A stretch of 63,859 nucleotides of DNA, filler included, from Choristocarpus tenellus KU-1152 (GCA_964200185.2; 12 parts of 12 records of this genome joined end to end with filler, not necessarily neighbours in it), one strand, 5' to 3'; counted from the whole stretch's first letter, positions 1 through 63,859 are shown. Numbers and translations are program-made. Notes: generated by a model not told the origin, from the sequence alone.

Positions 1-2120
1 GGTGAGGTGGGAGGTGGCCTGTACCTCTGCGAAGGTAACGTCCAGCAGAAGACCTTTGTCCCTGTAGGGAGCAGTTCCAGCATCTGCTAGTGCCCCTGCG
101 TGAAACACCAGATCCATGCGAATTGTATCGAACTAGAGATAAACGTACAGGTACATGAAATTATGTTATATATAGTAGTAGTAGTAATATATCCCTCTAG
201 CATTTTGCAGATGTGCCAGCGGAAAAATTAATGCCATCACACACAACTTAAGTGTAACACTACTGTATCATATTCGACACTAACATCCAATAGTACTTGA
301 GATAGTGAGTCAGTAGCGTTGACACACACACGCACACATCGCCACGTCCTATAGGAAAGAAGAGGGAGGGGGGGGAGCACCTCGGTGTCACATCAGGTCC
401 ATCCAATCCGAAGGAAAAGGAAAGATGGACACAGGAATAATTTAACCGAAGATAAAAACACAACCAAGCAGCATCCAGCAAAGAGCCTTGAATGTGGATG
501 TGTGCGCTCTGATCTGCTTGGGATACATTGACTATGTGGTGTCTACTGATGGTTACTTACATCTTTGCGAAGCGGAGTGAAGGTTTCAAAATTGTATATA
601 AGATAAGGGGGCGACGTTTTCTACGAGTGGGACAGATTATAGTTTGCGTCTTGTGCGCGCGCTTTCTAGACGCACGTTTATAGGGACCCCTAAACAAAAA
701 GGGGGGGTTATCAAATTTCATAACATAGTTGGTGACCTTGACACAATATTAAATGTGATAAAGGAAGAAGGGGCAGGACGAATCTTATAGATGTCGATAT
801 AAAACATTGAAGAGCATGTGTTGCATGTTTGTGAAAGATTTGACAGGTCACAGGTTTGATCTTTACTATTCATCCCTCCTATAAGTGCTTCCAATTTCTG
901 TATTACATTCCTATACAAACTGTAAACCTGCCACTCGAATGCTGACATGCTTCGGGAGTGATCATCAATCTTCTTGTGAAGAATTATGCCAGGTTTGATG
1001 AATGTGAAGTGGTCCATCATGGGATAAAATGTGGACCACCAACGAGTTGGCATGATACATCTTCATCACTCTCTTCGGCTCAATTGTTGATATTTTGCAC
1101 ATGTCCTTCCAAGGGCACCTTGTGCTACCTGGACTTTGAATAGGCGCCAAATAGCTTCTCGAGCTGGTGTCATGGCAACTTGTCTCCCCCCGCTGTTTAA
1201 TGTAGTTCAGCCACGTACTCCAAACTGTGATATATCCAGTGGTGGGTTGTGATGCAGTGGTCTCCCTCCAGCAAGCAACAATTCTCCTCCTCACGCGAAA
1301 AAGGATATCCCGGGGATGGGTTGACATCATACTCGAGTAGGAACCCACCCTCACCGTCTTCACAGAGTACCTGGGCAAACTCATGGCTAATTTTGCAGAC
1401 CTAGATATACTTATGTGGTGCTTGTGTGGTTGTTCATGAGTCTGAGCTTCTCCTTCTCTCCTCCAAGCATTCCAGAGAAGAGAAACAAAAAAGTAACCAA
1501 ATAATTGGTCCCAACACTTTCGGTTTCGATTAACTGCAACTCGATTGAATCGGACCGATTCGATCACCACGATTTACAACACTACAGAAAGGCACCCAGT
1601 CTAACCTTGTGAAAACCATGTCTCTTTTTTTCAGTAGTATGAGGACCATCCTAGTCCGTGGTCAGAGGCACTACATCTCACCCAATAATTCTGTGCTTCT
1701 CTTTTGGTTAACTGTATGGGACTCCACAGCACTACGACTGTACTGTATCTGTTCATGCCTTGCTTCTCGCACGCTGGTTTCAGCCATCCCCCCCCTCATT
1801 GCTCCTCTTCTTCCCTGCACTATTTGTGTTGGATTGCCTCGTCATTGCCAACACGATCTTGGCCCGATATTTCTTGTGGTATAGGGACAGATGGGATAGT
1901 AGAGGCGAACAATCCGTTATGTCTACCACAAGGAAGATATAAGCGTTCTTGTGACTCTGTCGTTATGGAGGCCTGTTTACTGGACAAATTTCGCTTGCTT
2001 GAAATCTACTTATCGTAGATATTTTCCCATATTGCCACAAAAATGGTGGACCGAGAATGGTTAAGGGGACAGATTTCATTGCCAGGTGGGTCTAGCACAA
2101 GATATGTGAGGGAGGGCATG

Positions 2121-2584
2121 CGTTACAGGCGAATAGCGCGAGTATTTCTTTCTGCGTGCCAAGATGCGCGAACAGTATACATACGCAAGAATTAATATAA
2201 GAGGAACTTTGAATTGATAGAAGATGCAGAGTAAGATTCAAATTGCATACATAATCTTACAGAATAGATGTCAATTCCTGAAAGTTGCAGAATAAAGATT
2301 ATGGTTGGAGTATTTACACAGCAGTTTTTGCAGACTTCATGTAACTCTTTGGCTGTAGAAAACGTTGAATTATGTTAATAAAAGGCTGTGTTGTTGATCA
2401 CACAACTCAGGTCTTTGATCCTTGCCTTCTTTTGAAAAAGCGAAAAGTGAGACATTGACTGAGCCAAGTATCAATTGACTCTATACGTGGTCATCATCTG
2501 TGAACCCCCGTGTAGCATCATTTTAAGGTCGTTGGATTTGAGTTGCACATCCTGTGGAGGTGAGTTCAGGGGCGCGCTGTAACA
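2121..2584. mobile_element. Solo LTR (464 bp), family shared with 29606-30140 and 27821-27894
   Basis: Ends (C)GTTACAGGCG...GCGCTGTAACA (LTR-type TG...CA short inverted ends, first base mutated). Flanked by a 4-bp direct repeat CATG (2117-2120, 2585-2588). Homologous in reverse orientation to 29606-30140. Confidence 0.75.
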
Positions 2585-5018
2585 CATGGAGTGACGAGCG
2601 ATGGGATGGCTGAAAAGGGATAACTGAATATTGCCTAACATGCAAGGCACAAACGGAGACAGTACAATTGGTCATGGCAGAACAGATAAGTACATTAGGT
2701 TGGTAGTATGAAAAGTAGTGCAGTGCGTAGTGCCTCTGACCAAGGGTCGGGATAGTCCCCAGATCTACAGGAGCGATGATGATAGTGATAGCAGTAGTTA
2801 TGACAGTAATATTACTTCCAAGCACTTTGTTATAACTATGACAACACTAATATAACTTGTAGCATAGATCTACCTACACAGAAGTCAATCAAGGGTGCCA
2901 ATAATCATGCGTCAAGAAAGAGTGCAAAGATCTCAATTGTCGGCTCATCCCACCCAGTAATTGCCAGTTTTGCGCGATGTGTGAGGTAAACTTTGATTTG
3001 TAATAAACAAAAAACTCAATCTACGGTGGTGTGTGAAGGGCTCCCAAGAAAACGGAGGCCTAAAGCACTAGCACCCAGAAGCTGGTGTGCAATTTCAAGA
3101 CCTACCATTGTAGAGCAGGCAAGTATCTGTAGTCGGTCTCCCCCCCCATAATTCATTGTGTGCGAAGAAGACAGAAGAAATAACAAACGAGAAGTGAAAT
3201 AAGTACTGTTGGGGTGGGGCCAAGGTTCCAAGAGAAATCACGAATGATAGCTTTGGTGTTCGTAGTGAGTGGTATGGAGGAAGGATTAGGGGGCAGTAAA
3301 GAGGGTGAAGAGGTTTACGGGAAGAGTAGTGTGCAGACCATGCTGTTGAGGGGGAAAACTGCCAGACTACACTTTCCCTCTATATGGAACGGAACCCTCA
3401 TTAATCTTCCCAAAGATGACAATTAGGGGGCGAGACTGGATCTGTTGTTGATCATCAACTTGTGCCAAGGGGTGAAGACATGCCCAACTCATTGACTGCT
3501 TAGATCCTCAAAACTCAAGGTCTTCCTGGAGGCACCGCCACCAGTTTTTCTCCGGTCCTTCCATCACCCCCTCGGGTTTCTTGTCTCCAAGTTCCCCAAA
3601 CGTCAAGTTCTTGGTCAACCGAACTTCGTCCATCCGTGCCCCACATTACCTACAAAACGCAGTCTCTGTTACTTCGAATTTAGTAGGCTCTATACCCTTT
3701 TTACACTCAGTTCTCACGAGGAGTATGCCCAAAATCAAGCAACAGACCTTTGGGCCTTGAGTATCCAATCTTCAGTGCAAGCGCCAACTGCTTAGTTGTA
3801 TAGTTCTCTACTCTACTTCACAAAGTGTACCCATCAATTACTGTTGGATCCAAGTGTTGGATCTTGGTGGAAATAGTAGCATAATCACTTACTACTGAAC
3901 TTCCAAGACAGGCAAGCTTGTCAGTCTGCTTGCTCCTTCGACCTACAGCCTCGATCTGATTTACGTATGCTGACTTGTTGGAGATCTAGAGGCACATGCC
4001 TTCTATCTTCTTCGACAGCACAGTCCGAATTCTTTGCATACCTTGACAATCAAGGTCATCATGTCGACCAAGCTCTCTTGGGCCCTCGGCACAATCCCCC
4101 CATCATTGGTATAAAGTATGCACCAAAGTAGAATCTGGCAACTTACTCCCTTTCTCCCTCTCCCTCCCTCTCCCCCATGACCTGATATCTATTTCTTTGT
4201 TCTTCTTCTTCTTCTGATGTAGATATAGTCTTCTTCAGACACCACTGTCTACGTTGAACCCCTCGATCGCTATGGTAAGTCTTGTGTGTAGTAAAAAGAG
4301 GCTGGACAGGAAGGCAGCAAAGGCATACTCTTTGGTGAAGGGCTTGTTCAATGCTGAACCATTCTGTGCGCAACATCTTCCATATACGAGGTGCATTGCT
4401 ATATTGGAATCAACAAGTAGTTGACCCAAATAAAGTTGGCACACTCCAAACTTGACCAAATACGGTTCGAAAGAGGTCATGGTCCACAGAACCAAATGCT
4501 TTTTGGAGATGAATGAAGGTCACGAACAAGGAGTCTTTTTTGTCTGAGCTTCTGAGAATTCCATACCACAACAACCATCATGTCAATGGCCGACCACTGG
4601 GCGAGGTAGAATTCCCATTACTCCCAAACATCCGGTTCCACGTGTCATCCAACAAACAACAGGGTTGAGGAGTAGGATGTACCTCCAACGAATGCGTATC
4701 CTTAGTTTGGTTGGATGTCTGGAGGAATAATTAGATCCACTCCTATCTCCACTGAATTGTTTTGTTTGAGAAAATATACATCATACTTATAAAGGAGAAA
4801 GAAAAGACGCCTTCGAAGTATCTATGTAAGGTCTGTATTGTATCATCTACATACCACAAAAAAGGTTTCTTCTGTATAATATTGTGAGTTGGGTGTGAGT
4901 TTTTCAAGTCATCATCATCATAACCATGGATGCCTTGTTTGGGCTAAACCACACAGGACAATAGTACGTATATCCCCAGGTGTGGCTTAAGGCTGGATTA
5001 CCCCCACTGGCGCGCAAA

Positions 5019-8000
5019 ATGAGAACTAAAGATGTTATTGTGATGGTCGTAGCTTCCCTGGCTGGTCTCCTTTCTCTCCAAGGTACTCGAGACTTCAATA
5101 TCCACCTGCGATGGTAAGCTTAAGCCTGACTATCTTGATACTACGCATCGCTTTAGATTTTTCGAGTTTGAGATGTTTCTCAATGCGTGAGGGTCAGAAT
5201 AAAGCTATTTTGCATTGCTCCTTACATCGAACGTTATGCTCAGTACCCTTGCACCGCAAGATGTACCCAGACTCTTTCATCCTCTCGTCATCATTCTCTA
5301 GGAAGAACTAGCCCTTACGACGCGCAAGACAACTTTTACGTAGCTTCCACCATAACTCGTAGTTTAGGTGCGAGGTACCACCCAGATCGTGGTGGAGGTA
5401 TCACACTCCTTCATCCGTTTCTCCTTGCAACCCCCTCGTTGCCAACTCATCGTTGTGGATTCTATGTGATGACACGCTGTTACCGTGGAATCTCAAGGGT
5501 TGTCGAGGGACAGCGAGCCGCGGTAAAAGTTGCACTTAGGGATTATTCCCCACCAATCCCACAACCAGTGGTGGCGGACATGGATGGGGATGGAAAGAAC
5601 GAAGTCATCCTCCTTGCGGATGATGGTTCCAGATTGCGAATACTTTCTGTTCCGGCGGTGGGAGGGGAACAACTGGTAAGCTCCGCTTTACTTTCTTTTG
5701 GTAAAGGTGATGGGGGAGTTACGATTCTCAGGCGAATTGGTGAGGTATCGATCAACCACGTATGTCTCCTATGGGAGAGGAGATATTTGTCGCGCCCTAG
5801 GCCATCATGCATTGCAAGAAACAACCGAAGCCTCAACTAAGGCTAGACAAAAAATGTCGCCAAGGCTCCTTGTTACGCTAGAAAAACTCGTGGTGAGCCC
5901 TGATTGATTATACGACACAGAAACTGTCCCTCCAAACCATGTGGATGTAGCTGCATAATTATGTACATTCCCGCTCCGATTTTTTAAAGTAGAGATTAAC
6001 TTTTGACTAACAGGCACATACCTCTTATGAGAGAGGAGACAGTTGTCGTGCCCTAGGCCGTCATGCACGACAAAAAATGGTCCATGAAACCTCAACCAAG
6101 GCGAGACAAGGAAATAACGCCAAGGCTCCTTGTTACGACGAAGAAACTCGTGGTGGACACTGCTTGATTATACGATACTGAAACTGTCCCCCCAACCCAT
6201 GTGGACGTAGCTGCATAATTTTGTACATTCCCGCTCCGATTTTTTGAAGTAGAGATTCATTGTTGACTAACAGTTTGTCTACTTTGCTTGACCATAATAA
6301 CATCCAGGCACTAAAAGTGTTGTGGGAACTGATGCCTGATAACCGTTACACAATTGCATTGTTCCAAGGTCAGGCTACACCCTTGATTGTGCATGAATCT
6401 CTGGTAGCACCAAGAGTGGGGTTGTCCAAGGGACCTCGGGTAGTGGCGTTGGCAGCTGGCTATCTTGATCCACCAAGAGGTGACAGGTGAGAGAATGGCA
6501 TTGTGATAATTTTATTCCCCACCCACCCAAATGCAGAAAGTTAAACTTGAGCTTGCACCCAATTTAGCCGTGTCCATACATCATTATGTGTCGACTGGGT
6601 TATAGACTTTGTGGACAGGTGGGCTGTTCTTTGTGGTTGACTGCAGTTGAGTGATAGTCAAGGCTCCAACATAAAATTGCAGTGCTTGCTGGGTCTGTAG
6701 CTCCGCGAAGTTTGTGGCAGGGGCTCGTTGTTGCTTTGCCCAAGGATGTACTTTGCTGCGCCCTCACCTTGCTTTGTGCTGCTGTGTTTTTGAGCTACAT
6801 AATATGTTCATGTAAAAGTCAGCATCATTACTGTACCATCCAGCCTTTTCTACACCAAACATGTGTGTTGTCTTTATAACGTTTGTGCCTTATCCTGATG
6901 TTGAGAGAGGTACATGGTTTCATGCTCTGTTGGGGTTTACAATGAGGAGCTTGCTCACACTACATGAACTGCGATCAATTGGGTAACCTCAGACAGTTTT
7001 CCATCCTATCAGTTTGTGCTAACCCTTTTTCTGTTTGTTTTTCATAACCTGCAGTAAACCACCTTTGTAGATGTAAGGGAGGTGTTGATACCAACGAAGA
7101 CAAAATGAATATTGTGTTTTTTTTTAGTGTATAAGTGATCCCTGCACAGACCCATCTCTATTGTAAGCACCTGTTGTGTTCAGCAGAGAAACAATGTCCT
7201 GAGTGTTGACCACATAATGTTCCTCTCATGCTTTCTACCTGTCATTTGACCTCATATTGATGAGGAGTCAATGGTGGGGTAAGCTAGACCTCTCATTGAG
7301 TACCCACCTTCCAACTCCTCCATGTAACATAATGTGCTGCTGGGCTTGCATTGCTATACCTGCCCCACCAACGCAATAGTCAGAATGTCCAACATATTGC
7401 GGCGGTCAGGGAGGACTGGACAGTGATCCTGTTTGACCACCACCTGAAAGTGTTGTGGGAAAGACCAATTGACCACATGGGAGACATTGTCCATGCGAGT
7501 GTCAGGCCTTTCATGATCAACCAGGCAAGGCTAGGGCAAGCAGGCCTTCTCATGTGCTGAGTTTGGAAGGTTGGATGAGGAGAACAGATTTGTGTATGGT
7601 GTTGTCTTTTCGAGTTATTCGAAGGAGATGATGTGTCCCTTGTCATCAGATGGCGAGTTGTGGCCCCATCAGATCAACTAGTGACTTGAAAATGTGCTAA
7701 TCTGTCTCTCAATGACAGCAATTTATATATATTTTTGGCTGTAGCAAACAATGCAAAACTGTCAGTTTTTAATATCCTTGATGGTGAAGACTGCTTAGCA
7801 GTGTTGTGAATTGGTGCTGAGTAGGGTCAGTTGCATCTGATCAATTAGTGGTGATGAATTAGTGTAACTGAAATTTTGGGAGGCCTATCATTCAACTAAT
7901 GTATGCACTGTATAGGACTGGCTGCATATATTGTGCATCATATCTAGTCATGAGATGGGTTTCTGATAGTAATGCAAGAAAGTGATGAAGGTAGAAGCTC

Positions 8001-10036
8001 TCGTAGTCCTGTACACCTGTCCATGTTTGCAAGGAGTATACCAAAGGATTAGTAGGGACCTGGTGGTGTAGCTTGATATTTAGATTAGTTGAATGCGAAC
8101 TGATTAATCAGATTGACTTGCTGTGTCCTGGCATAGTGGCAGACACGTGTAAGGTGTGTGTTTGATAGGGCAGCATGCAGTGTCACAGTACAAGAAGTCG
8201 CCTCAAGTGGTAAGAAACCCAACCTGAAATCTTTTTAGTGGTTGAATTTCACTCTTAATATTGCAAAATGGGTTGCTGTATGGAAGGATTGAAGGAAGAG
8301 GTGTCGCACCCACCACTTAACTGTATGCCCACAAAATGCCCTTGGCATTTTGTGCTCCCTTTCAGTGTTTGAACTGAGCATGGATTGTCACTCTAGTATA
8401 AACGGAAAGTAACTTAGTCAAATGGAAGCCATTCCAATTGGTGCCTAATCACAACTCTAAATGAGAGGTACCCCACAAGTGATTGTCCCCAAGGGACCCC
8501 CTCATCGGTTAAGGAGTGTTCCTGCTTTATTGTGCCACTTGGTCCTGACCCCCAACATGTTATGGAGGTGGTCATGCTCTCAAGGACTCCATTGATTAAT
8601 TGTTAATCCACAACTCAAGCACCATGCATGATAGAGGGCATTTCCAGTGTTCTCTTTTTCCTCTCCCCTCTCCCCTCTCCCCCCTTCCCTTTCTCCATGA
8701 CATTGACCCTTTACAGCGTTTTCCTTACACCCCTCCCCCCTCTCCCTCCTCCTCCCACACTGTATCCATTTTCTTGTCTTCATGGCAATTGTTAGTAGGT
8801 GTCGGTTACGCTGACCCCACATGTTGCACAGGAGGGGGACAGGGGTCTGGTTGTGGTTGGGGGAAGCATGTGGTTTCAAGATCGTTACTATACGTCTGAG
8901 GTTCGTACAGTCTGCCACCCAGCTGCAGTATTTGTGTTGACAAATTTTGCATTGAAGATATTCTTAGCTGTGTATTTTTGTTGATAGTGTAGATGTGATG
9001 GTGTTCATCCATATTTGCAGTCTTCTCAAGGAAGAGGACCCACTCTGTCTAATTTGTATAACTTTGGGGAGACTTCTTGGCAGAATGGTGCAGAATTTTG
9101 TGTGTATCCACACATGCATTTACAAGCTGTAAATCACAAATGCAAGCAAAGCTCCCACTCCAATGCATTTATGAATTCAAAATGGTAGCGCACAGGTTTG
9201 TCTTGCAGGAAGGTCTCGTGTGTGTGGCAGAACACAGTAGTCGTTGAGAAGGTGTACACAGTCTGTTTCACCCCCCTACCCCCTAGTCCATCCCAGAACT
9301 CTGTCCTCCCTTGCTGTCATCCAGGGGAACGGCTTGCATGGAGAAGACCCCCTGGGCATTCATGTTGAAGGTCTGAGTGAGAGTCAAGATAGTAGCGAAG
9401 ATTCCTTGGAGCAGGTGTGCAGGAAGGGAAGTACCTGACACATCTGACTTATGCTTCTGTGTGTGTGTGTGTGTGTGTGTGTCTTGATACTACACTTCAG
9501 CACCACTGTCTTATTCTACGTGAGAAGTGTGCTTGCCCTTGTTGCACTTGTTGTGACTGTTATGTTTTTTGTGTGCCTTTTGTGAGTGTTACTTTTTGCT
9601 CAGCTCACCTTGCAGTTGACTTCAAATACCATAGCTTGTGTGATTGCTTGTGCGTGTATATTTTCTGCACAGGTTATGATACCTCTATTCCCAACCACAT
9701 GCAACAGATTTGTAGTTAGCATTGATATTTCAACAATACTTCTACATCTCCCTCCCCTCCCCATACTACTTTTCTGACTGTTCACATCAGAGCCAACATC
9801 AGTTTCTATTACCCTACTATTAATGTCAACAGTTTGGACAACATTGCAACTTTTTTTTTGCAGCAGCGTTTTATATAAGTTTCCTGGCGTTGACCTTGCT
9901 ATCGCTTTTTACCAAGGTGAGGATGAGAGAAGAGGAAAGAAAGCGCCTAGCTGCTGAGCACTTTTCTTTCTACGCATTGGAAGGCGGATCTGGTCAGGAG
10001 CGTTGGCGTCATCAGGGGCAGGTTGGCTCTGAGGAG
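5019..10036 (+). CDS. FG-GAP repeat protein, similar to plant NERD1/At3g51050; 5' part, truncated at contig end. Exons 5019-5113, 5498-5675, 6374-6486, 7380-7524, 8799-8900, 9325-9414, 9917-10036
   Basis: Phase-consistent splicing gives MRTKDVIVMVVASLAGLLSLQGTRDFNIHLRW..PQPVVADMDGDGKNEVILL..RVVALAAGYLD..WTVILFDHHLKVLWE..GDRGLVVVGG..EHFSFYALEGGSGQERW. This is the motif order I recall for the plant family; DxDGDGxxE is an FG-GAP calcium loop. Intron 4 has a GC donor. Confidence 0.85.
5765..6273 (+). repeat. Two-unit ~250-bp tandem duplication in intron 2 of the FG-GAP gene
   Basis: 5765-6013 and 6021-6273 share GAGAGGAGA..GCCCTAGGCC..CCAAGGCTCCTTGTTACG..GTACATTCCCGCTCCGATTTTT..TTGACTAACAG. Confidence 0.9.
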
Positions 10037-10106
10037 GTGAGAAAGGAGGCTCTGCTGCTGGTCAAATAAAGAGGAAAATATTGTTTCTTGAAGGGGAGAA
10101 GGGGGG

Positions 10107-10206
10107 NNNNNNNNNNNNNNNNNNNNNNNNNNNNNNNNNNNNNNNNNNNNTTAATTAATTAANNNNNNNNNNNNNNNNNNNNNNNNNNNNNNNNNNNNNN
10201 NNNNNN
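10107..10206. other. Artificial contig linker (first of 11)
   Basis: 44 N + TTAATTAATTAA (stops in all six frames) + 44 N. Identical linkers start at 17641, 20260, 23514, 27721, 31482, 39919, 44960, 48282, 55915 and 61092. Confidence 0.99.
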
Positions 10207-13200
10207 AGTGCACGTGGGGGTTGATACCACGGATTGCTCTGATAGACCCAGGTCCGATTCCAACATTAGTTGGGCGTATTCTTCTTGGAAGCTATGTCTA
10301 AGATGGATGGGTCTTACGTGGAAGGGTTTCACATAAGAAGCATGAACAGTACGAGTGCGTGTTTGCCTATCTAGCAGTTCAACCGTCATGCTAATAATAC
10401 TCTGATGTGAAATTTCCTTAACAGTTCACGGTCCCGTCCATCTTTCATGGACTAGCTTTCTGCCTACTCTTCTCTCACCTAGTTTTTCCCTATTGATAGA
10501 GCTGTCCGCTTCTTTCACTAGAGCTAGGTCACCTGGTTTGGATCTTAGTCCTGGGGAAGACCTAGCAATCAAAAGACTGGCTCTTTCTCTGTATTTCTGT
10601 CTTGTAGACATCCGTCTCTCCAGGACTTCTCGTTCCTCCCTGAAGTTCTAATCCTCCAACCTCTATGTCCCCATCCAACTTGGGTATGACGGCGTCTAGC
10701 TGTGTGCGGGGATCACGGCCAAAGAAGACTTGGAAGAGGGTGGGGTTGAGGGGGTAGGATGGGTCTAGAGTAGTGTGTTGTGCCCAAAATGCCGGAGATA
10801 CATACTCATCCCATCTATCTGGCCAATTCACACATAGTTCCGACAGGACTTCTAGAAGCCATCCTCTCATCGTTTCTACTCCCCCTTGTCCTCTTGAGTT
10901 GCCAGTGGGTCCATAATTGGTAGGGACTTTCAGCCAACGACAAAGGCGATTCATTACGTCTCCTGTGAACTCCGCTACTGCATCACTACGAAATGACAGT
11001 GGGATCCCAAATATAAGACATAATTCCAACACGTTTGTTGCTACTCCAGTTGCTTCCTTTGACGTCATTGGGAATGCAAAAGAAAATCTCGAAGCTCTAT
11101 CAATCACAATTAATAGATACTTGTTGCCTTTCACTGAGAAGTGTCCTACATCTTGTGGATCCATCTCGAGTACATCCCATGGTTCCAGGAACTTGGCTGG
11201 CAGCATTGCCACTTGTGTGCTCCTAGTCCTCTTTCGTCTTCGACAGCCACAGGATAAAGCTTAATCCTGCGTGTCTTTGTGGAGTGAGGGTCAAAAGAAC
11301 TATCGATGGGTTAGGGCTACTGTGCGTCCAACTCCCTTGTAGCTAGTCTGCATGTGTACTAGTGCTATGATGTCTGACACTAGTAAACGAGGAACTGCTA
11401 GCCTAGGTGTATACTATCCAGAACTGTACCAGAGTAACTTCTTATCATCTAGGGAATATGACTCTACATCCATACTACCTATTTCCCACTCAAGTGATGA
11501 CTTCCAGTGTTCTTGGCCTTCGAGTACACCCCGTATGCTGCCCAAGAAGGGGTCTTTCTTTTGTCTTTCCACTAGCTCTGGTATGTCTGAGAGAGTGGTC
11601 GTGCTCTCTTGAGAGTGGGGTGGTGTTTAACCATCTCACTCATTTCGGACTGGTCTGTTACTACCCTTCTTGTTCGTTAGCCTCGGTGTACTTTTGGGCC
11701 TCTTCTTGAATGGTGACTTCTCTTCTCCTGCTGTTCCCTTTATTTCTACCCTGTCTTCGAGGGTGGGGTCTAAAGGTTGCCAGCCAAAAGTGTTAGTACC
11801 ATCGAGCGGGGGAAGAGGGTGCTGTAAGACGAGGGTCTGGTATACGCTAGGTGTCTTGTCTGGGGCCATCCAAACAGAGTGAGGGAGCATAGGCACTGGT
11901 GGACTTTGATCCTGGGGTCAAATGAGTGGTAGCCAACCTCCAACAACCAAGTTGTGACTATCAGGTTCCGAGGGCAATTTTGTAATGCTGACAATATTCC
12001 TGAGAATGTGGTATCAACTGTTCCCTGAAGTGACATGTGCCCTACCCCTAGACTCGGTTCCTCATGTGAGAGAGAAGTACATTCTAGTTCTGAATCTACC
12101 CACGCACAAAGAGAGTAAGGGGACAGTGTGGGGTGACCTGGGTTTAGATCTGATGCACCTAAATCCTGCAAACAGACACCATCTAAGACGGGTCCTCTTG
12201 GTCCAGTGTAGCTCTTTCTATAAGCTACTGATGGATCGTCACGAAGGAATCGTCGATATCCAAACCTGAGGCCGTTGGTAGAGGGAGTCGTGATAGTCCG
12301 TCTGGTAGTTGGTGCTTTGAGCCTGCTCGCCACTTTAATTCCATATCATGGCCCATGAGGCGGAGGGCCCACCTGTGGAGCTTGGGGCTAAGTTCACGAC
12401 TCTTAAAGAACCAGGTGAGGGAATGTATCTTAGAGGGTACGAGTTTTGCCCTGTTTGTCCGTTTGGGCCTTGGCTTTCCATTTCTTTTTAATGACATTTT
12501 CCTACTCCAATTTTTTTCAGAGTAGGTAAATTGTATGCGTTGTGAAAAAGTGTCACTGGAACAAGGATATTGACACTTCTTAACAAATGGGATGGCCAAA
12601 ATTGAATAAAAATCGCAACATTGGATTTTCGTCCTCAAATGGATACGGCTCTACCCACTAGATACTTTGGCTCAGGTCAGTGGCTGAGCAGTCAGTGATT
12701 AGAGTGAATTTCCTACCCCAGATGTAGGAACGGAAGTGTTCTACAGCCCACAAGATAGCCATGCATTCTCTGTCAGTGGGTGCTCGTCTGCTTTGTGTTT
12801 TAGACCATTTCTGGCTAGCATAAACTATGACGTGTTCTAGGTCATCATCCTGCACCTGGGTCAGCGTTGCTCCAGCCCCTACTTCACTCGCATCTGTATG
12901 CAGAAGGGACGACTTATCCCAATCAGGAAAGAGTAGGATTAGTGGAGAAACCAAACGCACCTTGAGTTCTTCAAAGGCCTTCTGCTCCTCTGATACCCAA
13001 GGGATACTCTTCTTCCTGTCTCTTTTGGAAGCATACCCTTTATTGCGTAGGATGCTAGTCAGTGGTGCAGCTACTTGGCCATAGTTTGGAACAAACTGTG
13101 GCATGTATCCTGTCATGCTTAGGAAACTTCTCAGCTGTTCAACTGTCGATGGGGGATCAAGTTTTGCTACTACTATCATTTTGGATGGAGCAGGGCTCAA

Positions 13201-15635
13201 GCCATCTCTACCTACCTTCATTCCTACAATTTCCCGTGAGGGCATGCACCACAGGGACTTAGGAAAATTCACAGACAAACCTTATTACTTGAGTCTGGTC
13301 AGGAGGAGGTGAAATTTGGTCATGTGTTCATCGAATGATGAACTATAGGGAAAAAGATCGTTTAGCCAGTTTTCTACACCATTTCCTTTGAGATCTCCCA
13401 AGGCCTCTCTCATGTGACTAGAGAATACTGCAGGTAGGATTTTCAAGCCAAAGCCACACCTGTTATACTCCCAACGTTGTCCATGAGCGTCGCGGAAGGC
13501 TCTCTTATGTTTATCTACCTCTGCGATCTCTAACTGAAAGAATCCTGACGATAGATCTATTGCCTTAAAATAGCTAGACCCTTTGAGTTAATCGAAAATG
13601 CCGGTAATGTTCCCGAGACCTCCACTATCACTACATGAGAGATGATTGAGCATCCTATAGTCTGTGCACAACCTCAAGGTCCCATCTTTCTTACGTACTG
13701 TTACCACTGCTGCTGCCCATGCTGAGGTGGAGGGTCTAATGATACCACGTTCCTGCAACTGTTTAACCTCCGCTTGAATCATCTGCGTTTCTTCTGGAGA
13801 AAGGCGTCTTTGTTTTTGAGCAAGGAGTGCGGTTTTCATTTATGAGCGGTACTTCGCTAGAACATGGGGGAACTCGCTTAGGAAGTACTCCTAGATTCCG
13901 AAATTCCTCTAGCAATCTTTCTAACCGTTCTTTCTGACCTGGCGTCAGCTGTCCCATATTGGCATCACTAAGGCTCACCGCTTGATGCTGGATCCCCATC
14001 GCTTCTTTCGAAGGAGTGTCGCTTCTCTCTTCAACCGAACAGTTACTGATATTATCTGGTTCAGAGGAACGACTGGATTGGGACCTAGCAGTAGCGGACT
14101 GGACCTGTACTCTTGGGGATTCTTTGGGGTGTGTGGTCAGTGACTTGAAGAGTGCAATCATATTTTCTGTATCTTGAGTGTTTTGAGTATTTAGAGCAAT
14201 TGCCTTGGCAACTGGTAGCCCTGCTTAGACACTACTCGATACTAATGGGTTTGCTGCATGTGTTTACCAATTCGCACTATATGGGGGTTCCTGGGTTCCA
14301 CCATTGTACACCTCTGGCAATTCCGACAGCGTTTCCAAGTTCCAAGTTATACTCAGACAAGGGCTCAATCACCACTAGCTGTTTGGACTGTGGTTGTGCC
14401 CCCTTAAAGAATCCTTTGCAAATCCTGCTGACAAACCCTTCTACATTTTCTACTTCTGATAGACGTAGTTCGCACTGTAGAGTCCCATCAATCTCCCATA
14501 CTACCTCTGCTGGGAGGGGCAGTGGACCTGGATTCTCCAGTGATGGGGATAGAGGATCCTTGTCTTAGGTAAGATCTATTGCTACAATACCTGCTTCTGG
14601 ATCCGCATCTGAGGTATTTGCTCCTGGGTCTACATAAAAAACACTTGCAAATTCCTTCCCTGGTTGCGTATGTCCATCAGTTGGAGTACTAGCGCATCTC
14701 GGGGACCTGGAAAGTGTGTCAGGAGGGGGTTCTCTTCATCCAGCTGGTCTGGGGGTATTAAGAGGTAAACTGGGGTACTTGGACGGTCGGGTTTTGGGTG
14801 TCATTGATGCTTACCATTCTTCTAGGGCTGACAGGGGTATACTGTTATCACGAGGTCTGGGTGTCACAGCTCGGGCAAAAGGTTATCTAAACAACAATAT
14901 GCTCTTGTGTTGCCTACACAGAATGCTGCTCCCAGAACCATCCCATGAGGTAGACCTTCTACTACTCTGAACGTTATATTGCAGACTCTATCCTCTGGGG
15001 GAAACAATATTGGTAGTACGCAAGATCCTATTACCTGCATTGGTGGAATATTATGTCCTTTCGGATTTGCTGCTTGCAACGTACCTTTACCTGCCCAGTT
15101 GAGGTATGGTAGGCCGGTGCTACCTCCCCAGAGGGTAGTACTGCGCCAAAAAGTAGACGAAATGTAGTTCCCACCTCCTGCACCTGTGTCAAGGAGTATC
15201 TGTACAGGCGTTCGCGAGCGGACTTTGCGAGGATGCCACAACAGCACAGATATCCATACTTGACTAGTTCGTTGGGCATATAACATAGCGAATATTGTAA
15301 ACGAAGTAGGTGTGGGAGTCATGCTTCTTATAGCTACAGTAGCGAAGTACCCTGGGGCTCAAGGCTCCAGGGCGCACCTTCAGGGAAACTGCAACACTTC
15401 ACCATCGGTCGAACTGCTTGCAGTTAGTGGTGGAAACTCAAAGCCTTGCATTGCGGCGAGGTAATGCAGATGCGAGTCTGCCAAGGCTACCATCTTGCGT
15501 GGCTCGTGCCCTTGGGTAGTACTCTGCTTGCCTTGGGATAGGTATGCGAAGTAGCCTTTAGGTACTATGGAGTCGTCGTGGGTATACCTGTACCTGCGGC
15601 TGATAGCCTTGAAGCAGTCGCGACCCAAAGCGTGA
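10207..15635 (-). mobile_element. Degenerate Ty3/Gypsy retrotransposon 1 (gag remnant-PR-RT-RNase H-IN)
   Basis: Protease ILLDTGAG (~15190). RT IRPSTSAWAAAVVTVRKKDGTLRLCTDYRMLN. RNase H LHTDASEVGAGATL..DRECMAILWAVEHF..ITDCSA-LTW..KLHRWALRL. Integrase YLLIVIDRASRF..SFRSD..WDEYV..WTGP. Gypsy domain order; many stops and frameshifts. Confidence 0.95.
12417..12673 (-). mobile_element. MITE family A (Sola2-like), 257 bp, TSD AGGT, inside Gypsy-1 RNase H
   Basis: TIRs GAG(GG)AATGTATCTTAGAGGGTA / TACCCACTAGATACTTTGGCTC. AGGT at 12413-12416 and 12674-12677. Removing it rejoins the RNase H ...CSA-LTWFFKS sequence (one extra nearby base shifts the frame). Confidence 0.92.
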
Positions 15636-15892
15636 GAATCAAAGTATCTTAGAGGGTAGAGTCGCGTCCATTAGGGGGCCAAAATCCAATGTCGTGATTT
15701 TGATGTAATTATAGCTATTGTGGTTTGTAGGAGATGCCAATATCCTTGTTCCGGACACAACGTTTCATAACATATATTTTACCTACACAGAAATGGTTTT
15801 GGGGTAGGTAGTATGTCATTAAAGCCCGTGGGAAGCCAAGCCCCAATTGGAGAAACAGGGAAAAACTCGTACCCTCTAAGATACTTTCACTC
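15636..15892 (+). mobile_element. MITE family A, 257 bp, at the junction of two different Gypsy elements
   Basis: GAATCAAAGTATCTTAGAGGGTAG...TACCCTCTAAGATACTTTCACTC. No direct TSD (flanks GTGA / TCAC). Confidence 0.92.
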
Positions 15893-17640
15893 TCACAGCT
15901 GCTCAAGATTGTGCAGCTGTTCCTGGGCAACCTGTAGCTGCCCAGCCAAGGCCTGCATCTGTTCTTTATTCAATGGTTCAGGCGACCATGTCCCTTCCAG
16001 CGAGTTACTCACAGTTGATAGAGCAGTACGAAAATTCCCGACCATACATGATGTGGTATGGCGTAGTGTTGTATCATTCCCAATAACCTGTGTTCAGGAC
16101 CCACTGCACAGCAGGCAAATAATTTACCCAGTCACTGACCGGCATTTCCCCTCGCTTAGCATCGCCTTCAGCGTCCTTATCACCTCACGCATCATTCTCT
16201 CCCCTGTCCCATTAGTCCAGGTGGAGTTAGCTATTGTAAAGCGGTGATCCACCCCAGATAGCTCCTGTATCTGCCGCAGTACCTGGTTCTTGAAGTGGCT
16301 TGCCGTATCGCTCACCAAAACCTCCGGCACCCCCATTATTGCACACCACTTGTGCAAATGCCCAGCTGCAATCTCGGCATTGCACGTTTCCGCTGGTTCC
16401 AACCATGTGAAACTGCTTAAGTCATTCATCATGACCAGGATGTACTTATAACCTTTGCTCTCGTCCAGACCATCATCCCCCTATGGCCAGCTTTCACCTA
16501 AGTGAAGAACCTGCCCCACCGATGTGCTGTGCACCGTCTCCCAATAGGGTCTGGATACACGCTCACCAGCCTTGAAATTCAAGCAATCCTGTACAAACTC
16601 CGCCACGTCTGCCTCCAATGTAGATCAAACGCAATACCCCCTTTAGTCTCTGCACTGTTGCTGCCCTGCCACGATGCCCAGCTTCTCCCATATGTGCACA
16701 CACTATCAGGCGCGTTTGCAGATCCTTGGCCTCATCAGGTATCCACAGTGGGACTGTAACCTCTGCACCCACCCGTATCATGTTATCCTGGTCTTGATGT
16801 ACAAGGCCAGCAGAGGTCATAATTCCTCCACTTGCATGCATCGTCACACCCCCTAGGGCCTCGATGCCCACTAGTTGTGCCTCATATATCACCGCTCTCG
16901 ATGGCAGGGTGTCCTCCCCCTGCACCTCCGGACACACGGCTACAGCTCGCACCGCCACCGTAGGGACATCAGTCCACCTAGACAACAAGTCCCCCCAGCA
17001 GTTCAGCTCTCCAGCGATGTGATGGATACTGTAGTTGTACTGTCCCAGGAACGTGGTACAATGTAAAAAGACGTTGAGCAGTGGCCTTAGATAGGTCGGT
17101 AGCACACAGGGATGGGTGAAAGATATAGGCGAGATTTCGATGGTGAGTCAAAGTATCTTAGAGGGTACGAGTTTTTCCCTGTTTGTCCATTTGGAGCTTG
17201 GCTTCCCACGGGTTCTAATGACATATTACCTACCCCAAAACCATTTCTGTGTAGGTAAAATATATACGTTATGAAAAGGTGTGTCTGAAACAAGGATATT
17301 GACATCTCCTAATAACACAATAGCCATAATTACATCAATGTCTCAACATTAGATTTTCGCCCCCTAACGGACGCGACTCTTCCCTGTAAGATACTTTTAC
17401 TATGTTCGCAAAAAATGTGGGCCCCCTGCTACCAGAGCACCCACTCCAAATGCCGATAAGTTCCCACAATGGCAAACACCTCCTAATCCACCGTGGCCCA
17501 GCGTAGCCGTGATCCCCGGAAAGAACTACTCAGGAATCCCAGTGACTCATGGCTGATACGTTCCACTGCCACGCCTCCATTCAGCTCCACCTGAGGGATC
17601 TGTGTAACAAAATCGCCCCAGTACTTGTCAGAGGCGTCTG
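15893..17640 (-). mobile_element. Degenerate Ty3/Gypsy retrotransposon 2 (RNase H-integrase), a different family from Gypsy 1
   Basis: DASDKYWG..HIFCDHRNLAYIF (split by a MITE), YSIHHIAGELNCWGDLLSRW, CAHMGEAGHRG, VPEVLVSDTASHFKN..WTNGTGERMMRE. Confidence 0.92.
17145..17402 (-). mobile_element. MITE family A, 258 bp, TSD TGGT/TGTT, inside Gypsy-2 RNase H
   Basis: TIRs GAGTCAAAGTATCTTAGAGGGTA / CCCTGTAAGATACTTTTACTA. Removal restores the FCDHRNL motif. Confidence 0.92.
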
Positions 17641-17740
17641 NNNNNNNNNNNNNNNNNNNNNNNNNNNNNNNNNNNNNNNNNNNNTTAATTAATTAANNNN
17701 NNNNNNNNNNNNNNNNNNNNNNNNNNNNNNNNNNNNNNNN

Positions 17741-17809
17741 TTTTCCTGATTTTTGTCCAAATGGACACCCAGGTGTAGATCCCCCCCACCCTCCTAGATA
17801 CTTTGGGTC
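17741..17809. mobile_element. MITE family B terminus (contig start)
   Basis: ...CCAAATGGACACCCAGGTGTAGATCCCCCCCACCCTCCTAGATACTTTGGGTC matches the end of 60856-61038. Confidence 0.85.
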
Positions 17810-20218
17810 GTTCAACGCTGACACTGCTTCCTCCTTGCTTGACAGTTGAGATAAACTGACATTCACAAGCGTGTCCTGCAAGATTATTCATGTGTAAGTC
17901 CTATTATTGTTATTATTCATTCTCGTTTACCCTCACAGCTACCCCTTCTGCATCAGTCTCTCTCTAGTAGGACTGGACTGCTTGGTCGAGATTGGAAGAG
18001 AGTTGATATGGTTCCCTCTACTACTACTCCCACTCAAGATGAATCAGAATGGAGGTGGTCACCAACGTCTTTCTCGTAAAGATTAGGCCCAGTTGAACAC
18101 TTCAATACCAATAACCCGTCATGCACAATCCTAGCACAGGTCAAGATGGAGATGTCTTCCATACAGTTGGTGAATATGACCTCCTAAAACATGGCATATT
18201 GGCACCTTGCATCTACAACAAGATTTCATCCCTCCATTAACTAGATGACTTTAGTGCGTGTGTACACCGTCAACATCTTTCCGAAAATATTCATTTTGAG
18301 ATTTTCTTTAATGTTAGATGAGGTGGTCCATGTATTGCAGAGGGGGGTCTGCCTCCATTCAAGACAACATGAGCGACCATGTTGTGATTTTCATACCATT
18401 GTAGTGAACGTGTCAGATATAACGGCAATTTCCTTCATCTGAACGCACCTTACTTTTTATCCCCCTGCCTGAACCAAAATGTGAAGGAAAATCACCTCCA
18501 CAATATCAAAGTGGAGTATCTTACAACACCTCACCAAGCCCCGAATGAACATAGTGGGCAAAACACCCCCTTCTAGGATACTATGGGCCTGTCACTCTAG
18601 TTAAAATGACAGTATTTTAAAGAACCGAATAGTAAAGTAGATTCCGAGAAGCGATATGTTAGTAAGAGTATAAGTTTTTTTTCAATGTCTTTTTTTTACC
18701 CTCCTAATAAAAACAGAGTCACTCGATTTGGAAACTACTAGTAACTTGTTGCATTATTTTTCTATTTCAGTACATAGCAAAGAAGCACTCCCAAAATCCC
18801 TAAACCCCAAACGACTAACTTATCCATATATCTCCTACCCAGGTAACGGGAAGATAAGTAGTATTTATCATTATTGTTGTTAAACTTTAAGGTTTGGAAG
18901 ATCCTGAGTTTTGTGATCGCAGGAAAATCTTCATGACGTCACAGTAAGAGTAGGAGTGGAGTAGTTCATATGGGAGTAGGTGAATATGATGTGGAGTGGT
19001 CACAGTACGCAAGGGATATATCTCATCAGAGGAGGACAGGCTGGTATACACTCTCTTTTGAGGAATCCTATTTTCCAGTCACAGTGGAAGATCTTTCGTG
19101 AGATTGACGCGGTGGAATCTTTTCAAGATACCAATCCCACAAGTACCATATCCTCCTCCATCAGAGATCTGAAAAATCAAATATTCTCTTTCCTCGCACT
19201 TCTTGCCCTTTCTGAGTATCCATCTGATGATGTTCTCATCCCTCCCCAATTTCAGCAATTCCTTCTAGTCTTCCACTTGTCTAACCTTAACATTCACCTC
19301 TTGATTAAGGTTCATCATGGTCTGTTGATCCGTCTTGTCTAGTGATTCTCTTCACCACCCTTGCCCTAGTGAACCACCCAGCCACAGAATCATACGATTC
19401 ATATATCCCCCAAGACATACTTCTTGTGTTGGATCGAGTATTTTTGAACCATCTGTTTGACTTCAATGATGGAAAAGGAAATAGATTGCAGTGCTCTCCA
19501 TCGCTAATGAGGGCACAAAAACAACCATCACTCCCCCCTCGTCAATTGTGTGGTGGATGATGACTACAAACAGGCCTGGGCTGGGCACATCTCTAAGGAT
19601 GAAACTGCAAAGGGACTTAAACCTTGTCTTCCCACATCTTTGATGGAGTTGGCACATATATTTTGAGAAACTCCCCACGGAACTTGATTGGTGTCCCAAC
19701 TGATGTGGTTGAGACGTGTCAGGAAAAAATGAATTTGAAAACACAACACTTGAGTTGCATTATGAGGAGGTGACTGACAAGGATGCCAGAGTTGAAGAGG
19801 CCAGGACGTAGGGAGGAGACAGCGAGAGTTATGAAGTACTTGCCGTGAAGGATAGGAATGGCCACGAAGAGGGACATCGAACTTGTTCCTTTTGTACAGG
19901 AGATGAAGTAAAATGCGTATATTGAACACTTGTTAGAGGGTAAGAAAGGAACTTCTATGATGGTACGAATGATTATTTGGGTAGGGAGGACATTCCAGAT
20001 AAAAGGAACAATGTTGTTTGGAAATGGATGGTTAATGATGGGGATGTAAATTGTTTCCATTCTGTTCTGTGCCACGACTCTCTATATTGCATTTTATCAT
20101 AAAAATATCAACATTCTGGAAAAGTGCACAACTCCGTACATATCGAAGGTTACCCTGCAATATACTCACCAAACAAGCTCTAGTTGTCGACGGGGAGGAG
20201 ATATTTGCTGAGCATGAA

Positions 20219-20259
20219 GGCTCAAAGTATCTGGGAGGGGGTGGCGGCTGTCCATTTGG
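20219..20259. mobile_element. MITE family B terminus (contig end)
   Basis: GGCTCAAAGTATCTGGGAGGGGGTGGCGGCTGTCCATTTGG. Confidence 0.85.
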
Positions 20260-20477
20260 NNNNNNNNNNNNNNNNNNNNNNNNNNNNNNNNNNNNNNNNN
20301 NNNTTAATTAATTAANNNNNNNNNNNNNNNNNNNNNNNNNNNNNNNNNNNNNNNNNNNNCTTGTCCTTTTCCAATCCCAAAAATGTTATAAAATTGTTCA
20401 GGAAAATAAAAGCAATTGCCCCCCCCCCCCCTCCCCCCCCCCCCTGCCCATTCTCGATCCCAAACCAGTCTTGACCT

Positions 20478-23130
20478 TGTTGAGCATGGCAGGTGTTACC
20501 GACATGAACCGATCAAAGTAGAATGTGTACACAGGGCGGCTGAGGCTGAGACTGAAGGCAGAGCGCATGACATTGAAGCAGAAATCAAGAAGGGGATCAG
20601 GGACAACCTGCCAAAAAAACCCAATCAGGAACAGACCATGACACCCCACATTCATTTCAAGAGGAGACGGGGAGAGGGTGTGAGACAGGGTTAGGGTTAG
20701 GGTGTGTTGAATGGTGCGCATGTGCCTGGATGGGTTCCATACCCATGACTGTTATGGCTAACACTGAAACCTAACCCTAACCCTAAGTTTGCTTTAAAAC
20801 CATTTTTTTAAAAGAGGGGGAGAAAATAAACACACGCGATTTCTGGTCCACCTCTCCTCAAAACCCCTTCAAGAAATTCGCATAACTTCTTTTAACAAGC
20901 AAGTAGTACAACTATAATTTTTGGACATTGATATAAAACTGGATATTTCTCTCCATCATTTCCTAACACGACCCTAACCCTAACCTTGTAAATATATTAA
21001 TAATAATAATAATAATAATAATATATACATAAACACATAATATAAAGTGGAAAATAAAGAAAGAAACCAAATATCACTGTTTTCAAGAAAAAAACATGTC
21101 CACACTGAACCTCCTCCCCTCCTTCCTTCCCTTCTGCACATTATTTATTTTTCTTACCATCCATCCACTCCTCCAACATTGACATCATTGATATCACCTA
21201 TCAGCTCCTCATCACTAAGGTATACCTTCAAAATATACTGGCAAAATTGGCAAAGGAACATTATACATTACTATCAATATTGTTACTACTAAAAAGATAT
21301 ACCTTCAAAATTACACAAGAACTACTTTATGTAAATAAAGAATAAAACGGCTCTACCCAATCCTAAGACATCTCCCTAAAATATGTACTATTTGAAAACA
21401 AACCAAGGCAACAATGCCCCATAGAAATAAAGGTTGTTCACTACAAAGACACTACAAAGAAATGTGTACTCTCCTCTATCCTTCCAACCTAGCTCAGCCC
21501 ATTCAAGGTGGGCAAGGAACTAGGGAAGCATCCCAAGAACTGCCATGGAGTATGCTCCAAAGTCATACCCTCCCACCAACCCTAACCCTAATCCTGACGA
21601 TTCTACATATTCAGTAACGTTTTCAGTATCTTATCAGTGTTAATATAGTCAAAACAAGATCACATTAAGAGATGAATTATGACTCAGTAGTTAGTGGAAG
21701 CACATAGTGGTTAGATTTTACAGGTTCAAACCCTAACCCTACCTGCAACAAAAAATGTTCTGAGAAGAGAGCGAGGTTAGGATGCTCTTAATTCCCAAGC
21801 CATACCAAGGCAGGTCCAGAACAAGATTGTAGGTAAGAGGTGGAGTGAGATGAGAGACTAGGGCAGTGAGATGACTGACATCAACTCACAATGATAAATG
21901 ATACACACAAATAGTCGCAAATAGTCACAAATATAGGCTGCATAATTAGTCATACAAGTGCAACTATAATTAGCTACCACCATTATAAACAAAAATATAA
22001 ATATATATATTTTTTCTTAAAATATCTCTATCTGGAATGTGATGTACATCATAAACCCACCCCTTACCCACCTCCATGACAAGACGCCTTCCATCGGAGA
22101 GGAGCAGTCCCAGGGTAGGAGCCACCACAGTAGTCTTTCCTGCTCCCATGATCATCTGGTGGCACATGGACTGTCCTGTTGTGGCCTTGGACATGAAACG
22201 ACCCAACAGAACCACCTTCACACATGGCACATGGCACATGGCACATGGCACATGACACATGACACATCCACCCAAGCAAAAAACACCCAATCCAATCCAC
22301 AACATAACAGGCATGCAGGCATACACACACACAAGCACATGAAAAGTAATAAAAGAATGTGTTACAAAGAAAAGAAAGGAAAAAAAACAAAGACAAGGGA
22401 GAGTGAGAGGTAGGGATGGAGAAAAAAAAATCTACTCTTTATTTAATTTTCTTTTTTGAAGGGTGTGGTGGTGCGAAAAATTCTACTGTGTAAAAAAAAG
22501 TCTTCCGAGTTTTGGTAAAACTTCAATGGCACTTCCAGGAGCATCACCTGCCCGACTTCAAACCATGATTGCAAGTAAACCAAATCCACATGTAATGTAT
22601 CAATAAAAAAACTATAAATATTTATATATATATATATAAAAATAAATAGATACACATGAAAAAGGAGGAATCCTTCATTTATCCAAGAACACCAGCCAGT
22701 GTGTTTGTACTCCCCAACAAACCAAACAAATACACACACCTACACACACCTACACTGAGATACCCCCACCCCCCCCCCCCCCTACCAAAAAAAGTATATA
22801 TATATATATATACATCCACCCATCTTATCTCTACAAACCCACAAGATATGATGAGGTTCATAAAGGGAATCGATCACACCAGTGGGTACAGTACATGTAA
22901 CCTGTGAGGAATGAAGCAGGATGGAAGCATTGAACTCCACCACCAGGAGGCGAGGGTCATAGGAGAACCGTGCCATGACCCCTAACCCTTGCTGTCCTTC
23001 ACGGAACATGTAATGGCGTTTCTTCGACACCGCTTCTGCCAACGCCTTTTCAGATGCAAATCCAAGGGGAAAAAAGGAGGAAGTTGCAGGAGAGGGAAAT
23101 CAAGACGGGCAGTGAGGGCCAGAAATTGAC
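20478..23130 (-). CDS. Internal exons of a DUF3638-type giant protein (exons approx. 22902-23130, 22071-22215, 20478-20607)
   Basis: YDPRLLVVEFNASILLHSSQ | VVLL..CHQMIMGAGKTTVVAP..RLVME | VVPDPLL..VYTFYFDR matches the LLxxE..ILLRxxQ..QxxMGxGKxxV..VVPxxLL signature of DUF3638 proteins. GT/AG borders are present; the upstream exon border is approximate. Confidence 0.75.
20688..20786. repeat. Intronic telomere-type repeats in inverted arrangement
   Basis: GGGTTAGGGTTAGGG at ~20688-20702 and CCTAACCCTAACCCTAA at ~20770-20786. More CCCTAA/TTAGGG tracts at ~20972, 21580, 21730 and 23297. Confidence 0.75.
22220..22267 (+). repeat. (CACATGG/A)n heptamer microsatellite
   Basis: About 6-7 units of CACATGG/CACATGA next to the acceptor of the 22071-22215 exon. 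Confidence 0.9.
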
Positions 23131-24199
23131 AAGGCAAAGGTGGGGTGGGAATGTGAATGTGAATGTGAATGGAGTTGCTCCGACAGTGCATGGCGTTTGG
23201 TGCTTTCATCAAAAAAGAGGAATAAACACCACGATATAGGTGCTAATATGATAGTATATCTATACATATATAAAAAAAATCAACAGGATTGTTAGGTTAG
23301 GGTTAAGGAGGTAGGCATGGACTGTACCCTTCCTTTTCTATGCATTCTAAGGTACATTTCTTACCCTGTGCAATACACTCTTATTTCATCCCAATACGTC
23401 CACAACAACACTCCATGAAAAAATGACATTCTCCCCCCCCCTTCCCCCCCCCCCCCCCCCACCCCACCCAACCACAAAAAAATACCCCCCAACAACCACC
23501 GAACAACCAACCANNNNNNNNNNNNNNNNNNNNNNNNNNNNNNNNNNNNNNNNNNNNTTAATTAATTAANNNNNNNNNNNNNNNNNNNNNNNNNNNNNNN
23601 NNNNNNNNNNNNNCTTTATTCAGATCTTGAAATAATTCAGGCCCCCCCCCCGGGGCACAGGAGTAGGTAGATGGGAAGATAAGGAAGACAGTAGTACAAT
23701 ATTTGATAGTGGTTTCCACGCTTACAATGTTATATAGTGTTCTTACATTTAGGATATTTTATTTCTTTAGGGCTAAGAACGCCATATATATAGTCTTGAT
23801 TGGTTTCCCCCCTGACACATCTACAAAATGTCAGAGGGCATAATAATAAAAATATATAGACTGGAGTTTCCAAAATAAAAAGAAGTCAAAGTAAACAAAT
23901 AGATAGGAATAATGGAGCTGCCTACAAAAACGGGGTTTTTAATTAAGCAAATCAACAAATCTAGATTAAATAATCAAATAGTTGGTCTTAAATAGCATAC
24001 ATATACACATAACGATTTAGGAATAAATTATACATTAGTGAAAAGCTGAGTTAAGTGGTACAGAAATCTTCAGTATCCGTATCACTATGAAATGACAGGT
24101 GCATTCATTTTATATCCCATTACGTAACTTTTGATGATATCATTACAGGAGTAGAGTAGTATGTATTACAAACTTCTAGACAGGTTTTATAGGTCAGGT

Positions 24200-25050
24200 G
24201 ATATTAATGATGGTTGACTATATACGAGGACCGTCATCACAAATATGTTTCTTGCTGGTTTGACCACAAGCCCATGAAATATTGTGCTAAAGGGTTTATC
24301 ATGCAGTGTTGAGTCCCAAGTGCATCAGACTGCTAAGCTGCGGAGAAATATTAAGGTCGCTGTTAAGTGAGATGGCACCAAGTACCTCACGTCTGCACAC
24401 TATGCAATTTTTGAGGTTGTTACTTGGGTTGGAGCATGTGATGCTGTGTTTTGAATCAAATTAAAGCTTAGCCTACTCCGAGTCCCTAAGCAATTGTCTC
24501 ACTGAGCGCATTGACAACTTTGTCAGGAAACCCAAGATTACCACTATTTACAGGGTGAGTTCTGACACCACAAGCATGCGCAGTATGCCAAGACGCTACG
24601 GATCTTGGATTATTCCTCTTTCTATTGGTAAACATAGAACTGGAACTTAGATTGTAACTCAACTGATATCTTTCAAACATTCTTATTTTCTGGCCAGGGT
24701 GTCTCAGAAAAGGCGGAAATGTTGGAATTGTGAGTCAAGCAGTCCCATCGCCTTTGACACGTTTTGGTTGATGAACTACATACTCCAGAATAAAGAAGGG
24801 AGTCGTAAGAGTTTCCTTCAACTGCATCAAACGACAATTCTGATTTTTGATATGGAGCTCTATTGCAAAGGAAGTAGTCTTGTTCCACGGACATTCAGTG
24901 CAGACTGTCCAACAACACACTACACATACATGTTTGAAGTGGGCTGTTTAATGTACGTCCAAATATATGGGTTGTTTACACCCTGACAAAATATTTCTCG
25001 GGGATCCAGTACCATGTGACCATCAGCTATAGCCTGCATTGATGGCCCAC
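24200..25050 (-). pseudogene. Possible highly decayed non-LTR (LINE) RT remnant
   Basis: Only weak motifs, e.g. DVRYL(G)..LNSDL near 24390 across a frameshift. No intact ORF. Confidence 0.25.
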
Positions 25051-26374
25051 CTGCCGCATATATATATATATATATGTAGCATTCACATCTTTATATTTTA
25101 TCTTCACACATTTTACGGTAAAACAGGGCACCCACCCACACGTGCACTCTAGAACTTGAACAAATACCTACTTCACACTAATAACAGAAAGGTCTATGTT
25201 TGTCAAGTACCTTACGGATTCATTGATCAAGACTTAACCAACAAACTGTGCTGAAATTCATTGTCCAGACTTCCTAGAGCTTGAGTGATAGAAGGCATCA
25301 CAGAGGAGAAATGAGGTGTTACAGCCAAATCACTGCAATAAACTGTCTCTTCATTGAAAGGCGCATGACCTGTGTAAGAGATGAGGCTGTCATAATTAAT
25401 GGACATTCATGTGTCCACATGGGGAAGATCATCATAACTTCAAGTGCAAATGCGAATCATCATTTGATCCCGATTCAACGGGTGAGTCCTTATCCTTATT
25501 CTATGCTATATATGTACATCCCTTCTTTTAATCGCCTCTTGCATCAGCCATGCCTGCTATTCGCCTCGTGTCCCAAACCCAGTCGAACTCTTGGTAGTTC
25601 TTCGATTCATAGCCTTAACAATGTGGCACGAGTACCTTCCCACATCCATCCAATCTCCCCTCCATGACAAAATGCACACTCCAAGCGTAGAACTGACCAG
25701 CCCCTCTGCTCTACCGTTATGTCGGCTTGTATGCAAGCTTGCCCCTCAACGTAGCCTGAGGGAGGAGGCTGCACTGACTCGGACTGAGAGGACATTGAAA
25801 CCTCAAAATTCCTACTGGAAGGGCAAAGAACATTCTTTTCAGTTCCTGATCAGTGATATGTTTACTGTGGTTTGGTTGTAGGAGAGCTGGCTGAACCCAC
25901 CTCACTACTCTTTATCAGGATCACCAAGATCGTGCTTTGAAGTACAAGGGACTGATATTGGAGGATTTGGATGGAGTGCATTTCTGGTGGGTGGTTCTGC
26001 CTTCTGATTTAGGAGCCTCGGATATTGGTCACCCCAATCACACCCGCACGTCAACAGATGTCAAGATGGGTGTTTTTGGTGAAGGATTTCTACTTCTGAA
26101 GAAGGTTGGTGATGGACCAAAGGAAAATCCCTACCCTGACTTTGCACTGCAATTGAACAGCATATCCCCTTCGAAAGTACTGCTGCTGGGCTTAGAGGAA
26201 AGTCAAATGAGCTACGACAACTCCAGTGCAACATTTCCTCCCGCAATATGTTGCACATTGTTTCCTAGCACTTATTATCACTTGTGAAATATGATGTGGG
26301 GCTTCTAAACCACAAAATGGTTTCTTCTAGATATTCATCCCATGCACTTCTGTCGCCCCTGTTGATCCACTTTG

Positions 26375-26520
26375 CTGTCATCCAGATGTTTTCCTCGCTC
26401 AACTATATGCACCAAAAGGGAGTAATGCACCTGAACATTAACCAGCCAACACTGTGGCTAAAAGGGGAACCAATGGCCATTGAGTGTTCAAAACTATTGA
26501 CTTCTCTTCAGCTGAGAGCT
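26375..26520 (+). pseudogene. Protein kinase catalytic-loop remnant
   Basis: QMFSSLNYMHQKGVMHLNI, then after a 1-nt shift (K)PANTV..FKTIDFSSA, resembling HRDIKPxN..DFG. Catalytic residues are substituted. Confidence 0.45.
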
Positions 26521-27582
26521 ATGATCCGGTATGAACAAGATGATTTGCGAGTGCAGTGCAAAGAGAAATGCATATTCTTGTACTTGATGCTTTGTGAGAG
26601 AATGCAACACCAGTGTGTTCAATGCTGTGATACCTTTGTGGAGATGCAGTCCCATTTTGAAGCCCCTACTTGTTGTCTGCATGCTTATATTGGAATATAC
26701 TTGAGGCACAAGTAGACTCCTTCTTCCCTCTCAAAGATGTGACCATACTCGATGCGCACTGTAACCTTTTGTGTACACAATGGTTGCCATTCAGTACCAC
26801 TAGCAAATGTAGGCTAGCAGCATTGATCCTGCAACACGAAATTCACTCATAATACCCCTCACACATTTAGTCTTGGTCATCCCTACCCCTGGCTATGGCC
26901 ATACCTCATCCTTACTCCTTCCATCCACGACAAAAGCATGCCCAAGGAGGTTCATTGCGTACGAATGCTAAGACCACTTTTGGGTACAGGCATCCATTAA
27001 TGGTGAGGAGATCAGCAAACCATTAGGGTACTTACTGGAAAGATTGAGTAAAGGGAACGGTACAGGATATATATCAAACAGAGTTTCTCATTTTTGCTAC
27101 ACACTCTCAACCCGCAGACAAAAGTCCTTCATTAGAAAATATCAATACACTTTGTTCATTCCAGAGGGTGTAAGTCCAATTTTCTTACCCTGGACCTTTG
27201 GTACTATTTCCCCTCTATTCAGTCCCAGCACTTTGGCATGCCTGGAGAGTGGATTTGTGGTAAGTAAGCGGACTTTTACGGCTTAGCCGTCACATTCTAC
27301 GACTTGTACATGGGGGAAAGACATCCAGCGAGGAGACCACGGGGTCAACTCCACGAGTGTTTCCCTCCAGGTGAGAATCGAATATGTTACCGTACCTAAT
27401 AATAGTGGTGCTCTACTACACCGCCACACTGTGCTCCAAGGCTGTTAGTGACTTTACACTGTCGCAGGTTGGATTTAATTTTGGAGGGATCCATCAGAAG
27501 ATGTTTCACTGTGTAATGATTTTATGGACAATGGTGATGAGTTCCTCTTGTTGGTTGAACCCAAACTACAACAGTAAGAGAC

Positions 27583-27720
27583 GAGCCAAAGTATCTTAGA
27601 GGGTAGAGCCGCGCCCATTTGGGGGCCAAAATCCAATGTTGCGATTTCGATGTAATTTTGTCTATCGTGTTTGTTAGGAAGTGCCAACATCCTTGTTCTG
27701 GACACACCATTTCATAACAT
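27583..27720 (+). mobile_element. MITE family A, truncated by contig end
   Basis: GAGCCAAAGTATCTTAGAGGGTAGAGCCGCGCCCATTTGGGGGCCAAAATCC... Confidence 0.9.
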
Positions 27721-27820
27721 NNNNNNNNNNNNNNNNNNNNNNNNNNNNNNNNNNNNNNNNNNNNTTAATTAATTAANNNNNNNNNNNNNNNNNNNNNNNN
27801 NNNNNNNNNNNNNNNNNNNN

Positions 27821-27894
27821 CATAGCATCGTTTTGAGGTCGTTGGATTTGAGTTGAACATCCTGGAAGGTGAGCATTGAGGGGCGCCTGTAACA
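27821..27894. mobile_element. LTR end fragment (same family as 2121-2584)
   Basis: TAGCATCGTTTTGAGGTCGTTGGATTTGAGTTG...GCGCCTGTAACA, matching ~2513-2584. Confidence 0.75.
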
Positions 27895-29605
27895 CATATT
27901 CCCCTCCTCCATGTTTCCTATGTATTAAAACCGAAGGATACAGTCTGACACACCAGTAATACTAAATTATATAACACATGTAATATACATCGCCTAATGC
28001 ACGAGAACACCAAGTGAGTAAGCTTTTATGATGAAGGTTTGACTTGGTAACATTAGAGCCTTGAATAATGAGATTAAAGTACAAAATTTCATCTTGATGA
28101 TAACTATAGTTGCATTTTTCTGAATTAATCTTGGACATCAGATTTGGAGTGTTCTATAAACAGCACCCCCTTATTCCGGGAGACAAAGTACATTCTGAAT
28201 GGTTTTAGAAATCCCACATCCCAAATTCAATAACTACTAGAACTTAGCTGCTAGAACAGTCGACCTTATCCATCCTCTCATATCTCAGAGGGGAGAAAAG
28301 CAAACACTACTACTATACATATAGTGTTGTGGTGGCATTTGCGACAGCAGAATACCATAACACAGGATTCCAAACACAGCACAGCAGCCCCACAACAGGA
28401 TACTCTGCCCTATTCAACCTCTACATCCTCTCCCATCTGTTTGCCTAGTAACCATGGCAAAGACGGACTGGTGTTGTATGTTCATCAAGAACAAACTCCT
28501 GAGATGAAGGTCCATGATCGTCAACAAATTTGAGAGAGAGAATCTGAGAGATATTTACAGAGTAGCTACGCTATCTCTCACATTTTTCCACATTCCCCTT
28601 ACTGCATATGGCACACCAGTTGTCACTCCCACGCCTGTGACCTTGGCCCAACCACCATCCAATAGTAGGAGGTTCTGGATAATGAGATGGTGTCTAGTCC
28701 AAGGTAGCCCACAAGCACACTTATCAACAAAAAGATGGATGACCCAGGCATACAACCTCTTTCATTTCAAGGTGAGAGATAGAGAGCGACTGAAGGAGAT
28801 ATGTTACCAGCAGAGATAGTACTACGTAGCAGGAGGAAGTATGATGGCGAGGAGACCTTCCATATTCTCTTAAGACAGCTTGCCTCCCTGGGTGATTGTA
28901 CTCACCTGTGAATAAATGATGAACTTTGAGAACCCCAGATACTGTGACAAGTGCCACCAAGGTGTTTGTTCCTCGTCCGCACTTGGGATTATGATATTTG
29001 AAGAGACTCTCTTTTATCCACGGTCGGGCACTTTGGATCATCTCTGCAATATATCTAGACAAGAGGAGACCTAGCTCAGTCAAGTGATAGCGTCCATGAT
29101 AGAATTAGTCAAGAAGCCTCACAGGCTCAAGTTAATCCATTTTGCAAAATGGGATGGACTTCTTGTTTGCCTCACCTGTGGTCAGAGAAGCACTACACAC
29201 TGCACTACTGACATACTATTGTATTACTTCTCATACTCACAATTAATAGTAGCACTGACTGGCTAAATGTTGCACGTTAACCAAGCGTTCTTCCGCCGTT
29301 CCTCCTGCCTTGCTTCTCGCGTATTGAATTCAGCACTCTCGCTGCTCGTCGCTCTGTGTCCTCTCTCAAGTCTTCCGTTGGCCCTATGCTGAAGTTTCTG
29401 CCTTGCAATCTTTGCCTGTAGTTCAATGGAAACCAAACGTACAGTACAAATTGCAGTTCAAAAGAAATATTGCTTAAAAAACCGAAACAAAACTCGAGAT
29501 GGTTTTAAGGCCACATCCCACATGGAACCGGGTACCTCACCTCTGAAGGAGTCACAAAATCAGACACCAACACAAAAACACCCAATAAAGTGAGATAAGA
29601 GGTTG

Positions 29606-30140
29606 TGTTACAGCCCGCCCCAGAACTCACCTCCACAGGATGTATGACTCAAATCCAACGACCTTAAAACGACGCTATGGGGACGTTGCCCTTGTGTTGG
29701 GTGTCAGGCAGCCTTTCTTAATACCCCACTCAGTGCTTAGCTCAAAGCTCGACTCAAAGTTTCGTTCAAGATAAAAGACTCTTTTAAGAGGGGTGATGGT
29801 TTTGACCAAAAGCCCTTTTATTATTATCATCATCCACCCAATTTCTTTGGTCTTCTATGCAATTGCTGTATACGTACTCCAATCTTAAACCTTTATTCTG
29901 CAACTTCTTAGGAACTTTGATGTTTTCTTCTGTACTGTAACGTATGCATTACGAATCTTACTCTGTATCTTCTACGAAATCAGCATTTACTCTGTGAGGC
30001 TATCTAAGTGTTACTAATCTCGTATAATACTGTTCGCGCTTGTTAGAACGCGAGAAACAATACGCGCACTAATCGCCTGTAACAAATGTTCCTTTTTGCT
30101 AGAACATGAGAAGAAATGTTCGCGCTATTCGCCTGTAACA
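29606..30140. mobile_element. Solo LTR (535 bp), inverted relative to 2121-2584
   Basis: TGTTACAG...CGCCTGTAACA with TSD GTTG (29602-29605, 30141-30144). The terminal motif is duplicated internally (CGCCTGTAACA at ~30074). Confidence 0.8.
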
Positions 30141-30535
30141 GTTGAAGGTTGAAGTTGAAGATCGGTGTTTTGGTTTTGAATCGGATATGACGTTTGTCGA
30201 GTTCCAAGTAGATTGAGGAACGTACGTCCATGCATAAGGTAAATTGTGAAGTAATTGAATGAGTTTACAGGTAAGGTGTTGGGGAAATCAGGTTGAAGTT
30301 GCAATTAAAAACTTCATAATGAACATATCATCATGCCTAATCCACAAAAAATTACTAAGAGTGACAAGGAAATCTCTATCTTTGAAAAAAATCGACTATG
30401 TGATTTTTTGCGTTGTCCACCATTTATCTAGAGTTCAAATTCTCGTTCGTTCCAGAGAAGCAGGCTTACGAGATTCCTCCAACCAAGAAAAGTAGGTTTA
30501 ACAAATTAATTTCAGTAACTTTCAAGTAGATATGA

Positions 30536-30608
30536 GCCCTCGTGGCCCAATGGATAAGGCGTACGCCTACGAAGCGTAAGATTGCGGGTTCGATCCCCGC
30601 CGAGGGTT
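30536..30608 (+). tRNA. tRNA-Arg (ACG)
   Basis: Acceptor GCCCTCG/CGAGGGT, D arm TGGCCCAATGGATAAGGC, anticodon stem TACGC/GCGTA with loop CT-ACG-AA, T loop GTTCGATCC. No encoded CCA; T-run downstream at ~30638. Confidence 0.93.
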
Positions 30609-30797
30609 GAACTCCTTTAGAAAAGGGGTCCTCTATCTTTTGGACTTTGTAGTTGGCCGATTGTGATAGCGGTCGTTTTTTCTAGGACGTCCACCGTGAT
30701 GAACGCCTTTAGATATAATAGGTCGAAATCCCAATATATCTTTATTTCTCTCATTAATTGCTCACTTTAGTGCGGAAAGCTCTGCATTAACCCAAGT

Positions 30798-30829
30798 CCC
30801 TAGCCCCTAGCCCCTAGCCCCTAGCCCCT
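30798..30829 (+). repeat. (CCCCTAG)n heptamer, telomere-variant-like
   Basis: About 4.5 units of CCCCTAG. Confidence 0.85.
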
Positions 30830-30885
30830 ATACCCGTGGTCAGATGGCAGTTGCACACTGCACTATTTCTTTTAGTTGATGAACT

Positions 30886-31144
30886 GAGCCAAAGTAAACG
30901 AGAGGTACCCAGGTTTTGACCGTTTTGCATTTTGAGTCAGTTTTTTAATTTTTCGAAATTCACCCATACTTCTATATATGAAGTGGCAAGTTTGACTTTA
31001 GAAGATTGATTTCTCTATCGATTGAAGAATTTCAACACAGTTCAGAGAATATCCTATATACATTTGTAAAAATAGACAAATTTTGCACCTATTTGTAATA
31101 ATCCTTAAAAAGCAACTCTGAGTACCTCTCGTTTACTTTGACTC
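30886..31144. mobile_element. MITE family C, 259 bp, TSD ACT
   Basis: ~27-bp TIRs GAGCCAAAGTAAACGAGAGGTACCCAG / CTGAGTACCTCTCGTTTACTTTGACTC. ACT at 30883-30885 and 31145-31147. Confidence 0.88.
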
Positions 31145-31279
31145 ACTACCTGTTACGCTACAACTAACAGAAAACATCCTGTGCATGCCTTGATATTTTC
31201 TCAAGCATAGGGTTCAGGTGTCCCACCACTTGTCCCTTCTCTAATGTGGTGAGTACTCCCTCGTCCGCAATAAATCTTC

Positions 31280-31460
31280 GAGTGAAAGTATCTTAGAGGG
31301 TACGAGTTTTGCCCTGTTTGTGCTTTTGGGGGTTGGCTTCCCACGGGTTTTTAATGACACTGTGCCTAATCCAAAATGTTTCAGAGTAGGTACAATGTAT
31401 ACGTTATGAAAAGGTGTGTCCGGAACAAGGATATTGACATCTCCTAACAAACATGATAGT
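31280..31460 (-). mobile_element. MITE family A, truncated near contig end
   Basis: GAGTGAAAGTATCTTAGAGGGTACGAGTTTTGCCC...GGAACAAGGATATTGAC. Confidence 0.9.
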
Positions 31461-32274
31461 AAAAATAACAACAAACATGCANNNNNNNNNNNNNNNNNNN
31501 NNNNNNNNNNNNNNNNNNNNNNNNNTTAATTAATTAANNNNNNNNNNNNNNNNNNNNNNNNNNNNNNNNNNNNNNNNNNNNGTACTTTTTAAGACCGTTT
31601 TCGCAAAAAACCCATCCTCATAGTCCCGCGCCTTCCTCAATTTTGAGATTCCCCTGTTATATGTGTATTTAACATGAAATCATTCGGAGGACAGAAGAGA
31701 CAATTCTCATTTTCCTTTGGCATCACAACAACATGGAAGTTTCATTTTTTGCAACTCTTGACAACCTCAACGGATATAAGAATATGAGTGTTCCTAGATG
31801 GGTTAATTACCGAGAAATTAAAAGAGAAGAACATACGACCATCTCTTCCCAACTTTGATAGGAATATAGATTCGAACCGTATTTATTGTCAAGTATAATA
31901 TCTACAACAACCTCCACCTCAATTTGTGTCTCTCGTTTTGAAAATACTGGTTTGAATGAAAGTAGGTTAATATTTGACGCTTCGAAAACTTTAGAAGTGG
32001 TACTTTCAAAAAGTTTTCAACAAGTCCTTTTTATGACACTTCGAACATTTTCGAAGTGGTACGAATTGTATCATTTTCTTGTGATGCTAAACGCCATCAC
32101 ATTCGCTCATCCTAATGCCCCTTTCCCTCCTTCTCAATATCCGTTCCTGATGCTTGACTTCAAAGATCTCCTTCCACTCCAATCTAGAAGGAACGGAGGG
32201 CCGTTCACGTTGCAGTTACCCAGCTTAATGCTGCACACATGATCAGACTTGTCAACTTGGGTTGACTCATCAAT

Positions 32275-33510
32275 TTGTACAATGCTAATCTCCTCAATAT
32301 CAAGGGGGTGTGCAGTCTCCTGGCCAAGATAGGAGACTATCCAAATGATGTGGCCAGTACGCTCTCTGACATACTGGGCGGTCAGCAATTCCCGTTGTGC
32401 TCACAGTGGAAGGACATGGGTGACTTCAGGGAATCTATGACCAAGAGTGGCGCCAGAGAAAACCACTCTGTCGATCACATCTTTAGCGAGTACATCGCAA
32501 CCAGTTCTCTTACTCACGACTCCAAAAACAAATTGAAGGATTCTCAAGATGAGGGCAACCTTCTACTCTCCCTCAACGGTCAACACTGGGCAATGGTTCT
32601 CAGAGTTCTTTCCATGAGACCTAAGAACAGGAGGACACCCTTCGACTTGGGGGAGCTGGAAGAAGTCCTCACAAAAGAATTGGCCCATGATACTCTGTGG
32701 TCCTTGGTGAGCGACCACAACACCAAGTACACATGGGAGATATACCCAAAGAACAACTAGGAGACAACACAGTTTTTGGTGAGGGAGGGAGTAGTATCCA
32801 GCCAGTTCTACGTGCCCAGTGGCTAAGTATCTGGGGGAGGGGGGTGGCGGCTGTCCATTTGGGGCCAATTTTCCATGTCACGATTTTTGGGTGATTTGGT
32901 TGCATTCGTCAGATGGATAATATTAGTGCACTTTTCCTGATCAGGGCCCGAAAGGACACCCTGGTGTAGCCCCCCCCCATCCGCACCCCCACCCCACTCC
33001 GACAGGCATATGCTGGCTCATTACCNNNNNNNNNNTTGGGTGCCTTCGGGAGATGGAGAATATTTGTGCTCTTTTCCCGCGCCGCGCCCGAAAGGACCCC
33101 CTGGTGTTGCCCCCCCCCCCCCCCCCCCCCCAGATACTTTGAGTCAATGTTGGAGACATCTTCAGCTGGAGGATATTGTGGATCAGGGCAATACTTGAGT
33201 ATCAACCAGTTTTCTACAGGATGGATGAGGAGTACCCATACGTGAAACGAAAAGATGACAACTCCAAGGAGGGACTCAAACAGAAACACTTGGAAAAAAA
33301 TCTGCCATCAATACGACCTGGGGGTCATCAACTTCTCACACCAGAACAGGAGAAACTTCCAGTCTACGGTGAAGAAAACAGTTGCGAAGAAGATCGAGAC
33401 TTTCTTAGACGAGGCCTGGGATCTCACCACTCGGGATAATGGACTAAAGAAAAAAGGTGACAGGACCAAATTCTTCGACGCCTGTACAACTGTGCTGGTG
33501 AAGGGCTATC
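32275..33510 (+). pseudogene. Unknown protein family, copy 1 (homologous to 62407-63844), split by a family-B MITE
   Basis: NANLL..DVA..L..IL.GQ.F.LCS..LNGQ..GEG..YVP-NVGDIF..W.R...EY..YPYV..C.QY.L..I.F....FQ..V...VA.KI..FL.EAW, all shared with the minus-strand copy in the last contig. Confidence 0.7.
32821..33145. mobile_element. MITE family B (internally duplicated, contains a 10-N gap), TSD AGT/AAT
   Basis: GGCTAAGTATCTGGGGGAGGGGGTGGCGGCTGTCCATTTGG...CCCCAGATACTTTGAGTC. Removal restores YVP-NVGDIF. Confidence 0.85.
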
Positions 33511-33637
33511 AAAGGTGTCTCCGGAGCAAGGATATTGACACTTGCAATCAGACACGATAGCCAAAATCCGTCAATTCGCAACATTGGATTTATGACCCCG
33601 AATGGACGCGATCCTACCCTCTTAAATGCTTTGGCTC
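33511..33637 (-). mobile_element. MITE family A, half copy
   Basis: AAGGATATTGACAC...AATGGACGCGATCCTACCCTCTTAAATGCTTTGGCTC. Confidence 0.85.
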
Positions 33638-33639
33638 TG

Positions 33640-35400
33640 GACCCTCCACTAAAGAGGGTCGAAAGAGATAAGCCAATTTGTCGCAGATTTGTGTCGCCCT
33701 CGTTGTCCTGGCTCCTCTTCTCCCCCTAATCATCACTCTTCTCTCGGCATTCCCAGGTTTCTGGCGTTTTGCGTCCTTCCTTTTCCTTTGACAAATTCTT
33801 CCTCTTTTCCCCTGTTTGTTCCTCCCGTGTTCTCTGTAGTCCTGAAGATTGCGACATTGAAGTTGGCTTGACAGTGATTGAAATAGACAAGGAAGCTGAC
33901 AGTTCGTGGTCACGTTTCCGCTTAGTCTTGGAAGTATGTTCTTTTGCCGATCTTCCAACCGCACCCCCCCCATCTCCATTGCAGAAGCACTGTTGGTGCT
34001 GTCATTATTGCTCAAAATGTACATATCCGCAGAACCGTTATCCATGTCGCTCATCTCATCTATACCATATGAATCAGGGGGTGCAGGGGTCTTAGGCCCA
34101 TGTTTCTTCTCTCTGTTGGCCTTGTAGAGGTTTGTTGACCTCCGTGAGTCCGAATCCTCACTATCCTGAACATCATGTTCCGACCTGGAGTTTATTTCCA
34201 GATCACCAAAGATATCGTTGAAGTCGTTAACACGTGTCCTGTAGGTACTAACGCTGCTTTTCGAATGATACTTCTTCTTGGAAGATGAGGATACCCCTGT
34301 ACATTCTTGCCACAGCTGTCACAAGGAATTTCGTTAGAATTTGAGCCATTCTTTGTCTTTCCTCCATATTCTTATGCCCCCCTCCACAGCCTTGGCCATT
34401 ATGATGAGAGTGATTATTTTTGTCTCTTGAACTTCTATCCACCAGAGCATGACTATTCTTCGTTTTTGATGGTACAGTGCTTGTCCTTGATGATATTGAT
34501 GCGTATCTCTTACGGATCGTCTTCTTGAAGTCGCAGGAGACAGTGAGCTCCAAGAATCTGTCATGCATACCTCAGTGTCATAATCGGATCCCAGCGCACT
34601 CAGAGACGGAAGATACTTTGTCACAGATGACGAGGCCCATTGTCATCATCGAACTGTGTAAGAACTCTAGTTCTGTTAGAGTGAGGAGTGGGTTAGCCCC
34701 CTTCTCCACTTTTGAGGAGAAGAACTGCCGAAATAAATCTTTATTGGTGCCCACTGTGTTAGATATAAACCAGTTAGTTGTCCATAACCGCAAAAAGCTC
34801 GCTAGGGCTCAGATGTAAGCAGCACAGAACCTCTGTGGTAGGGGCAACAAAAGCAAATGGTGAGTGCATAATATGCTTTCTCAGCCATCCAAATCTCCTT
34901 TGCACTAAACCTATCAGCTAGTAGTTCTTAGTGTGATCGCTCCTCTGATTGATTGGTCTTGCGGCAGCTAGTGCAGGTAAACAGCCAGTGGACTTACCAT
35001 AGACCATGAAACACCTTCTCCAATCATGATAGTTGGAGTTGTCAACAATTTGGGTGGTTGGGCCTTTGATCACTGTCTTCTCCTGTAGGGAGTAAGATCA
35101 ATTCCAGACCCTGGTATGGGCGAAGAACCTGATCTCCAGCTGATGTCACTCTGAGCGCTGAGCCCGTCTGGACTGTTGCCATTTCGGAAAGACCTTTACC
35201 TACAATGGGTTCAACAGGTCCGACTTCAGCTGGTACAAAGCCAGCCGGGGACCGCGGGTCATACGCTGGGCACAACGACTTGGACGACAGAATGATCCCC
35301 ACCGCCAACTCTATCAACATTCCATCTTGAAACGATGGTCCCGGTCTTGCTTCAGCTCAATTATCGCCTTTGATAGATCCTCCACAGTAGAGGAGAGTTA
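33640..35400 (-). pseudogene. Degenerate long coding-like segment, probably transposon-derived
   Basis: Chain of same-strand ORF fragments (35042-35320, 34578-34793, 34248-34568, 33614-34054) with no recognisable domain. Confidence 0.3.
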
Positions 35401-35416
35401 CTGAAAATGATCTTCA

Positions 35417-35673
35417 GAGTCAAAGTATCTTAGAGGGTAGAGCCACGTTCGTTTGGGGGCCAAAATCCAATGTTGAGATTTTGATATAATTTTGGCTATC
35501 GTTTTTGTTGGGAAGTATCAATATCCTTGTTCCGAACACACCTTTTCGTAACATACACATTTTAATTGCTCCAAAACATTCCGAGTAGGAAAATGTAATG
35601 AAAAACCCGTGGGAAGCCAAGCCACAAACGGACAATCAGGGCAAAACTCGTACCCTCTAAGATGCTTTTACTC
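35417..35673 (+). mobile_element. MITE family A, 257 bp, TSD TCA
   Basis: GAGTCAAAGTATCTTAGAGGGTAG...TACCCTCTAAGATGCTTTTACTC. TCA at 35414-35416 and 35674-35676. Confidence 0.92.
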
Positions 35674-36845
35674 TCAGCAAGGGGAGCATCACTTCGGACC
35701 CTACCATGAACTTGTGTTTCTTCTCTATGAGAAGACATGATAAGCACGGGTAGAAACCTAGGGTGAATAAAGTCAATTCCTATCCATCCATGGTTATTAG
35801 ATTCAATTCCTATCCATCCATTTGTATACAAGATCAAATATGACTTTACCAACAAATAGCTCGTGTAGACTGACTCTACATGCATACTACTAGTTATCTC
35901 CAATCTATTCGAACAGTCCACTTGAAGATGGCATCCAATGCTCCAACTCTGTGATCTGTTTTTTTGCGTGAGGTGATGAATTGGTTTTATTCCCGTGGAC
36001 AGAGATTCAAAGCTATAGGTCAGACGCCTCGTCATTCTCTCCTCAATGAAACGGAAATGGAACATGTCGACTAATTTCATGAATTCCTCTGTAAGGTTTG
36101 TAACCTATGAGATGGCAATGGAATAGCAATTGGAGAAACGTAATGGTGGAGGTTATATCGATGAAATTGACTGATGATGAAGGTGGTAGATGGACCACCT
36201 TGGGCACAGAATAGACACCCATTCTCAGAAGGTGAGCGTGGGATTCCCTAGGGTGGACAGTCTCCCTGGGGAAAAAGAAACGTAAGTCAATCTCTGCAAG
36301 TATCACCACAAATTCAGTGACGATTTGATGACACAGATAACCCAGCATCCACATCAACATCACTCGGGAGATCACAGATACCCACTGAAAATACCACGTC
36401 CCGAATGCACACCTCTACGTGTTCATGCAACCTTGTTTTGATATCCAAGGCAGCTTTGACCGCCACAACTAGCGCAGGTGAGAGGAGGGTGAGCACCTTC
36501 GTCATCGTCTTCCACCACATGACAGAGTGCACCAATTCATTCTAAAGTATTTAGTCAGATATGTAAGCCTGAATCGCTCCTACCACAGACAGTGGACTGG
36601 AATTCTTTGGTTCTCTCGCTTAATTTTGTACACAATTGTTCTTTGATTCTCATTTCGAAGATACGGTTTGTACTCAATCGTTCTTTCCTGAGTGAACGTT
36701 AAGCTTGAAGTCCCACTTTCCCCCCTTTTTGCACTTTAAACCAGTTTTTCAATAGTTTCCATTTTTTTCCAATTCACCTATATTTCTATGGATCAAGTGC
36801 TCAGTTTGACTTGAGAGGGGTGGTTTCTTTGTTGTTTGAAACTTT

Positions 36846-37123
36846 TTGACATGATTCAGGAAAAAAATGCTGGGAGAAGGAAAGGGGGGGCACCAGAAGA
36901 TTTTCAGTGAAGGGTTTCTGTTTCAGTACAGAGTTTCAGTTCAGTTTCTGTGAGGAGTTTCACTAATAGTTTCACAAAGAGGTTCACTGAAGAGTTTAAA
37001 TTTCAGTAAGGAATATCAGTTCAGATGAAACTCTTCACCGAAATTGAACTGAAACCCTTCACTGAAAATCTTCTGGTGTCTCCCCCTTCCTTTACCTAAC
37101 ATTGTTTTCTCGAATCGTGTCAA
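36846..37123. repeat. Foldback element with long imperfect inverted arms and TTCAG/CTGAA subrepeats
   Basis: TTGACATGATTC..CACCAGAAGATTTTCAGTGAAGGGTTTC pairs with GAAACCCTTCACTGAAAATCTTCTGGTG..GAATCGTGTCAA. Confidence 0.85.
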
Positions 37124-37502
37124 TGTATGCAAATATGGTCCACGCACAACAGTATATTCTTACTACTTGGTATTGTATTGAAAAGCTACTAAATAGACAT
37201 TTAACATGAAGTCATTATCATAAGAGAAGCCAAATATAATCCTCTGGTACACCCAACAACTTCAACCACAAACTGTTGAGGGCCATGAGATGGGTTTTAT
37301 TACAAAGTCGAATTTGAGTATTACTTCGAAGTATATAGTACTAGTTTTTTATTGCTAATTAAAATGTCTATAGTAGGAGTAAGGGTACAATTTCCTACAC
37401 ACACAGACAGATAGGTGTGTTACCTAATACTTAACTGTTCGGAATTAAAACGCTAGCTCAAGTACTACCCCAGAACCGTGATATGCCCTGCTTTTCGCCT
37501 CA

Positions 37503-37575
37503 GTGTCAAAATAAACGAGAGGTACCCAGAGTTGCATTTTAAGGATAATGACAAATAATATGTATAATATTCAGT
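37503..37575. mobile_element. MITE family C terminus
   Basis: GTGTCAAAATAAACGAGAGGTACCCAGAGTTGCATTTTAAGGAT, the reverse complement of the 31144 end. Confidence 0.75.
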
Positions 37576-37699
37576 TTTTTTTACAAATGTGCGTGCAGTG
37601 TACTTGTGTATGCGCACGGATGTGTATCTGTCCATACTCAGGTAAGTGCAAGTACAACTCAAATAACCAACAGATCACACATCCTTAATACCTTATCGG

Positions 37700-38900
37700 C
37701 CAAGGACCTGACGTCAATCAATTTTTTTGAGTCGGACAAATATGGTAGACAGTTTGTCGCCGTCCCTGACCTGATCTCGGTATTCTCCGAGTATTGGTCC
37801 CGAACTTGTTCGTGAGCAACGGTAAAAAATGAATCGGTTCCGATTCGAGAACATGACACTTACGAGCAAACCTTAGACCACTTGTGTCTACAGAATTTCG
37901 TTCACATGCATCCATCTGGGAACTCGTTGTTACAACACCAGGCCAGAAGTTTTTATGCCACCACCCATTTTGCATCATGGGATCAGTTGGTAGAGGAATT
38001 TACCCGCCAGTTCGCATCACAATTTCCCTTGGATGACTATTTTTGCACTACGATTCACTTACACATGCCAGAGTGGAAAAGAGCTCGGGCGTTTGACCAC
38101 AGAGTGGGGCAAACTGTAGACAATTTTGTCAGACTCATACCTGTCAACGAGGAAGGTCAACCAAGATTAGCCAACTTCTTAGCCATGTGTGTGTTCAATC
38201 TCGGAGCCCAACCCTCAATTTTGGGTGCCATCAGATCGTTCCCGAACCCCCCAAAAAATTTGGTGAACTGGTAGACGCCGCTGCTTTAGTGGATGCTTCA
38301 AGATCAGGCGAGTCAAATTACCTTAGAGGGTAGGGCCGCGTCCTTTTGGGGGCCAAAATCCAATGTTGGTATTTTGATGTGATTTTAGCTATCGTGTTTG
38401 TTAGGAAGTATCAATATCCTTGTTCTGGACACACGTTTTCATAATGTTCACATTTTACCTACTCCAAACCATTTCGGACTAGGTAAAATGCCATTAAAAA
38501 CCCATGGGAAGCCAAGCCCCAACTGGACAAACAGAGCAAAACTCGTACCCTCTAAGATACTTTCACTCGGGCCTTGAGTTTGGCGACCGCTCATATCGCA
38601 ATGTAACGGTTTCAACTTTGGTCGCAGAAAATGTATTCCTTGCAAGTCACAGAGAGTTACCGTTTTCTGACCTTGAGCCTGGATAGAAGTTGGCCCAAGA
38701 ACTACAAGCAGAGGTCCATATGTTGCGTGCAAAGAAACTGATTGGTCATATGTCAAATTGTGACCAGGTACCCACGCAAGGAAAACCCAAGAAAAAGCAT
38801 GTGCGCGCCGATTCAAAAAACCTGTTTTATGAATTTCTGGGCTGTGTTGCTAAATCTTGAAAGGGTCACCACACAGAGCGTTGTTTCTTCAACCCGGATG
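37700..38900 (+). pseudogene. Retrotransposon gag-like remnant
   Basis: ARSFY..FASWDQLVEEFTRQF..VGQTVDNFV resembles the retrotransposon gag SWxxLxxxFxxxF motif. Interrupted by a MITE. Confidence 0.5.
38310..38568 (+). mobile_element. MITE family A, 259 bp, TSD AGGC/GGGC
   Basis: GAGTCAAATTACCTTAGAGGGTAG...TACCCTCTAAGATACTTTCACTC. AGGC at 38306-38309, GGGC at 38569-38572. Confidence 0.92.
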
Positions 38901-39868
38901 GTGAGAATTATAAATCTGATTATCGTCCTCACGTGTTTGATAACCCCAACCCCAAGGCCCCCAATGAAATGATGCAACAATTTGATACAGCCCTTACTGC
39001 CTCATTGTCAGCAAAGGGTTCAGTGGAGGAATCTACTCCCCAAGATCAGACTATTCAGGGTACTTCAAAGGGAAATGGAAAAATCAACAAGCGTGTATAG
39101 GGGTGCCCAGCAGAAGTTGTTCCCTCTTCTTGTGTTGGTTCAGAGTCAGAGTTTATTGATAGGGCTTCTCATTTAGGATGTGTTAATCCATTGGTTTCCT
39201 TACCAGTAGTGAACAGTGTTCCTACAAATTGTCACGCAGATAGGCTAAGTAAAGAAAGACATGGGCAACACCTGCCTACACCAGATCTTTGCAATTTTTC
39301 TTTGGGATCTGACCCAGAATTAGACAACCAACCAAGTTGTCACTCAAATCGGCCACTTGATGCATTTGAACATGGTCTCAATCACAACCTACAATGGTTG
39401 ATCACTCAAAATGGTCAAATTAAAATCATCAGACTCATTTCGTTAATGCAATAACATCCTCAGCAGTAAAGCATTCTTCCAAATTTATTGGATCAGTGGG
39501 TGCAGACTTCATAGCATCTCGAATGTGTTGCACCAAGTAAGTGTGTTATTGGCATACATATTATGCAATTCAACATTACTCCAAACACCTTTGTACTTTG
39601 CAGGTTTCATCTTGTCGAGCATCGATTCGTGGCAAAATTGAAGATGATTCAGTTTCACACATCACAGTTGATACCGCAACTGACATCCCGGTCATTAGCT
39701 ATCGTTATATGTAAGCTCATCCCACCCTTTGTTCTGCTCACATCAGTCCTATACGAGATTGTGCCTTACATTTAAATGGGGCTGGGGAAGACCTTTGCAA
39801 GCACATAACTTTATTATATTTCAATTAACCTTGGGAAATAAAACACTACCTGTTCAAGCAGGTGTTCT

Positions 39869-39918
39869 GGGTCAAAGTATCTTGGGGGGGGGTGGTTTGT
39901 GAGAGGGCGTCCGTTTCG
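39869..39918. mobile_element. MITE family B terminus (contig end)
   Basis: GGGTCAAAGTATCTTGGGGGGGG. Confidence 0.8.
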
Positions 39919-40224
39919 NNNNNNNNNNNNNNNNNNNNNNNNNNNNNNNNNNNNNNNNNNNNTTAATTAATTAANNNNNNNNNNNNNNNNNNNNNNNNNN
40001 NNNNNNNNNNNNNNNNNNACGTTGACCTTTAAAAACATGTCGCCCAATTTGGCCTGGTGGAAGATTTTATTTGTTCGTGGTTTGCTGGATATCTGTATTC
40101 AAGCCTGACCTTTACATTTAAAAAAATTGGCCTCAGAAAAGATTTATCTTCTACTGGGTTTGCTGGCATTCTGTGTTCGAGCTTTGGCCGTAAAAAGAAT
40201 ATCCCATTGGGATGACCCCCTTAC

Positions 40225-42270
40225 TTGCCTGGTGGGAGGTGCCACAGATGCCTCTACGTGTTCTGTGTCGGGGGTAGGACATGGCTCTCCGATATGATGT
40301 ACGGACACAGCACTAAAGCGTTCTCTATCGTTGATGAATTCCGTGCGCTTCACTGCCGAGGATCTGAGGGTGTCGATCTTGACCTGCATGTCGGTTGCAG
40401 GTGCGCGTATCTCCGTGGACATTATCTCTCGCAGTGCCCTTGCCAATGGCGCAAACTTATTATCCTCGTCCAAAAACCAGGCAGCGAGGTCCTTCCAAGT
40501 GTATCTGTCTCCTTCTCCCATGTGCTGCCCGTATTGGTCGACAAACATGGAGTGGAATAGGTGGAGGATTTGATCTGTCTTGGACTTCTTCCATGACCGG
40601 AGAGTGCTCCTATTCGTTGGTCTCCCAACGCCCCGTTTCCTGAAAGGGGGATAGAGTAGTGGATAGAAGTAGGTTGTAACGGCGGGATGCCGGATGAGAT
40701 ACGTTTTGCAACTCGGAAGAGATGATCAAAATGTCCTGGTCTAATTGTGTGGAAAGCACGTGAACCATGTAGGGAAAATCGTAATGTTATAAGCCTTCCC
40801 CCTATGAAGCACTGATGCCATTATTTTGTAATATTTCCTTACCGAGGTAGATTTGACGGAAATCTCAATTTTCCCGAAATACTCTTTCCTGTAGTTTTGT
40901 GGTCACTAGATTTTTCTCTGGACCAGCGTCGTTCGGCGTTGGATTATAACCAATGCAAATGGTGTGCGTGTTTGAGGGGGAAGGCAATAGATTTATCCTT
41001 CCTTCATAATAAAACGACATTTTTGTCAATAGGAATTTGGACTTTTTCATTTTCCATATTCGCAATTCTTCCAAACGAAATGAAAAGGTTATTGTACAAG
41101 CCTTACCCTATGATACACTGGTGCCATTATTCCTGTAATTTCATTTCCGAGGTTGTTTTTCACGGAAATCTCAAATTGGGGAAATACTCTTTCCTGTAGT
41201 TTTGTGGTGGCTGGATTTTTCACTGGACCAGCGTCGTTTGGCGTTGGATTATAAACAATGCAAATCGGGTGCGTGTTTGAGGAGGAAGGCAATAGATTTA
41301 TCCTTCCTTCATAAAACGACATTTTTGTCAAGAGGTATTTGGACTTTTTCATTTTCCATTCTCGCAATTCTTGTAAACGAAACGAGAAGAATATATTATT
41401 ATTATGCCCTCTGACATTTTGCAGATGTGTCAGGGGGAAACCAATGAAAACTATATACATGTGTATATGCAAGGTTATTGTAGAAGCCTTACGCCTATAA
41501 AGCACTGGTGCCATTATTCCTGTAATTTCATTTCCGAGGTTGTTTTTACAGAAATATAGATTTTCGCGAATTACTCTTTCCTGTAGTTTTGTGGTGGCTA
41601 CATTTTTCTCTGGACCAGCGTCGTTTGGCGTTGGATTATAAATAATGCGAATCGGGTGCGTGTTTGAGGAGGAAGGAAATAGATTTATCCTTACTTGATA
41701 AAACGACATTTTTGTCAAGAGGTGTTTGGACTTTTCCATTTTCGATATTCGCAATTCTTGTAAACGAAATGAGAACGTTATTGTACAAGCCTTACGCTTA
41801 TGAAGCACTGGAGCCATAATTTCCTGCGATTTCATTTCCGATGTTATTTTTTAGGGAAATGTCCATTTTCAATACCCTGCGGATTTTCCGTACGTGTGAG
41901 GCTGTGACGATGACGTCATAATCTGCATCCATGAACTTATTTTTTCAATAGTTCAGTTCGAAATCGTATAATACGGTGCGGGAATTTGAATCTTGTTTGG
42001 TACGTATCAACTCTGAAATATTCCAGTATTATTCATGGTGGTGATGGGGGGTGAGCCATACCTTTTTGGGATTGGGGTGTGTCTGCCTTGCGAATCCGCG
42101 ACTGGAACCCATGCGTTGGTAACACCTCGTTACGGCCTTGGAGTGTCCATCCCACGCGTTAGAATCGATGGCTCTCGTCCCTCCCACGTACGGGGGTTCA
42201 CAGTGCTCTGGGATGCGAACCGCGAGGCCGCTCTCGATTCCCTGAAGAACAGCGGCGGATTTAGCCACGG
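40225..42270 (-). CDS. Unknown gene or pseudogene; exon 40225-40639, probable upstream exon ~42061-42270
   Basis: CCCCTTTCAG acceptor and GTAAGG donor bound an open exon KRGVGRP..GEGDRYTWKDLAAWF... The upstream exon has TGTAG/GTATGG borders but its phase does not match directly. Confidence 0.45.
40786..41870. repeat. Tandem array of ~300-bp units (3 full + 1 partial)
   Basis: Units start at ~40786, 41088, 41473 and 41777 and share TACTCTTTCCTGTAGTTTTGTGGT..TGGACCAGCGTCGTT.GGCGTTGGATTATA. An ~80-bp insertion lies at 41390-41470. Confidence 0.95.
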
Positions 42271-42970
42271 CTACAGGCAAACGGTAGGCGCGAAGATTGT
42301 ATTGGTGTAGCATCAGGCGCATGAGTGGTACACATTTTATATGTCGACTCTCGGTACGAACGACCGCCGTTGATCATTTTCAGTTTGATCTTTGCTCATT
42401 TTCCACGTTCTAATGCCTTCCTACAAACAGGTTGGTCGTACTTTGTTAGGGGAAAATTCAACGTCACAAACTCTTAAGGGTTCTTCATAAAGAGGAAATA
42501 GGACAATCAATGTTTTATCGAACCATATTTTTCATTGCGGAAATTTATAGTCCCTGGGAATGCACTGCGCTTTCCCGCTTCAACACGTTTCATATATCTC
42601 CCAGAGACCCCATCCAAGGCAAGATTTGTTTCCGTAGCACGACCAGTCCTGATCTTTAGGAAGATCTCTTTCTAATTATACCCCAAAGTATTCTCGATGC
42701 AGACACGAGGAAATCAAAAACGTGTGGTCAATGACTCGGAAACTCTGTTGTGGACCTTTCTCCTTGCGAGTGGTACAAATTCCCGTGTCCTGCTGATGTT
42801 GTATATTTCATACGTAGTGCACATTTACATGTTAACGATGAAGGATCCATGTTGTTTTCAAACTGGACGGCGACTGTCACTGCCCTCACAAGTTTGGTCT
42901 TCCGTATATAGCATGACATGGTGACGCCACCGTTCCCAAACACAACGTTCTTGTCTTCCTTTGTGCGTAG

Positions 42971-43945
42971 CTCCAAAAGCAAACCAGGATGCAATACTTT
43001 CTACGAATGTGCACAGATGTTTTGAGCGTCAAAGGCCCTGACATCCTTGGAGAGGACACTCCGGGAGGTTATACGTGGAAGGACATCGTGGAGACAGCCA
43101 CTGGTGTGTTCGCAGAGAAGGCTGCGGAAAAGTTGCCAACTGACCTGCTCTCCCTGTCCTACGTGGTGGGAAAAGAAAGTTTTCCGGAAGAATGGGTAAG
43201 AGCATTCTTATATCCTGGTCATCGCACTTTTACGACATTGATATCACATTCTGCACTACACAACATAACCTGATCACATGCCAAAGTGCTTACACAAAGA
43301 CTAAAACGCTCACAACATCCTACTTCTTGTCCTTGGCCACTCCATACGCAAATCGCCTCTTGCAGTTCTCCAGAACTCTGAAGGGTGTTCGTTGAAAAGA
43401 AAGAGAACACCATTAAGACCAAGAAACCTTCCGGGAAAGGCAAGCAAAAATTCAAGGAAGAAGTTGTGAAGGAGGCCAGCACATCCGGATGCGACACGGA
43501 CGAACTTCCCTTCGTCTCTGAAAGACAGAGAAATGCATACGCCAAGCGTATGCACATGAAGGAGGTGTTCATAGAGCAGGCAGTTCTGGAGATGGAGTTG
43601 ATGAAGATCAACAAACTCAAACTGCACCCCCAATCTACCAATCCTGCGAAAGACCCATACATCCTCTCGGAAGAGGTAATTTGTTTGATGCTCACGGTTT
43701 ACCCTCCCGACTTTATCACATGAGTATATCCTTTGGCAAACATTCTTATGCTCGTATCCGTATTCGGCATCAATGTGTAGAGGCTCTGGTCTGTGTAGAA
43801 ATGAACACATTTTCACTTCAAAAGTCCGCCCCTCTCCTGTGTTTCAAAGGTGGGAAGGAGATTGATCCTGAAAGGTGTTGACAAGGGTGACGTCTTCGCC
43901 AAGATCGTGGAAGCCTCCAATGGTGTTGCCTCCCCCAAGGACTAG
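42971..43945 (+). CDS. Unknown gene or pseudogene with short introns (exons ~42971-43195, ~43366-43675, ~43850-43945)
   Basis: AG/GT-bounded open exons LQKQTRMQYFL..GEDTPGGYTWKDIV..FPEEW and FVEKKENTIKTKK..PYILSEE. One frame inconsistency suggests decay. Confidence 0.5.
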
Positions 43946-46199
43946 AAGGTGAAGTCAAGCGTGCCAAAATAAACGTTTCACTGTATGATGATATTGGGAA
44001 CAGAGATGGAGGAGCAATGGGTCGTTTCTTTCTACGTTAGTGAAGAACAACCATCAGACCTGAAATATATTTTAGTCAAGTATACCATAGTGTATTGACA
44101 CGCAACCCCCTCTCCGCACTATAATCATGCAATTACATTGAAGGTCATTTGCCTACGTGTGGTACTTTAATAATATGTGTGTATAGGATGGAAGGTTGTG
44201 CTTGTGTGAGTGAGCCTATGCACATTTTTTGTTAATGTTAAGAATGGTAGAGCAATGTCAATCAAATTTTCTCTCCTAGATATATGTGTGTGTACCACAA
44301 TTATGTAACATCTTTAATGGGGGATGGACCCCTGCATTTTCTGCCTCTTAATACTGTGTGTATCGAGTATTGTCTAATCCTCTGAATGTTTTTTCCCACG
44401 ACCCCTAAGACCGAAATAGTGATTACATACATAATGATATTAACAACAGTCCTGGAATTTCTAATTTCTTCATCTTAAGGAATCAGAGTTACGCATGACA
44501 TTAGTATCATAATGTTTTTCACACTTGCAATGGATAATGATGTAGAACCAATTTACTTACTTTCTCTGGAGTTTCAACTTAAACATCCACGGCTCTCGTC
44601 TGCGACACCCCCCCCCTCCACAACACACGTTTCGAAAATGTCAAAGACAACCATAAACATTTCGTGTGGAACAAGAACACAAGTTGTAGACCCCGACCTC
44701 GATAGTGCATGTTCCTCACTTCCACACAGTAATTTCTAAATAGCTCGCCTTAAGGGCTGTTGTAGGGGTTTGAACACCACAGGCTACAACAAAAAATTAC
44801 ACTTGCCCCAAACCAGACGACAATACACAAAATATATTCTTAACACCTCTACTCCTGACATTCGTTTCCCGCGCCAATCCAGGTCCGAGGCGTGCCACCT
44901 GTGTTGTCATCGCGCCAGGCAACACCACCCATGGGGTCCACGACATGGACGATGTTTGGNNNNNNNNNNNNNNNNNNNNNNNNNNNNNNNNNNNNNNNNN
45001 NNNTTAATTAATTAANNNNNNNNNNNNNNNNNNNNNNNNNNNNNNNNNNNNNNNNNNNNGTGGGGGGGGGGGGTGACTACAACCCCTGCTCAAAAAGAGG
45101 GAATCTCCGGATGGGGGCCCGAAAAAATTCAGTGAAAGGAAACATGGGTGGCAGCTGGTGAGGTGGGCGAACTTGGATGTGGTTACTTCATCTGCGGGTT
45201 GGAAGGAAAGTGGCAAAAAATGTCACGTATTTATTTAGATTGTCGAGTGAGGTCGTTGAGGAGGTTAAGGGATGGTCTATGTACACCTGAGACTGGGTAT
45301 GGACAGGAAGAATCTTCATTGAGAAAATCGGCATGCTGAGAAAAAAAGGGAAGGGTTCGGGTCCCCCCAAGAGATAGAATAGGCCTGATCTCAGCTTTGC
45401 GGACTTCTCAGTGCAGATTATTTATTATTCCCATCCGTAACCGTGTCCGTGAGGCTCATGGATCGTCACATCCTTTATCTTCTGAATGGCCTCATTTAGC
45501 GATCAAGTTCTGTTCGTGGCACTTTTTGCCACTCTCCCCCGACTTGTAAATAGAACGGACTTGCCGAAGTGTGTCTGCCTCACGAGGTGCTGCCTGCTTG
45601 TTCTCCCTTTCATTGATCTCCCAGCTCCCTGCCTGGAGATTCTCTTACTGTGAGCAGCAGGGGTTCCAGTCATCCCCCCTTCGATGCATGGATCATGAAC
45701 TCCATTTCCCATCTGGAGGAGTTGACCCTCGGTTCCCTGGTGCATCCAATACCTTGGAGCCTGCCAGTAGTCCCACTACCTCGTTGTCCTTTCTTTGATA
45801 ACCTCATCCAGGATGAGGTTACACCATGGCGCTCTCCTCCCGCTGGGGGGTCCTACTACGTCATGTAGACCTTGAGGAGAAAACTCCTCAACGGGAACAG
45901 TGGATGACCCTGCTTGATTGACCCTCTGCTACCATGACTTGGTTGACATTGGTCAGGTCGTACTACAACCCTAGCCCTAGACGCTGCACCTGTAGAGAAT
46001 GCTAGTTACAACAGTGTGTTAAGTGGATAGATAGATGCACAAGATGGATCCCCCCTTTTTTTCAATGATCTGTATAATTAATAGTTGTTACCTAGCTGGG
46101 GCGCCAGGCAAGTGAGTGTGTTGCCTGAGGTAGGACTCCTCTTACCTCATCTTACAGCATAGACCGCACATGATCCTAGAGTTCATTCTGTTGTGTTCT

Positions 46200-47500
46200 C
46201 CCCTGACTATTTTAAGATTAACCTGGAACAGTGGATACCAGAGTTATAACTTGTTCAGTTACTCTACTGTTACAAGGTACTGTTTGCTTCATCCTAACAC
46301 TTTTGTCAAATGCCGTTCATCAAACCACCATTTCCTAAGTATTGTAGTACTCCACCATAAAACCTTGATATCTTGTTGTGTTGCGATCTTCTAAGGCTTT
46401 GGGGTCAGGTTCGTACATACCCATGACGATGAGGTCTCGATCACTATGGGGGACCCGCATCTTCCATCGCAGGTCCCTCACAGACCTATTTCTGAATTGT
46501 TCCGAGTATGTACTAAATAGAGAAAAAACAAAATCCTGAGCAAGTAATTTCTGCATTCACCTTGCCTTTTTTGGCCCTAGGAAATAGCCAAGGGTTGTGT
46601 ATACGCATGTATATGCTTCTCTCAGGCACTTCGTAGAGGGTGCATATACCACCCGCTTGCCTTACTCTACAGATCCTGAATAAGACCAAGATATAGCAAC
46701 AGGTTGAAGCTTTTGAGCAATTTTGGCGCAATTTGTTTGCTCTGCTCATGACATTGATTACCACATGCAGCAAAAGCCCGCACCAAACTACAGTCACGTT
46801 GTATAGATACCTAATCTACTAGATCATTGATGTAAGAACAAACACATGCATCATCCTGTGCATACAATCTGTGTTGAGGCTCCTTGCAGAGGTAAGAAAC
46901 AACAGCTCAAAAACTGTACCAGGTATATCCCAGTGTATACATTGTATTGAACCCTTGACAGGTTCGAGGGAGAGCCAGGCACTATTTGAAATCCAATACC
47001 TACACTAGTTAGTATGACAGCTTGTATACCACATTGAGCTAATGGGATGCAATCATCCTGCAACGCACCATTCCCTTTCCATGTTGATTTTACTCTTTTT
47101 ACTTCATGGTAAAACATGCTTCAAGTATATACCAGTGATATTCAAAGTAGTGTATACTACTATGAGTGCCATTAGTGTGCACGTGAGTTTTGCAGCACAC
47201 TGGTGACATGCTGTCATTCCACACACTCCGCCCCAGTTTGTTATCGAAACCCTCATCTCTGAATGTGTTCCTCTCCCTTGAATTTCCTATCCACCGCATA
47301 CACAGCTGGAGCTTTCAATCGAAAAGTTATGATTGGTGGGCATGCTGCCCTTCTAGCTGGACTTGGAATTATGTTCAGGAAACTTGACCCAGAGTCTCAT
47401 CCAAGCATCCAGACGTTCTACAAGCGCATCTGGGATCTTTTCTACCTAGAATATGCCCTGTACCCCTTCATTTAGGGACAGGATTTTGATGCCCTGTGGT
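46200..47500 (-). pseudogene. Probable decayed LINE reverse transcriptase
   Basis: EEHIQ.*GFR and GFQIVPGSPSNLSRVQYNVY resemble QxGFR and GvpQGspLSPxLFNIY in the expected order. Heavily interrupted. Confidence 0.35.
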
Positions 47501-48571
47501 TTGGACATTGGGTGGACACAGAATGGTGCCAAACCAACAGTGGAAGGAGGAAAGGGCATCTACTCTTTCTTCAGTGTAGGTGATGGGGGGTTGTTGAGTA
47601 GGCTGGAGGTAAAAGCAAAAAAAATATTATGACAACCTCAGGTGGAGATTTTGACTAATGGCAGGTAGGGTTTGAAAGATTCTGCATTTTGATATGTGGA
47701 GGGTGAACAAGGATGTTGCTACTACTTTGTTTTGTTCGCAAGTGATGGTGGAATGCTCTGGTAGGAGATAGAAGATACTAGTATGAAGGATAAGACGCTT
47801 GGGTTAAGGGTTGAGGCTGAAGGCAGTGGAGGATCAATAAGTTTGACTGGGATAGGAATTGGTAGTAGGAGGGAAAAATATGGTAGGATTCATGAGGTGG
47901 TGAGCCACTCTGAGAAGCTGGAGGCACCACACCTACAACTGAGTTTTGGTGGACTAGAGTGATTGATCCCTGTATCAGAAATCATGTCAGGGCAGGGAGG
48001 GAAGGAAGTATGGGGAGAGGCAGATATAATATGGAAGAGGAAGGCTGTGATGGCAGAGAAGGTTCTCCAAGAAGCGATTTAAAGATGAAGATGCACTTGC
48101 TTTTTGTGCCTGACTGGGTCCATCTTTTGCGACAAGCAAAGTCATGTGCTTCTGTTTCCCCTCCCCCCTTCAAACCCCTTCCCCGCCCTCTTTACCTACC
48201 CGCCAGCCGTCTCGATTGTCTTCTTACAACTACTAGTCAGCTTCTTCATCCTTCTACGAATCATACCCTAACCCATCTTCTNNNNNNNNNNNNNNNNNNN
48301 NNNNNNNNNNNNNNNNNNNNNNNNNTTAATTAATTAANNNNNNNNNNNNNNNNNNNNNNNNNNNNNNNNNNNNNNNNNNNNGGGGGGGGGGGGGGGGGGG
48401 GGATAAAATCACTACAACAGCTTGACTGAGGGGTTATTTATCCACACATGTGGTGATCCCAGGCAACAATCGCGTTTCATGAATAAAAAAAAAGAAAAGG
48501 CACTAAAAAAAATGCAATCCAGCATTCTATCCACTCTATATTGTTACACAAGTATCTGAAGAAGCACCAAC

Positions 48572-51500
48572 CTTGAGGCAGTCCAAGTCACCAGAAACCC
48601 TGTACACCTCATAGGCAGCGGTGACCAGGCTATGCTCACCAAGAATGAGACACTCAAGTGCATCCTCCTCCCCAGGCTCCAAGGACCCGTCTCCCTTCAT
48701 CAACGCCACCACCTTCCAAGCGCATCCATCAACAAGAAGATAAGCATAAAGGAGCATGAGGGTTAGGGATAGGAATGAAAAGTAGCAACAAAACCAGGTA
48801 GAGGTCATTCAACGCATGAATGCACACATATTCCTTTTCAAAATGTTTGATTCTACTCCACATGTTGGAGTAAATGACACATATGCGCTATTGGTGCTCC
48901 ATTTCGTTTAGCACTGTCATGAAGCGCCAACTTGCATCACTCTCACTCTCTGCAGTAAGAGTGAGAGTACCATAAATTGAGCTTGGTATAGAGGGGGATG
49001 AAAAATACACTTTTTGAGGTAGTTCCAAAACATACGACCAGGTGAGAGTCGCTGACAGGTGAGCTGAGTATCCCTTTCGCCCAGTGCTGGGCTACGGCAG
49101 AGGATACAGCGAGAAGCAGGAGGTTGAAGGATGGGAGTTGTGCAGGTAGTCTACTACACATGCTACTTGCCCTTGTTTCATTTGAGAGTATGTGAAGACA
49201 TCAAAAAAACCATTCGGCAAGTCAAATCCCTAGGAAGCGCAGAAGTATCATTGACCATATCTAGCAGATTTTGCCTGACCTCACAATAAAAAATGGTTGT
49301 TTTTACCGCTTCATTTCTACTGGTATTGGGAAATAATTGTCAGAAACTCTGACACATGCTAAGTAAGCTACACTGCTTGGATCTCTTCCAAACAAAAGAT
49401 GAGAAGCAAACGTTAAGACAATGTGAAGATCTGCCAAGATGAGGATACGCCTGCAACACTATTGATGTCTCAAAACACAGCACAGAAAAAAATATTGGGA
49501 AAGTTGAGGTTCTACTCACTCCTGCCCTTGAATGAAAATCTTTTGTAGTATGGATTACTGCCTATCATTTAAACACATAGCTGTTAAGGTAGACTTTCAA
49601 CTCTGGAAAAAAAGCTAGATATCTTTTGCGCAAGAACAGCCTCGACAGAGCAAGAGGCAACACTGCTCAGTAATAGTAGTGCAAAGATGCTCCTCTCATT
49701 CTTGAAGTAGAATGCAACTCACAATGTGTTGGGGAACTGCACCACAGCTGTTCCAAGTACTATTTGGACTTTGTCTACCCTGTGGCATATGAGACAGTAC
49801 CACATTAGGAAAGGCAATACATTCCACTCCACGGACTAGCTAGGTTTCAGATTGAGGTAAGAATCTCTCTTTTCATTTGGGGGAACATATTGTACACTGA
49901 CACATATCCCATGCTTCTCCACATAGGGGGACAGTTAAAACACAAGACACAAAATTTGATGACTGTAGACAATAACATTGCTTAGGGCAAGTTATGAAAA
50001 GCAGTCAAGAATTGATTTGGTGGATTAAAAAACATCTTTTGTCTGTGGAACCTTAACAGTAGCACAGCACATCCCTCTCAACATGTCCTAATTCTAAACA
50101 ACACATAGGCAACACAGAGTACAGGGGAAGGGGGTGAGTACCTACCTGCAGCAGTACACTCTGACGAAGTGCCCCCTCACGTCTTCCCATCCGCTCAACC
50201 TCCAAATCCTTATCTGTGCTATTAACTCCCAAACTGGTCGGGCATATTGCCTGATCCACATTGCTGTAGCCATGCTGTTCAAGGTCACCCACACTGTCCC
50301 TGACCCTGTTCCTACCTGTTTTCCCATCAACATTGTCATCCAAGTTGCTCCTATGCTTTCCATCTTCGACACCTCCAAAGCACCTCTTCTCTCTGCCCCA
50401 CTCACTCTCCCCAACACCACCCCAAACCCTTCCCATGCCTCCACTACACTTCTCCTCCACATCTCTCCTCTGGTATTGCGTTCCTCCTCTACTTGTCCAT
50501 ATCTCACCAGGATTTGGAGGTGCTGAAGGTGGCAAAGATGATCTCACAGGTTTCACCTGCAATAGCTCTGCCACATTGGCCTTCAACGATAGGGATTCTA
50601 GAAGAGAAGGCACATCATTAACTGCCCTCCAGCGACAGTATGTTTCCATCAGGTCTCCTTCAAGGTTGAGGGCACAGAGCTGAATCCAGAGGTAACCCTC
50701 TCTAGTTACCTGGTAAGGGTCGGGTGATATGCAGCACATTGGGGGCAAGGTAAGTGGCGAATCATGGATACCAATACAGATCAAAATAAATAGTACATCC
50801 TTGCGGTCAAAATGGATGAGAGGGAGTTCAGGTCAGGGATATGTGTATATAATCTCAGCATTGAAGGTTGGGCAGCTGTGGGAGTGCACCATCTGGACCA
50901 GGAAGAGGAAATACTTATGTTTCGGAGTTCATGCTGACTTCAATATTCTGAACCAAGCCTGGGGGAGGGAAAATGGATACACTACTTGTGGAGGAGGAAG
51001 AGCTGCAGGCTGGTGCTTTTCCAAATATGACCAACCTTTCCAGTGATGATGGCAATGTCAGCAAGCGTGATAATCTCAGCCTGGAAGCTGTGCACAAGTC
51101 CTCCAAGTGGAATCTCCTTCTCCCTGGCAACAATACCTGGATCACCATCTGCTGCCTGGCCACTATCATTGCTACTCTTCCTTTGTAACCTCCTCCCTGA
51201 CTGCAGCTGTTGTGCTCCACCTATCCTCACACCGTTGGCCACAATCTTGAGAATGGGCAAGAGGTGCTCCCTGTCATCGGAACCGCCAGGCGAAGCGCTG
51301 CTGATCGCTTCTGCGACTCGGCACGCCGTGACAACTACGACGTCCTCCAATCGGACGAGTGACATTAGAGCCTCGACCTCGCTGACTGTCAAGTCACCTG
51401 AAGCTGCAAGTCGCATGACTGCCGCAGGGGCTTCCCTCCCAGCATCCCACCAAGTTCTCCAGGAGAATTCGCTGGTTCCAACGGGTGGCGGAGGTGTGAG

Positions 51501-52189
51501 AGCGGACAACGGGAAGAGGACCTCTTCCGCATTCGCAAAGGTGATGAATATGCGGTAGACTCTATCCACGAGCATCATTTTAGGATACCTGGCTCGTCGA
51601 CAACATTGGAGGGTTGAAAGAGGTGAATCCAAGATCAGTGATCTCCCAACTGAGATTGAAGTAAAGATAAAGTCAGGTCATTGTCTAGGTGATGCTTTGT
51701 GGTGGCGACGACGATGTTGCCCAGTATGCTTGCGGCGCCAAAGAGGCTGGGAATCGCTCAAAGCAACAGTCGATGGGAAAACCAGCAACTGCTACATTGT
51801 TCTCAGTAATGGAGCTGGCGCATCAAATCCAGCTGCTCTTATAACAAAAACAACACGCGCAAGTGTGTGGGCACAAATGGGATTGCGTTCTCTTATGAAT
51901 TAATGTACGGAATGCTACGTAAGGTTGAGCTTCCAAGCCCTTGCGATGAGGAAGCTCACCGACACACAGCAAGAAGAGGGATAACCACATATCCCTTGGT
52001 ATTGCGTCCAATCAGACCAGAAACACGCTGATGCGACTTCAGTCTGAAGAGGGAACCTAGGACAGCAGCGATCTCCCACGGACTGCATCCTTCATAGAAA
52101 GCAACACCTTGAGAGGGTCCATCTCCATTACACAGTCTGAGGATGCAAACCTCACACTGCCATGACGATATTTGTTTGTGTGTAGGCAT
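48572..52189 (-). CDS. Unknown multi-exon protein, 5' part (exons approx. 51960-52189, ~51220-51649, 50146-50709, 49041-49092, 48572-48713)
   Basis: GT/AG-bounded open exons. A repeated helical unit occurs at least twice (G.L...E..AL..L...E...V.AAYEVY, at 51300-51420 and 48590-48700). Not all phases could be resolved. Confidence 0.6.
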
Positions 52190-52867
52190 CAGGAAAACAC
52201 TCTCCTGTCAAGATCGTGTTGGGCGAATCTCCCAAAAATGCAGTGCACTCGTTACTCCGTACACGGGTTTGGTCCCGGCGCAAAATACGCAGTACACGTC
52301 TCTCCCAGTTTATATGCAAACAAAGCAGTAGCACAATCAGTTTTCTTCGCGGAGCGTCAAAGTGCAGATGGAACTTGCAGGCTACTGTTCACTGGTACAG
52401 TAGTACCTGTTTCTGGGTTAGATAGGTACAATGATACTATATTGTATTGTTTGTTTTGGCACTGAGCGGGATAATGGTTGGCTATGATACTCGATATTAT
52501 TTTTAATTTGAAGTTGTTCCAATATCTATACTATTACACACATTTTCTACTTTAAAGTTTAGATACGATTACCAATAACACAAAATTCGAAATCATATTA
52601 GCGCGCATACTGCGCGCAGAAATTGGTCTTCCACATTCCACATCCTAATATGATACTCAGAGTTAGTTGGATGTTTGATTTGGTCTGTAGTCTGTCTGTT
52701 CTTCATGTTTCACGTTTAGGCAGGGTTCTAGCAACCCTGCCAGCTTTCTACAGCTATCGTGATTGCTGCATTGTTTGAAACATCTTCTTTGTGCGGTTGG
52801 TGATCCTAAGCCTCTTCCACCTTGGTGGCCTCAGCGCATTAACCCTTCACACAGTTTGGACGAAAGG

Positions 52868-54960
52868 ATGACTTGTTATCATCCCACAGCGAGACTATTT
52901 CAGCACTTGGTGGCATGTTTCTTTCTATTTTCTGCATCTATTGCTTTCATTGGTGTGGATATCAGGATACGAAGGCCAGTTCATGCTGACTTCTCCAGGA
53001 GGTTCCATTTTGTGGGTGTGAAGACCCCCAATGTGTACTACCAGTCAAACCGAGGAGAGCTCCATCGATCCCTAATAACGACTTCAAACTCTCGGGAAAC
53101 AACAAAGGACAGCGAATCTAATAGGTTAGTCAAGATCGCGATCCCGTTGCCTCCATCATTTACTGGGGCAATTGAACTGCAAGTGGGAGATATCATTTGG
53201 CACAATTGCAGGACATGGTTTTATGCTCTGGTTAGCCTCAAATGTTTAGGACCCCCGGGCTGTGGGGAATGTAGGTTGCTTCTCAAATTCTTCCTTATGA
53301 GACGTACATTTTTTTTCATGGTTGGGGCGTTTGGGTGCAGTCTGTCAGTGCTACTGCGTCTTCGAATGCATCCCTGCGCCACCCTCCCGCTTGTTTGCTT
53401 GGAACTGGTAAATTGCATGGTCACAGGGATATGGAGGATGCAGCTGCCGCAGGGATGAAGTCACAATCCCAAGAAGCACCGGTGCTGATCAAAGTCATCG
53501 GGGTGGGTGGCGCTGGTGGCAATGCGGTCAATGGTATGGTCTCAACAGCGACACGTCAGCTGATGGGCGTCGAGTTTATCGCCATGAACACCGACCAGCA
53601 GGCATTGTCTACGTCACTAGCAGGGGTGAGAAAGAACATCCTCAGGGGCGTGGTTCACGAAGCTCTTGGCACAAGGAGGACTTGTTCTCGTTGAACACCT
53701 CTCCAACCTTGCCTTGCTCTTTCCTATGGAAAGGTTGATTTTGTGCAAAGTCTGGTGTACCCTTGTAGCTATACCGCTCCTCGCTCTGAATACGGCAACA
53801 CCGACTGATGGGCAGGAGCAGGGGGGTGGAATATATCATTGTAATAGTGATTGACCATACCCTGAGACTACCTCAAAGTGCTACAATTTTTATGATGGCA
53901 ATTATAAAAATCACCCTTGCAATGACAAGGCCACAAGTTCCCACGCTGAACATGAATGCAACCAATAGAGGCTCACACTACCTGATAGTAAAATGAATTC
54001 AACTGATCAAAGAAAATACATAACAGCTTTCAAGGTGGGGAGGTATTGGTATTGGAATGGCCTTTAAAATGGACTGTTGTTGCAAGGAGCAGTGTGTTCA
54101 TCCGCTGATTTATCCTTCCTTCCAGTTCCTGGACAAAACGAATTGAACTGAAGTAACCTGAGCTTTACTTATAGCACCATCAATCTAATGGCAATATAGT
54201 GGATGCCTATACTCACATTTGTAAGGACATGCAGCAAGTGTTCCAATGCACATGCACACATACATATATGTGTGTATGTTGAAATGCATGCATACAGTCA
54301 TAATGAGACACATTTCAATGTTCGCTTTTGGTATTATCCTCCCCCCTGCAAAGCTTGCACCGACTTTCCCTGCAGTGATGCGCACAATTGAATAAATGTG
54401 CCTAACTTAGAAAAGCCATGCCAATATAATGAACCTAATATTCCTAAGAAGTAGAATCGAGGTGACTGAGGACGAAACATTTTTGTAGAACAAGAAAGCC
54501 ATCCCACTTCATCTTTTTTTTGCCTCAACGTACAGGCGCTTCAATTTGTCTACGATAATATCACCTTTCGTACGGTGTCCACCACCCCCTCGATCTTATA
54601 AGCCTAACCCTGCCTTTTTTATTTATTTTTACATCACCAAGACGAGGTTGTTGCAGTGCAAACTCATGCTGCATGCACTATCACACATATACATACATAC
54701 GTGTGTGTGTATGTATATGCATGCTTAGTACTTACGCGTTTGCATGCATATTTGTGTGTATCTCCAACCTGTGGTGATCTCAATCGCTTAACTTTTAAAT
54801 GTTCAAAATCTCTTTCAGAGGACGCTCACCCTTGGCAAAAACTCGACTGGGGGGCTAGGGGCGGGGGGAAATCCGGAGGTTGGCTACAATGCTGCAAAAG
54901 AGAGCTTGAATGACATTGCAGCAGCTGTTGATGGAGCCGACATGGTATTTGTTACAGCTG
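52868..54960 (+). CDS. ftsZ: Plastid-targeted FtsZ, 5' part. Exons 52868-53124, 53427-53625, 54819-54960
   Basis: [31 protein letters not shown] | [30 protein letters not shown]. Intron phases are consistent (2, 0). The hydrophobic N-terminus ends in SASIAF, an ochrophyte ASAF-type bipartite targeting motif. Confidence 0.95.
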
Positions 54961-55893
54961 GTAAGGCACGGACTGTGGCAGTACTTTGAACACCTGCTAC
55001 TTTTGTGCACGTTTGATTGGATGGGGCTGTGTAGCTGGGGGGGAGGGGGGAGGGTTTTTCCTTGCGCGCTCGGTGCTGTGGATAGTATTTTTTTTTTCAA
55101 CTTTTTTTTTTAATTTAATGTTTTTTGTTGATTAGTGAAAGTCGATGTGTATTTTTAGTTCATATTTGTTGGTGACAAGGAGAGGGCGCATAAGTATGTT
55201 TTGGACTCATATCCCACGGACCAGGGCCAGATCTTGTACCCTTTTTGTTCCTCATGCCCGATACGCCTCTGTGAGGTTTCCAAATAGTCTTGACTCTTGC
55301 GCAGTTTGCACATCCTATGTAGTGGTGTACTACTTTGTATAGTAGATACACTTGAGTGCACAAATCTATGCGTACATACGTATAGTCTGAAGGGTAGCAT
55401 GTTGTCACAGTCGCTGTTGCTCCTCTCTTGTTCCGATTTTGTACATCTCTAATAATTTGAGGTTTTTGTTGTCTGCAGGGCATTGTATCCTTCAACTCAG
55501 AGTGTAGTTTGTTTTTTTAATTGAAAGAAGTCACTGCACATAATATTAAAATATATATATATATATATATATATGGCAGAAACATGCTGCCGATTGCACG
55601 GGCGGACGTCATCTGTCAGCGAAATACGCCAGCCACTGTCTCACGAAGGAAATTGCAGCAGCTGTTATGTCTGTGTGCAATCTGCTTCCCTGCTCCCAAC
55701 TCTCTTACACCCAGATGGTTTAGGACGTGCAGATACATTTGTTACCGTGTAGGCACCACCAACCTGATGCCAGCATTTAATATTTAGCATTAATCAAGAA
55801 TGCAATATTTGGCATGCCTGTCTTCGAATGCCATTGTCTGTGTGTACCTTTTTTCTGTCTTACGTGTTTCCTGGACTGGTTGGTATAGTGGGT

Positions 55894-55914
55894 GGGTCAA
55901 ACTATCTGGGGGGG
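55894..55914. mobile_element. MITE family B terminus within an ftsZ intron (contig end)
   Basis: GGGTCAAACTATCTGGGGGGG. Confidence 0.65.
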
Positions 55915-57684
55915 NNNNNNNNNNNNNNNNNNNNNNNNNNNNNNNNNNNNNNNNNNNNTTAATTAATTAANNNNNNNNNNNNNNNNNNNNNNNNNNNNNN
56001 NNNNNNNNNNNNNNATGTGCCCTCCCCCCCCCCCCCCGCAGCTCCCTTTGATGATGGGAGAAGCTGGTTAGTGAGAGTGCTCTTGATAGAGTCTTGCCCA
56101 TTGTGTAATAAGTTTGATTAGTATTTACTCTACTAACAAGAGTTCAGTTGAGTCTGGGACAGCAGACGGAAGTAACAGACTGAAGTAATCAGCAACAAGA
56201 AATAAGATATTATACTTTGTTGGTGGAAACATTGTAATTAGGTTGGCACAACTGTTTCCACTCTGCTTACTTTGGGTGTGCTTTTCTTTTTGTGGTGTAT
56301 GGGCAGGGTGGAAGAGTACATATGGAATGTGCACCTCTGCTACAACAGCATACCCTTGTAATTGTCCAGTGTTTTTTATATATTTCCCCTGAAAAAGTTA
56401 TTTCTAGCAACCAGAGGGAAGAATGTGTCATGCCAAATGATGAGACTTACATATATAGTAAGATCACCAGGGGCAATACCAGCTTACTTTTAATGCCTCT
56501 TCATTTGGGCTGCACCAAATTGCTCTATAAAACTGGCAACTTAATGAAGTTGGGTAATGATGAACACATATCTTACAAGGCACAAATGAATGTGGCCATG
56601 TGACCATCAAGAGATAATGTAGCATTGCTCCTACTGCTGATGTTGATATTTCTGTTTCGTGTGTCCACCAGTGCAAGCCTGACAATCAACGTTAGCATGT
56701 GAAACATAATTTTGATGGATCATGTACACGCTGGAGAAATATAGCAGTACGATGTTGCCTGCCTGACCACCAGGAAAGCTCCTCAACCGACATCACAAAA
56801 CTAATGCATAAGTACGAGTATTAGCTTTCATGTGTCCCACCTCAGGAATAGAAAAACATTCATACCTATCGATTGAAGCAAGTGGAGATCTTTGCCATAA
56901 AGTCTAACACTAGTACAAATAGGTAGGATGAGCCTGACTGCCTCAAAAAACATTGCAAGTCATAGTGGAGGGGATGAGGGGGTATCCCCTGCGGTGACAT
57001 GCAACGTGAGTTGTCCGCTAGGCAACAGGAATTACTAATTTCGTGATGGTAGTGTTATGTCAACATTTCTTCCTGACAGCATGGTTGGTGGCACGATCTG
57101 CTCCTTGCGTCATGATTTTCATTGCTGCCCTTCCCGTTTCTACAACTTCAATTTTGGGCTTTTTGCTCTCCTTGAAGGTGGCAATGGGGGTAGCCAGGGT
57201 ATTCTGTATGTTGCCTACTGATTCTTGGCGCAGCAGTTGGATCTCAGTCCCATGTGGGCCAAAGGGGACACACATGGATCGATAAAATACAGTTAGGGTC
57301 ATTCTTCGCGATGCACACGAAATTTAATCAAATATGTTTGTCTTGAGAAAACGTTCATAGGCATGGTAGAACAGATACAGTACATGCCTACCCCACACAG
57401 GGAGCCTCAATAGAGGGACGTGCAAATCAACCACTTGTTAGGGGCAAGTACATCAGTCCGTATCCCTAACCCTGAATATAGACTCAGTCTCAAGTACAAC
57501 CGTCCCACAAGCTAATTCAGTCATGTACACATTGTGCTGCGGGAGAAGCTGCACAGGCTAGTAGCACCCTATTACAGGTTTCAAATTGAGCATCAACACA
57601 CCAGCAAAATGGCTTTTAAAAAATAAGAGATCAGCCTCGGATTCCTCAATGAATGTAGTAATAATGAGATCTCTCTTCCAGGTA

Positions 57685-59392
57685 CTCCCTTCGTTTGGGA
57701 TTAAATGTAATACAACTTTTGCCAGTTCTGTTCTCACCCGGGAACAGCCCATCCGATAAAACCTCTGGACGAGGCTTAGTTCCCTTATAGATTGGTAGGT
57801 TGCAAAGCTTGAGGTGGTGGGCTGTCACGACTGTGGAAGATCACTAGTGCAAGGTCAACAAAGTCGCATTTGACAGAGTTCTAAAGCCTCATCATGAAAC
57901 ACTCAAAGCGGATGTTTATTGGGATGCCTATGACAAAGGCTCCCCGTCGTTCGAGCGGCTTGTTCATCCCGCTGTAGCCCTTCAGTCCAATTCTTTGTCC
58001 CAGAAGTCTGTCCAGGGTTCATACTCAAACATCCCGATGAAGAACAGGATGGTGACGTAACACCTCAAGGTGAGGAGTCGCAAGACTTGGATGTTTTAGG
58101 GGACGGCAGTGGCCACGCGGAGGACTTTGGAATTTCCCAATCACCGTGAACCGTCACCTGGAGGAGTATGACAGTCAGATCGCGAGGGGTGAATGCATGG
58201 ACCTTGTACGATGTCACAAGGGGTGATGTGGCTGCCATGCAAGAGTCCTCGACGTTTGAGATGTCCCATTGGTACACAACATATCCTTCAGCAAATGGGC
58301 GGTCAAAGCTGGAGTCTCCAATGTCTCGTTGTGGGATCTATTCACGTGCGAGAAGGTGAAAAAGGTGAAACAGTGGTTTAAGCCAGTCCTCTCAGACCAG
58401 CAGAAGTCAACAGGGTGAGTTTCATCATCAGCCACACGCACAGGAGGGGGGAAAGTGGAGTATTTGTGGACGATCTATATGACTGGGTGCATGTGGACGA
58501 GAAGTGGCTTTACCTCCTCGAAGATGGGCACGGGCACAGAATAAGCATTACATGACGAAGGTGATGTTCAGCTGTGGCCCACCCGAGAAAGCTCTTCTAT
58601 GGAGTGTGGTTCGATTGGAAATCGGGATCTGCCCAATTGTGAACACTGAGGTCACTCAACGCTCCAGTAAACACTGCCCCAAGGGTCCAAGGTGGTTGTG
58701 CCAGCCACAGTGAACGGGGAAAGGTATAAGAAGGTCATGATTGGGGATGCCATCCTTGAAATCAAGGCCTGCATACCTAGGCCGGAAGGACACACCATCT
58801 TTGTGTAGCAGGAGGCGGCAAAGTCACACACCAAGGGGGGGATCATGGAGGTAATCGAGGAGGCAGCAAGGGATGACATTGTTACAGAGACCCAGCCAGC
58901 CAACTCACCTGACCTCAACGTCAACGACCTGGTATTCTGTCATTCCATCCAGTAACTGAAAGAAGACGTGGGGGTGACCAAGACAGGGGAGCTAGTGGAG
59001 GCAATTGAGGAGGCATTCGATATGTACTACCGTGGGAGACACTAGAGTGCGTTTGGCAGAGCCTCTTCACAGTCTACGGTGAAGTGCTGGGGTCTAAGCG
59101 TGACAACCTCGTCAAAATCCTCATCTTAGCAAGGAAAAGGTTGAGAACGTAGGCAAGCTCCCCTGAATCCGCTGGTGGATGTGGCAAAATAATGTATCGG
59201 AAATGGAGTTTTGGAGGGCTTCAGAGGCGGAATCATAGATAGGTTTAGGCTACCCCATTTTGCTTTAGATTTTGGTGCGCAACCTTTTTAGTGTCTGTAC
59301 CATATGCCCATAAAATATGGAGATGTAAAAAGAAATCTTGCATCTTAACGGCCCCGCAAAATTTATGTTCATTTAATTCTGAACGGAGGGGT
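57685..59392 (+). mobile_element. Full-length degenerate plant-type mariner (DD39D/Stowaway-related), TA TSD
   Basis: TIRs TA|CTCCCTTCGTTTGGGATTAAATG and CATTTAATTCTGAACGGAGGGGT|TA. Transposase motifs LYDWVHVDEKWLY, YMTKVMF, IGICP, RSSKHCPKG, IFV*QEAAKSH, QPANSPDLNVNDL. Confidence 0.9.
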
Positions 59393-59899
59393 TATAACAA
59401 TTCTGATGCTACGAGGTATTTTCTTGCCCTGATGTAAATCATGGCAGGGTCGAACAAGATATTGGTAGGGCAGAGCAGGGCATGGAGGAAACGTTACAAA
59501 GCCATAATAAAGTGAGGATAGAAGAAAATGCTCATACATGGGATATAGAAAGGGATTTGGTCAATGAGGGCTGAGAATTTGTACTGCCCGATCCCTCCAC
59601 AACAAGAATTGAGGTGAAGCCAGAAGAAGCAGAATTAAACACACCATAACTAACGTTGTTGTCAATTTTTGTAGTACGTCACTAATCTCATTCTTCTATT
59701 TTAGTCATAATAAATATCTCAAGGAGGAAACTCTCTTACCCTAACAGTTTTACGTATAGCTACTTCATGGATGACAATGCTACAGCCTCTACAGGGTGAT
59801 GTGATATACAAGGTATTTGATGGAAAAGATAAAATGGGTAAGCATTTCACACAAACCACAGCAAAATTGGATGTACATAGAGACTCACATCACCCTCTT

Positions 59900-60780
59900 G
59901 ATGACCTTTCGACCTGCCTCATCCCATCGGCCCTACTACTCCTTTCGTCATATTTCTTCATCCATAAGCATAATGACACCTTCAGATCACCGATGAAGCT
60001 GTAAAAATTTCGTTCCCCACTGTGTTGCTCATACCAAAAGTTGTTCCGCCACATTTCTCTTGTATTTTTAAGTTCAAACCTGCCCATTCTACGTAAGCCT
60101 GCCCTGCCAAAACATGTACGCCCCCTTTCCTTTACCAACCGTCATTGGCATTGTACAATCAATCCTCTTTCATATTTTCAACCGCCTTCCTGAGGAACAC
60201 ATTCTCGTGACATCCATTAAATTATGTTCTTGATATCATAAGAGTCTACCAACGTTTTACCGGTCACTACTTTCGCCGATTGAGGTACCTTTATTTCCCT
60301 AAAAATGGCAGAACCCGCGTCGCCTAGGAACATATCATGGGGCACTTCATCCGACGGCTTCATTCGGAGAGGCCAATCTCTCCCCTACTGCAAGCACCTG
60401 TATCGAGGGGCAATGCTATGTCCTCACCAAGCACAGGTAAGTGCAATTGGTGGTGAGACTGTCTAGGCGGTTCACTTTCTCCCTCAATGTACTTATTATG
60501 GGTGTGGAGAGTCTGTTTAGTGATTTTTTCGACTGAAACTGTTTGTCTCACCCGCTTCATTGCAACATGGTCTTGTACAGGATGGATGTTGCAACACAAC
60601 ATATCGTTTTCCCCATGGTGGTTTAGTCTGGGCAATCTGTGGACCTCATCATCCATGCCCCTGCGTACACGAACACTACCTGCATCATCAGCCAACCGCT
60701 GAACTGGGGGGACATTGAACCCCATTTCAGTCAACAAGGGTGTCCATGGTACTCTGGGAAGTAGCGGCAAGGAGGGTCTA
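59900..60780 (-). pseudogene. Retroelement aspartic-protease-like remnant
   Basis: LPVLGEDIALPLDTGACS near 60400. Surrounding frames are broken. Confidence 0.35.
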
Positions 60781-60855
60781 TTTCTCTACCTTGCGTCTAT
60801 ATTTGTGACAGGTTGGTCATGGATGTGGGATATCGATCTACCCAAATCTCTTCCT

Positions 60856-61038
60856 GGCCCAAAGTATCTGGGGGGGGGAGCGGGTCTACACCAAAGTGTC
60901 CATTTGGACCAAAACCACGAAAAGTGCACTTTCATTATCCACCCAACGTATGGAACCAAATCACCTAAGAATCGCGACATGAAAAAATTGGCCCCAAATG
61001 GACAGCCGCTACCCTCCCCCCCCCAGATACTTTGACCC
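60856..61038. mobile_element. MITE family B, complete 183-bp copy, TSD TCCT/TCCA
   Basis: GGCCCAAAGTATCTGGGGGGGG...CCCCCCCCAGATACTTTGACCC, with subterminal GTCCATTTGG / CCAAATGGAC. Confidence 0.9.
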
Positions 61039-61191
61039 TCCATTAACCTAAACGTTGATAGAGGGCATGAGGAAAATCGGAAAATAAAGACNNNNNNNNN
61101 NNNNNNNNNNNNNNNNNNNNNNNNNNNNNNNNNNNTTAATTAATTAANNNNNNNNNNNNNNNNNNNNNNNNNNNNNNNNNNNNNNNNNNNN

Positions 61192-61217
61192 CCACCCCCT
61201 CCCAGATACTTTGAGCC
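61192..61217. mobile_element. MITE family B terminus (contig start)
   Basis: CCACCCCCTCCCAGATACTTTGAGCC. Confidence 0.8.
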
Positions 61218-61409
61218 TTGAGTGAAGTCCTGTGCCACCAAACCTTCCTCGCCAGGGTGCTTCTCATATGGAAGATGGTTCTTGATGGTCTGGAGTAGAT
61301 ATTATTTACTTCTCAGACTCACAAGTCTTGTACAGGCAGCCCTTTGCTGACAAGCTTCCTCTGGTTTTCGTTTCTGGCTCCAACCCTGGTCCATTAATTC
61401 CTCCGCCTG

Positions 61410-63844
61410 TTAAGACGGTGTCGCTCTCCTCTGGCAACAAACGATCTGAAGGTTTCCTTTACCTTCACAGTTGTAGCATATTCCTTCAAAAGAACAAGGA
61501 CCAATATGCTTGATCAGTCCACAGTTTAAACATCTTCTGTTGGTTCTGATCTCGTCTCTGGTAGGGGATCTTGTTGTAATATGGTCCGTACGTTGACCAG
61601 TTGTACCTTGGCCGCCTCCTCCGCTGACCTTCTGTGTTCTCTTCCATGAGTTTATGGTCCCAGCGGCTAGAGTGCTCACAGGCTCCCCACGGTTAGCTCC
61701 TCCTTTCCTTTCTGGTGGAGGCTTACTTACTGCTCCTGCTAATAATGTCCTGCTCCCCTAGTGGCAGGTACAGCAATTGCTTTTCTCATTCCGTAAGCAA
61801 GAATCTTGGGGTCTCCAATCGATGGGTGTGCCCCCTTCAGGGACAAGTTTTGTGACGACTGCTCTAGGTCCATAGGCAGATTCTTGTGGCTCTAGAAGCG
61901 TCCGCAAAGGCGTTAAAATGTTTGGGGAGTGAGTAGCCCACCTGCATTGTGTAGACATGGGTGAACCCCCAACTGTTCCTGAGGGACTCAATGGCCACAT
62001 CTGGGTTGGTGTACCACAGCACAGGGAAGAAGTGCACCGCCCTAAAGTCGAACTTGTCCTGGTCGGGGATGTGTGCGCAGTGTGTGGAGGGGAGGGCAAT
62101 ACGTCAAGCACTGAAGCACGTGTGAATGTGATGATGTATGTTGACCACTTCCATAGCCTACATTATCCTTAGTGATAAAAACGAACGAATTGTTAGTGGC
62201 TACATACGTGCTGGATGCGCGGTGTTCTTGGATCTTTCCAATGGGAGACGTTTCACGTTCAAGTATGGACAAGGCCTAAATGCACTTATGCTGGAACCAT
62301 TGCGCTTCTTGTACTCCCTCCAAACGCCGACTAGAAGTTCCTCCAGCTCGTCCGTTTCTGGTGGAAAGAAGTGAGACTAAGGAAGGGAGTGAGAGTGGTC
62401 AGTCGTTCATGTCGAATCTATATCCATCTGTGCGTCAAAAAGAACGCAACGTTTTGTAACAATGGTATCAAACAATTCGTGGAAAAGAGTCATGTAGAGT
62501 TTACCTTTGTCCATACATATCTGCATGAGTGTGGCGTTGGAGTTGTAGAGCTGTGTGGCGGTGTGGTCGGAGATTTTCATGATCCCGCTTTCTAGGTTTG
62601 TATCTTCCCAGGCTTCCTTGAGGAATACCTTTATTTTTGCTGCAACCCTCCTTCTTACAGCCATTTGGAATGCGGTCTGGTTGCACCCAAAGTCTATGTC
62701 CTTGAGGCGGTATTGGTTGCAATGGCTGACCAATGCCCTCCTGCATGTATGGGGTTTGCTGTCATCGCTGGTTTCTGGTACGTAGGGGTGGGACCTGTCG
62801 CAAGTGTAATCCCGCATATACTCCATCTTTACCCTAACCCAGGATATCATCAACTTGAAGATATCCAAGAGATTTGGCACATGGGATCTACTTGCCACAA
62901 CGCCCTCCCCGATCAATATAGATTTGGCTTTCTCGCGACTGCATTGCGGAAAATTCTTCCTCATAAAGAGTGAAAGTATCTTAGAGGGCAACGAGTTTTG
63001 CCCCGTTTGTCCATTTGGGGTTTGGCTTCCCATTTTTTTTTTAATGACGTTTTCCTACTCCAAAATGTTTAGGGGTAGGTAAAATGTGTATGTTATGAAA
63101 CGGTGTGTCCGAAACAAGGATATTGACACTTCGTAACAAACGTGATAGCCAAAATTACATCAAAATCACAACATTGGGTTTGACCCCCAAATGGACGCGG
63201 CTCTACCCTCTAAGATACTTTGGCTCAAACCTCCTCTGTTGATTCCTCTGCAGTGTCGCTCTGACCTCTGACGCCCAACGTGCTGTGACATGAGCGGGGA
63301 TGTGTATGCTGCAAGGAAGATTAGTCCCCTTGGGAATACACACCACGGTCCTCAACAGCATAATCCTATACTGCCCATTCAGACAAAATAAAGTGTTATC
63401 TATGTTAGTGGGATCCCTCTCCTTGCCGTGCTTGTCTACTCCTATGCAGCCCTTTCCAATGTAGTGCGAGAATAGTTCATCCTCGGAGACATCAAGGGGA
63501 ACCTGTGGTCCATGCACGGAGGCCTTGAACTCCTTGAGAGTCTTCTAATGTGAGCACAAAGAGAAGGGCTGTCCACTCAAGATGATCGCGAGCTTCTTGG
63601 CCACGTCTTGTGAGTCTGTGCCCAGTTTATTGAAAATACTCTTGACCCTCCCCTTGTCGAGGAGGTTCGCATTAAACTCTTGGGACATGAATGTCGATAT
63701 GGCAAGGTCCATGGTATGCGCCGCGTTGAGGCTTGTTGCTATCACCTCTGTGGTCCTTCTTCCCACTGGAGTTGTTGGTGCTCCCGGCCGTTGCTCTGTG
63801 GCATGGTAGGGGGGGGTTTCAAGCAGCGGTAGCAACCAACACAA
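61410..63844 (-). pseudogene. Degenerate large gag/ORF1-like frame: unknown N-terminal family (copy 2) followed by two CCHC-like knuckles
   Basis: 63844-62407 is homologous to 32275-33510. On the same strand downstream lies RCLNCGLIKHIGPC..CYNCEGKGNLQIVC (~61430-61540). Confidence 0.6.
62968..63226 (-). mobile_element. MITE family A, 259 bp, TSD AAA
   Basis: GAGTGAAAGTATCTTAGAGGGCA...CTCTACCCTCTAAGATACTTTGGCTC. Removal with one AAA restores the in-frame QRRF-MRKNF. Confidence 0.93.
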
Positions 63845-63859
63845 ACGAGATGCATGCAG

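Follow-up and report, generated by a model that had tools for sequence, protein, structure and literature searches.

The window analysed here is a stretch of 63,859 nucleotides, filler included, from Choristocarpus tenellus KU-1152 (GCA_964200185.2), in which 12 parts of 12 records of the genome are joined end to end. Repeat finding covered positions 10207-17640, a patchwork of retroelement remains. One Gypsy element on the minus strand contributes an integrase core (10562-11212; Pfam rve, 7.8e-09) and the RNase H part of pol (12658-13278; Pfam RT_RNaseH_2, 2.6e-31, and RT_RNaseH, 1.6e-24). Among named proteins, the RNase H part is closest to C. tenellus pol fragments, listed as 'unnamed protein products', with 69-84% identity. 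Its reading frame enters a short element, here called copy A (12417-12673, plus strand, 257 bp, GAGGGAATGTATCTTAGAGGGTA to TACCCACTAGATACTTTGGCTC), and then stops. The same pol is found again on the other side of copy A (12225-12414, minus strand; translation of the open reading frame ...HRWALRLMGHDMELKWRAGSKHQLPDGLSRLP), one frame off. Copy A is inserted into the RNase H part and oriented opposite to pol, and the preliminary description was right in calling it antisense to its Gypsy host.

The flanks of copy A were compared separately with paralogues, and the frame relation was derived from the coordinates. At about 12684, at a distance of 8 nt from copy A, a 1-nt insertion (GTGG, where other Gypsy copies have GTG) puts the two pol halves in different frames. 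When copy A is removed, 29 bases remain where other Gypsy copies have 28. The host Gypsy is a dead copy, whether it died before the insertion or since.

The minus strand carries another, separate Gypsy fragment at 16124-17105. It comprises a weak integrase core (16124-16432) and a 180-aa open reading frame without a Pfam match (16563-17105), and another copy of the element, copy C, sits just beyond it.

The element family and its copies

Three full copies of the element occur in 10207-17640: copy A, copy B (15636-15892, minus strand, 257 bp) and copy C (17145-17401, plus strand, 257 bp). Searches with the Gypsy pol returned three C. tenellus proteins, all of them Gypsy fragments, whose contigs in the same assembly (L001-L003) added two full copies and two partial ones; the sample of copies is consequently biased toward transposon-rich DNA. 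Contig L001 carries the same Gypsy family (83-88% DNA identity) together with the same element family. A profile built from the five full copies (A, B, C and two in L001) matched copies A, B and C end to end (nhmmer E 1e-80 to 1e-84; 2.8e-80 for copy A). Altogether, the 18.2 kb of C. tenellus DNA examined holds five full and two partial copies, or about one per 3 kb.

The ends, GAGTSAAAGTATCTTAGAGGGTA ... TACCCTCTAAGATACTTTGACTC, are common to all five full copies and confirm the family end GAGT that had been proposed. They form terminal inverted repeats of 20-27 nt with 90-93% complementarity in copies B and C. Pairwise identity among the full copies is 76-89%, and copy A is the most diverged (76-80% to the others). 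Copy A is predicted to fold into a single long hairpin (-73.4 kcal/mol, z -2.9). At least two subfamilies can be told apart by the sequence around a central palindrome. A short central palindrome, CCTACTCCAAAA...TTTTGGAGTAGG, is present in most contigs, in copy A (12486-12516) and in both L001 copies; copies B and C carry CCTACCCCAAAACCATTTCTGTGTAGG at the centre (17214-17251 in the window).

We observed a very uneven depth across this region when contigs of run X1 were placed on it (more than 31,000 contig pieces). Bins over copies A to C reached a summed depth of 2e5 to 6e5 and Gypsy bins 3e3 to 1e4, so that element bins stand about 100-fold above Gypsy bins, with single contigs having a depth of about 10-30. 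These values suggest a family copy number of the order of tens of thousands, the depth itself not being a copy number. More than 130 contigs of run X1 pass from one copy's end to a second copy's start (15892 to 17144 or 17145, and 15892 to 15635), and eleven such joints 'go back 258'. Such end-to-start joints indicate that many genomic copies abut or form head-to-tail arrays. Run X3, from a second organism of the same study, contains the element family (605 pieces) and a Gypsy copy with an empty site. Either the family is common to two taxa or the X3 sample is mixed.

Searches for relatives of the element gave little. Rfam returned no match to it, and a protein search with its longest frame (one reading frame translated) found no homologue. 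An exhaustive search of 1.84 billion representative proteins, again with one translated frame, gave three weak matches, none of them credible. The first was a repeat-rich secreted peptidase of 1,947 aa, bearing a Por_Secre_tail domain and encoded among bacterial genes (L005, 10001-15844), which we took as a chance resemblance; the repeated domains of this peptidase illustrate how short transposon peptides can yield spurious multi-stretch matches. The second led to a metagenome contig without any copy of the element, and the third was not traced to DNA. The absence of credible protein matches indicates that, in the frame used, annotated proteins do not contain the element; on introns it is silent. 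No copy was found in the other-organism loci L004-L008. An exact DNA pattern of the element found nothing in metagenome contigs or viral contigs, and a gapped pattern found nothing in metagenome contigs or prokaryotic genome contigs. No autonomous partner was found in these searches.

Target duplications and element boundaries

Copy A is flanked on both sides by the 4-bp sequence AGGT (left, 12413-12416; right, 12674-12677), which we regard as a target site duplication (TSD). The plus strand at 12405-12680 reads AACCAG/GTGAGGGAATGTATCTTAGAGGGTA ... TACCCACTAGATACTTTGGCTCAG/GTCAG (slashes mark boundaries). This agrees with the reading AACCAG/GTGAGGG...AG/GTCAG in the preliminary description, the ending of which can also be written CACTAGATACTTTGGCTCAG/GTCAG. 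The would-be intron named there, 12415-12675, also stands; the element proper is shorter and occupies 12417-12673.

Two kinds of empty site match the copy A locus. In contigs of three runs, position 12413 is connected to 12704 through 28 other letters. These are a diverged version of 12676-12703 and come from other Gypsy copies without the element. The second empty site is in a paralogous Gypsy copy in L001 (3070-3140, reverse complement), which reads ...GAAGAGCC-AAGT-CAGTATGG. In window orientation, ...CTCTTGAAGAGCC-AAGT-CAGTATGGAGCAG of L001 is set against ...AAAGAACC-AGGT-(element)-AGGT-CAGTGGCTGAGCAG of the window; a single A(A/G)GT stands where the window carries AGGT, the element and AGGT again. 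The claim that an inverted-end element plus its AGGT duplication builds a formally perfect GT-AG unit, whose removal restores the target, is thus borne out by L001 and by the contigs of three runs.

The other copies were found next to different sequences. The L001 copy at 2625-2879, inside pol, has TCCA on both sides, against CCTCC-TCCA-TACAG at the corresponding empty site in L002. The other L001 copy (1743-2000), likewise inside pol, has AGAG on the right and AAAG with one base lost on the left; its empty sites in L002 and L003 read ATCG(C/T)-AGAG-CTAGAC. Copy C has TGGT on the left and TGTT on the right, provided that the terminal base of the element mutated from C to A. Copy B lacks a clean 4-bp duplication (GTGA vs TCAC). 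Its inverted repeat extends 4-8 nt farther out than in the other copies (15632-15896; GTGAGA...TCTCAC, perhaps AGC(T)GTGA), and an AGC triplet flanks it on each side. Copy B may represent a longer variant, a product of recombination between two copies, or an insertion whose target was palindromic. Tabulated over the five full copies, the duplications do not favour an AGGT preference: AGGT occurs at copy A only, the others being TCCA, AGAG with AAAG, TGGT with TGTT, and none at copy B.

These flanks can be parsed in more than one way. A 4-bp duplication with symmetric ends, GAGTC...GACTC, appears to be the most economical model on the sequences at hand. A C follows ...ACT in six of the seven right ends, as expected of a conserved terminal C. 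Boundaries that differ from this model, giving a duplication of 5 bp or of 3 bp, seem unlikely to us. With 5 bp, the ends would be asymmetric (GAGT...ACT) and the duplications would be CAGGT, CTCCA, ATGGT with ATGTT, and CAGAG with CAAAG. This parsing is suggested by copies A and C and both L001 copies, in which the base following ...ACT, GCT or GTT equals the base five positions upstream of GAG, but it would require an asymmetric preference for C in the target. With 3 bp, the ends would be GTGAG...CTCAC, the duplications CAG, ATG and GCT, and the GT would be the element's own rather than the target's. Copies A and C do each begin with GTGAG, and copy B reads GTGAGA...TCTCAC with AGC on each side. 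However, both L001 copies lack the GT ahead of GAG that a GTGAG end would need, and the consensus ahead of GAG across hundreds of contigs is AT or TT, not GT.

Splice-site resemblance and the introner alternative

On the plus strand, copy A and its duplications read AG/GT-GAG...CTC-AG/GT. The GT of the left duplication would be the donor dinucleotide and the AG of the right one the acceptor. The preliminary description added that the arrangement works in either orientation. The symmetric ends allow this in principle, although the reverse strand of copy A itself has no GT-AG. The literal ATG/GTGAGT that it placed at 17140-17148 is present, at the left junction of copy C (TGGT/GAGT), which thereby has the look of a GTGAGT donor. 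The right junction of copy C reads ...TTTTACT/ATGTT, without AG.

GT and AG occur together in one of the five full copies, namely copy A. Copy C resembles a donor but lacks the AG, the AG alone is present at the L001 copy of 1743-2000, and the remaining two full copies have neither. GT stands directly ahead of GAG in two of the three copies in 10207-17640 (A and C). The seven right flanks start with AGGT, ATGT, TCAC, AGAG, TCCA, ACTA and TCTT, so AG comes first in two of them. The loose-end consensus of hundreds of contigs is ...TTAT/GAG on one side and CTC/AATA or AAAA, or CTCT/TTAG, on the other, with an agreement of 0.34-0.41. The typical flank is accordingly AT-rich and variable, not AGGT. 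Splice sites were not consistent at the family boundaries across the five full copies, the seven right ends and the contig consensus.

AGGT and ACCT together make up 1.04% of the 4-mers in the local host DNA, the AGGT background being about 0.5%. With about 1% of such sites and about ten thousand copies, about 100 pseudo-introns are expected by chance, without selection. The intron look of copy A is probably explained by chance, copy A having been singled out because of that very property.

All seven copies or ends lie in or beside Gypsy sequence, in a sample reached via Gypsy proteins, and none of the seven, all on Gypsy-bearing contigs, is located in a host gene. A gene model in L001 (2109-2552) sits between two copies of the element, which are not modelled as introns. 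We considered whether a 258-bp 'intron' of an L002 gene was a copy of the element and rejected this, as the 258 bp are coding sequence of pol that the model leaves out. The annotated gene at 2779-3747 in L002 is a Gypsy pol fragment, and what its model treats as 'introns' are stretches of frameshifted coding sequence that it passes over. In gene models derived from transposons, RNA support is needed before annotated introns can serve as evidence.

We interpret copy A, with a high degree of confidence, as the ordinary insertion of a high-copy non-autonomous DNA transposon (a MITE) whose resemblance to an intron is accidental. A transposase supplied in trans would recognise the inverted ends of about 25 nt, and its staggered cut of 4 bp would duplicate four target bases. 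By chance, copy A would have hit an AGGT where RNase H is encoded in a Gypsy pol that was already decaying, in the orientation opposite to pol. The left duplication's GT would then adjoin the element's GAG, and the element's CTC would adjoin the AG of the right duplication, producing the GT-AG mimicry. On this reading the mimicry arises by chance from the target sequence and is no evidence of splicing for copy A or for the family.

The alternative is that the family is a true introner, with copies at exonic AG/GT sites spliced out exactly and adding introns in the brown-algal lineage, and with copy A a non-genic member. We consider this very unlikely. In this scheme the 4-bp duplication would supply the GT and AG, and the inverted ends would provide GAGT at donor positions +3 to +6 as well as the pyrimidine tract. 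The ends fit the splice consensus unusually well, with GAGT at +3 to +6 and the pyrimidine-rich ...CTCTAAGATACTTTGACTC before the acceptor, and the anatomy GT/GAG(T)...CTC/AG permits exact restoration of the target. The symmetric ends would make the scheme independent of the orientation of insertion, and a very high copy number means many trials. Precedents also exist: among described introners there are families with inverted ends and 4-bp duplications in which one splice site is co-opted, and others in which both are co-opted from the target (PMC9860276), and many transposon superfamilies give rise to introners (PMC12130899). Against this stand the lack of a genic copy among the seven copies or ends, the occurrence of both dinucleotides in a single copy (n=5) and the AT-rich flanks of the family as a whole. 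The pairwise identity of 76-89% gives no sign of a recent burst, and over 90% of the introns in brown algae are reported to be ancient and to have been stable since a burst that preceded the Phaeophyceae (bioRxiv 10.1101/2024.02.19.579948). A full-text search of the literature on introners and brown algae retrieved no introner reported in brown algae.

Relation to known elements and introners

The family resembles other MITEs in its small size (257 bp), in having no coding capacity, in its inverted ends (about 25 nt) and brief target duplication, in its foldback structure and very high copy number, and in insertions that are present or absent between paralogous sites. The family shows inverted repeats, a non-coding sequence, a high copy number and target duplications with an empty site (AGGT for copy A and TCCA for the second L001 copy), the duplications of two further copies being degraded and copy B not fitting. 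The target duplication is TTAA in piggyBac and Kolobok, TA in Tc1/mariner and Stowaway, and a 3-bp TWA in PIF/Harbinger and Tourist. The duplications AGGT, TCCA, AGAG and TGGT set the present family apart from the MITEs of the piggyBac and Kolobok, Tc1-mariner and PIF-Harbinger groups. The family appears to be new, no earlier description having been found, and judging from its sequence it would belong to a superfamily other than the TTAA, TA or TWA kinds.

The mechanism put forward in the preliminary description is of a known kind and chemically plausible here. Introner families of Symbiodinium have 4-bp duplications and terminal inverted repeats, carry their own 3' splice site and obtain the 5' one from their duplication (Gozashti et al. 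2022, PMC9860276); they were defined from many introns in unrelated genes (PMC9860276). The present family shares with them the inverted ends, the 4-bp duplication and the origin of part of the splice signal in the duplication. It differs in that both dinucleotides would have to come from the duplication, so that only AGGT targets work, and in that the Symbiodinium introners are true introns, whereas this family is known from Gypsy-bearing DNA alone. Florenciella introners co-opt both splice sites from the insertion site and were found as real introns (PMC9860276). In these, as would hold here, neither splice dinucleotide is carried by the element, but for the present family an intron role is a formal possibility only.

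In the sources cited by PMC9860276, the DNA-transposon introners of Micromonas and Aureococcus are described as hundreds to thousands of copies that are genic introns, and some Aureococcus introners add codons (PMC9860276). The general idea, DNA-transposon ends plus a duplication supplying the splice sites, is the same; in our case retroelement DNA is the setting of every copy seen, and the flanking consensus is AT-rich. A later survey of 8,716 genomes recorded 1,093 introner families in 201 genomes, over 98% of them aquatic, unicellular or fungal (PMC12130899).

Brown algae are rich in introns and underwent an early intron burst, and a transposon family shown to make introns there would be valuable. 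There is only a slim chance that the family is a working introner of this early-branching brown alga, in which case copies of the element would make up some of the lineage-specific introns in Choristocarpus (and in the second organism). If true, the family would rank as the first brown-algal introner and would serve as a live model of the burst of introns at the base of the group. As a MITE family, it is useful as an entry in repeat libraries, and it holds a caution, in that a MITE with splice-like ends, if present in some ten thousand copies, would be expected to yield about 100 perfect-looking pseudo-introns by chance.
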